Of a DNA stretch of 32,000 nt, positions 1 to 32,000 are shown one piece after another. The stretch comes from Copranaerobaculum intestinale. Lineage in GTDB: Bacteria; Bacillota_I; Bacilli_A; Erysipelotrichales; Erysipelotrichaceae. Made by a program: the position numbers and the translations under genes. Positions within the stretch are counted from its first letter, which is position 1. Each line of letters starts with the position of its first letter. Where the stretch lies: the NCBI RefSeq assembly GCF_009831105.1, contig NZ_WUUQ01000001.1:870001-902000 (forward strand), given 5' to 3'. The notes under the pieces were generated by a model that had not been told where the DNA came from, ran no database searches, and saw only the letters and a program-made list of their open reading frames with translations.

Positions 1-1
1 A

Positions 2-58
2 ATCAAACCAATCATCTGGGCTCTGTTAGTTATCTTCGTAATTTATTTTACTATTTAA
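2..58 (+). CDS. 3' end of an upstream gene entering the window (hydrophobic C-terminal tail, likely membrane protein)
   Basis: Frame 2 reads IKPIIWALLVIFVIYFTI then TAA at 56-58. A hairpin plus T-run follows immediately. Only 18 codons are visible. Confidence 0.35.
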   Translation: MKPIIWALLVIFVIYFTI

Positions 59-65
59 TAAAAAA

Positions 66-93
66 TTGGACGGAATTTATCGTCCTTTTTTTG
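66..93 (+). terminator. Rho-independent terminator candidate
   Basis: GGACG (68-72) / CGTCC (81-85) stem with an 8-nt loop, followed by T7 (86-92). The stem is short. Confidence 0.5.
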
Positions 94-365
94 AGGTGAT
101 TACATTCTTTACCGCGTGTTTACGAAGCTGAGAAACGATTGATTTTTATGATTTTCTTAATTAATAGATGGCTATTCGTGATATGAAGGCAGGCTTGCAT
201 GAAATAGCCGCTTTGAATATTATGATATTGGATCATATGAAAATGGAAGTCATCGAGCGACTTGTGATTATTCAATTCAATAAAATCATATAAACTGGCA
301 GCGCTGGTACCGGCTGGCTGTACTTTTGTGAAATCAAATCAGTTTAACAATAAACAGGCAAAAGC

Positions 366-1694
366 CTATTTATTGTTAGGTTGATGAGCGTCCCGCCATG
401 CTTTGATCTGTTTGAGCCGTTCCTGTACGCGGGACTCTGAGCCTTGATTTGTCGGGTGATAATAAGAACGATTAACCAAAGAATCAGGCATGCATTGCAT
501 ATCGGTAATTTTGTCTTCATAATCATGCGCGTACTGATAATTTTCACCGTAATGAAGCTCCTTCATCAGGGATGTCGGAGCGTTTCGTATTTGCAGCGGA
601 ACCGGTTCAGCGAGCATTTCCTGCGCATCGGCTTTCGCGGCATTATATGCCATATACAAGGCATTTGATTTCGGTGCCAATGACAGATAGGTAACGGCAT
701 GCGTTAAGTGCACGTTGCATTCGGGCATACCAAGAAAGTGAGCGGCCTGGTAAGCCGCAATACAAATTTGCAGCGCCCGGCTGTCTGCCATGCCGACGTC
801 CTCACTCGCAAAACGAACAAGCCGCCGAGCCACATACAGCGGATCCTCTCCTGCTTCCAGCATTCTGGCAAGCCAATAAATCGCCGCATCGACATCGCTG
901 TTACGCATAGACTTATGTAAAGCGGAGATTAAATTATAATGTTCTTCTCCCTGCTTATCATACAGAAGGGATTTTTTTGAGATGCACTGTTCCAGCACCT
1001 CCTTATTGATAAAGGTGACACCATCTTTTTCCTGACCGTTCAGAATGACCATTTCCAAGGTATTGAGTGCGGTTCGGGCATCTCCGTTGGCAAAGCGGGC
1101 AATCATGGAAAGCATTCCCGGCTCGATATGGATGTTTTGACTGCCGAAGCCGCGGGGATGATGAAGCGCTTGTTCCAGTAATTCCACAAGGTCATTTTCT
1201 TCTAGTGCCTGCAGTACAAAGACTTTGCATCGTGATAGTAATGCCGAGTTCACTTCAAAGGATGGATTCTCGGTGGTTGCCCCAATCAGGATGATGCTGC
1301 CTTTTTCCACAAACGGCAGAAAGGCATCCTGCTGCGCCTTATTGAAACGATGAATTTCATCGACAAACAAGATGGTTTTTTCACCGAGAAGCCGGGTCTG
1401 CTCAGCTCGCTGCATCACTTCTTTGATTTCTTTAATACCACTGGTAACCGCACTGAAATTGATAAAATTCGCTTTGGTCTTGCGGGCGATGATCTGCGCC
1501 AAGGTAGTTTTTCCAACGCCCGGAGGTCCCCAGAAAATCATCGAGGATATCTGATCGTGCATAATCAGATTGTAGAGAACCTTTCCTTCTTTCATTAAGT
1601 GCTTCTGTCCGCAAAATTCACTGAGCCGCCGTGGCCGTATGCGATTTGCGAGCGGCTCCTGCACCTCTTGTTCAAACAATGTATGCTGTTCCAT
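366..1694 (-). CDS. rarA: Replication-associated recombination protein A (AAA+ ATPase, RarA/MgsA family)
   Basis: 442 aa. Walker [12 protein letters not shown], Walker [11 protein letters not shown], and a C-terminal MgsA-type helical domain ([24 protein letters not shown]). RBS GGTGAG lies upstream of the ATG. Confidence 0.9.
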
Positions 1695-1881
1695 TATCTC
1701 ACCTGCTTTATGATTTCTATTATATCACAGGGAGCAGAAATAGCCGGATGGTATCCTTGAATTTTAACGGAATTCATTTATTATATAAAATATAAAAAGA
1801 AAAAAAGAGAGATAGGTAATAAACTGAAGTTTTTATAGGAGGATCCCCTTGGCTTTTCTGAAAAGGCTCAAAAGGTTTTAC

Positions 1882-1910
1882 TGTTAAAAGCAGCGATTTT
1901 ATACTATAAT
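1882..1910 (+). promoter_or_regulatory. Sigma-A-like promoter candidate for the U32-U32-proS operon
   Basis: -35 TGTTAA (1882-1887), 17-bp spacer, consensus -10 TATAAT (1905-1910), about 35 nt upstream of the ATG at 1945. Confidence 0.3.
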
Positions 1911-1944
1911 AGGAAAAGACTAAAAGACAGTAAGAGGTGAGTAC

Positions 1945-2850
1945 ATGAGTTATTTGATTACAACGCCTTATATCATAAAGGATCTCAAGCCGTTAAAAGA
2001 AGCCGGCGCCGACGGTGTAGTCATCGGTACCCCTTTTTTTTCCGCTCGCGCGGCTGCGATATTTTCCTTCGATGAGCTGAAGCTTTTACGCAAGGAAACG
2101 AAGCAATTAAACTTGTTAATGTTTGTGTTGGTGAACCGCATGTTTACGGAGGAGGAACTGGATCGTCTGACTGACTATTTGAAGTACTTAAAGGAACTGC
2201 AGGTAGACGGTATTTATTTTTGTGATGAGGGTGTTTTACAGATTGCAGAATCGCTGCATATGGCTGATCGATTGATCTATCAGCCGGACACGCTGCTGAC
2301 AAATTCCTGTGATGTCAAGTATTATCTCGATGAAGGGTTGAAGATGGTTACGTTGGCAAAGGAAATTACGCTGGCGGAAATGTGTGCGATCGCTAAGCAT
2401 GCCGATGGCTCGCGTATCGAAGTGATCATTCACGGTCGGGAAAATATGATGCATTCCAAGCGGCGGCTGTTAAGCAGCTATATGGAGCACATCCATGCTG
2501 CGGATACGGTATTTGGAAAGCGTACGCTGTATTTACGCGAGGAGACCCGTGATGATCATTTTCCTATCTTGGAGGATGAACTGGGAACGCATGTATTCAC
2601 CGGCTTTACCCTAGCGGCATTTGCGGAAATCAAGACGCTGGCAGATGCCGGCATTGCCTATTTTCGAATTGACGGAATCTTTCATGATCTTGCGTATGTA
2701 TGTGAGGCTTTGCGTCTTTATCGAGCTGTGCTGAGCAATCAGGCAGACGGTGCCGAGGTGTTTGCCGATTATAAAAAGCGTTATGCAGACGATCATGTAA
2801 CGACCGGATTTTTATACCAGCGCACCGGTCTGCATAAGGAGCGTTTATGA
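1945..2850 (+). CDS. Peptidase U32 family protein, short form (B. subtilis YrrN-like; tRNA U34 hydroxylation-type U32 pair)
   Basis: 301 aa with a U32-like TIM-barrel-type sequence. It is paired with and overlaps (ATGA at 2847-2850) a longer U32 paralog, the typical yrrN/yrrO arrangement. RBS AGAGGTGA. Confidence 0.8.
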   Translation: MSYLITTPYIIKDLKPLKEAGADGVVIGTPFFSARAAAIFSFDELKLLRKETKQLNLLMFVLVNRMFTEEELDRLTDYLKYLKELQVDGIYFCDEGVLQIAESLHMADRLIYQPDTLLTNSCDVKYYLDEGLKMVTLAKEITLAEMCAIAKHADGSRIEVIIHGRENMMHSKRRLLSSYMEHIHAADTVFGKRTLYLREETRDDHFPILEDELGTHVFTGFTLAAFAEIKTLADAGIAYFRIDGIFHDLAYVCEALRLYRAVLSNQADGAEVFADYKKRYADDHVTTGFLYQRTGLHKERL

Positions 2851-4067
2851 AAAAGATTGAATTATTAAGTCCGGCCGGTGATTTAGAGCGGCTGAAAATT
2901 GCGGTACGCTATGGTGCCGATGCAGTATATATCGGCGGGAAAAAATTTTCCCTGCGTTCTCGGGCGAGCAATTTCGACATTGAGGATATTGCAGAAGGCG
3001 TAAAGTTTGCGAAACAATACGGCGCACATATTCATGTGACGGTAAATATGCTTCCGCACGAGGATGATCTGGAAGGGCTTGAGGCTTATTTGAAGGATTT
3101 GGAGCGAGTCGGTGTTACCGCTGTTATTGCGGCTTCTCCGTATATTGCGAAATGTGCGAAGCGCTTGGCTCCCAAACTGGAGGTGCATGTCAGTACGCAG
3201 CATTCGTCCACCAATTCTAAAGCAGTTGCCTATTGGCAGAAACAGGGAATGGATCGGGTCGTGCTGGCACGTGAGCTGACGCTGGCACAAATTCAGGAAA
3301 CTGCGTCAAAATCAAGTCTGCCCTTAGAGGTGTTTATTCATGGCGGCATGTGCATTTCTTATTCGGGCCGCTGCACCTTGTCTAATAATATGACGAATCG
3401 TGATGCCAATCGGGGCGGCTGTGCCCAGAGCTGCCGCTGGCAGTATGAGCTGTATGATGCCGGCAAAGCGCTTCACGATCCGGCAGACTTGTTTTCGATG
3501 TCCAGCAAGGATTTAATGGCGGCGCCTTATATACCGGATTTAATCGATGCCGGAATTGCATCGCTGAAAATTGAGGGACGGATGAAATCGGTCTACTACA
3601 TCGCAACTCTAGTTAAGACCTATCGGATGTTTATTGATGAGTATTATGATAAGGGTGCGATCAGCGCAGAACGCATGAATTGGTATCGAAGTGAATTTGC
3701 CAAGGCGGAAAATCGACCCACCAGCTGCGGCTTCTATGAAGGCATGCCGAAGGTGAGCGGTCATCTGTATGATCATAATCGTGCGGTTGTCGGTCAGGAA
3801 TTTATCGGCTATGTCTGGGACTACGATCCAAAGCGCGGTCTGGCAAAAGTAGAAGTGCGCAATCATTTCCGCAGGGGTGAAAATATTGAGGTCTTTGGAC
3901 CATCCCTGACCAATGAGCCGGCTGAAATTACGAATTTGTACGACGAGGAGGGCAATCTTGTTGAGGTTGCGAATAAGCCGACCCAGATACTATACATGGA
4001 GCTGCCGTTTGCGGTCAGCCGCCATGATATGATACGAAAGAGGAGAAACGATCATGAAATTAAGTAA
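2847..4067 (+). CDS. Peptidase U32 family protein, long form (YrrO/YegQ-like)
   Basis: 406 aa. U32 signature region EVFIHGGMCISYSGRCTLSN and the LKIEGRMKS motif. RBS AAGGAG. The stop overlaps the proS start by 14 nt. Confidence 0.85.
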   Translation: MKKIELLSPAGDLERLKIAVRYGADAVYIGGKKFSLRSRASNFDIEDIAEGVKFAKQYGAHIHVTVNMLPHEDDLEGLEAYLKDLERVGVTAVIAASPYIAKCAKRLAPKLEVHVSTQHSSTNSKAVAYWQKQGMDRVVLARELTLAQIQETASKSSLPLEVFIHGGMCISYSGRCTLSNNMTNRDANRGGCAQSCRWQYELYDAGKALHDPADLFSMSSKDLMAAPYIPDLIDAGIASLKIEGRMKSVYYIATLVKTYRMFIDEYYDKGAISAERMNWYRSEFAKAENRPTSCGFYEGMPKVSGHLYDHNRAVVGQEFIGYVWDYDPKRGLAKVEVRNHFRRGENIEVFGPSLTNEPAEITNLYDEEGNLVEVANKPTQILYMELPFAVSRHDMIRKRRNDHEIK

Positions 4068-5739
4068 CAGCTATTTTTATACATTGCGGGAGAATGTCAA
4101 GGATGAGGATTCCACCAGCGGTAATCTGCTGGCCAGAGCCGGTATGATCAAAAAAAGCAGCGCCGGTGTATATATGATCATGCCGTTAGGTATGAAGGTG
4201 CTGCATAAGATTGAAACAATCATCCGTGAGGAAATGGATAATACCGGCGCCCAGGAACTGCTGATGCCTTCTTTGATATTGGAAGAGGTCTATGAGAACT
4301 CCGGCCGCCGTGAAGCGTTTGGTTCCAACATGTTTGCGCTGAAGGATCGCTTTCAGAAAAATTATGTATTAGGTCCGACCCACGAGGAATTGTTTACGAT
4401 GGCCGCAATGATGAAAGGACGTTCCTATAAGGATTTCCCATATACCCTTTATCAGATTCAGACAAAATATCGCGATGAAACCAGACCTCGCTTTGGGTTA
4501 ATCCGCGTGCGTGAGTTTATCATGAAGGATTCATATTCCTTTGATACTGATCTGGATGGATTGCATGTATCCTATATGAAAATGTTCAATGCCTATAAAA
4601 AAATCTTTGATCGGATGGATCTGAATTATAAGATCGTTAAAGCTGATACCGGAGCGATGGGCGGCCTGTTATCCGAAGAATTTCAGGCGCTGTGCGAAAT
4701 TGGTGAAGATGTGGTGGTGAATTGTGAACACTGTGACTTCTCCAGTAATCTGGAAATTACCGAAGTAATCGATCAAAGCGTACCTAGTACAGAGCCTTAT
4801 CAAGATATCGAGTTAGTGGCAACGCCGAATGCCAAAACAATTGAAGAGGTAGCCGCTTTCTTTGGATGTCAGGCCGATCAGTTTGTAAAGACACTGATCT
4901 ATCGAGTAGACGGAAAGCTTTATGCGTTTTTATTGAAGGGAAATCGAGAACTGAATGAAACCAAGGCACTCAAGCTTTTGAAGGCGAATGAAATAGAGCT
5001 GGCAAACTTTGAGGATGTCGAAACAGTTACCAAGGCAAAGGTTGGCTTTGCTGGTCCGATCGGACTTTCTATTCCAGTGATCATGGATCAGGAGATTGTC
5101 AATATGCGTAACTTTATCACCGGTGCAAACCAGAGTGATCACCATCTGAAAAATGTGAATATCAAGGATTTTGAAGTATATAAAACCGCAGATATTGCTA
5201 GTGTCAAGGAAGGTGATATCTGTCCGGTCTGCGGGAAGCCGTTAGTTTTCACCAAAGGTATCGAGGTTGGTAATACCTTTAAACTAGGCACCAAGTATGC
5301 CAAGAGTCTGGGATTGGAATATCTGGATGCGGACAATAAGCTGCAGCCGGTTGTCATGGGCTCCTATGGCATCGGCTGTGAGCGCTGTATGGCGGCGATT
5401 GTGGAGCAGCACAACGATGAGCATGGCATTATCTGGCCGAAATCGGTAGCGCCATTTGATTTGGGAATTGTGGTTGCGAATATCAAGGATGAGACCCAGG
5501 TGAAGCTTGCGGAGAAGCTGTATAACCAGTTGAAACAGCAGGGCTACGATGTACTGCTGGATGACCGCAAGGAACGCCCGGGAGTAAAATTTAAGGATAT
5601 GGAGCTGATTGGACTGCCAATTCGGATTACCGTCGGTAAACGCTCTGGTGAAGGTATCATCGAGGTGCGTGAACGTACTGCAGATGAAAATCAGGAAATG
5701 TCGGTTGAAGAACTGTATGCGTATTTAAAGCAAGCATAA
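4054..5739 (+). CDS. proS: Proline--tRNA ligase, bacterial type with INS editing domain
   Basis: 561 aa. Class II motifs (FRDEtRPRFGLiRvREFiMKD, GSYGIGCERcmAAIVEQ), an inserted editing domain at about residues 230-390, and a C-terminal anticodon-binding domain. RBS AGAGGAGAA. Confidence 0.95.
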   Translation: MKLSNSYFYTLRENVKDEDSTSGNLLARAGMIKKSSAGVYMIMPLGMKVLHKIETIIREEMDNTGAQELLMPSLILEEVYENSGRREAFGSNMFALKDRFQKNYVLGPTHEELFTMAAMMKGRSYKDFPYTLYQIQTKYRDETRPRFGLIRVREFIMKDSYSFDTDLDGLHVSYMKMFNAYKKIFDRMDLNYKIVKADTGAMGGLLSEEFQALCEIGEDVVVNCEHCDFSSNLEITEVIDQSVPSTEPYQDIELVATPNAKTIEEVAAFFGCQADQFVKTLIYRVDGKLYAFLLKGNRELNETKALKLLKANEIELANFEDVETVTKAKVGFAGPIGLSIPVIMDQEIVNMRNFITGANQSDHHLKNVNIKDFEVYKTADIASVKEGDICPVCGKPLVFTKGIEVGNTFKLGTKYAKSLGLEYLDADNKLQPVVMGSYGIGCERCMAAIVEQHNDEHGIIWPKSVAPFDLGIVVANIKDETQVKLAEKLYNQLKQQGYDVLLDDRKERPGVKFKDMELIGLPIRITVGKRSGEGIIEVRERTADENQEMSVEELYAYLKQA

Positions 5740-5745
5740 GATATA

Positions 5746-5768
5746 GCAGGAGCGATTCCTGCTTTTTA
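5746..5768 (+). terminator. Rho-independent terminator after proS
   Basis: AGCAGGA (5746-5752) / TCCTGCT (5757-5763), followed by a T-run. Confidence 0.75.
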
Positions 5769-5804
5769 TATGTGCTATAATACAAGCAAGAAATGAGGGG
5801 TAGT

Positions 5805-6434
5805 ATGTTTCAGCTGGAGAATGTAAAGTTCAAGCATATTTTAGATATACCGAAGCTTACGATCAATGAAGGGATAACCTGTCTGATCGGTGCGTCGGGA
5901 GCGGGAAAAACCACATTGTTGAAATTGTTGAATAAATTATATAGTCCTGATAGCGGTAAGATTTATTATCAGGGGAAAAACATGGAAACAATTGATAGTG
6001 TTACACATCGCCGCGAGGTGATTATGCTGGGACAAAATCCGATTATTTATGAAGGATCTGTGGAGGATAATTTACAGATGGGTTTGCGTTTTTCACATCG
6101 TACAGATGCGAGTCAACAAGAATTAAAAAAGGTCTTAAAGCAAGTGCAATTGGACAAGCCGATGAATGCTTCCTGTGCTGGTTTGTCCGGTGGGGAGAAA
6201 CAGCGGTTATGTTTGGCACGCATTATGTTAATGGATGGCGAAGTTTATTTATTGGATGAACCAAGCAGTGCATTGGATCAGGAAAGTGAAGCTTTCCTAA
6301 TTCAATGTTTGAGTAATTTTGTGTTAAAACGTAATAAAAGCATGATCATGGTGACCCATTCCATGCATGCGGTAGATTTGTTAGATGCACATAAGATACG
6401 CATTGCTAAAGGAAACAGCGAGGTAATCGTATGA
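5805..6434 (+). CDS. fetA: ABC transporter ATP-binding protein, FetA/YbbL-like
   Basis: Walker A GASGAGKTTL, signature LSGGEKQR, Walker B LLDEPSSALD. Short (~209 aa) ATPase coupled (ATGA overlap) to a FetB-type permease. I prefer the ATG at 5805 (GAGGGG 4 nt upstream) over the ORF-track ATG at 5793, which lies inside the RBS. Confidence 0.8.
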   Translation: MFQLENVKFKHILDIPKLTINEGITCLIGASGAGKTTLLKLLNKLYSPDSGKIYYQGKNMETIDSVTHRREVIMLGQNPIIYEGSVEDNLQMGLRFSHRTDASQQELKKVLKQVQLDKPMNASCAGLSGGEKQRLCLARIMLMDGEVYLLDEPSSALDQESEAFLIQCLSNFVLKRNKSMIMVTHSMHAVDLLDAHKIRIAKGNSEVIV

Positions 6435-7225
6435 AGGATCATGTAATGGATCTTAGCATCTTACAGTTGGCGATTGCTTATATTTTCGTGTTATTGCTGC
6501 TGATTGTATTTCGTAAGCGCGGAATACGTCGAGAAAAACAAATTTTGATCGCAGCGACCCGCATGACGGTGCAGTTAACCTTTATGGGATATATCTTGAT
6601 GTATGTATTCCACAATCCCAGCTGGTGGCTCACCTCATTGATGATTCTAGTCATGGTTTCTTTTGCCGTATTCAATTCCTGGAAACGAGTAAAAGAACCA
6701 TTAGGTAGAGAATTGAAGCAAATCATGGCCATTGCTTTAATCGCTGGATCTTTGATTATTGCCGTCTTATTTATTTTGTTGATTTTACAGGTGAAGCCAT
6801 GGTTTGATCCACAATATTTCATTCCTATCAGCGGTATGATCATCGGTAATGCGATGACTGGAATATCACTTGGGGCGAACAAGCTTTGTTGGGAGATGAA
6901 AACCCAACGGGAGCGTATTGAAAATTCTCTTATGCTGGGGGCAGAACCACATGATGCAGTGCATCAGATCGTCAATGATGCGTTTGACAGTGCAATCTTA
7001 CCAACAATGAATAATATGTTGACGATGGGTATCGTATCATTGCCTGGCATGATGACTGGACAAATTCTATCGGGTACCGTACCGCTTACGGCAATTCGTT
7101 ACCAGATTGGGATCATGTTGGCAATCTTAGGAAGTACGACTTTAACCGTTGTGATCTTTGTAATCTTAGGTTATCGAACCTTCTTCACGAAATCAAAGCA
7201 ATTGAAATCACAATCACAAGAATGA
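6431..7225 (+). CDS. fetB: Iron-export-type ABC permease, FetB/YbbM (UPF0014) family
   Basis: 264 aa polytopic membrane protein with family-typical TRMTVQLTFMGYIL and MIIGNAMTG segments. It is coupled to the FetA-like ATPase. Confidence 0.7.
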   Translation: MKDHVMDLSILQLAIAYIFVLLLLIVFRKRGIRREKQILIAATRMTVQLTFMGYILMYVFHNPSWWLTSLMILVMVSFAVFNSWKRVKEPLGRELKQIMAIALIAGSLIIAVLFILLILQVKPWFDPQYFIPISGMIIGNAMTGISLGANKLCWEMKTQRERIENSLMLGAEPHDAVHQIVNDAFDSAILPTMNNMLTMGIVSLPGMMTGQILSGTVPLTAIRYQIGIMLAILGSTTLTVVIFVILGYRTFFTKSKQLKSQSQE

Positions 7226-7331
7226 TAAAACAATTTTAGTCGTACAAACTGTTTCGTAATCGTATATTAATTTAAGCAGATAAAGATTTTTGATACGAAT
7301 ACTATGTGTATTCTATATAATTTAACTTAAA

Positions 7332-7360
7332 TTGACATTGCATATATAAAAGTGGATAAT
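7332..7360 (+). promoter_or_regulatory. Sigma-A-like promoter candidate upstream of the acyltransferase gene
   Basis: Consensus -35 TTGACA (7332-7337), 17-bp spacer, -10 GATAAT (7355-7360), in an AT-rich intergenic region. Confidence 0.4.
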
Positions 7361-7488
7361 AAGTATAAAATTAAAACGATTTTAAATTCAGAAAAAAATA
7401 AAAAAAACAACGTCTTTTATATAACATATAAAGATATTAATAGAATGTTTATTATCGTCTAACTATTATAAAAAAAGAGAGAAGAAAT

Positions 7489-8601
7489 ATGAAAGTAAGA
7501 GAAAGAAATATTGAGTTATTAAGAATTTTTGCAATGATAATGATAATTTCATTGCATTTTTTAGGTCATGGCGGAGTTTTAGTCAATGTTTCACCATATT
7601 CTATCCAATATTATGTATGTTGGATTCTTGAAGGTTTATGTTTTATATCAGTAAACTGCTATGTTTTAATTAGCGGTTACTTTTTAATTGATTCCAAATT
7701 TAAAATTAAGAAGTTATTAATTTTATTAGGACAAGTATTTTTCTTTTCGATTAGTTTGTATCTAATAACAAGTCTTCTATCAGGAACCCCCTTTTCAAAG
7801 GTTACTTTACTGAAAGCTGTATTTCCTACAAATTCTAATGTGTATTGGTTTGTGACGATGTACGTTGGGATGTATATTTTATCTCCATTTATAAATACTT
7901 TATTGAAGAATCTCACACAGAAGCAGCATTTTTTATTAATATGTGTGTCTGTGACGCTTTTTTCTATATTGCCAACGCTGTTTTTCTATTCGACAGGCTT
8001 AAATTTTGGTGGCGGAAATGGAGTTGTTTGGTTCATCGTATTATACATTGTAGCTGCATATATTAAAAAATATAAGCGGGTGATAAAGAATGTCCATAAA
8101 GTTGTATTGTTATATGGAATTTGTGCTGTCATGGTTCCTATTAGTTTTTTTGGATTGGATTTTATAGCTAATAAACTCAATTCAGAATTCTTGTTGCAGC
8201 ATGTACAAGTCATGTACTCTTATAATTCCATTTTTGTATTTTTTGCTTCTGTATTTGCTTTTCTGTTATTTTTGAATATAAAAATCAAATCTAAATTCTG
8301 CAATAAAATTATTGATATATTTTCAGCAACGACATTCGGCGTCTATTTGATTCATGATAATCCATTTGTCAGATCATTATTATGGGGACATTTAAAAGTT
8401 TATACATATTTGGGAATATCAACTCCGATATTTTTGATTAGGATGCTCTTTATAATTTTTGCTATTTTTGTAGTTTGTAGTTTTATAAGCGGGCTAGTAA
8501 ATAAATTTTTGTCTTATATAAACACTATGGAATTTTTAGATCGATTATCCCTTTTTCTTGAAAAAAAAGCGGATGCCTTTCTAACTTCTTTCATCAAATG
8601 A
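7489..8601 (+). CDS. Acyltransferase family 3 integral membrane protein (O-acyl/acetyltransferase of cell-surface glycans type)
   Basis: 370 aa with about 10 hydrophobic segments. The N-terminus RNIELLRIFAMIMIISLHF is typical of Acyl_transf_3 (conserved R..H). The gene is very AT-rich relative to its neighbours. Confidence 0.7.
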   Translation: MKVRERNIELLRIFAMIMIISLHFLGHGGVLVNVSPYSIQYYVCWILEGLCFISVNCYVLISGYFLIDSKFKIKKLLILLGQVFFFSISLYLITSLLSGTPFSKVTLLKAVFPTNSNVYWFVTMYVGMYILSPFINTLLKNLTQKQHFLLICVSVTLFSILPTLFFYSTGLNFGGGNGVVWFIVLYIVAAYIKKYKRVIKNVHKVVLLYGICAVMVPISFFGLDFIANKLNSEFLLQHVQVMYSYNSIFVFFASVFAFLLFLNIKIKSKFCNKIIDIFSATTFGVYLIHDNPFVRSLLWGHLKVYTYLGISTPIFLIRMLFIIFAIFVVCSFISGLVNKFLSYINTMEFLDRLSLFLEKKADAFLTSFIK

Positions 8602-8811
8602 AATTCAAAATGTTTCTTATACAAAAGATAATTGTTAGGATAATAGAAGGCAATTTTTTTGATGTCTAAATTATATAAACAAGAACATATTTTTAAGTTT
8701 CTATATCTTGTTTTAGTGAAAATAAGGTATAATAAGTAACGGATATGTTATCGAAACTGGGAGGACCATTCTTCGATGTGCACATATACTGATGAAGAGA
8801 GGGTGCATAAT

Positions 8812-10506
8812 ATGAAAGAAACGCTGTACTTAAATAAAAATTTAGCTATTATTAATTTTTCACGGGCTTATTCCCGTACGTATGATGAATTTTTAAATTC
8901 TCCTACGTTCCATAACTTTGTCCGTGTCTATATCGATTACCTGAAAGAATTTGATGAAGACCTTTATCGATTTGCTTTAAACGGAAAGACGCCGCGAGAG
9001 GCGAATTTTGAAATATGTAAAACGCTTCGTCAGCTGATGGTTCTGAATCTGGATGAGATTGATAATGTCTATCTGCACGATAAAATGAAGCTCTATTCCT
9101 TTGTTGAAGAATTATATAATTTCTGGAAGCAGCACCAGCGCTTTTCGATTATGAATTTGGGAAAAGGCAATGCATTTCAAGAATCTTCGTATATTGAAGC
9201 GGACAGCGGCTTCAATAATATGATTCGCAGTATCTACCGTAAATTGGAAGAAAAGATTCAGGGGAAGGGAAACAGCGTATACCGTCAGCTGCAGGCCGGA
9301 ACCAATTCCTCGATTGCTTTAACTGTTCGTACACCGAAATTGAGTGAAAAATATGACGCATTGCGTAAGATACCGTTTATTGAATCGGTAATGTTAAGAA
9401 CACCGTTGATTTTGCACCCGAAGTCTAATAAGCGAACCGGCTCTTTTGTCGAGCGCGAGGATAATCCGATCCATACTTTTACCGGGGATAAGGATACATG
9501 GTTTTGTTATCCGGCTAAGATCGGAACCCTGCTGGCGTTTATTTATCTGCATCGTGACTTTTTATCAAGCGGTATTTCCTTGGCTAATTTGTTTGAGCTG
9601 GCTTCGGCTGAGGACTGCAGCCGCAAGCCGGATTTGGTTTTGTTGTTCGGTAATGAGGATGGACGCAATGAATGCACGTTTCATCATGATCTTGAAGAGA
9701 ATATTTGGGTGGGCTGTGTGTCCTATCACGAGCGGATTGAATATTTCGGTTATATGAAAAAAATGTCACTGACCCTGCATAACCTTGCGATGATGGAAAA
9801 GGGCTGGCTGCCGATCCATGGTGCGTTTGTCAACATTACACTGAAGAACGGCCGTAAAAAGGGAATCATGCTGATGGGTGATTCCGGAGCCGGAAAGTCT
9901 GAATCCATTGAAGCACTGCGGGCGCTCGGTAACGATAAAATCCGCAAAATGGAAGTTGTCTTCGATGATATGGGAACTATCCATCTCGAAGATGGTGTAC
10001 CATATGGCCAGGGAACAGAGATCGGAGCATTTATCCGTCTGGATGATCTGGATCCGGGAACTCCATATCGTGACATGGATCGTTCGATCTTCATGAATCC
10101 GGATTCCTCCAATGCCCGCGTCATTACCCCGGCAGCGCCATATGATGTAGTTGCGACCAATCATAAAATTGATTTATTCTGTTATGCGAATAATTATGAT
10201 GATAAACTCGGAATCCGAGAAATTGAGGATATTGAAGAAGCAAAAGCAATTTATATTGAAGGTAAACGCATGGCGCTCGGAACCACACAGGAAGTCGGTA
10301 TTTCGACTACGTACTTTGCAAATCCGTTCGGTCCGATGCAGAAACAAAAGGAGTGCGGTAAGATCATCGACGAGGTGTTTGCGAAGCTCAAGCAAAACAA
10401 TGTCCTGGTTGGAGAAATTTTCACCCACTTGGGATTTAATAAAGAAGACCGTGAAGGTCTGCATGTCGCTGCCCAGGATCTGCTTGATTTCATTGAAAAG
10501 GACTGA
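8812..10506 (+). CDS. Uncharacterised protein with C-terminal HprK/PEP-carboxykinase-fold P-loop domain
   Basis: LPIHGAFVNI...GIMLMGDSGAGKSESIEAL...VVFDDMG matches the HPr kinase pattern HG...G(D/E)SGxGKSE...DD. The N-terminal ~330 aa carry no motif I recognise. ATG at 8812 is preferred (AGAGGG 8 nt upstream); the ORF track starts at 8776. Confidence 0.6.
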   Translation: MKETLYLNKNLAIINFSRAYSRTYDEFLNSPTFHNFVRVYIDYLKEFDEDLYRFALNGKTPREANFEICKTLRQLMVLNLDEIDNVYLHDKMKLYSFVEELYNFWKQHQRFSIMNLGKGNAFQESSYIEADSGFNNMIRSIYRKLEEKIQGKGNSVYRQLQAGTNSSIALTVRTPKLSEKYDALRKIPFIESVMLRTPLILHPKSNKRTGSFVEREDNPIHTFTGDKDTWFCYPAKIGTLLAFIYLHRDFLSSGISLANLFELASAEDCSRKPDLVLLFGNEDGRNECTFHHDLEENIWVGCVSYHERIEYFGYMKKMSLTLHNLAMMEKGWLPIHGAFVNITLKNGRKKGIMLMGDSGAGKSESIEALRALGNDKIRKMEVVFDDMGTIHLEDGVPYGQGTEIGAFIRLDDLDPGTPYRDMDRSIFMNPDSSNARVITPAAPYDVVATNHKIDLFCYANNYDDKLGIREIEDIEEAKAIYIEGKRMALGTTQEVGISTTYFANPFGPMQKQKECGKIIDEVFAKLKQNNVLVGEIFTHLGFNKEDREGLHVAAQDLLDFIEKD

Positions 10507-10540
10507 AGGGTTAAGCGATAGCTTATTTTTATAAACTTTG

Positions 10541-10575
10541 AGGATTGATTTCTGAGTTGAAGTCAATCCTTTTTG
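10541..10575 (+). terminator. Rho-independent terminator
   Basis: AGGATTGA (10541-10548) / TCAATCCT (10563-10570), followed by TTTT. Confidence 0.7.
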
Positions 10576-10672
10576 TATCCTATATTGTTTATAAATATAG
10601 ACAAAATAGGTAATTTGTTCTTTCTTTGTATATCTATATGCAGTAGAATAAAGATATAGAGGAGGTTGCAGT

Positions 10673-11899
10673 ATGGATATCAGGATGATTCAAAAGGCAC
10701 AGGAGGTATTAACTGATGTAATTTCCCGCACACCGCTGGTAAAAGCGGATAAAATTCATGAAAATTTATGGATCAAAGCGGAAAATCTTCAAAGTACCGG
10801 GGCGTTTAAATTGCGCGGTGCCTATTACCGGATCAGTAAATTGAACAAGGATGAAAAAGCACGTGGGGTAATTGCGGCGAGCGCCGGCAATCACGCACAG
10901 GGGGTTGCCTATTCCTGCCGGGAAATGGGAATTCAGGGTACTATTGTTATGCCCAAGACGGCTCCCTTATCAAAAATTGAAGCGACCCGCAGCTATGGAG
11001 TAAAGGTTGAACTGCAGGGTGATACCTTTAATGATGCTTATGAATATGCTAAAAATTTACAGACGATAACCGGTGCGGTTTTCATCGAACCGTTTGATGA
11101 TGATTATATTATTGCCGGTCAAGGAACGATCGGGCTGGAAATTCTGCGTAAATTGGAAGATGTGGATATGGTATTAGTACCGATTGGCGGCGGTGGATTG
11201 ATCAGCGGAATCGCCTATGCCATAAAATCCATACGGCCGCAGTGTCAAGTGATCGGCGTAGAGGCACAGTCCGCTGCCAGCATGAAAGCCTCTTTGGAAG
11301 CCGGCCATCCGGTTGCCTTGAACAGTGTATCAACGATCGCCGATGGAATTGCGGTAAAAGCTCCGGGTGAGAAGACCTTTGCGATTTGTAAAGAATATCT
11401 GGATGGTATCGTAACGGTAAGTGATGAAGAAATTGCCGCGGCGATCCTGGCGCTGACCGAGAAGATGAAAATGGTGGCAGAAGGAGCCGGAGCGGCAGCG
11501 GTAGCGGCAGCCATGTTTCATAAGGTCGAGGATGAGGGCAAAAAATGTGTTGCTGTTTTATCCGGCGGCAATATTGACGTCAGCTTCTTATCAAAAATCA
11601 TCGAGCTGGGTCTCATGACAACTGGCCGCAAAGCGGTGATCAGTCTGGAGGTCATGGATAAGCCGGGCAACCTGGAAAAAGTAATTCATGTTGTGAGCTC
11701 GACCGGAGCCAACATTGTCAGCGTGAATCATAATCGTATTTATCAGCAAACCTTATACAGTAAATGTCGGGTCGGTCTGGTCATTGAAACATTCCACAAG
11801 AAACATATCAAAGAAGTGCTGGATACGCTTATAAGCGAAGGGTATGAACCGCATTTTATTGAAACCTCAGAGGATTTCTGGAGTGAAGCAGCAGGATAA
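10673..11899 (+). CDS. ilvA: Threonine ammonia-lyase (threonine dehydratase), short form with one C-terminal ACT-like domain
   Basis: 408 aa. PLP-lysine motif STGAFKLRGA, glycine loop PIGGGGLISG, C-terminal regulatory domain. RBS GGAGG at 8 nt spacing. Confidence 0.9.
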   Translation: MDIRMIQKAQEVLTDVISRTPLVKADKIHENLWIKAENLQSTGAFKLRGAYYRISKLNKDEKARGVIAASAGNHAQGVAYSCREMGIQGTIVMPKTAPLSKIEATRSYGVKVELQGDTFNDAYEYAKNLQTITGAVFIEPFDDDYIIAGQGTIGLEILRKLEDVDMVLVPIGGGGLISGIAYAIKSIRPQCQVIGVEAQSAASMKASLEAGHPVALNSVSTIADGIAVKAPGEKTFAICKEYLDGIVTVSDEEIAAAILALTEKMKMVAEGAGAAAVAAAMFHKVEDEGKKCVAVLSGGNIDVSFLSKIIELGLMTTGRKAVISLEVMDKPGNLEKVIHVVSSTGANIVSVNHNRIYQQTLYSKCRVGLVIETFHKKHIKEVLDTLISEGYEPHFIETSEDFWSEAAG

Positions 11900-11916
11900 T
11901 ATTCTGCTGCTTTTTG
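11887..11916 (+). terminator. Rho-independent terminator overlapping the ilvA stop
   Basis: AGCAGCAG (11888-11895) / CTGCTGCT (11904-11911), followed by TTTTT. Confidence 0.8.
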
Positions 11917-12272
11917 ATATGAAATGAAAGAATGGCAGTAATATTAGATAAAACGGTCTTGTTTTATGAGTGTTTGGTTAAGAATAAAATTAAATCAATC
12001 CGTTTAACATGATTTACATTTTTAAGTGTTGTAAATAATACACTTTTACTCCATAACAAAAATTCCAATCAAAATCTAAAACACTGGATACAAGAACTTA
12101 ATTTGCTTACACATGCTTTTTAAATGCTCACAAATCAATGAATGAATAGTAGATTTTGTTTTTTGAAAAGCAGTACGAAAGATGATTAAGTTACTCTAAT
12201 TAAGTTTATCTGATGGAGATTCAGCAACTGGTGCGATATAAAAACAGATGTGGCTATTCTTCATCCTTGCGT

Positions 12273-12860
12273 TTACACTTGCTGTTTCTTGAGGTATCCT
12301 ATCAAACCGTTCGCAACCAAACCCTGAGCCATTTTGAAAAAATCACTGTCGGTTAGATCATTTCCATTTTCATACCATTTTGCCATCAGCGCAAACATTG
12401 ATGAGTAACTGAATTCCATTAAATAATCCAAATGCTCAATATCATCACTCAGATTCCAAAACTGGATAATGGTTGAACGAAAGTTTTCTTTGAATTCATT
12501 TGTAAAATTCGGATCTCCGTTTTTTCCAAGCAATGTAAATATTTTATCCTCATGCTTCTTAAAGATTGGCATACTAATAGAATATAAAAAGTTTATGTCA
12601 ATAGAATCATTTTTAATAGACTGCCTGCACAATACCTCAGATATTTCAGAATGCACTTCATCAATAAGATCCTTTTCAATTTGTTCAAGGACGGCATATA
12701 CATCCTTAAAATAATGATAAAAAGTACCTCTATTATTGTTTGTCATTCTGGTAATTTCAGCGATTGTTATCTTATCAATCGTTTTTTCTTTATAGATGAT
12801 CCAAAATGCGTCCATAAATTTTTTTCTTGTTGCTGCTGTTACTTCCGGTTGTTTATTCAT
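12273..12860 (-). CDS. TetR/AcrR family transcriptional regulator
   Basis: N-terminal HTH (ITIAEITRMTNNNRGTFYHYFKDVY) and a helical C-terminal ligand domain. Start moved to the ATG at 12860 (MNKQPE...), which has AAGGAG 8 nt upstream; the ORF-track extension to 12914 lacks an RBS. Confidence 0.85.
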   Translation of the reverse strand: MNKQPEVTAATRKKFMDAFWIIYKEKTIDKITIAEITRMTNNNRGTFYHYFKDVYAVLEQIEKDLIDEVHSEISEVLCRQSIKNDSIDINFLYSISMPIFKKHEDKIFTLLGKNGDPNFTNEFKENFRSTIIQFWNLSDDIEHLDYLMEFSYSSMFALMAKWYENGNDLTDSDFFKMAQGLVANGLIGYLKKQQV

Positions 12861-12918
12861 GCTTTGAGCTCCTTTTTCATCTTCACAAAGAAATCTTATG
12901 ACATCGGGCAACAACCGG

Positions 12919-12940
12919 GATAAGATTGTTGCTTGATGAA
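12919..12940. promoter_or_regulatory. Operator-like repeat copy 1 (GATAAGATTGTTGCTTGATGAA)
   Basis: Matches a second copy at 13005-13026 at 20 of 22 positions (21 of 21 but one over GATAAnATTGTTGCTTGATGA). Lies in the divergent TetR/ABC intergenic region. Confidence 0.5.
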
Positions 12941-12965
12941 ATATACAAAGTTATTTATAATCGCA

Positions 12966-12988
12966 TCATACAACTTGTTGTTGCATGA
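12966..12988. promoter_or_regulatory. Imperfect palindrome TCATaCAAC-N5-GTTGcATGA (TetR-operator-like)
   Basis: 8/9 matching inverted arms. The half-site GTTGC(A/T)TGA is the same core found in both flanking direct repeats. Confidence 0.4.
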
Positions 12989-13004
12989 ATCAAGTAACGA
13001 TATT

Positions 13005-13026
13005 GATAAAATTGTTGCTTGATGAG
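13005..13026. promoter_or_regulatory. Operator-like repeat copy 2 (GATAAAATTGTTGCTTGATGAG), overlapping the -35 of the ABC operon promoter candidate
   Basis: Direct repeat of 12919-12940. Its 3' end (TTGATG) is the candidate -35. Confidence 0.5.
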
Positions 13027-13047
13027 GAAAACTATTTTCTTCATAAT
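13019..13047 (+). promoter_or_regulatory. Sigma-A-like promoter candidate for the ABC operon
   Basis: -35 TTGATG (13019-13024), 17-bp spacer, -10 CATAAT (13042-13047). Confidence 0.4.
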
Positions 13048-13096
13048 CAATTCATGCAGTATCTTCTTGTATAAATAACGAAAAGGAGTGATGCAG

Positions 13097-14011
13097 ATGT
13101 CCGTTATTGAAATTCATGATTTGACGAAGGACTATGGTCATGGCAGAGGGGTCTTTCATGTATCGGCACAGGTAGAAAAAGGACAATGCTATGGATTTCT
13201 CGGCCCAAACGGTGCCGGAAAAAGTACGACCATTCGTCATCTGATGGGGTTTTCAAAACCGCAGATTGGAAGGACACTTATAGATGGAAAAGATTGTTGG
13301 ACATATTCCGCTGAGCTTCAGCGAGAGGTTGGCTACCTTCCGGGAGAAATTGCTTTTCCCACGGGAATGACAGGCGCACAGTTTTTAGATATGCAAAAGA
13401 AAATGCGAGGTATCTCAGATGTCACGTATTTGGATCGTTTGCTGAAGCGGTTTGAACTTGATCCTGATATCGGGCTGAAACAGATGAGCTTGGGAACCAA
13501 ACGTAAATTAGCAGTTGTTACTGCATTTATGCATGATCCGAAAATTCTTATATTAGATGAGCCGACTTCAGGACTTGATCCCATCATGCAGGAAATATTC
13601 ATAGATTATATTCTTGAAGAAAAAAAACGGGGAAAAACGATATTTCTGTCTTCACATATCTTTCATGAAGTTGATGCCTTATGTGATCGGATAGCGATTA
13701 TCCGTGACGGTAAAATAGTTTCTGAATTTGATCCTGAAGTACTGAAAAAGGAAAGTGATAAAATTTACCGAGTTACCTTTGAGGATGAAAATCAATGGAA
13801 AGCATTCACTTCACATAACTATACGTTCACTTCAATCAACAAGCCTAAATTACGTGCAAGAATACAGCTTAAAAATAGTGAGATCACATCATTTATTACA
13901 GATATCTCACAGTTTCATATCAAGGATTTTACAGAATTCCCCTTCTCATTAGAAGATTACTTTATGCAGTTTTATCACGAGGATAGAAAATTTGAGGGGG
14001 TAAAACAATGA
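13097..14011 (+). CDS. ABC transporter ATP-binding protein (ABC-2 exporter type), paralog 1
   Basis: Walker A GPNGAGKST, signature-like LSLGTKRKL, Walker B ILILDEPTSGLD, H-loop SSHIF, plus a ~90-aa C-terminal extension. ATG at 13097 has AAGGAG 8 nt upstream; the ORF track starts at GTG 13088. Confidence 0.9.
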   Translation: MSVIEIHDLTKDYGHGRGVFHVSAQVEKGQCYGFLGPNGAGKSTTIRHLMGFSKPQIGRTLIDGKDCWTYSAELQREVGYLPGEIAFPTGMTGAQFLDMQKKMRGISDVTYLDRLLKRFELDPDIGLKQMSLGTKRKLAVVTAFMHDPKILILDEPTSGLDPIMQEIFIDYILEEKKRGKTIFLSSHIFHEVDALCDRIAIIRDGKIVSEFDPEVLKKESDKIYRVTFEDENQWKAFTSHNYTFTSINKPKLRARIQLKNSEITSFITDISQFHIKDFTEFPFSLEDYFMQFYHEDRKFEGVKQ

Positions 14012-14922
14012 ATGACCGGATTATAAAAACAGAAGGTCTTACTAAGGATTATGGACAAGGCCGCGGAATTTTTAATATTGATATAGAAGTCCATAAAGGC
14101 GAGGTTTTCGGTTTTATCGGAACAAACGGATCTGGTAAAACAACAACCATCCGAAATATGATGGGATTTATTAAGCCAGATAGCGGAACCTCAGTGATAG
14201 ATCGTTTAGATTCATGGAATTGCTCAGCCGATATTATGAGAAATGTCAGCTATGTTCCAGGAGAAATTGCCTTTCCTTCGTTGAGAACAGGAACTGAATT
14301 TCTGAAAACGCAAGCACAATATCTCGGAGTTACTGATTATCGATACATGAATCATGTGATTGAAGTATTACAGCTTGATCCAACTGCAAATTTAAAGCGG
14401 ATGTCGAAAGGCATGAAACAAAAAACGGCTATTGTTGCGGCGCTGATGGGAGAAAAAGAAATTCTTGTATTAGATGAGCCGACGACCGGTCTTGATCCAT
14501 TAATGCGAGAAGCGTTTTTGGATTTAATTCGGGAGGAAAAGCAAAAGGGACATACCGTGTTTATGTCCAGTCATATATTTGAAGAAATTGAAGCGGTGTG
14601 TGACCGGGTTGCTATGATCAAGGACGGTCATATTATTGATACGTTATCGCTTCATGATTTGCGTCATCCGGCGGTTAAGAATTTTATCATCGAATTTGAT
14701 CGTGCAGCTGATAAGCAGCAATTTGCGGGAAACACGGAATTTATCATTGAAAAGGATGAAAGAAATAGTTGTGCTGTTCGGTGTAATATTGAACAGCTGG
14801 ATACCTTGTTTCGGACCCTTAAAAATTATAAAATTGTAAATTTTCAGGAAATTCGCCGATCTCTGCAGGAACAGTTTATGATGGCATATAAGGAGGGACT
14901 TACAGAATATGGAGAAAAATAA
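14008..14922 (+). CDS. ABC transporter ATP-binding protein (ABC-2 exporter type), paralog 2
   Basis: Walker A GTNGSGKTT, signature-like MSKGMKQKT, Walker B ILVLDEPTTGLD, SSHIF. ATGA overlap with the upstream ATPase. Clearly paralogous to it (LTKDYGxGRG, YxPGEIAFP). Confidence 0.9.
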   Translation: MNDRIIKTEGLTKDYGQGRGIFNIDIEVHKGEVFGFIGTNGSGKTTTIRNMMGFIKPDSGTSVIDRLDSWNCSADIMRNVSYVPGEIAFPSLRTGTEFLKTQAQYLGVTDYRYMNHVIEVLQLDPTANLKRMSKGMKQKTAIVAALMGEKEILVLDEPTTGLDPLMREAFLDLIREEKQKGHTVFMSSHIFEEIEAVCDRVAMIKDGHIIDTLSLHDLRHPAVKNFIIEFDRAADKQQFAGNTEFIIEKDERNSCAVRCNIEQLDTLFRTLKNYKIVNFQEIRRSLQEQFMMAYKEGLTEYGEK

Positions 14923-16102
14923 AAAAACCGCTCGTTTCTTCTCAAAACCTTTGATGAGGCAGACGATAAAATCCAACTGGATATTGTGTGTTGCAATTAT
15001 GATGATTATGGTACTGCTCGCTAATGTTATGAATTATGCCATGAGCATGATGGCTACGGAAAGATCTGATGTTGATGTTACAGAATATCAAGAAAGTTTT
15101 TATACTTATCTTGGTTCCCTTGCGACCTATGATACAATGACAAAACAGGAATTGTCCTATCAGGATTTCGCAACAGGAAAAAATGATGCCGCGTATGAAA
15201 CAGCTTTTGCCATGATGAATGCAAAAACAAATATGAAGTTAAGTGTTAAAGGCTTTCAGGATTCTATAGATGGACTGTCACAGTCTGGGATTCGTATTGA
15301 TAAGTATGTAAAACAATTTGAATATGCATACGCATTGAAGGAATCGGAAGGGGTGTTTGATAAAAAAGCATTAACACCCTCAGGAATGCTTACGATCACC
15401 TTAGATATGATGGGGGTATCATCAGAGATGGTTGAGAAAATGAGTGAAATGGATCCGGCTTCTATGATGAATCAAATGTATTACACCGCGATGGGTTTGC
15501 TGCCGATATTCATCCTTATTGTTATTTTGGCAAACTCGCTGATCGCAGATCAGGTAGATCGTGGTTCTATGGCATATGTTTTATCTACCCCAACTAAGCG
15601 TTCTGCGGTTGCGATAACGCAATTAGTATTTATAATCGTTGTTCCGTTTCTGATTCTTTCCGTCGTATGCGCAACACGAATCGGAACATCTTTCTTGTTT
15701 TATGACAAAGTCAACGTGGCTGGAATGCTGGCGTTGTTTGGAGGTATGTATATTCTGGTCGAAGCGGTGTGCGGATTATGCTACATGGGAAGCTGTCTGT
15801 TCTCACAAAGTAAAAAATCTATGGCTTTTGGAGGCGGACTGACAGTTTGGTTTTTCCTTGCATCCATGATCGGTTTGTTTGGTTCAGAGAACATGGTAAA
15901 TACCGGCATGGGGGTTTCAGAGCTGAGTATATTTAACAAACTGACTTTGGTTGGTTTGTATGATGTGAATTCATTGTCTACCATAGGTACCGGAAGTATT
16001 GATTTTACGTTTGCTTGGAAGCTGCTTATTTTGGTGGGAATCGCAGCTGCTTGCTATACCGTAGGTGTGATTAAATTTTCAAAAAAGGATTTACCGTTAT
16101 AA
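14909..16102 (+). CDS. ABC transporter permease (ABC-2-like), with a large loop between TM1 and TM2
   Basis: 397 aa. One N-terminal TM, a ~140-aa hydrophilic loop, then about 5 TM segments. Overlaps the upstream ATPase gene by 14 nt. Confidence 0.7.
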   Translation: MEKNKKTARFFSKPLMRQTIKSNWILCVAIMMIMVLLANVMNYAMSMMATERSDVDVTEYQESFYTYLGSLATYDTMTKQELSYQDFATGKNDAAYETAFAMMNAKTNMKLSVKGFQDSIDGLSQSGIRIDKYVKQFEYAYALKESEGVFDKKALTPSGMLTITLDMMGVSSEMVEKMSEMDPASMMNQMYYTAMGLLPIFILIVILANSLIADQVDRGSMAYVLSTPTKRSAVAITQLVFIIVVPFLILSVVCATRIGTSFLFYDKVNVAGMLALFGGMYILVEAVCGLCYMGSCLFSQSKKSMAFGGGLTVWFFLASMIGLFGSENMVNTGMGVSELSIFNKLTLVGLYDVNSLSTIGTGSIDFTFAWKLLILVGIAAACYTVGVIKFSKKDLPL

Positions 16103-16117
16103 AGTTAATCAATGATC

Positions 16118-16151
16118 AGGACATTCATGAATACATGCAATGTCCTTTTTA
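16118..16151 (+). terminator. Rho-independent terminator after the ABC operon
   Basis: AGGACATT (16118-16125) / AATGTCCT (16139-16146), followed by TTTTT. Confidence 0.8.
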
Positions 16152-16317
16152 CTATATTGATTAAAATACGGCTTGCGAAACATTATAAAATATATTTTCG
16201 CGTATCAGAAAAGAAAATAAATTTATTTGGTTGATATGTTCATGGGAAATTTTGTGAAATCACATATTTACTGGTAATCGGGTATGAATTATAGGATAAT
16301 GATACAACGGTGATGAA

Positions 16318-17112
16318 ATGGCTACTAAAAAAATGACTGCGAAACGAAAAGCTCTCTTAAAGAAACGAAGACGTCAGCGGCGGTTTCGGATTTTTTTGTT
16401 ATGTACCGGAGCAGTGCTGCTGCTGTCACTGAGCAGTTATTTGGTGTATGAAGTATACCATATGATTTTCCCTGCGGAAACAGCAGGGAAGCCGGTGCCC
16501 CAGAATGTATCGGTGCGGGATAAGAAAAGCATCGGTATCGTTGTGCTTGATCCTGGCCACGGTGGTTATGATGGCGGCGCCGAAGGAGTCAATGGAATCC
16601 TGGAAAAAGATGTGACCTTGAATATAGCACTGAAGATGAAACAACAGCTGGAATCTCAGCATGTCACGGTGATCCTGACGCGTGACAGTGATGAAGTGAG
16701 CTGGCCCAGTATCGAAATCAGTGATTTGACGGCCCGTACCAATATCGCCAATGAAAGCGGCGGCGATCTGTTCGTATCGCTGCATACAAATTCCAGTGAA
16801 GTTATGAATGATGGTTCCAGCGGCACAGAGATTTGGACGATGATGATCAATAATATGAATATATCGCTGGCTAATCATTTAGAACAGCAGCTGGAAACTT
16901 TGAATTATACAACGAACCGGGGAGTCAAGGATGAAAGTGAACGGCCGCTCGCTGTGTTGCAAAAAAATTATTTGCCGGCAGTATTGGTTGAGATGGGTTT
17001 TCTCAGTGACAATGAGGATTGTGCATATTTATCATCAAAAAGCGGGCAGACTGCCATTGCCAAGGCATTGTCTCAAGGAATTATCGAAACGCTGCAAGAA
17101 AATAAAAAATAA
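16318..17112 (+). CDS. N-acetylmuramoyl-L-alanine amidase, Amidase_3 family (membrane-anchored, CwlD-like)
   Basis: VLDPGHGGYDGGA, EKDVTLNIALKM, DLFVSLHTNS and VLVEMGFLSN motifs. Very basic N-terminus followed by one TM. Confidence 0.85.
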   Translation: MATKKMTAKRKALLKKRRRQRRFRIFLLCTGAVLLLSLSSYLVYEVYHMIFPAETAGKPVPQNVSVRDKKSIGIVVLDPGHGGYDGGAEGVNGILEKDVTLNIALKMKQQLESQHVTVILTRDSDEVSWPSIEISDLTARTNIANESGGDLFVSLHTNSSEVMNDGSSGTEIWTMMINNMNISLANHLEQQLETLNYTTNRGVKDESERPLAVLQKNYLPAVLVEMGFLSDNEDCAYLSSKSGQTAIAKALSQGIIETLQENKK

Positions 17113-17189
17113 TCTTGCATTTTTATGAAATTGATATATAATTTTATCAATTTATTGTATACTATTATCATACATGAGGAGGTATAGCT

Positions 17190-17888
17190 ATGTATTCTAA
17201 TCCGGATATTGATGTGCAAAGCAGCGGTACAACTCTGTCACAGCACGTTTATAAAACCTTCGGTCTTATGTTTATCGGACTGATGGTTACGTTCTTAACT
17301 TCGTATTTGCTTTATCAGACCAATCTGGTGTATTACATCATCGGCTCTTACACCATGCTTTCATTGGTGATATTAGTGGTTCAGCTGGGTGTTGTGTTTT
17401 CGCTCGTAAGACGTCTTCATTCAATGTCGATCACTTCAGCAAGAGTTATGTTCTTAGCGTATTCTATATTAACTGGTATTTCATTCTCGGTGTTAGGTCT
17501 GATCTATGATGCCGGCAGTATTTACCTGGCATTTGGTGTTACGGCTGTATTCTTCGGCGCATTGTCAGTGATCGGTTTTACAACAAAACTGAATATGTCA
17601 AAGTTTGCACCGGTTTTATTTATTGGATTGATTATGCTGGTCATTGTAAATGTTATGGGAATCTTCTTTGATTTCAGCGGTATGGAACGGATCATCTGTT
17701 CAGCAGGAATTCTATTGTTTACCGGTATTACCGTTTATGACACACAGAAGATGAAAGCACTGTATATGGCAAACCAAGGCGATGAAGAAATGCTGAGCCG
17801 TCTTTCTATTTATTCCGCATTTGATCTGTATTTGGATTTCATCAACATCTTTATTTACATTCTGCGGATGCTTGGCAATCGCGATTAA
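17190..17888 (+). CDS. Bax inhibitor-1/YccA family membrane protein
   Basis: 232 aa, 7 hydrophobic segments, family-typical C-terminal LYLDFINIFIYILRMLG. RBS GAGGAGG. Confidence 0.85.
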   Translation: MYSNPDIDVQSSGTTLSQHVYKTFGLMFIGLMVTFLTSYLLYQTNLVYYIIGSYTMLSLVILVVQLGVVFSLVRRLHSMSITSARVMFLAYSILTGISFSVLGLIYDAGSIYLAFGVTAVFFGALSVIGFTTKLNMSKFAPVLFIGLIMLVIVNVMGIFFDFSGMERIICSAGILLFTGITVYDTQKMKALYMANQGDEEMLSRLSIYSAFDLYLDFINIFIYILRMLGNRD

Positions 17889-17902
17889 TCTCTATCAAGC
17901 AG

Positions 17903-17928
17903 AGTTCTTCTTCGGAAGAACTTTTTTA
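17903..17928 (+). terminator. Rho-independent terminator
   Basis: AGTTCTTC (17903-17910), loop ttcg, GAAGAACT (17915-17922), followed by TTTTT. Confidence 0.85.
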
Positions 17929-17990
17929 ATTCTTACTGCTTTTTTCGATTGTCCGGTTTATAATAGAAGAAAATGCAGGAGGTTATGGGG

Positions 17991-19166
17991 ATGTACAATT
18001 TGAATTATGATGATTGGATGAAGCTTTCAGCCGATAGTGAAGTATTAGAGGTTACGGAATCAGAAGGGAAATATTGGCATCGATTTCGTGATACAGTATT
18101 CTTTGCAGAAGGCGGCGGAATGGTCAGCGATACAGGAACGATCAACGATTTGACCGTTCGGGATTTGAAAACTGATGATCAGGAGCAGGTGTGGCATTTA
18201 TTGGATGAAAAACTGGAAGGCAGTGTTCATATGGAAGTTGATGAATGGCAGCGCCGCAGTAAGGTTCAGATACATACGGCTGGTCATTTGATCAGCGCGG
18301 TTGCCGGTAAATTGTATCAGGTGGTAACCGCAAGCTTTTCAAACAGCGATGAGGAAAGTATTGAGGAACTCACCTTTACTACCTGCGATAATGCGATTTT
18401 AAAAGAGCTGGAGGCTGTATGCAACAGCTATATTCGGGATGATCTGCCGATTGAAATTCGTTATCCCAGCCATGAGGAAGCAATTCGGCACATTCATGAG
18501 GATGAGGAAATTGACCGCGATCATCTGCGGGCAGTGCTGATCGGTGATATTGATTATAGTTTCTGCGGCTGTATTCATGTCCCAAGCTTAGGGAAAATTC
18601 AAGCGATTAAGTTTCTGGGATTTGAGAAAACAACCCGCGGCTATAAGCTGCGTTATGTCTGCGGTGAGCAGCTGCTTCAGATGTACGGACTGCATTATCA
18701 GGCGTTAAGTGACAGTGCGAAAAGCTTGGGAGTAGCGCAGCTGAATTTAAAGGCGGGTATTGACAAGCTCCACAGCGAAGTAAAGGCATCTAAAAACGAA
18801 GCGAATAATTGGAAACAGCAGGTGATTGAACTGAAAGCAAAAATCATGCATGAAGAAGCTGCGCTGCCTTGCCTGTTTCATGAATTTGATGACATGGATA
18901 TCAAAACGTTCCAAAGCTTCTGTTCCTACTTTGTGAGAACCTATGAGCACGGCATCTTCTTTCTATGTAAAGCTGAAGATCGCTGTCATGTGATGATCTC
19001 CCACAGCAAGTCCTTTACCTATCCATGTAATGAATTATTTAAGAAATTATCAGCTGAGCATGGTTTAAGAGGCGGCGGTAATCCATCCATGGCGCAGGGC
19101 GGCGGAGAATACAGCGAAGCGTTGGTCAATGCCTTGAAGGCACTTTGCGATGAACAAAATCAGTAG
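17991..19166 (+). CDS. alaX: Alanyl-tRNA editing protein, AlaX-L type (tRNA_SAD editing domain + DHHA1-like C-terminus)
   Basis: Zinc motifs HTAGHL and CGCIH of the AlaRS/ThrRS second additional domain. C-terminal GGGNPSMAQGGG resembles the AlaRS C-Ala/DHHA1 region. ATG at 17991 has AGGAGG 8 nt upstream; the ORF track starts at 17973. Confidence 0.8.
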   Translation: MYNLNYDDWMKLSADSEVLEVTESEGKYWHRFRDTVFFAEGGGMVSDTGTINDLTVRDLKTDDQEQVWHLLDEKLEGSVHMEVDEWQRRSKVQIHTAGHLISAVAGKLYQVVTASFSNSDEESIEELTFTTCDNAILKELEAVCNSYIRDDLPIEIRYPSHEEAIRHIHEDEEIDRDHLRAVLIGDIDYSFCGCIHVPSLGKIQAIKFLGFEKTTRGYKLRYVCGEQLLQMYGLHYQALSDSAKSLGVAQLNLKAGIDKLHSEVKASKNEANNWKQQVIELKAKIMHEEAALPCLFHEFDDMDIKTFQSFCSYFVRTYEHGIFFLCKAEDRCHVMISHSKSFTYPCNELFKKLSAEHGLRGGGNPSMAQGGGEYSEALVNALKALCDEQNQ

Positions 19167-19170
19167 AAAA

Positions 19171-19195
19171 ATCAGCGGATGCCGCTGGTTTTTTC
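19171..19195 (+). terminator. Rho-independent terminator (between convergent genes)
   Basis: CAGCGG (19173-19178) / CCGCTG (19182-19187), followed by GTTTTTT. Confidence 0.8.
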
Positions 19196-19276
19196 TATCC
19201 AATTACGATTAAGAGCTTGGCCTGCTTATCAGACATCCAACACATTGCTTGAAATACACAGGGAATCACATTTTAA

Positions 19277-20128
19277 TCAGATTAATATATAGCTTTTATG
19301 CTCTTTTATGATTTGAAAGCCAAATGATTCATAGAGATGGAGAGCACGTGTATTTGCCGCATCAACAATTAATTCAATCACTTGTGGATTGAACGTATTA
19401 CATAACGTAAAGAGCGCATGGCTTAAGAGAATATGACCCAGCCCTTGATTTTGAAAACGCTCGTCTATGCCGATCATTTCAATAATTGCCGATTCATGAG
19501 AAGGATGCTTTAAAACGATAAAACCGCATATTGAAGAATCTTTATGATATAGCTGAACGATACGGTTATTATCATTTAAAATTTCCTCCCCGCTGATATA
19601 AAGAGTACCCATGGTATGCCTGAACATTTTCACAAAGCTCATCTTTTCTGTATTGATAATGGATCGAATACTCGATGACAGACGGCAAGTCTTACATTGA
19701 TCACGGTTGATCTGCATTCTATATTCATCACCCTGATCAACTGCACCGTGTTTCATCAATAGCTCTGCTAAGCCTTTATTTGCTCCTTCAAAATAGAAAT
19801 AAAGCGTTTTTAAAGGGAGAACGTTTAAGAAGCATGACAAAAGTACATCAGCGTTTGCTTGCATACCAAAACGTGTTAAAAAGGGTCCTGATACATCGAT
19901 TCGGTTTTGGTTGGGCACTTGAAAGCCAAATACAATATCTAACAGCTTATCGTTTTCAAACGCACCAAGAAAGGGATGTCCCTGGTCATACAGCCATGTG
20001 ATTTCTTTTTCAATATCTGAATATGTTTGATAGCAGTACAGTGAAGCAGTGCTGGCATCCTGACTATGGATATAAATGAAGTGTATTACAGTTGTCAGCT
20101 CTGCCGGCTGCGGTTTTCTTATTTTCAT
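19277..20128 (-). CDS. GNAT family N-acetyltransferase (degenerate N-terminal plus canonical C-terminal GNAT domain)
   Basis: C-terminal acetyl-CoA motif A IDERFQNQGLGHILLSHAL and LYESFGF. RBS AAGGAGAAGG. Confidence 0.8.
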   Translation of the reverse strand: MKIRKPQPAELTTVIHFIYIHSQDASTASLYCYQTYSDIEKEITWLYDQGHPFLGAFENDKLLDIVFGFQVPNQNRIDVSGPFLTRFGMQANADVLLSCFLNVLPLKTLYFYFEGANKGLAELLMKHGAVDQGDEYRMQINRDQCKTCRLSSSIRSIINTEKMSFVKMFRHTMGTLYISGEEILNDNNRIVQLYHKDSSICGFIVLKHPSHESAIIEMIGIDERFQNQGLGHILLSHALFTLCNTFNPQVIELIVDAANTRALHLYESFGFQIIKEHKSYILI

Positions 20129-20139
20129 ACCTTCTCCTT

Positions 20140-20168
20140 AAAAAAAGCACATCTCGGTGAGGATGTGC
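20140..20168 (-). terminator. Rho-independent terminator (minus strand) after the 96-aa ORF
   Basis: On the minus strand, GCACATC-tcaccga-GATGTGC followed by TTTTTTT. The stop codon is adjacent at 20169-20171. Confidence 0.65.
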
Positions 20169-20459
20169 CTACTGATTCAAATTTTCCAGAACATATTTAC
20201 AGAGCTTCGGCAGATTGCCGTCATTCTCCAGGGTGATGACCTTTTTCAATCCGGTGATATTCAAGGAAGCTGTTTTCAGTCCGTTTTCATCGACACGGAT
20301 CGTAAATGTACCGGTATGATCTTCGTAGAACATATCCAATGAATACGTAGTAACAGTACCGGTTGTTTCTTGGTTTTTTAAATAGCACTTACATGCTTCT
20401 TTGTTTTTTAGAATCAGTTTTACGGCATTGGCGCCGCTGCTTGGAATAGATTTACTCAT
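20169..20459 (-). CDS. Hypothetical small protein (96 aa), no recognisable motif
   Basis: ORF bracketed by its own terminator and an upstream intergenic region. Hydrophilic, predicted beta-rich (TGTVTTYSLDMFYEDHTGTFTIRVD). No signal peptide. Confidence 0.45.
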   Translation of the reverse strand: MSKSIPSSGANAVKLILKNKEACKCYLKNQETTGTVTTYSLDMFYEDHTGTFTIRVDENGLKTASLNITGLKKVITLENDGNLPKLCKYVLENLNQ

Positions 20460-20506
20460 ATCGTAACACCGCCTTTTTCTTATTATAGCATGTTCAAAGG
20501 AAGTTG

Positions 20507-20535
20507 TATGAAAAAAGGATATGATTTCTCAAATC
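20507..20535 (-). terminator. Rho-independent terminator candidate (minus strand) after the Na/Pi transporter gene
   Basis: On the minus strand, AAGGAT-12 nt loop-ATCCTT followed by TTTT. The long loop makes it weak. Confidence 0.4.
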
Positions 20536-20537
20536 CT

Positions 20538-22166
20538 TTATTCTCCTTCTAAAGCATACCGGGCGTGGTAACATTCCTGAGTGATGTTTAAAATGTGATC
20601 GAAAATACGTTCAATATCGGTCATGATTTCACTGTAAATAACACAGTTGTCAGCGGAGCACTCTTTATGCATCAATCGGGAGATTTGACGCTGACGATAT
20701 TTATAAGTCAATACATCGCTGGTTTCTTCGGCTTTCTGAATCGTGTCCAGCACCTGTTCATCTTTTACAAAATCAGCCTTGAACAGATTTTCCAAGCTGT
20801 CATCTATCAGCTGGTGAAGCTCGCGCAGTTCTTCCAGGGCTGCTTCATTCAGCTCTTTATGCAAATCGTAATTGGAGGCATACTGACCGATGTTCAACGC
20901 GTGGTCGCCGATTCGCTCAATATCACAGGATACTTTAAAGAGGGCGTTGCAGATTTGGGAATCGCGCAGATTCATGCCCATACTGGATGCTTTCTCTACA
21001 AAATGGGTAATCTCGTAATTGAGATGATTGATCGTTTCTTCCATTTCGTTGATACTTTCCAGATGATCTTTATCTTTTATCAGGATGGATTCAAAGGCAT
21101 CATCCAGGTTGGTTTTAGTGAAGTGAAGCATAGCAGCGATCTCATTACGCAAGGAGGAAATGGCAACGGCTAAGGAACCGATTGTCATATCGTTCAATAG
21201 TGCAAGCTTATAGCCCATCGGTTTTTCATTGTCATGAAGCGGCAGGATTTTTCGGGATAATTCAGCCAGCTTTGCGCCGAAGGGGAGCAGAAGCAGGGTA
21301 GTCGTAATATTGAAAATCGTATGTGCGTTGGCAATCTGAGATGCTGCATTGCCCGAGATAGAACGAATGAAATCCGCATAAGGCACCATCATCGCAGCTG
21401 TCACAAAGATGACGGTACCGATGATATTGAAGGATAGGTGTATGATCGTGGTACGCTTTGCGTTGCGGTTCGCGTTTAAAGAAGCCAAAACGGCGGTGAT
21501 GCACGTACCGATATTCTGTCCGAATAATACGAAGATCGCGCTTTCCAAGGGAATCACTCCGGACATTGCCAATGCCTGCAAAATACCTACTGAAGCAGAG
21601 GAGCTCTGAATCAGGGCAGTAAAACCCGCACCGGCCAGGATGCCGATCAACGGATTCGAAAAGGTTGTCATCAAATGAATAAACGCTTCGTTGTCGCGCA
21701 GCGGAATCATCGCATCGCTCATCATGCCCATACCGATGAACAATATACCGAGTCCGCCGATAATCTCACCGATGCAGTTTATTTTTTTGTTTTTCATAAA
21801 GGTAACCATACATACTCCGGCAATCGCAATAATAGAAGCGATTTTACTGACATCCAAGGCTATCAGCTGACCGGTTATCGTAGTACCGACATTGGCACCC
21901 ATAATCAGCCATACTGCCTGTTCCAAGCTCATCAAAGAGCTGTTGACAAAACCGACAACCATGACCGTCATCGCCGATGAGCTTTGAATCGCCGCAGTGA
22001 CCAAAGCGCCTACTGCTACGCCGATAAAACGGTTGCTGGTGAGCTTCTCCAGAATCTGCTTCATACGATTTCCGGCGGCGATTTCCAGTCCCTCACTCAT
22101 CATGTGCATGCCGTATAAAAACAGGGCCAACCCGCCGATCAGCATGGTAATATTTTGAAAACTCAT
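20538..22166 (-). CDS. Na+/phosphate cotransporter family protein with C-terminal PhoU-like domain (YjbB/NptA type)
   Basis: Duplicated Na_Pi_cotrans motifs (AIQSSSAMTVMVVGF; LIQSSSASVGILQAL) and a C-terminal PhoU-like repeat (ERIGDHALNI, ERIFDHILNI). Start set at MSFQNITML (ATG 22166, GGAGG upstream). The ORF-track N-terminal 53 aa look non-coding. Confidence 0.85.
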   Translation of the reverse strand: MSFQNITMLIGGLALFLYGMHMMSEGLEIAAGNRMKQILEKLTSNRFIGVAVGALVTAAIQSSSAMTVMVVGFVNSSLMSLEQAVWLIMGANVGTTITGQLIALDVSKIASIIAIAGVCMVTFMKNKKINCIGEIIGGLGILFIGMGMMSDAMIPLRDNEAFIHLMTTFSNPLIGILAGAGFTALIQSSSASVGILQALAMSGVIPLESAIFVLFGQNIGTCITAVLASLNANRNAKRTTIIHLSFNIIGTVIFVTAAMMVPYADFIRSISGNAASQIANAHTIFNITTTLLLLPFGAKLAELSRKILPLHDNEKPMGYKLALLNDMTIGSLAVAISSLRNEIAAMLHFTKTNLDDAFESILIKDKDHLESINEMEETINHLNYEITHFVEKASSMGMNLRDSQICNALFKVSCDIERIGDHALNIGQYASNYDLHKELNEAALEELRELHQLIDDSLENLFKADFVKDEQVLDTIQKAEETSDVLTYKYRQRQISRLMHKECSADNCVIYSEIMTDIERIFDHILNITQECYHARYALEGE

Positions 22167-22304
22167 ACCTTCATTCCTCCGTGATCCTATCCATTGTATA
22201 GAAAGTATAAAGAATAAAGAAAGGAAGCGCAATTCCAGAATTGTTAAGATTTTGTTAAAAAATAGAAATCTTTTCGTTAATATAAGCATGTCAGCTGATG
22301 AATC

Positions 22305-22331
22305 AAAGAAAAAGCCGCAGGTCATGCGGCA
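22305..22331 (-). terminator. Rho-independent terminator (minus strand) after glnN
   Basis: On the minus strand, GCCGCA-tgacc-TGCGGC followed by TTTTTCTTT. Confidence 0.65.
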
Positions 22332-22337
22332 GTAACG

Positions 22338-24431
22338 CTAATTGACAGATGTCAGCAGATCTTCATAACTTGGCACCGGATAATTCTCATAGGAAATGCT
22401 TTCTTCAATCTCATCAATGATATCCCGCAGCGACTTCAGTGCCGGAACTACTTCATCATTCATGTGCCGAGCAATTTCACGATTGGCAGTTAATGGCCGG
22501 GCATCTAAATTTTTGTGCTTCAGCACATGGTATTGATCGTTGAATTTATCCAACAGCTTCAGAAGCTTATTAATTTTCTTTTCATAAAAGAGATGTGGCT
22601 TCGGCAGTGACTGTAATGCATCGCTGTAGAATTTGATTTCCTTGATGAGCCCGGGAAGCAGACACTTCTTAGATACATCAAGCAGGGTCTTTACCTCTAC
22701 CCGTACACTGTTGATGAATTCCTCATAGAGAATTTCCGAACGGGCTTCCAGCTCATGTTGCTTATAGACACCGTTGTTTTGGAAGACATCCACGGCCTTG
22801 GCTGCGGTTAAGGAAGGAATGGTATCGATGTAACAGGAAATATTCGGCAGACCTCGCTTTTTTGCTTCAATCATCCAAGCTTGGGAGTAACCGTCACCGC
22901 TGAATAAAATGCGGTGATGCTGTTTCATGATGCGGCGACAGATCTGTAAAGACTGGCGGCGGATATCATCGATGTATTTATAGTCCTTCAGCTCATCGGC
23001 AATTTCACCCAATGCGTCTGCGACGATCGTATTCAGTACGGTGTTGGTGGTAGCTGCCGAACGGGAGCTACCAACCATCCGAAATTCAAATTTATTGCCG
23101 GTGAAAGCAAACGGTGAAGTACGATTGCGATCACTTGTATCCTTTGGCACATCAGCCAGTGAAACGAGTGATATCGCGGTACTTTCATTGTCTTTCAGAG
23201 ATCCCTTTTCCTGTTTGTCTAAGCGCATCAATACATCCTCAAGATAGGAACCCATGCAGATGCTGATGACAGCCGGCGGAGCTTCATGACCGCCTAAACG
23301 ATAATCGTTGTTGTAGCAGGAGGCAGCCATGCGCAGCAGTTCGGGAAAAGTATCCACCGCCTTGATAACGGCACAGACAAACAATAGAAAACGAATATTT
23401 TCATGCGGCCGCTCACCCGGCTCAAGCAGATTTTGACCGTCATCGGTCACCAAAGACCAGTTGTTGTGTTTACCCGAGCCGTTCACACCCTGAAACGGTT
23501 TTTCATGAAGCAGACAGCTCATTTCATGCTTATCGGCAGTGGTACGCAAAATATCCATGATGATCTGATTCTGATCGACAGCGATATTGGCCTGGGCGAA
23601 CAGCGGAGCGATTTCAAACTGACATGGGGCAGCTTCATTATGCTCAGTCTTGGCATAAATGCCCAGCTTCCACAGCTCCTCATCCACTTCCTTCATGAAC
23701 GCGGCGACTCGACGGGGAATCGAACCGAAGTAATGATCCGCGACACCCTGCCCGTTTGGCGGCATACTGCCAAACAGCGTCCGTCCGCAGTGCTGTAAAT
23801 CCATACGCTGTTCAAACAGCTTCTTATCGATTAGGAAATATTCCTGTTCCAGTCCCACCATCGGATGAACCTGACGGATATCTTTATCCTTAAACAAATT
23901 GACAATGCGGGTTGCCTGCTTGGAAATCGCATCGATCGATTTTAACAGCGGCGCTTTTTTGTCGAGCGTATCGCCGTTGTAGGAAACGAAGATTGTCGGA
24001 ATACAGAGTACATTATCACGGATGAATGCGGGAGATGTGCAGTCCCAGTATGTATAGCCGCGGGCTTCAAAGGTAGCGCGCAGGCCTCCCGATGGAAAGG
24101 AAGAGGCATCTCCTTCACCCTTGATCAGATTCTTTCCGGAGAAGCGAGAGATCGCTTGTGCATATTCGCCCGGCTCCACAAAACTGTCATGTTTTTCTGC
24201 GGTAGAACCGGTCATCGGCTGAAACCAGTGAGTAAAATGGGTAACTCCCTTTTCCATTGCCCAAGCCTTCATCGCATGGGCAATGGCATCGGCAGTATTC
24301 AAATCGAGTGCGTCATCCTTGCGTGTCGCCGTTTTCCATTTTTTATAAATGGGATAAGGCAGGGTTTCCTTCATAACATTTTCACTGAATAAATGCTTAC
24401 CGAAATCGTCAAATGGGTGATGAGTTGTCAT
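22338..24431 (-). CDS. glnN: Type III glutamine synthetase
   Basis: ~697 aa. GSIII-type N-terminal domain (THFTHWFQPMTGSTAEKHDSF) and catalytic core (EHNEAAPCQFEIAP, HEKPFQGVNGSGKHNNWS). Start at ATG 24431 (GGAGGAAATAAT upstream). Confidence 0.9.
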   Translation of the reverse strand: MTTHHPFDDFGKHLFSENVMKETLPYPIYKKWKTATRKDDALDLNTADAIAHAMKAWAMEKGVTHFTHWFQPMTGSTAEKHDSFVEPGEYAQAISRFSGKNLIKGEGDASSFPSGGLRATFEARGYTYWDCTSPAFIRDNVLCIPTIFVSYNGDTLDKKAPLLKSIDAISKQATRIVNLFKDKDIRQVHPMVGLEQEYFLIDKKLFEQRMDLQHCGRTLFGSMPPNGQGVADHYFGSIPRRVAAFMKEVDEELWKLGIYAKTEHNEAAPCQFEIAPLFAQANIAVDQNQIIMDILRTTADKHEMSCLLHEKPFQGVNGSGKHNNWSLVTDDGQNLLEPGERPHENIRFLLFVCAVIKAVDTFPELLRMAASCYNNDYRLGGHEAPPAVISICMGSYLEDVLMRLDKQEKGSLKDNESTAISLVSLADVPKDTSDRNRTSPFAFTGNKFEFRMVGSSRSAATTNTVLNTIVADALGEIADELKDYKYIDDIRRQSLQICRRIMKQHHRILFSGDGYSQAWMIEAKKRGLPNISCYIDTIPSLTAAKAVDVFQNNGVYKQHELEARSEILYEEFINSVRVEVKTLLDVSKKCLLPGLIKEIKFYSDALQSLPKPHLFYEKKINKLLKLLDKFNDQYHVLKHKNLDARPLTANREIARHMNDEVVPALKSLRDIIDEIEESISYENYPVPSYEDLLTSVN

Positions 24432-24623
24432 ATTATTTCCTCCAATATAGGAATATTGTACATTTTTCATAAAAAAAGTCCATATTATATAGTAAAATTT
24501 TCAAATTAACATTTAAAACTTAAAAAATATTACTGTTTTTTGCATTAAAAATAAGAAAATAGGCTTAAATCTTAATTTTTTATCATATACTTCATATGAA
24601 GATGAAAATCCGGTTATAAATTG

Positions 24624-24652
24624 TTGTAAATAACGTGCAATTTTGGTAAATT
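24624..24652 (+). promoter_or_regulatory. Sigma-A-like promoter candidate for the rubredoxin-like/rubrerythrin genes
   Basis: -35 TTGTAA (24624-24629), 17-bp spacer, extended -10 TGgTAAATT (24644-24652). Confidence 0.4.
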
Positions 24653-24698
24653 AAGGGTACAATAAACACGAACAAAGTTCAAAAGGAGGACCTTATCA

Positions 24699-25031
24699 AT
24701 GAAGCTATGGAAATGCAGTATCTGCGGTTATGTTCATGAAGGTGAAACCGCTCCGGCCGTATGTCCGAAGTGCAATGCCCCGCAGGACAAATTTGTGCTG
24801 ATGGATGAATCAGCCGCTGAGAAGATTTACCGCAGTGACAAAACGAATGATCTTCAGATGAAGCTGATTACGCTGGCGATGGAAATGAATGCAGTGGCAG
24901 AAGCCGGTATCAAGGATAATCTGGATCCGATGTGCGTCCATGTATTTGAGTATGCGAAGAAAGCTGCCTGGGAAGTAAAACAGATGGCAAAAGCTGAAAT
25001 CGCTGGTCATGTTGGTAAAGGAAAATTCTAG
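24699..25031 (+). CDS. Rubredoxin-like zinc-ribbon protein with helical C-terminal domain
   Basis: N-terminal [29 protein letters not shown] (CxxC...CxxC), near-identical in pattern to the C-terminal domain of the adjacent rubrerythrin. RBS AAGGAGG. Confidence 0.7.
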
Positions 25032-25045
25032 GAGGGAGATTTCAT

Positions 25046-25582
25046 ATGAACTTAAAAGGAACAAAGACAGAACAGAATTTGATGCAGGCATTTGCCGGGG
25101 AGAGCCAGGCGCATACAAAATATCAGTATTATGCATCAAAAGCGAAGAAGGACGGCTATGTTCAAATTGCCAATATCTTCGAACAGACATCTAAAAATGA
25201 AAAGGAGCATGCTAAGCTGTGGTTCAAGCTGCTGCATGACGGTATGCCGGATACATTGTGTAATCTGAAGGATGCCGCTGCCGGTGAAAATTATGAATGG
25301 ACCGACATGTATGCCAACATGGCTAAAGAAGCTAGAGAAGAAGGCTTCGATGATATCGCCGCGACGATGGACGGAGTTGCCGCTATTGAAAAAACACATG
25401 AACAGCGCTATGTCGCATTATTAAACAATATCGAAGACGGTGCGGTATTCAGCAAGGATGAAGAGACGGTTTGGGAATGCCTGAACTGCGGTCATCTGCA
25501 CGTTGGCAAGAATGCTCCGGAGATTTGTCCGGTATGTAATCATCCGCAGTCATACTTCGAAGTGCGTGAAGAGAATTACTAA
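25046..25582 (+). CDS. rbr: Rubrerythrin
   Basis: 178 aa. Di-iron four-helix bundle ligands ([23 protein letters not shown]) plus a C-terminal rubredoxin-like [29 protein letters not shown]. Confidence 0.9.
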
Positions 25583-25602
25583 GATAATCAAAACGATGAC
25601 AA

Positions 25603-25630
25603 AGGGATGCAAGCTGCATCTCTTTTGTTT
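25603..25630 (+). terminator. Rho-independent terminator candidate after rbr
   Basis: AGGGATGCA / TGCATCTCT stem (one mismatch), followed by TTTGTTTT. Confidence 0.55.
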
Positions 25631-25699
25631 TCTTTGATGGGTTGTAATCGCTTACATAAATTGGCCGGATAAAAACGCAGGAATTCTGATAAAATATCA

Positions 25700-25727
25700 T
25701 TGTAAAAATAATAGAAACGAGTACAAT
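25700..25727 (+). promoter_or_regulatory. Sigma-A-like promoter candidate for ktrBA
   Basis: -35 TTGTAA (25700-25705), 16-bp spacer, -10 TACAAT (25722-25727). Confidence 0.4.
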
Positions 25728-25779
25728 GGATTGTGAACATCGTGAATTCGTAAGGATTCGTTAAGTGAGGGTAAAATGT

Positions 25780-27177
25780 ATGGGTAAGCGTATTTTACAT
25801 GCGTTATCTTTTAATAGACTATCGCCGGCGCAGAAGATTGCGAGCAGTTTCCTGTTTGTGATTTTATGCGGTGCGGTTTCGCTGACGCTGCCGATCTGCA
25901 ACAGCGACGGCAAATTTTTTCCATTTATCGATGCCTTGTTTACCGCGACCAGCGCGACCTGCGTAACGGGCTTGGTGACTGCTTATACGGCGGACCAATT
26001 TAATATACTCGGTCAGATTGTCATCATTGTAATGATTCAAATCGGCGGTCTAGGACTGATGACGCTGATGGCAATTGTAATCAGTAAAGTTAGAAATCGT
26101 ATCACGATGCATGATAAAATCGTGATGAAAGAAATGCTGAATCAAGATAGTGTATTCAATATGCGTACCTTTTTATACGATATCCTAAAATATACAGCTT
26201 TGTTTGAAGGAATCGGAATGGTGTTTTTGGCTTTCCGCATGATACCGGAATATGGAATCGCTCAGGGACTGTTCAATTCGATGTTTCTGTCAATCAGCGC
26301 ATTCTGTAATGCGGGCTTTGATAATATCGGGCGGGTGTCCTTGGGGAATTATATCGGCGATCCGCTTGTAAATATCGTGATAATGTCCTTGATCATACTC
26401 GGCGGCGTTGGTTTCGCTGTCTGGTTTGATATCCGAGATAAAATTCGCCCTTTTTTGAAACGCAAAATTACTTTTAAACGGATGGTGCGCTCATTGGGTC
26501 TGCATACTAAATTGGTATTGATCGTAACCGCTATTTTGATCTTCGGCGGAACCCTTCTGATTTTTATCACCGAGTATAACAATCCTCAGTCTATGGCTCA
26601 TATGAGTCTGGGAGATAAAGTATGGGCATCGCTGTTTCAGTCGGTTACCCTTCGAACCGCAGGCTTTGCGACAATGGATCTTTCTGGTTACCATCTCTCC
26701 TCTAAGTTTATGATGGTCATTTGGATGTTTATCGGCGGATCGCCCGGCGGTACTGCCGGCGGTATCAAGACCACGACGATTGCGATCTTTCTGATCTTTA
26801 TTTTCCGAAATTTGCGGGGCCGTGACACGACGACCCTTATGAAGCGAAGCATCGATCACCATATCGTTGTGAGAGCGATGACGATCATCACCATCAACGG
26901 CATCACCTTGATCACCGGTATCTATTTGCTTACGATATGTATGCCTCATATTCATCTGATTGATTTGGTTTTTGAAGCAGCTTCGGCAATGGCGACGGTA
27001 GGATTAACGCTGGGTATCACCATGTCGCTTAATACCGCTGCTAAATTGATTATTATATTATTAATGTTTACCGGCCGTATCGGCATCACGACCTTTCTTG
27101 TTTCTTTCACGAAGCACGGCGGTCATAAAGCAGGTAAATCGATTGTTTACCCAAGCGGACATATTATTGTCGGATAG
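25780..27177 (+). CDS. ktrB: TrkH/KtrB family potassium uptake membrane subunit
   Basis: Four MPM repeats with selectivity-filter-like glycines (ATCVTGL, NAGFD, RTAGFAT, ATVGLT). Followed by a KtrA-sized RCK gene. ATG at 25780 preferred (GTGAGGG RBS); the ORF track starts at GTG 25765. Confidence 0.85.
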   Translation: MGKRILHALSFNRLSPAQKIASSFLFVILCGAVSLTLPICNSDGKFFPFIDALFTATSATCVTGLVTAYTADQFNILGQIVIIVMIQIGGLGLMTLMAIVISKVRNRITMHDKIVMKEMLNQDSVFNMRTFLYDILKYTALFEGIGMVFLAFRMIPEYGIAQGLFNSMFLSISAFCNAGFDNIGRVSLGNYIGDPLVNIVIMSLIILGGVGFAVWFDIRDKIRPFLKRKITFKRMVRSLGLHTKLVLIVTAILIFGGTLLIFITEYNNPQSMAHMSLGDKVWASLFQSVTLRTAGFATMDLSGYHLSSKFMMVIWMFIGGSPGGTAGGIKTTTIAIFLIFIFRNLRGRDTTTLMKRSIDHHIVVRAMTIITINGITLITGIYLLTICMPHIHLIDLVFEAASAMATVGLTLGITMSLNTAAKLIIILLMFTGRIGITTFLVSFTKHGGHKAGKSIVYPSGHIIVG

Positions 27178-27188
27178 GAGAAAGTATT

Positions 27189-27866
27189 ATGAAACGTTTG
27201 TCTCAGCAGCAGTTTGCGGTTTTAGGTTTGGGCATCTTCGGATCAACCGTTGCGAAAACTCTGAGTGAATATAATTGTGAGGTTCTGGCAATCGATAAGG
27301 ATCTGAAATGTGTAGACCGTGTAGCGGAATATGTCACGCAGGCAATTCAAAGCGATATTACCGATAAGGAGCAGCTGCGCTTAGCGGGAGTACAGGATTG
27401 TGATGTGGCGATTGTTGCGACCGGCTCTCATCTGGAAGAAAGCGTCATGGCAATCATTAACCTGAAGGAACTGGGTGTTCCCTATATCATCGCTAAGGCT
27501 AAGAATAAACGCTATATGCAGATTTTCAGCCGAGTTGGTGCGGATCGCGTCGTACGCCCGGAAAAGGAAATGGGTGAGCAGGTTGCCAAAAGCATTCTGA
27601 GCCGAAATATCATCGATATGATCGATATTGACAGTGAATTCAGTATTCTGGAGGTAAAGGCTCCGCAGAAATGGGTAGGACGTTCTTTAAAGGAACTGGA
27701 TGTGCGCAATCGCTATGGGGTGAACGTCATCGGTATCCGTAAGCATGCCGATCTGCGACTGAGTATTTCTCCGGATGCCGATTATGTTATTGAGGCAGAG
27801 GATCACATGATGGTGATTGCTGATGTGAAAACACTCGAGAAGTGTGAATTCTTAAATAAAGTTTAG
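27189..27866 (+). CDS. ktrA: TrkA/KtrA-type potassium uptake peripheral subunit (RCK: TrkA_N + TrkA_C)
   Basis: 225 aa. Rossmann GLGIFGSTVAKTL, C-terminal TrkA_C. RBS AGGAGAAAG. Confidence 0.85.
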   Translation: MKRLSQQQFAVLGLGIFGSTVAKTLSEYNCEVLAIDKDLKCVDRVAEYVTQAIQSDITDKEQLRLAGVQDCDVAIVATGSHLEESVMAIINLKELGVPYIIAKAKNKRYMQIFSRVGADRVVRPEKEMGEQVAKSILSRNIIDMIDIDSEFSILEVKAPQKWVGRSLKELDVRNRYGVNVIGIRKHADLRLSISPDADYVIEAEDHMMVIADVKTLEKCEFLNKV

Positions 27867-27890
27867 GATGGAGAAATCCATCTTTTATTT
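27866..27890 (+). terminator. Rho-independent terminator after ktrA
   Basis: GGATGGA (27866-27872), loop gaaa, TCCATC(T), followed by TTTATTTT. Confidence 0.6.
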
Positions 27891-27949
27891 TACATTCATG
27901 CAAGTTTCTCGTGAATAAAGAATACACTGTAATTACAGGGAGGCGCATC

Positions 27950-28258
27950 ATGGTCGAAATAAAAACAATCCATATTCAAGGAAACAGCTTCATCGGCATT
28001 TTGTTGAAGCTGCCGAAAAATATGATTTATATGATTACTTCCACCCGCTGTATTCTGGCTGGGGAACAGTTTGATATAAATTACTTCAATCGGGTCAAAA
28101 AGCAAAGCCGGATCGTATTGGTGGAGGACTGCGATGACTTTGAGGATTTGCTGACTTCACGAGTGGTGAAAATATCCGATGCGGCAAAAGCGCTGGGGGT
28201 GCAGGAAGGCATGAGCGGCGAGGCAGCACTCGTGATTCTCAATGAGAATCAACAGTAA
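27950..28258 (+). CDS. yunC: DUF1805 family protein (YunC-like)
   Basis: ~102 aa matching the YunC pattern (..LKLPK....I.....IL.G......DLL...V..S.AAKALGV.EGMSG.EAL). GGGAGG lies 6 nt upstream of the ATG at 27950. Adjacent to a yunB-like gene, as in Bacillus. Confidence 0.65.
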   Translation: MVEIKTIHIQGNSFIGILLKLPKNMIYMITSTRCILAGEQFDINYFNRVKKQSRIVLVEDCDDFEDLLTSRVVKISDAAKALGVQEGMSGEAALVILNENQQ

Positions 28259-28937
28259 GCGCATCAGCAGAAGCAAGATTAAACGCAACCGGCTGATGAT
28301 AATCGCAATCGCAGTTATGCTGATATTGGGATTTGGATTAAGCCGTATCAATCATTATCTGGAGCCGCGGCTTCGCGCGGAAGCGAAAACGCAGGTCAAT
28401 ATCGCAATCAACAATCTAGTGACCAAGGTGCTTGCCAATATTGATTATAACCGGGATGATCTGGTGCGTATTACCTCTGATCATGACGGTAATGTCAGTC
28501 AGGTGGAATACGATACACTGAAACTGAATCAAATACTTTATGCATCATTAGATACAATTGATGATTCCTTACAGGCGGCACAGGAAGGGAAAAAAGATCC
28601 GATCACGGATCGGGTGTTCTTTCATGAGGGGATTGTCTATGAACTCCCCCTTGGTTATCTAACTCATATTTCAATGCTGTCCGATGTCGGACCGACCTTG
28701 CCGATTCGGATGAAAATTCTAAATCATGTGAACGGAGAAATCAAAACCATCAGTGAACCCTATGGAATGAACAATACCCTGCTGAAGATTGTTCTGCAGG
28801 TGCGGATCGAAGCGCAGGCGATCACGGTGCTTAATGTCAATGATATATCCGTTGTATCAGAAATACCCTTAGTGATTCAGCTGGTAAATGGCGATATACC
28901 CAATTTTGCGCCGTTCACCGCATCCTCTATGAAATAA
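28242..28937 (+). CDS. yunB: Sporulation protein YunB-like
   Basis: 231 aa. Basic N-terminus plus a single TM, then a soluble domain. Synteny with yunC, which it overlaps by 17 nt. Assigned from architecture and context, not from a diagnostic motif. Confidence 0.55.
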   Translation: MRINSKRISRSKIKRNRLMIIAIAVMLILGFGLSRINHYLEPRLRAEAKTQVNIAINNLVTKVLANIDYNRDDLVRITSDHDGNVSQVEYDTLKLNQILYASLDTIDDSLQAAQEGKKDPITDRVFFHEGIVYELPLGYLTHISMLSDVGPTLPIRMKILNHVNGEIKTISEPYGMNNTLLKIVLQVRIEAQAITVLNVNDISVVSEIPLVIQLVNGDIPNFAPFTASSMK

Positions 28938-28943
28938 ACCACT

Positions 28944-28972
28944 TTTACGTTTGACAGGAAGCATGCTATAAT
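28944..28972 (+). promoter_or_regulatory. Sigma-A-like promoter candidate for the lipoprotein gene
   Basis: -35 TTTACG (28944-28949), 17-bp spacer, extended consensus -10 TGcTATAAT (28964-28972). Confidence 0.5.
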
Positions 28973-28992
28973 GGCCGTATGAGGTGAAGAAG

Positions 28993-29478
28993 ATGAAAAA
29001 AATGCTGATTCTTGGGGCTGTTATCATGATGACATTGGCCGGAGGATGTTCTAAAGAGGATAAAGCCGCTCCAGCTAAAACGGTATTTGACTTACAGCAG
29101 ATCACTTTTGAAGAGCTAGATAAAGAATTGACGAATAAAGGCAGTATGGTTGTCTATTTCGGTTGGATCGAAAACTGCACCGATTCCAAGAATTTTCAAA
29201 AAAATTATCTGAATAAGCATTTGAACAGTAATCAGGATTTCCAAGCGATCAAGGTGGTCAATTTGGATAAGGAGCTGCCCGATGCGTTAGAAAACCGTGA
29301 TGAACGAGCAGGGATAAAAGCCAAGTATGATGTAGAATATTCGCCGACACTGGTTTACTATATTGATGGCAAGGCTGTCAGCAAGCTGGAATGGACGCCG
29401 GATACTACTGATAAAAAAACCGGAATCATGAAATCCCGGCTGGATGAATTTTTTAAGGACTGCGGATATTTGGATTAA
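28993..29478 (+). CDS. Lipoprotein, possibly thioredoxin-like fold without a CxxC motif
   Basis: Signal peptide with lipobox MMTLAGG|C. Mature part resembles thioredoxin-like accessory proteins (MVVYFGWIENC..., SPTLVYYIDGK) but has a single Cys. ATG at 28993 has GAGGTG 6 nt upstream. Confidence 0.65.
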   Translation: MKKMLILGAVIMMTLAGGCSKEDKAAPAKTVFDLQQITFEELDKELTNKGSMVVYFGWIENCTDSKNFQKNYLNKHLNSNQDFQAIKVVNLDKELPDALENRDERAGIKAKYDVEYSPTLVYYIDGKAVSKLEWTPDTTDKKTGIMKSRLDEFFKDCGYLD

Positions 29479-29483
29479 AAAGG

Positions 29484-29535
29484 AAAACCTTCTGACACAG
29501 TATTCTAACGGATACTGAAAAGGGAGGTTTTTTTA
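29484..29535 (+). terminator. Rho-independent terminator candidate (nested hairpins)
   Basis: Outer stem AAAACCTTCT / AGGGAGGTTTT encloses inner CAGTAT/ATACTG and ends in T7 (29528-29534). Confidence 0.55.
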
Positions 29536-29599
29536 TTTGGCTCGATCAGAGAAGCAATTTGTTTACAGGATTTCCCAATACAATAATTCCCAATGAAAA

Positions 29600-30511
29600 A
29601 TGACGGATGGAAATGCTAAGATGAAAGAAAAAGGGAAAGGAAATCAGGAAACGATGAAGAAGAACGTATTGGATAGGAATATTATGAACCGGTATCAGAA
29701 ATATCTGTATGGGGAAGAGCGAAGCGAAGCTACCATAAAGAAATATATGAGAGATATCGAACATTTTTATGAATATCTGCCGGCAGCGAAGGTTGTAACG
29801 AAGGAACTGCTAGTCGCATATAAGCGAAGCTTAACAGATATCTATAAAGTAAGCAGTATCAATAGCATGCTGGTTGCGCTCAACGGCCTCTTAAGCTATA
29901 TGGGGGTTGGACATCTGAAGCTTAAGCTGCTGAAGGTTCAGAAGAAGGTATTTCATATGGAAGACAGGGAGCTCAAGAAAGCAGAATACAAAAGGCTGCT
30001 GGAGACAGCTTTGAAAAAAGATAATAAAAGATTATATATGCTGATCCAGACGATCTGCGGAACCGGGATCCGTGTATCCGAGCATCGCTTTATCACGGTG
30101 GAGAGCTTGAAGGAGGGGCAGGTAATGGTAAGCAATAAGGGGAAGAGTCGAATTATCTTTATCCAAAAGAAGCTGAGAAGACTCCTATTGGAATACTGTC
30201 GGGAGGCGAAGATCGAACGGGGATCGATCTTTATCACGAAAAACGGAAGACCGATGGATCGCTCAAACATCTGGAGTGCGATGAAGCAGCTCTGTGAGGA
30301 AGCGGGAGTTGAACGAAGGAAAGTTTTTCCGCATAATCTGCGGCACCTCTTTGCATATACCTATTATGGACTATACAAGGATGTAGTGCGGCTGGCTGAC
30401 ATCTTGGGCCATTCGAGTATTGAGACGACAAGAATCTATACGATGAGCAGCGGAAAGGAATGCCAGCGGTCGTTAATGAGGATGGGCTTGGTCGATCTGA
30501 TAAAAACATAA
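29600..30511 (+). CDS. Tyrosine site-specific recombinase (phage integrase family; stand-alone invertase-like)
   Basis: Catalytic set visible: R (GTGIRVSE), K (NKGKSRIIF), HxxR (HNLRHLFA), H (LGHSSIETT), Y (TRIY). N-terminal SAM-like core-binding domain (ATIKKYMRDIEHFYEYL). The true start is ambiguous: in-frame ATGs at 29600, 29621, 29654 and 29684, none with a strong RBS. Confidence 0.9.
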   Translation: MTDGNAKMKEKGKGNQETMKKNVLDRNIMNRYQKYLYGEERSEATIKKYMRDIEHFYEYLPAAKVVTKELLVAYKRSLTDIYKVSSINSMLVALNGLLSYMGVGHLKLKLLKVQKKVFHMEDRELKKAEYKRLLETALKKDNKRLYMLIQTICGTGIRVSEHRFITVESLKEGQVMVSNKGKSRIIFIQKKLRRLLLEYCREAKIERGSIFITKNGRPMDRSNIWSAMKQLCEEAGVERRKVFPHNLRHLFAYTYYGLYKDVVRLADILGHSSIETTRIYTMSSGKECQRSLMRMGLVDLIKT

Positions 30512-30551
30512 AAAAAACGATTTGAAGGAAACGGTGAGAAAATGAGCAGCG

Positions 30552-30580
30552 TTACCACATAATGTGTATTATGTGGTCAA
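30552..30580. repeat. Recombinase-target-like site L: TTACCACATAA-TGTGTA-TTATGTGGTcA
   Basis: 11-nt inverted arms (one mismatch) around a 6-bp centre whose asymmetric core is GTGT. Located 41 nt after the recombinase stop. Confidence 0.7.
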
Positions 30581-30795
30581 ACGCCGTAAGCTTATTAAAA
30601 AACCGCAATAAACGGAGGCTGATTATCGCAACTATTTGTAAATATTTAATATATGTGAGAAATGTAACCGTTTTACATGTTTTATCTTACCATGTTACTT
30701 TTTCTTCAACAACGAATATTGGTAAATAACGAAATATGTTGGGGAAATCATATAAATCACATAAAATCACACAGATCATCACGCTTATGTATACG

Positions 30796-30816
30796 AAAAA
30801 AAGGCATGATCATGCC
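30796..30816 (-). terminator. Weak terminator-like element on the minus strand inside the invertible segment
   Basis: Perfect 14-nt palindrome GGCATGATCATGCC (30803-30816), followed on the minus strand by T7 (A-run 30796-30802 on plus). The stem is short. Confidence 0.3.
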
Positions 30817-30901
30817 GCAAACAGACGATTTGTCAGAAATATACTGCCAATATAAGTAAAAAAACAAGATATCTGAAATGACATCCGATGGTGATGTTTT
30901 T

Positions 30902-30930
30902 TTGTATGTCAAAAGGATCAGGAATATGCT
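30902..30930 (+). promoter_or_regulatory. Promoter candidate at the right edge of the invertible segment, facing the LytTR gene
   Basis: -35 TTGTAT (30902-30907), 17-bp spacer, -10 TATGCT (30925-30930). Both hexamers are imperfect. Confidence 0.3.
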
Positions 30931-30932
30931 CG

Positions 30933-30960
30933 TTACCACATAATACACATTATGTGGTAA
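30933..30960. repeat. Recombinase-target-like site R: TTACCACATAA-TACACA-TTATGTGGTAA
   Basis: Perfect inverted arms (12 nt if the flanking T/A pair of the centre is counted). The centre ACAC is the exact reverse complement of the site L centre. Located 27 nt upstream of the LytTR gene ATG. Confidence 0.7.
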
Positions 30961-30986
30961 GAGAGAATAAAGGGAAAGGGAATGAC

Positions 30987-31796
30987 ATGGACAAAAAGAG
31001 TATTGAACAATGTCTTGCGCTAAGTAAGGAAGTGATGATCCGGCACTTTCATGGGGATAATGAGTTTGCTGTATCACATATGCATAAAAACTGTATCTGG
31101 ATCGGTTCATGTGCCAGTGAATTCTATCAGGGGAAGGATACCATCGCTGCGGTCTTGCGCCAGGAAGCAGCCGATCTGCCGCAGGTAGAGCTGTCGGCCT
31201 TCGAATATATGTGTGTATCGCAGGATGTACATGACTGTACCGTAACGGGCAGACACGTCGGAAGGACACGGTTAGATTCCGGAGAGCTGTATCGGGACAT
31301 GCAGCGAGTCACATTTGTGTGGAAAAAGGAAAAGGATGAATATCGGATCATGCATATTCATGTATCAAATCCAATGAACAATTTGAAAGAGGGAGAGGTG
31401 TTTCCCCACCGAATGGGGAAGTATGCAAAGGAATATCTGAACATGCTGGTGAGCCGAGAGGTGGAAAAGAACGGAACGATCACGGTCAAGGATCAGCAGA
31501 ATCGGTTTCATATCATCCAAATCAGCGATATCTTGTATTTTGAAGCATTCAATATGAATTGTATCCTGCATCTGAAGAACGATGATGATGTATTCGGAAG
31601 GATCACGCTGCTGGAGGTGGAGAAACAGATTCAAAAAAAGAATGCTGATATGTTCAAGCGGGTACATAAGAGTTACTTAGTTAATAAGTATCATACAGCA
31701 GCTTTAAAGCGTTATGAGATAACAATGAGCAATCAAGAACAAATTCCGGTATCTCAGAAACGCTATAACGAGGTGAGAAAATGGCTCCATCAATAA
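30987..31796 (+). CDS. LytTR-family DNA-binding regulator with N-terminal NTF2/SnoaL-like (DUF4440-type) domain; no receiver domain
   Basis: C-terminal LytTR pattern (ISDILYFEAFNMNCILHL..., FKRVHKSYLVNKYH, IPVSQKRYNEVRKWL). N-terminal ~130 aa have an NTF2-like signature (IWIGSCASEFYQGKDTI...RVTFVWKKEKDEYRIMHIHVS). Start set at ATG 30987, downstream of site R with a GGGAAAGGGA RBS; the ORF-track start at 30888 would run through the repeat. Confidence 0.8.
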   Translation: MDKKSIEQCLALSKEVMIRHFHGDNEFAVSHMHKNCIWIGSCASEFYQGKDTIAAVLRQEAADLPQVELSAFEYMCVSQDVHDCTVTGRHVGRTRLDSGELYRDMQRVTFVWKKEKDEYRIMHIHVSNPMNNLKEGEVFPHRMGKYAKEYLNMLVSREVEKNGTITVKDQQNRFHIIQISDILYFEAFNMNCILHLKNDDDVFGRITLLEVEKQIQKKNADMFKRVHKSYLVNKYHTAALKRYEITMSNQEQIPVSQKRYNEVRKWLHQ

Positions 31797-31802
31797 GGGG
31801 GG

Positions 31803-31988
31803 ATGATATTGAAGCAAGGAAGTCGATACGAAATAGGACAAAGCTATTCACATGAGGAATATCGAAACGCGGGTGTGGCTCACATAAAGCAGGGGAATGG
31901 TCGCTGTGAATATTATCATAAGGGTAAATTGATTAGTGAGGAAGCAGCGGAAGAGCTGGTAAGGAGCTATCAGAAAAAGCTGAAATAA
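31803..31988 (+). CDS. Hypothetical small protein (61 aa)
   Basis: ORF 7 nt after the LytTR stop on the same strand. The G-rich RBS-like run abuts the ATG, so the start may be the TTG at 31809. Hydrophilic, no recognisable motif. Confidence 0.3.
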   Translation: MILKQGSRYEIGQSYSHEEYRNAGVAHIKQGNGRCEYYHKGKLISEEAAEELVRSYQKKLK

Positions 31989-32000
31989 AGAGAGGGGTGA

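Follow-up and report, generated by a model that had tools for sequence, protein, structure and literature searches.

A putative tyrosine-recombinase invertible promoter upstream of an NTF2-LytTR regulator and phosphodiesterase operon in Erysipelotrichales

Known invertible switches and the locus in Copranaerobaculum intestinale

In E. coli, the tyrosine recombinase genes of FimB and FimE adjoin fimS, a stretch of roughly 300 bp that carries an invertible promoter. The locus described here lies in a 32-kb window of the C. intestinale genome (the whole stretch of DNA that was analysed) and likewise combines a dedicated recombinase with an adjoining, putatively invertible promoter segment, whereas FimB and FimE are short invertase-type enzymes and fimS has 9-bp repeats, requires IHF and Lrp and controls fimbriae. 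The sites follow the plan of the Xer/dif systems (XerA, XerD, XerH), that is, two inverted arms of about 10 bp around a short centre, but there are two of them, inverted and flanking a promoter, instead of a single chromosomal dif, and they would serve inversion, not dimer resolution. AgrA and ComE are LytTR proteins that bind direct repeats, and paired repeats that abut a weak −35 element are the usual layout of LytTR-activated, autoregulated promoters. Our locus shares with these activators the C-terminal LytTR fold of its regulator and paired direct repeats next to a weak −35; however, an NTF2-like domain replaces the receiver, and the candidate box TTYMCCAAHAT is unlike the boxes of AgrA and ComE.

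C. difficile phase-varies both the cmrRST regulators and the pdcB and pdcC phosphodiesterases by the same mechanism (PMC8844915, PMC9286219), and the preliminary description of our locus, which held that no switch with such a cargo had been described, was overstated in this respect. The cmr switch, operated by RecV, resembles the present locus in its tyrosine recombinase, its short segment flanked by inverted repeats and a promoter active in one orientation (predicted here), and cmrRST is alike in having a DNA-binding regulator as cargo, positive autoregulation (proposed here) and a link to c-di-GMP (PMC8844915). In contrast to cmr, the regulator is an NTF2-like and LytTR protein that comes without a receiver domain or kinase, the recombinase adjoins its switch whereas RecV is encoded elsewhere and acts on many switches, the palindromic sites are of a lox/dif-like kind, and no c-di-GMP riboswitch was found with Rfam.

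In the C. difficile pdcB (Cdi2) and pdcC switches, the reference orientation is OFF (PMC9286219). The third operon gene of our locus has the same make-up of a degenerate GGDEF and an EAL domain, but its sensor domain is NTF2-like, not PAS, and it is predicted to be co-transcribed with the regulator. The element also differs in its dimensions, being 357 bp long and 26 nt from the first gene, whereas Cdi2 is 174 bp long and lies 840 bp upstream. The cargo, a regulator plus a phosphodiesterase, includes no methyltransferase, and the resemblance to a phasevarion is limited to the idea that an entire regulon is switched. The mechanism is classical and well known; this Erysipelotrichales switch family is undescribed, and searches of the literature (LytTR/NTF2, innocuum and inverton topics, as well as inverton surveys) returned no description of it.

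Recombinase, sites, segment and cargo

The features of the locus are as follows (positions refer to the window).

29564..29593, plus strand: tandem 15-nt repeat 5′ of the recombinase gene, TACAGGATTTCCCAA / TACAATAATTCCCAA, found in a repeat and inverted-pair search
29600..30511, plus strand: Xer-like tyrosine recombinase and putative invertase, longest ORF (Pfam, catalytic residues, homologues)
30552..30577, no strand: left recombination site (IRL), ACCACATAAT-GTGT-ATTATGTGGT, in the palindrome 30550-30583 (perfect inverted repeat)
30578..30934, no strand: putative invertible segment, 357 bp, non-coding, between the two sites
30663..30677, minus strand: conserved 15-nt palindrome TGTAA-N5-TTACA
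30684..30712, minus strand: predicted sigma-A promoter, with −35 TTGTTG (30712-30707), a 17-nt spacer and extended −10 TGG-TAAGAT (30692-30684)
30715..30748, minus strand: two direct repeats TTYMCCAAHAT, 20 bp apart
30796..30816, minus strand: T1, intrinsic-terminator-like hairpin with U-run, on the strand of the promoter and upstream of it
30881..30903, plus strand: T2, intrinsic-terminator-like hairpin with U-run, about 30 nt before the right site
30935..30960, no strand: right recombination site (IRR), ACCACATAAT-ACAC-ATTATGTGGT (perfect inverted repeat)
30987..31796, plus strand: regulator of 269 aa with NTF2-like (SnoaL_3) and LytTR DNA-binding domains (Pfam, AlphaFold, Foldseek)
31803..31988, plus strand: conserved small ORF of 61 aa, with tblastn matches at the same position in relatives
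31990..32000, plus strand: ribosome-binding region of the next gene, encoding an NTF2-GGDEF(degenerate)-EAL phosphodiesterase

The recombinase ORF matched the Pfam families Phage_integrase (1.5e-26) and Phage_int_SAM_1, and an alignment to XerA 5hxy together with the motif positions showed a complete catalytic set (R158, K182, H245, R248, H271 and Y280), in agreement with the R-K-H-R-H-Y set noted before. Because its homologues, which adjoin the same sites in relatives, are 283-290 aa long, the true start is probably the ATG at 29654, inside the longest ORF. The closest solved relatives are XerA 5hxy (1e-20), 1a0p and 5jjv. Its best NCBIfam scores with the XerA/XerD/XerC models, however, reached 130, 104 and 103 bits, where the cut-offs lie at 220, 330 and 335, and with such scores and two inverted sites by the gene the protein falls outside the XerC/XerD/XerA dimer-resolution family. 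The NCBIfam ‘tyrosine-type DNA invertase’ models matched weakly (1.8e-6). Phage or ICE genes had been reported absent around the recombinase, and none were seen among the large ORFs that we tested with Pfam across the window; these fell into housekeeping families (ProRS, glutamine synthetase III, TrkH, ABC transporters, amidase, YunB). The tandem repeat 5′ of the recombinase looks like the boxes within the segment, and similar paired TTACCA/TTCCCA motifs also precede the recombinase gene in relatives; a role as a regulator-binding site would be speculative.

The left site begins 40 nt after the recombinase gene. Each site is a 24-nt palindrome, ACCACATAAT-NNNN-ATTATGTGGT; the two palindromes read CCACATAAT-GTGT-ATTATGTGG and CCACATAAT-ACAC-ATTATGTGG, and the centres GTGT and ACAC are mutual reverse complements. 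The two near-identical inverted sites of the preliminary description form an inverted repeat (30552-30577 versus 30935-30960) in which 26/26 nt are identical and the arms are separated by 357 nt. Because the sole difference between the sites is the inverted, asymmetric 4-nt centre, they are genuinely opposite in orientation. A search of all 32 kb matched the site pattern at these two places, where 0.04 matches were expected, and the window holds no third copy.

The segment between the sites, previously estimated at about 350 bp, is indeed AT-rich and non-coding, with 31.9% GC compared with 41.5% for the window. Seven other cassettes have segments that are homologous to it and collinear with it, and on the evidence of these sequences it carries a directional regulatory element, conserved in 8-9 cassettes, that consists of a minus-strand promoter, a box pair and two opposed terminators. 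As assembled, the segment has its predicted promoter facing away from the regulator; the promoter hexamers and their 17-nt spacing are conserved in 9/9 cassettes, while the spacer sequence varies. A generic sigma-70 promoter scan gave background-level matches only and did not list this conserved promoter, and its predicted −35 (TTGTTG) is weak. A plus-strand candidate, TTGGGG-17-TAAAAT at 30733-30761, was discarded for want of conservation in relatives. The TTYMCCAAHAT repeats have identical geometry in nine cassettes, the proximal one lying 11 nt upstream of the −35, and minus-strand pairs of this motif also occur in the segments of relatives; the window contains four matches (0.66 expected), two of them being this pair. 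An activator, possibly the LytTR regulator, may bind there. The TGTAA-N5-TTACA palindrome is a conserved block in most of the eight aligned cassettes. It lies 7-21 nt downstream of the −10, which places it near +1 to +15 of the transcript predicted here, and it might form a 5′ stem-loop or serve as an operator.

T2 is present in 8/8 aligned cassettes with compensatory stem changes, and most relatives have a hairpin with a T-run at the position of T1, with differing stem sequences. In the window itself, both hairpins are modest (−6 and −7 kcal/mol for T1 and T2, z about −1). Rfam yielded no credible riboswitch or leader on either strand of the segment or in the whole window.

With its start at 30987, the regulator gene lies 26 nt beyond the right site (a gap of 27 nt had been given); its product is identical to P0121. 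It matched LytTR (PF04397, 3e-16) and SnoaL_3 (8.5e-5) in Pfam. In its AlphaFold model (pLDDT 81.6), the N-terminal half is NTF2-like and the C-terminal part is a LytTR domain, for which Foldseek returned AgrA 4g4k (TM 0.83) as well as ComE 4cbv and 3d6w. A receiver domain is absent, and there is no kinase in the operons of relatives. The small ORF, which has no Pfam or NCBIfam match, always follows the regulator and is called as a gene of 61-76 aa in relatives. The phosphodiesterase gene starts just past the end of the window. The same-species sequence L001 runs 150 nt further and, when translated, can be aligned to the N-terminal ends of the GGDEF-EAL proteins from L034 and L006; the degenerate-GGDEF/EAL make-up was read from the proteins of relatives by Pfam and motif checks. 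The predicted cargo is therefore an operon with three genes, those of the regulator, of the small protein and of a c-di-GMP phosphodiesterase with NTF2-GGDEF(degenerate)-EAL architecture. The view that the controlled gene is a DNA-binding regulator stood as far as its LytTR/NTF2 nature is concerned, but the gene is not alone. In relatives, the operons also encode a signal-peptidase-like protein or large surface proteins. Distant homologues of the regulator in Clostridia (27-35% identity) come without the recombinase, such sites or upstream inverted repeats.

Site centres and junctions in relatives

The layout of recombinase, sites and regulator is conserved in at least ten cassette types within the Erysipelotrichales. 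Among the genomes with this layout are [Eubacterium] hominis, a Beduini-like isolate, Coprobacillaceae, C. innocuum-like genomes and several metagenome lineages. Whereas the site arms are conserved, the 4-nt centre varies and exists in 10 versions among the cassettes. When we compared the cassettes, the left centre was the reverse complement of the right one in 16/17 distinct site pairs, the exception being the relative L050 with a one-base mismatch (GAGT versus ACGC). Such co-variation of the left and right centres corresponds to the homology that is needed for strand exchange, a need that an operator would not have.

Orientations were compared on contigs obtained from exact-protein look-ups and from genome and metagenome scans. 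A fully flipped segment was found in none of about 60 assemblies and contigs, which represent about a dozen cassette types and all have one orientation; the two C. intestinale assemblies also share it. Recombinant half-sites were nevertheless present in two isolate assemblies of relatives. The isolate assembly GCA_902363625.1 (L003/L045) contains the junction rc(regulator flank)-ACCACATAAT-ACGG-ATTATGTTGT-segment start, which is exactly the predicted flipped right junction with the left and right half-sites swapped, while three other assemblies of this species have the simple unflipped locus. In the isolate scaffold L006, an N-gap within the left site is followed by a hybrid half-site, and three other same-species assemblies have the parental site. 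Because these are scaffolded short-read assemblies with N-gaps and duplications, the hybrid junctions could still be the product of an assembler. Furthermore, two Logan contigs from different samples begin exactly at the base where the orientations diverge, and one MAG contig begins at a site; a strain SNP at the divergence base could also cause such breaks.

Two other candidate features were discarded. The N-terminally extended regulators P0127 and P0137 are not products of flipped contigs, since their extensions translate unflipped T2 and right-site sequence. A 256-nt perfect inverted repeat in GCA_902363625.1 does not represent a real second regulator copy, as it is absent from the three other same-species assemblies; the repeat region holds an N and a tandem duplication.

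Matching left and right centres are what recombination partners would be expected to have. For C. intestinale itself inversion is inferred, and the flipped junctions are predicted to read gtattatgtggtAACGAGCATATTCCTGATCC and GCTTACGGCGTTTGaccacataatacac; the sequences diagnostic of the flipped orientation are ...gtattatgtggtAACGAGCATATTCC... and ...CTTACGGCGTTTGaccacataatacac...

Proposed switch and competing explanations

We put the probability that the locus is a tyrosine-recombinase invertible promoter (inverton) at roughly 80%. The phase-variation architecture suggested in the preliminary description is borne out by the intact recombinase, the truly inverted sites, the conserved layout, the co-varying centres, the hybrid junctions in relatives and the directional elements of the segment. 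The Xer-like recombinase would bind the two 10-bp arms of each palindromic site, and strand exchange inside the central TNNNNA, which is the same in both sites but oppositely oriented, would flip the 357-bp segment. Because the conserved promoter points away from the regulator and the two terminators are opposed, the window probably shows the OFF state, in which the promoter would face the recombinase gene and T2 would stop read-through from the recombinase gene into the regulator. In the flipped ON state, T1 would stop this read-through and the promoter would drive the operon, so that part of the population would differ in its c-di-GMP level and in the expression of a LytTR regulon. The activity of the promoter, the choice of the ON orientation and an autoregulatory role of the boxes are likewise inferred.

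It is rather unlikely that the switch is real but read out in another way, with the assembled orientation being ON, or with orientation-dependent termination or mRNA stability acting on read-through from the recombinase promoter. The plus-strand match at 30733-30761 and the weak T2 hairpin, which could be leaky or regulated, would fit such a read-out, and control by termination or mRNA stability has been proposed for the flgB and pdcB switches of C. difficile; PdcB expression rests largely on an upstream promoter whose output varies with switch orientation (PMC9286219). The plus-strand match is unconserved, however, whereas the minus-strand promoter is present with fixed spacing in 9/9 cassettes, T2 lies directly upstream of the regulator in every cassette, and a single orientation in all assemblies fits a costly, rare ON state. 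The same single orientation in the two C. intestinale assemblies might instead mean that the locus descends from an inverton and has lost inversion in this species, with the regulator constitutively off or expressed from elsewhere. Locking mutations do occur, as the centre mismatch of L050 shows, but decay should erode the repeat, the centres and the recombinase first; the perfect 26-nt repeat, the matching centres and a full-length recombinase with all catalytic residues make a locked switch improbable.

Readings without an inverton fare worse. Operators without recombination, bound by the LytTR regulator or by the recombinase as a repressor, would account for palindromes near a gene start, and the CATAAT in the arms resembles a −10 hexamer; yet operators have no need for reverse-complement partner centres across 10 centres and could not give rise to hybrid junctions with swapped half-sites, and LytTR proteins typically bind direct repeats, which are located elsewhere in the segment. 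We regard this explanation as very improbable. That the recombinase and its sites are the end of an integrated element (integrase/att) or an Xer/dif-type resolution system is hardly credible, despite the membership of the recombinase in the phage-integrase/Xer superfamily and despite two upstream neighbourhoods in C. innocuum-like strains, one of them with ParA/ParB/HTH genes. The two sites are in inverted rather than direct orientation, with 357 bp of non-coding DNA between them; genes of housekeeping families surround the locus, the window lacks a third site, the layout is syntenic across species and all Xer family scores are far under the NCBIfam cut-offs. The locus does not fit the plan of an integrative element, in which direct repeats enclose a strain-variable block with mobile genes.

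An extension of the inverton reading, which we consider doubtful as a whole, is that the Erysipelotrichales possess a family of self-contained, mutually orthogonal cassettes with a centre address, a feedback-locked ON state and antisense damping. Each cassette would have its own Xer-like recombinase and its own 4-nt centre, with arm sequences common to all, and the centre would be the address that prevents recombination between the cassettes of one genome. Once flipped, the promoter would need an activator and be bound by the cassette’s own NTF2-LytTR regulator, so that positive feedback would lock a rare flip into a stable ON state. In the OFF state, antisense transcription of the recombinase gene from this promoter would make further flips less frequent. 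Two cassettes, with the centres GCGT and TGAT, coexist in one 4.46-Mb genome, and such genomes would provide a natural test of whether centre heterology prevents cross-reaction among several invertons.

Erysipelotrichales are common in the gut and poorly studied, and [Clostridium] innocuum is an emerging pathogen. If confirmed, the switch would be a defined, easily assayed phase-variation system for this order, including [Clostridium] innocuum and its relatives, in which a transcription factor and a c-di-GMP phosphodiesterase are toggled together, and in sister cassettes also large surface proteins. The compact, possibly orthogonal recombinase/site pairs, with 24-bp palindromes that differ in the 4-nt centre alone, are also potential genetic tools. 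The inverton reading is further supported by a 182-bp segment that is flanked by members of the same family of recombinase and sites; downstream of it lies the gene of a secreted protein of 1266 aa, a classical type of phase-variation cargo.

The recombinase gene and its palindromic sites

The locus comprises the following features, listed in window coordinates.

29600-30511, plus strand: tyrosine recombinase ORF (Pfam Phage_integrase, 1.5e-26; N-terminal SAM-like domain)
30552-30577: left site, matching 30935-30960 as a perfect inverted repeat of 26 nt, starting 40 nt past the recombinase stop codon
30663-30677: palindrome TGTAA-N5-TTACA near the predicted transcript start, conserved in the alignment of cassettes
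30712-30684, minus strand: predicted promoter with a conserved -35 element, 17-nt spacer and extended -10 element
30816-30796, minus strand: terminator-like hairpin with U-run (T1), upstream of the promoter
30881-30903, plus strand: terminator-like hairpin with U-run (T2), ~30 nt ahead of the right site
30935-30960: right site, ending 26 nt ahead of the regulator start codon
30987-31796 (start codon ATG): NTF2-LytTR regulator of 269 aa (Pfam LytTR, 3e-16; SnoaL_3, 8.5e-5)

The recombinase had been described as catalytically complete, and all six residues (R158, K182, H245, R248, H271 and Y280) were located by alignment to the archaeal XerA (5hxy) and by motif positions. Because its homologues are 283-290 aa long, the true start of the recombinase is probably the ATG at 29654. 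The enzyme is Xer-like, yet it scores far below the Xer family cut-offs, and it is not an invertase of the FimB/FimE type. Upstream of the gene lies a tandem 15-nt repeat with TTCCCAA (29564-29593) that is similar to the TTYMCCAAHAT boxes of the segment between the sites, and the recombinases of relatives have paired TTACCA/TTCCCA motifs upstream; the tandem motif hints at feedback on the recombinase.

The two sites, previously noted as near-identical and bounding an AT-rich segment, indeed form a perfect repeat with 357 nt between the arms, and the GC content of the segment is 31.9% compared to 41.5% for the window. Both are palindromic, ACCACATAAT-GTGT-ATTATGTGGT and ACCACATAAT-ACAC-ATTATGTGGT, and their direction is set solely by the 4-nt centre, GTGT and ACAC being reverse complements. 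This pattern occurs twice in the 32-kb window (0.04 expected). The other large ORFs tested in the window belong to housekeeping families and include no phage or ICE genes, in agreement with the surroundings first reported.

Conservation of the layout and probable traces of inversion

Scans of reference genomes and metagenomes combined with exact-protein look-ups identified the same layout in [Eubacterium] hominis (L002), a Beduini-like isolate (L003, L044-47), Coprobacillaceae (L005, L006, L090-95), a lineage with a regulator 74% identical to that of the window (L034-43, L048), further metagenome lineages (L049-L055, L059, L060) and, twice, a C. innocuum-like genome (cassettes L024-33 and L096-105). 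Homologues of the regulator in Clostridia (27-35% identity) come without a recombinase, sites of this type or an inverted repeat upstream. On contig L106, a 69%-identical recombinase and the same sites (3359-3588; centre ATGT/ACAT) surround 182 bp of DNA ahead of the gene for a secreted protein of 1266 aa without a Pfam match; the collection lists this protein in 146 blocks.

A comparison of 17 distinct pairs of sites shows almost invariant 10-bp arms (ACMACATAAT / ATTATGTKGT) and 10 versions of the centre (GTGT, GAGT, GCGT, GCAT, ACGG, GCAG, AGGT, TGAT, GTGC and ATGG). In 16 of these pairs, reverse-complementing the left centre yields the right one exactly, even where the two sites of a pair differ in their arms. 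Partner sites of tyrosine recombinases must be identical in the strand-exchange region, as established for lox, FRT and dif, whereas an operator has no requirement for an identical centre in a partner site. The co-variation of the centres is the behaviour expected of a strand-exchange region. The shared layout and the matching centres bear out the invertible-switch architecture proposed in the preliminary description, and we put the probability that the cassette is a functional or recently functional inverton at about 0.8.

The sole unmatched pair, GAGT versus ACGC on metagenome contig L050 (3043-3474), is one base short of complementary and one base off the otherwise 97%-identical L024 cassette. 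That identity begins 8 nt ahead of the left site and continues from there; the L050 recombinase gene has no match to that of L024 and belongs to another lineage, and over its full length the contig shares 82% identity with L002. L050 may be a naturally locked variant, or it could be a mosaic whose two parts join at the site.

Among the contigs of this and related cassettes compared for orientation, none had a flipped segment. The predicted inversion-product junction is, however, present in two isolate assemblies, GCA_902363625.1 and scaffold L006. In GCA_902363625.1 (L003/L045), the switch locus is mis-assembled, with one N and a 125-nt tandem duplication, and the regulator 5′ end and flank, in reverse complement, lead into ACCACATAAT-ACGG-ATTATGTTGT and the start of the segment. 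Three other assemblies of this species have a simple locus with ACAACATAAT-ACGG-ATTATGTTGT as the left and ACCACATAAT-CCGT-ATTATGTGGT as the right site; the extra site is thus a hybrid of half-sites, whose reverse complement equals, base for base, the right junction that inversion is predicted to create. Within L003 4687-6415, the N lies at 4984, and 471 nt of reverse-complemented regulator 5′ end are joined via the hybrid site to a second segment copy. The left site of L006 contains a 10-N gap followed by CTACAACATAAT-GTGT-ATTATGTGGTAG (5505-5561), a hybrid of right outer half and left inner half; in L090, L093 and L094, which belong to the same species, this site reads ACCACATAAT-GTGT-ATTATGTGGTAG, the parental form. 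Two Logan contigs from different runs both start exactly where the two orientations diverge, and one MAG contig starts at a site. We attribute these hybrid junctions and contig breaks to reads from cells in the flipped state, a minority in clonal cultures; a less likely source of them is an assembler artefact or SNP bubble, at loci that do carry Ns and a duplication. In the same-species metagenome scaffold L001, a 10-N join with a 5-nt overlap (~1350-1365) lies ~36 nt upstream of the left site; it may be a sign that the switch was difficult to assemble, or a coincidence.

Segment contents and the predicted switch

The segments of eight aligned cassettes are all collinear with that of the window, and five elements are conserved. 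The -35 element reads TTGTTG, TTGTCG, TTGATT or TTGTTT, the spacer is exactly 17 nt long but variable in sequence, and the extended -10 element is TGn-TAAGAT or TATGAT. Two TTYMCCAAHAT direct repeats stand 20 bp apart, the nearer one 11 nt from the -35 element, in a geometry that is invariant in nine cassettes. The window contains four matches to this box (0.66 expected), two of them in the segment, and the segments of relatives contain minus-strand pairs. The T2 stem shows compensatory changes between species; Rfam gave no known RNA element in the segment or window. The two isolated box matches (24640 and 25009, minus strand) fall within 24471-25765, the 1.3 kb that separate trkH from the gene for type III glutamine synthetase; this stretch has no Rfam match and only overlapping ORFs of 126 and 178 aa.

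In the assembled orientation, the promoter would face the recombinase gene, leaving the operon OFF, and T2 would stop recombinase read-through into the regulator. After inversion, T1 would stop the read-through and the promoter would face the operon, giving an ON transcript with a leader of ~150 nt. ON cells would then make the LytTR regulator and a c-di-GMP phosphodiesterase, both with an NTF2-like sensor domain. We consider it fairly likely that the window shows the OFF state. Promoters activated by LytTR proteins usually have a weak -35 element beside a pair of direct repeats; because the segment has this layout, positive autoregulation by the cassette's own regulator is plausible, if somewhat against the odds.

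Operon cargo and related switches

The regulator is identical to database protein P0121, named 'regulator' in Copranaerobaculum intestinale / Clostridiaceae bacterium DONG20-135, and its family is small, with 42 clusters. In the AlphaFold model of the regulator (pLDDT 81.6), the N-terminal half is NTF2-like, and the LytTR domain at the C-terminus superposes on AgrA with a TM of 0.83. The LytTR/NTF2 regulator named as cargo was thus confirmed by Pfam and AlphaFold, but it is not alone, being in an operon with a small ORF and a phosphodiesterase. In the cassettes, an ORF of 61-76 aa always lies downstream of the regulator, usually followed by a SnoaL_3-GGDEF-EAL protein with a degenerate GGDEF motif and an intact EAL motif (4/5 cases), and beyond it by an S26-like protein or a Beta_helix_3 protein of >1000 aa. 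In the window species, the next gene begins just past 32000, and its N-terminus aligns with the GGDEF-EAL phosphodiesterases of relatives. Regulator and co-transcribed phosphodiesterase (e.g. L006 6917-8665) both start with a SnoaL_3/NTF2-like domain and may sense the same ligand. One cassette has other cargo, namely five small unknown proteins and a 1436-aa DUF285 protein.

The initial view that no switch with such cargo had been described was too strong. The C. difficile cmr switch controls the regulators CmrR and CmrT, with an ON-orientation promoter and autoregulation (PMC8844915), and the pdcB/pdcC switches control phosphodiesterases with a degenerate GGDEF domain plus an EAL domain, the reference orientation being OFF (PMC9286219); switch logic and much of the cargo match the Copranaerobaculum cassette. 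In the literature searched, we found no description of the Erysipelotrichales switch family or of NTF2-LytTR regulators. In view of the C. difficile precedents, the Erysipelotrichales family is a new example of an already known kind of switch.

Further observations concern the relatives. The L006 cassette has no recombinase within 6 kb upstream, and L005, from the same genome, has one beside a second switch; because both switches have a GTGT centre, a single enzyme may serve both. One cassette occurs in two upstream neighbourhoods (L025/L028 versus L024/L026/L027), with ParA/ParB/HTH/DUF6809 genes in one and MurD/BacA in the other, and homology begins ~130 nt before the recombinase start; this cassette or the adjoining DNA may be mobile. 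The L096 cassette (CP046174.1; 2237-7837 of L096) belongs to a 4.46-Mb contig on which the L024-type cassette is also reported. This genome has no fewer than two cassettes, which share their site arms but differ in the centre (TGAT and GCGT); each has its own recombinase, and the cargo is a DUF285 surface protein in one and a GGDEF-EAL protein in the other.

Follow-up and report, generated by a model that had tools for sequence, protein, structure and literature searches.

The window analyzed here, a 32-kb stretch of Copranaerobaculum intestinale DNA, carries near its right end a gene for an Xer-like tyrosine recombinase (29600-30511, plus strand; 303 aa as called), identified by Pfam, NCBIfam and PDB matches. 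The gene ends 40 bp before the first of two 28-bp core sites, L (proximal; 30552-30579) and R (distal; 30933-30960), which bound a candidate invertible segment of 353 bp (30580-30932). The first cargo gene (30987-31796, plus strand) starts 26 bp past site R and encodes a 269-aa regulator that joins a SnoaL-like domain at the N-terminus to a LytTR DNA-binding domain at the C-terminus (Pfam LytTR, 3e-16; SnoaL_3, 8.5e-5); its product is 100% identical to a protein of Copranaerobaculum intestinale/Clostridiaceae bacterium DONG20-135. A second, small cargo ORF of 61 aa (31803-31988, plus strand) follows. In orthologous loci a small ORF is kept at this place after the LytTR gene, and beyond it come a GGDEF-EAL gene and then a gene for a large beta-helix protein, positions that here fall past the end of the window. 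Housekeeping functions fill the remainder of the window (MgsA, U32 peptidases, ProRS, ABC transporters, an amidase, GS-III, rubrerythrin, TrkH/TrkA and YunB), and no mobile-element genes, tRNAs or Rfam matches were found in the 32 kb.

Site L reads TTACCACATAA-TGTGTA-TTATGTGGTcA and site R reads TTACCACATAA-TACACA-TTATGTGGTAA, and both palindromes could be read off exactly as the initial annotation had given them. The palindromic arms are common to the two sites, and the 6-bp spacers, TGTGTA and TACACA, are reverse complements. Because each site is formally a 12-4-12 palindrome, its central 4 bp are its sole asymmetry, and this asymmetry (GTGT/ACAC) is reversed between the copies, as had been proposed. 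Viewed as an inverted repeat, L and R comprise 26 nt with 100% complementarity (30552-30577 and 30935-30960) and 357 nt separating the arms; viewed as a direct repeat, they comprise 28 nt with 86% identity, and the mismatches are the central GTGT/ACAC. The sites match at 27/28 positions with perfectly matched spacers, the single arm mismatch being in site L, and their starts are 381 bp apart. When the whole 32 kb was searched for TTACCACATAA-N6-TTATGTGGTAA with up to three mismatches, L and R were the only matches, and 100 dinucleotide-preserving shuffles of the window gave no chance match to the site pattern; the motif is thus unique in the window, in agreement with the earlier reading. Inverting the segment in silico produces GCAGCGTTACCACATAATGTGTATTATGTGGTAACGAGCA at the left junction, the perfect palindrome with 13-nt arms that had been predicted there (correct by construction), and GGCGTTTGACCACATAATACACATTATGTGGTAAGAGAGA at the right junction. 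The extra CG in the flipped left palindrome has a chance expectation of 1 in 16 and finds no support in the arm logos of the family described below. The dif-like layout that had been noted is also real: compared with the E. coli dif sequence taken from PMC3025954, site L differs at one base over the central 17 bp, which makes ‘dif-like’ literally true, and is identical at 17/28 positions overall.

The recombinase matches Phage_integrase (PF00589; 1.5e-26, 93.6 bits against a cut-off of 27.1) and, in its N-terminal part, Phage_int_SAM_1 (PF02899; 25.0 bits against 22.3). Its best solved relative is archaeal XerA (PDB 5hxy, 1.2e-20), whose YTGVRVGE, HVLRH and GHASVATTQIY align with GIRVSE, HNLRH and GHSSIETTRIY of the protein studied here; a putative β-hairpin lysine (NKGKSR) was assigned by eye. 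With a catalytic domain, a SAM-like core-binding domain and the catalytic residues all recognizable, the protein is predicted to be a tyrosine site-specific recombinase. Since its homologues in the family are 283-290 aa long, the true start of the 303-aa ORF may be a Met about 18 codons in. The best NCBIfam matches were XerA (130.2 bits vs. a cut-off of 220), XerD (104.4 vs. 329.6) and XerC (102.7 vs. 335), and XerS gave 63.4 bits (cut-off 267). Membership in the Xer chromosome-dimer-resolution group was considered and rejected, because the scores lie below all equivalog cut-offs and because two sites stand 381 bp apart, with several such pairs per genome. An assignment to the FimB/FimE-type DNA invertases was also rejected, as their models barely register (NF007371, 27.6 bits vs. 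222; NF007370, 25.8 vs. 221).

The segment between the sites has the layout of an inverton, that is, short DNA bounded by a 26-nt perfect inverted repeat with a site-specific recombinase gene nearby, and a homologous core is present in three sister species. On the minus strand, the segment contains a candidate switch promoter (30684-30712) with a -35 element TTGTTG (30712-30707), a 17-nt spacer and an extended -10 element TGgTAAGAT (30692-30684). The pattern TTGnnn-14-TGn-TAAGAT stands at the equal position in 4/4 orthologous loci, and ATCTTA is invariant in their alignment. The window's promoter has a weak -35 element and is not near consensus, its PWM score lies within the shuffled range, and the segment also holds a weak plus-strand candidate (TTGGGG-17-TAAAAT, whose -10 is not kept in locus L137); it is therefore conservation that carries the ON/OFF call made below.

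Two 8-bp direct repeats (30719-30746), TTGGTAAA at 30719-30726 and TTGGGGAA at 30739-30746, lie directly upstream of the minus-strand -35 with a 20-bp period and end 6 nt from it. The 20-bp spacing is found in 4/4 orthologues with LytTR cargo, and the boxes are absent from a related switch with GGDEF cargo (L152). LytTR-type boxes (as for AgrA/ComE) are expected as direct repeats of ~9 bp, ~21 bp apart and just upstream of a -35 element, and the repeats, the sequence of which is unlike the AgrA consensus, are candidate LytTR boxes. Just downstream of the minus-strand -10 is a palindrome, TGTAACCGTTTTACA (30663-30677), that is invariant in 4/4 orthologous loci and is possibly an operator or a 5′ leader element. 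Read along the minus strand, the conserved core of the four species has the order direct repeats, extended -10 promoter and then palindrome (ATGTAAAACGGTTACA). Finally, scanning and folding identified a terminator-like hairpin with a T7 run on the plus strand (30880-30903), 29 nt before site R. Across the four species a plus-strand hairpin with a T-run lies 11-31 nt ahead of the distal site, and it is kept in the orthologues with compensatory changes (ACATC/GATGT vs. GCATC/GATGC). We rejected a promoter with an opposed terminator as the cassette design of the wider family, in which only a minority of loci have terminator-like hairpins, on one strand or the other.

An exact scan for TTACCACATAA-N6-TTATGTGGT, with one genome per species, found the site arms ACCACATAA/TTATGTGGT in at least 119 genome loci. 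The hosts, among the matches listed, are nearly all Clostridia (Lachnospiraceae, Oscillospiraceae and others), both MAGs and isolates. With up to four arm mismatches allowed, 82 sources among the matches listed, including the window and its duplicate L120, possess exactly two sites, at distances that are mostly 180-380 bp and peak near 230. Within this set, 80/82 loci have partner spacers that are exactly reverse-complementary, and the spacer sequence changes from locus to locus, usually in the form T-NNNN-A. Such covariation is as expected if partner sites must share their overlap for strand exchange and must also be inverted, and it follows from no operator or hairpin model. Palindromic spacers were never observed (0/75 vs. 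4.55 expected, P = 0.009, among the matches listed), which fits selection for unambiguous polarity. The nine arm bases ACCACATAA are conserved at 92-100% in all four arms of the loci listed, except for one distal-outer-arm position at 72%.

A recombinase homologue points at the site pair in 75 loci, window included, and in the 74 others it shares 42-63% identity and ends 3-178 nt before the proximal site (among the matches listed). On the other side, a same-strand gene starts shortly past the distal site in 59/66 of the loci listed. Its products, again among the matches listed, are diverse, ranging over TetR (ten cases), BspA-type LRR, collagen-like, C-type lectin and Listeria-Bacteroides repeat proteins to cohesin, Cna_B and choline-binding proteins, O-antigen ligase, acyltransferases and a TIR protein, and they make up the usual phase-variable repertoire. 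The conserved partner of the sites is thus the recombinase and not the cargo. At 90% identity the recombinase family falls into at least 8,000 clusters (E < 1e-40), whose annotation goes no further than ‘integrase’ or ‘tyrosine-type recombinase’. Among the matches listed, there are several switch copies per genome, and one genome has three switches with an identical spacer. The initial annotation had named REP-like scatter with random spacer orientation as the pattern that would speak against its reading; the sites do occur in many copies across genomes, but as pairs, with inverted spacers and a recombinase alongside.

Several features of the family argue that the segments invert. When all loci were oriented by the recombinase gene, a near-consensus sigma-70 promoter (at or near TTGACA-17-TATAAT) was found inside the segment in 63 of the 75 loci listed; 14 of these promoters point to the cargo and 49 to the recombinase, a significant bias toward the recombinase-facing state (binomial P = 1e-5, among the matches listed). 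The two classes occupy mirrored positions, with the end of the -10 a median of 32-33 nt from the segment end that it faces (in the loci listed), and shuffled segments never reached a promoter score of 13. Related genomes also capture both states. In the pair L082/L084 the flanks are collinear (88% identity upstream, 87% downstream) and the core is inverted (88.6% in minus orientation), and the same arrangement of collinear flanks and inverted core is seen in L034/L115, L065/L095 and L082/L103. Flipping L084 in silico between the site centers restored collinearity with L082 through both junctions, swapped inner arms included, and raised the identity from 60% to 82%, with similar improvement in the other pairs; the breakpoints therefore lie inside the 28-bp sites. 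In addition, at least 12 single-site loci are contigs that end within ~120 nt of a site, and two contigs of an orthologue-bearing species (species B; L132 and L136) break inside the distal site. These breaks are suggestive of mixed orientations in the sampled populations. An inversion reading of such segments is thus supported, mostly by comparison between genomes. The earlier assignment of L and R as tyrosine-recombinase core sites in inverted orientation, with inversion as the outcome, gains support from the same quarter: a recombinase adjoins them, partner spacers are reverse complements in 80/82 loci, promoters point both ways, and relatives are inverted.

The locus itself has orthologues in three other Erysipelotrichaceae species, with the same recombinase, switch, LytTR gene, 63-aa ORF, GGDEF-EAL gene and large beta-helix protein gene. 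Their spacers are TGCATA, TGTGTA or TGCGTA, each with its reverse complement as partner, and the promoter, boxes, palindrome and terminator of the window are kept in all three. No flipped copy was seen at this locus: the sole other contig encoding an identical recombinase (L120) has the same orientation, 22 contigs of the three sister species all have the window's orientation, and 14 contigs of two close recombinase relatives are uniform within each species. A segment-internal 25-mer had no match in JGI metagenomes, and the outer-flank pattern of a C. innocuum-like relative had none in metagenomes. With one orientation in every comparable assembly of the four species, the evidence for flipping at this particular locus is indirect. 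In species B (L131, L134 and L135), both sites, the window's orientation and an intact operon are present, and the adjoining recombinase gene is gone with no remnant. Keeping all of these with no neighboring recombinase would need a paralogue acting in trans or another promoter; species B fits uneasily with a locked-OFF state unless such a paralogue acts in trans. For the window, a promoter that reads toward the recombinase and a hairpin before site R point to OFF, and we lean somewhat toward OFF as the sequenced orientation.

Taken together, we think it likely that the locus is a self-contained phase-variation module, in which a promoter segment is inverted by the neighboring recombinase. The single Xer-like recombinase (29600-30511) would bind the four near-identical arms ACCACATAA/TTATGTGGT of L and R. 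Because the arms are symmetric, the polarity of each site would come from the 6-bp overlap alone (TGTGTA vs. TACACA), and because the two overlaps are reverse complementary, strand exchange would invert the 353-bp segment, with no deletion. The segment would supply the promoter of the downstream operon, comprising the LytTR regulator, the 61-aa ORF and, as in the orthologues, the GGDEF-EAL and beta-helix proteins. In the present state, transcription from TTGTTG-17-TGgTAAGAT would run leftwards and enter the recombinase gene at its 3′ end, with the hairpin protecting the cargo against read-through; after inversion the promoter would face the LytTR gene, and the operon would be ON. The 20-bp-spaced repeats upstream of the -35 could then let the LytTR protein reinforce its own expression, although we put such autoregulation forward as a tentative suggestion, with the balance of probability against it. 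That the window's recombinase performs the catalysis, and that the segment flips in this lineage, we infer from sequence.

Other readings of the paired palindromes have to be weighed against inversion. Perfect dyad symmetry, arms of 11-12 nt and an adjoining gene for a DNA-binding regulator would suit operators of a dimeric transcription factor, looping around the promoter region for instance, with no recombination. A symmetric operator, however, gives no reason for centers that are reverse-complementary between partners in 80/82 of the loci listed and that vary between loci, nor for the avoidance of palindromic centers. The conserved neighbor is a recombinase rather than a regulator, with cargo that varies widely, related genomes hold the segment in physically opposite orientations, the breakpoints falling within the sites, and LytTR domains bind direct repeats rather than palindromes, all of which leaves the operator reading scarcely credible. 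We regard as close to negligible the proposal that L and R work as hairpins in RNA or DNA, serving termination, attenuation or processing. Each site does fold to a 12-bp stem (-17 to -19 kcal/mol, z-scores of -5 to -6), but neither is followed by a U-run, an RNA rationale is absent for the reverse-complementary loops of partners, and the Rfam search of the window returned no match. Moreover, complementarity would suffice for a hairpin, yet the arm sequence is invariant in at least 119 genomes with no compensatory variation.

The recombinase could also be an integrase and the sites the ends or attachment sites of a mobile element, or boundaries of the IMEX or pdif type that exploit Xer, so that the function would be movement and not switching. 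Dif-like sites, several copies per genome and a recombinase-switch module that precedes unrelated cargo are what such an element might show, and two strain pairs differ in what precedes the entire recombinase-switch-cargo block, which begins ~130 bp ahead of the recombinase gene. Against movement as the role of the sites, the recombinase gene lies outside the repeat pair, which encloses ~200-350 bp with a promoter and no gene; inverted spacers lead to inversion, not excision; the window's neighborhood is housekeeping and free of mobility genes; and the site pair occurs in 1 of 2.9 million viral contigs. We find this reading highly unlikely; the larger recombinase-switch-cargo block may indeed be mobile, but its mobility would be a separate property. 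A different concern is that the switch belongs to the inverton family but has decayed or locked and has stopped flipping in this lineage, so that regulation is now constitutive. The single orientation in all available assemblies of this locus type, the loss of the adjoining recombinase gene in species B and the arm mismatch in site L would be consistent with such a history. The recombinase ORF is nevertheless intact with all catalytic motifs present, the sites match at 27/28 positions with perfectly paired spacers, and the breaks of L132 and L136 inside the distal site are of the kind that mixed orientations produce; assemblies give only the majority state, and 49/63 family members (in the loci listed) are also caught in the recombinase-facing one. 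A locked switch is thus distinctly unlikely in our estimation, and a phase-variation module operated by its neighboring recombinase is the reading that we prefer.

If the segment does invert, we predict that only a subpopulation of Copranaerobaculum intestinale cells expresses the LytTR regulator and, by orthology, the GGDEF-EAL c-di-GMP enzyme and the large beta-helix surface protein. Few switch types in gut Clostridia and Erysipelotrichia are as widespread as the family to which the locus belongs, and the lox/dif-like anatomy of this member is unusually clean and transparent. A fixed 9-nt arm consensus with a free spacer amounts to a simple exact-pattern detector, with which switches can be found in assemblies without read data and their ON/OFF state read off, and those who engineer anaerobes could find in the naturally diverse spacers a source of ready-made orthogonal recombination sites. 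In its boldest form, the interpretation would be that at least 8,000 clusters of autonomous Xer-derived cassettes, with universal arms and private, never-palindromic 6-bp overlaps, make up a natural orthogonal lox-like library, to which this lineage adds LytTR positive feedback over c-di-GMP enzymes. We consider this larger claim doubtful as a whole; were it true, a genome could house many switches of one arm specificity and keep its chromosome from being rearranged, and in this lineage a DNA switch would be stacked on a transcriptional bistable loop. Worth recording in any case are how large the family is, its dif-like core with locus-specific, non-palindromic spacers, and the LytTR/c-di-GMP cargo.

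The switch principle is not new, and the locus is an inverton of an already known type. The hCom2 study (PMC11892184; Microbiome 2025) describes an inverton group 139 with invertase group 35, comprising 33 invertons, 32 of them in Clostridia, in 17 strains. A tyrosine recombinase adjoins nearly every one of these invertons, read-level shifts of orientation were seen in culture, and the example from Clostridium sp. D5 has a 26-nt inverted repeat with a start-to-start spacing of 231 bp (PMC11892184). The repeat length equals that of L and R, 231 bp is close to the modal spacing of our family, and the Clostridia hosts and adjoining recombinase also agree. Our family is thus probably inverton group 139/invertase group 35, on the grounds of geometry, taxonomy and neighboring gene; the group's repeat motif, to be compared with ACCACATAAT-N4-ATTATGTGGT, is absent from the text of the article as available. 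That same text contains no arm-spacer-arm anatomy, locus-specific spacers, dif resemblance, C. intestinale or LytTR cargo (PMC11892184). The motif is not discussed in the DeepInverton paper (PMC11602134). A full-text literature search for ACCACATAA and TTATGTGGT returned only unrelated matches of the primer type, and no published statement of the ACCACATAA...TTATGTGGT consensus or of the private-spacer rule was found.

Invertible promoters served by tyrosine recombinases include E. coli fimS (FimB/FimE), Bacteroides Mpi/Tsr and C. difficile RecV (Cdi), with pdcB among the genes concerned. As in those systems, a promoter segment bounded by inverted repeats lies here between a recombinase and surface or signaling cargo, an arrangement for ON/OFF phase variation, and the order recombinase, switch, cargo is that of fimE-fimS-fimA in E. 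coli. The parallel with pdcB extends to the cargo, since a c-di-GMP enzyme is reported to be under switch control there (PMC9286219), as it would be here by orthology. In contrast to FimB/E, the enzyme here is Xer-like (27.6 bits for NF007371 vs. a cut-off of 222). Furthermore, whereas fimS, Mpi and RecV switches have short inverted repeats, each repeat here is a complete symmetric core site, and whereas Mpi and RecV are master enzymes that each serve many loci, every switch here has a dedicated recombinase.

Single-recombinase Xer systems comprise archaeal XerA, XerH/difH and XerS/difSL. The likeness to Xer/dif lies in the 28-bp 11-6-11 layout and in XerA, XerD and XerC as the best family and structure matches of the recombinase. 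In contrast to the single site at the terminus in Xer/dif, two inverted sites 381 bp apart are present here, with many pairs per genome and inversion as the expected outcome, and a link to FtsK or cell division is not evident for this locus. The pdif modules of Acinetobacter plasmids, whose genes are mainly for resistance, transfer from plasmid to plasmid and are believed to depend on XerC/XerD of the host. There, too, oppositely oriented dif-like sites bracket a discrete DNA module, but pdif modules are gene-bearing and plasmid-borne, whereas the segment described here is a gene-less promoter segment on the chromosome with a dedicated recombinase. In Cre/loxP and Flp/FRT, the arms are symmetric, an asymmetric spacer sets polarity, and inverted sites lead to inversion; lox511 and lox2272 are heterospecific spacer variants that recombine only when spacers match, which is the basis of engineered orthogonal lox sites. 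With 8-bp spacers and 13-nt arms in Cre and Flp, compared with a 6-bp spacer and 11-12-nt arms here, the likeness is one of mechanism and not of close sequence kinship. It is at the level of mechanism that orthogonal lox spacers parallel the locus-specific spacers of this family, and by that analogy the natural spacers, too, may be orthogonal to one another.

In two pairs of strains, the recombinase gene, the switch and the cargo gene form a block that is 99% identical between the partners, and this identity starts about 130 bp before the beginning of the recombinase gene, with unrelated DNA further to the left. Homology begins at position 1046 in the comparison of L137 with L138 and at position 1872 in that of L152 with L153. 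Judged from these alignments, in which the left boundary alone is seen, the whole recombinase-switch-cargo block may lie on a mobile or recombining island.

A few matches to the family, defined by shared site arms, came from metagenome-assembled genomes (MAGs) outside Bacillota, namely L038 (Rikenellaceae), L021 (Gastranaerophilaceae) and L045 (Spirochaetales). The modules in L038 and L021 are complete, including the recombinase, and the DNA upstream of the L021 module is 82% identical to a Monoglobaceae locus, which suggests either horizontal transfer or mis-binning. L045, with two sites 1,989 bp apart and unrelated spacers, looks like a chance or unrelated match. The sole contig in the viral collection with a site pair was IMGVR_UViG_2524023161_000007 (L162, 878-1131), where the sites are 230 bp apart and carry the spacers TGATGG/CCATCA.

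One departure from the family's otherwise locus-specific spacers was observed. Three switches in a single genome (L035, L098 and L102, in MAG CAZGJC of an uncultured Clostridium sp.) share the identical spacer TATAAA/TTTATA, and inter-locus recombination would be possible if all three were active. Some site pairs have no recombinase gene alongside (L020, L035, L043 and L068), as is also the case in species B, one of the sister species with a switch orthologous to that of the window (L131, L134 and L135), where no recombinase remnant was detectable beside the orthologous locus. These orphan pairs may depend on a paralogue acting in trans or may be fossils.

Other family members carry three or four sites per locus (L027, L049, L052, L067, L082, L094 and L096). 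The extra site is a tandem copy, 29–40 bp from the regular site and with the same spacer; in L082, for example, sites lie at 2525, 2808 and 2843 of the oriented locus. Such copies may permit alternative inversions or may be the scar of a duplication. Many contigs stop inside the switch or no more than about 30 nt from a site (e.g. L018, L028, L047, L058, L064, L073, L076, L091, L098 and L100, and L132 and L136 from species B), a pattern expected when a sequenced sample contains a mixture of the two orientations, which interrupts the assembly graph.

Elsewhere in the window, a 576-aa ORF (8776-10506, + strand) had no Pfam match at E < 1e-5. Within the switched operon, a SnoaL-like (NTF2-fold) domain heads the LytTR regulator (window 30987-31796) and, in related loci, also the GGDEF-EAL enzyme (L131, 3417-5165; L152, 3505 onward). 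Such a putative small-molecule-sensing module, common to two proteins of one switched operon, is not typical of LytTR proteins, in which a receiver domain is the norm.
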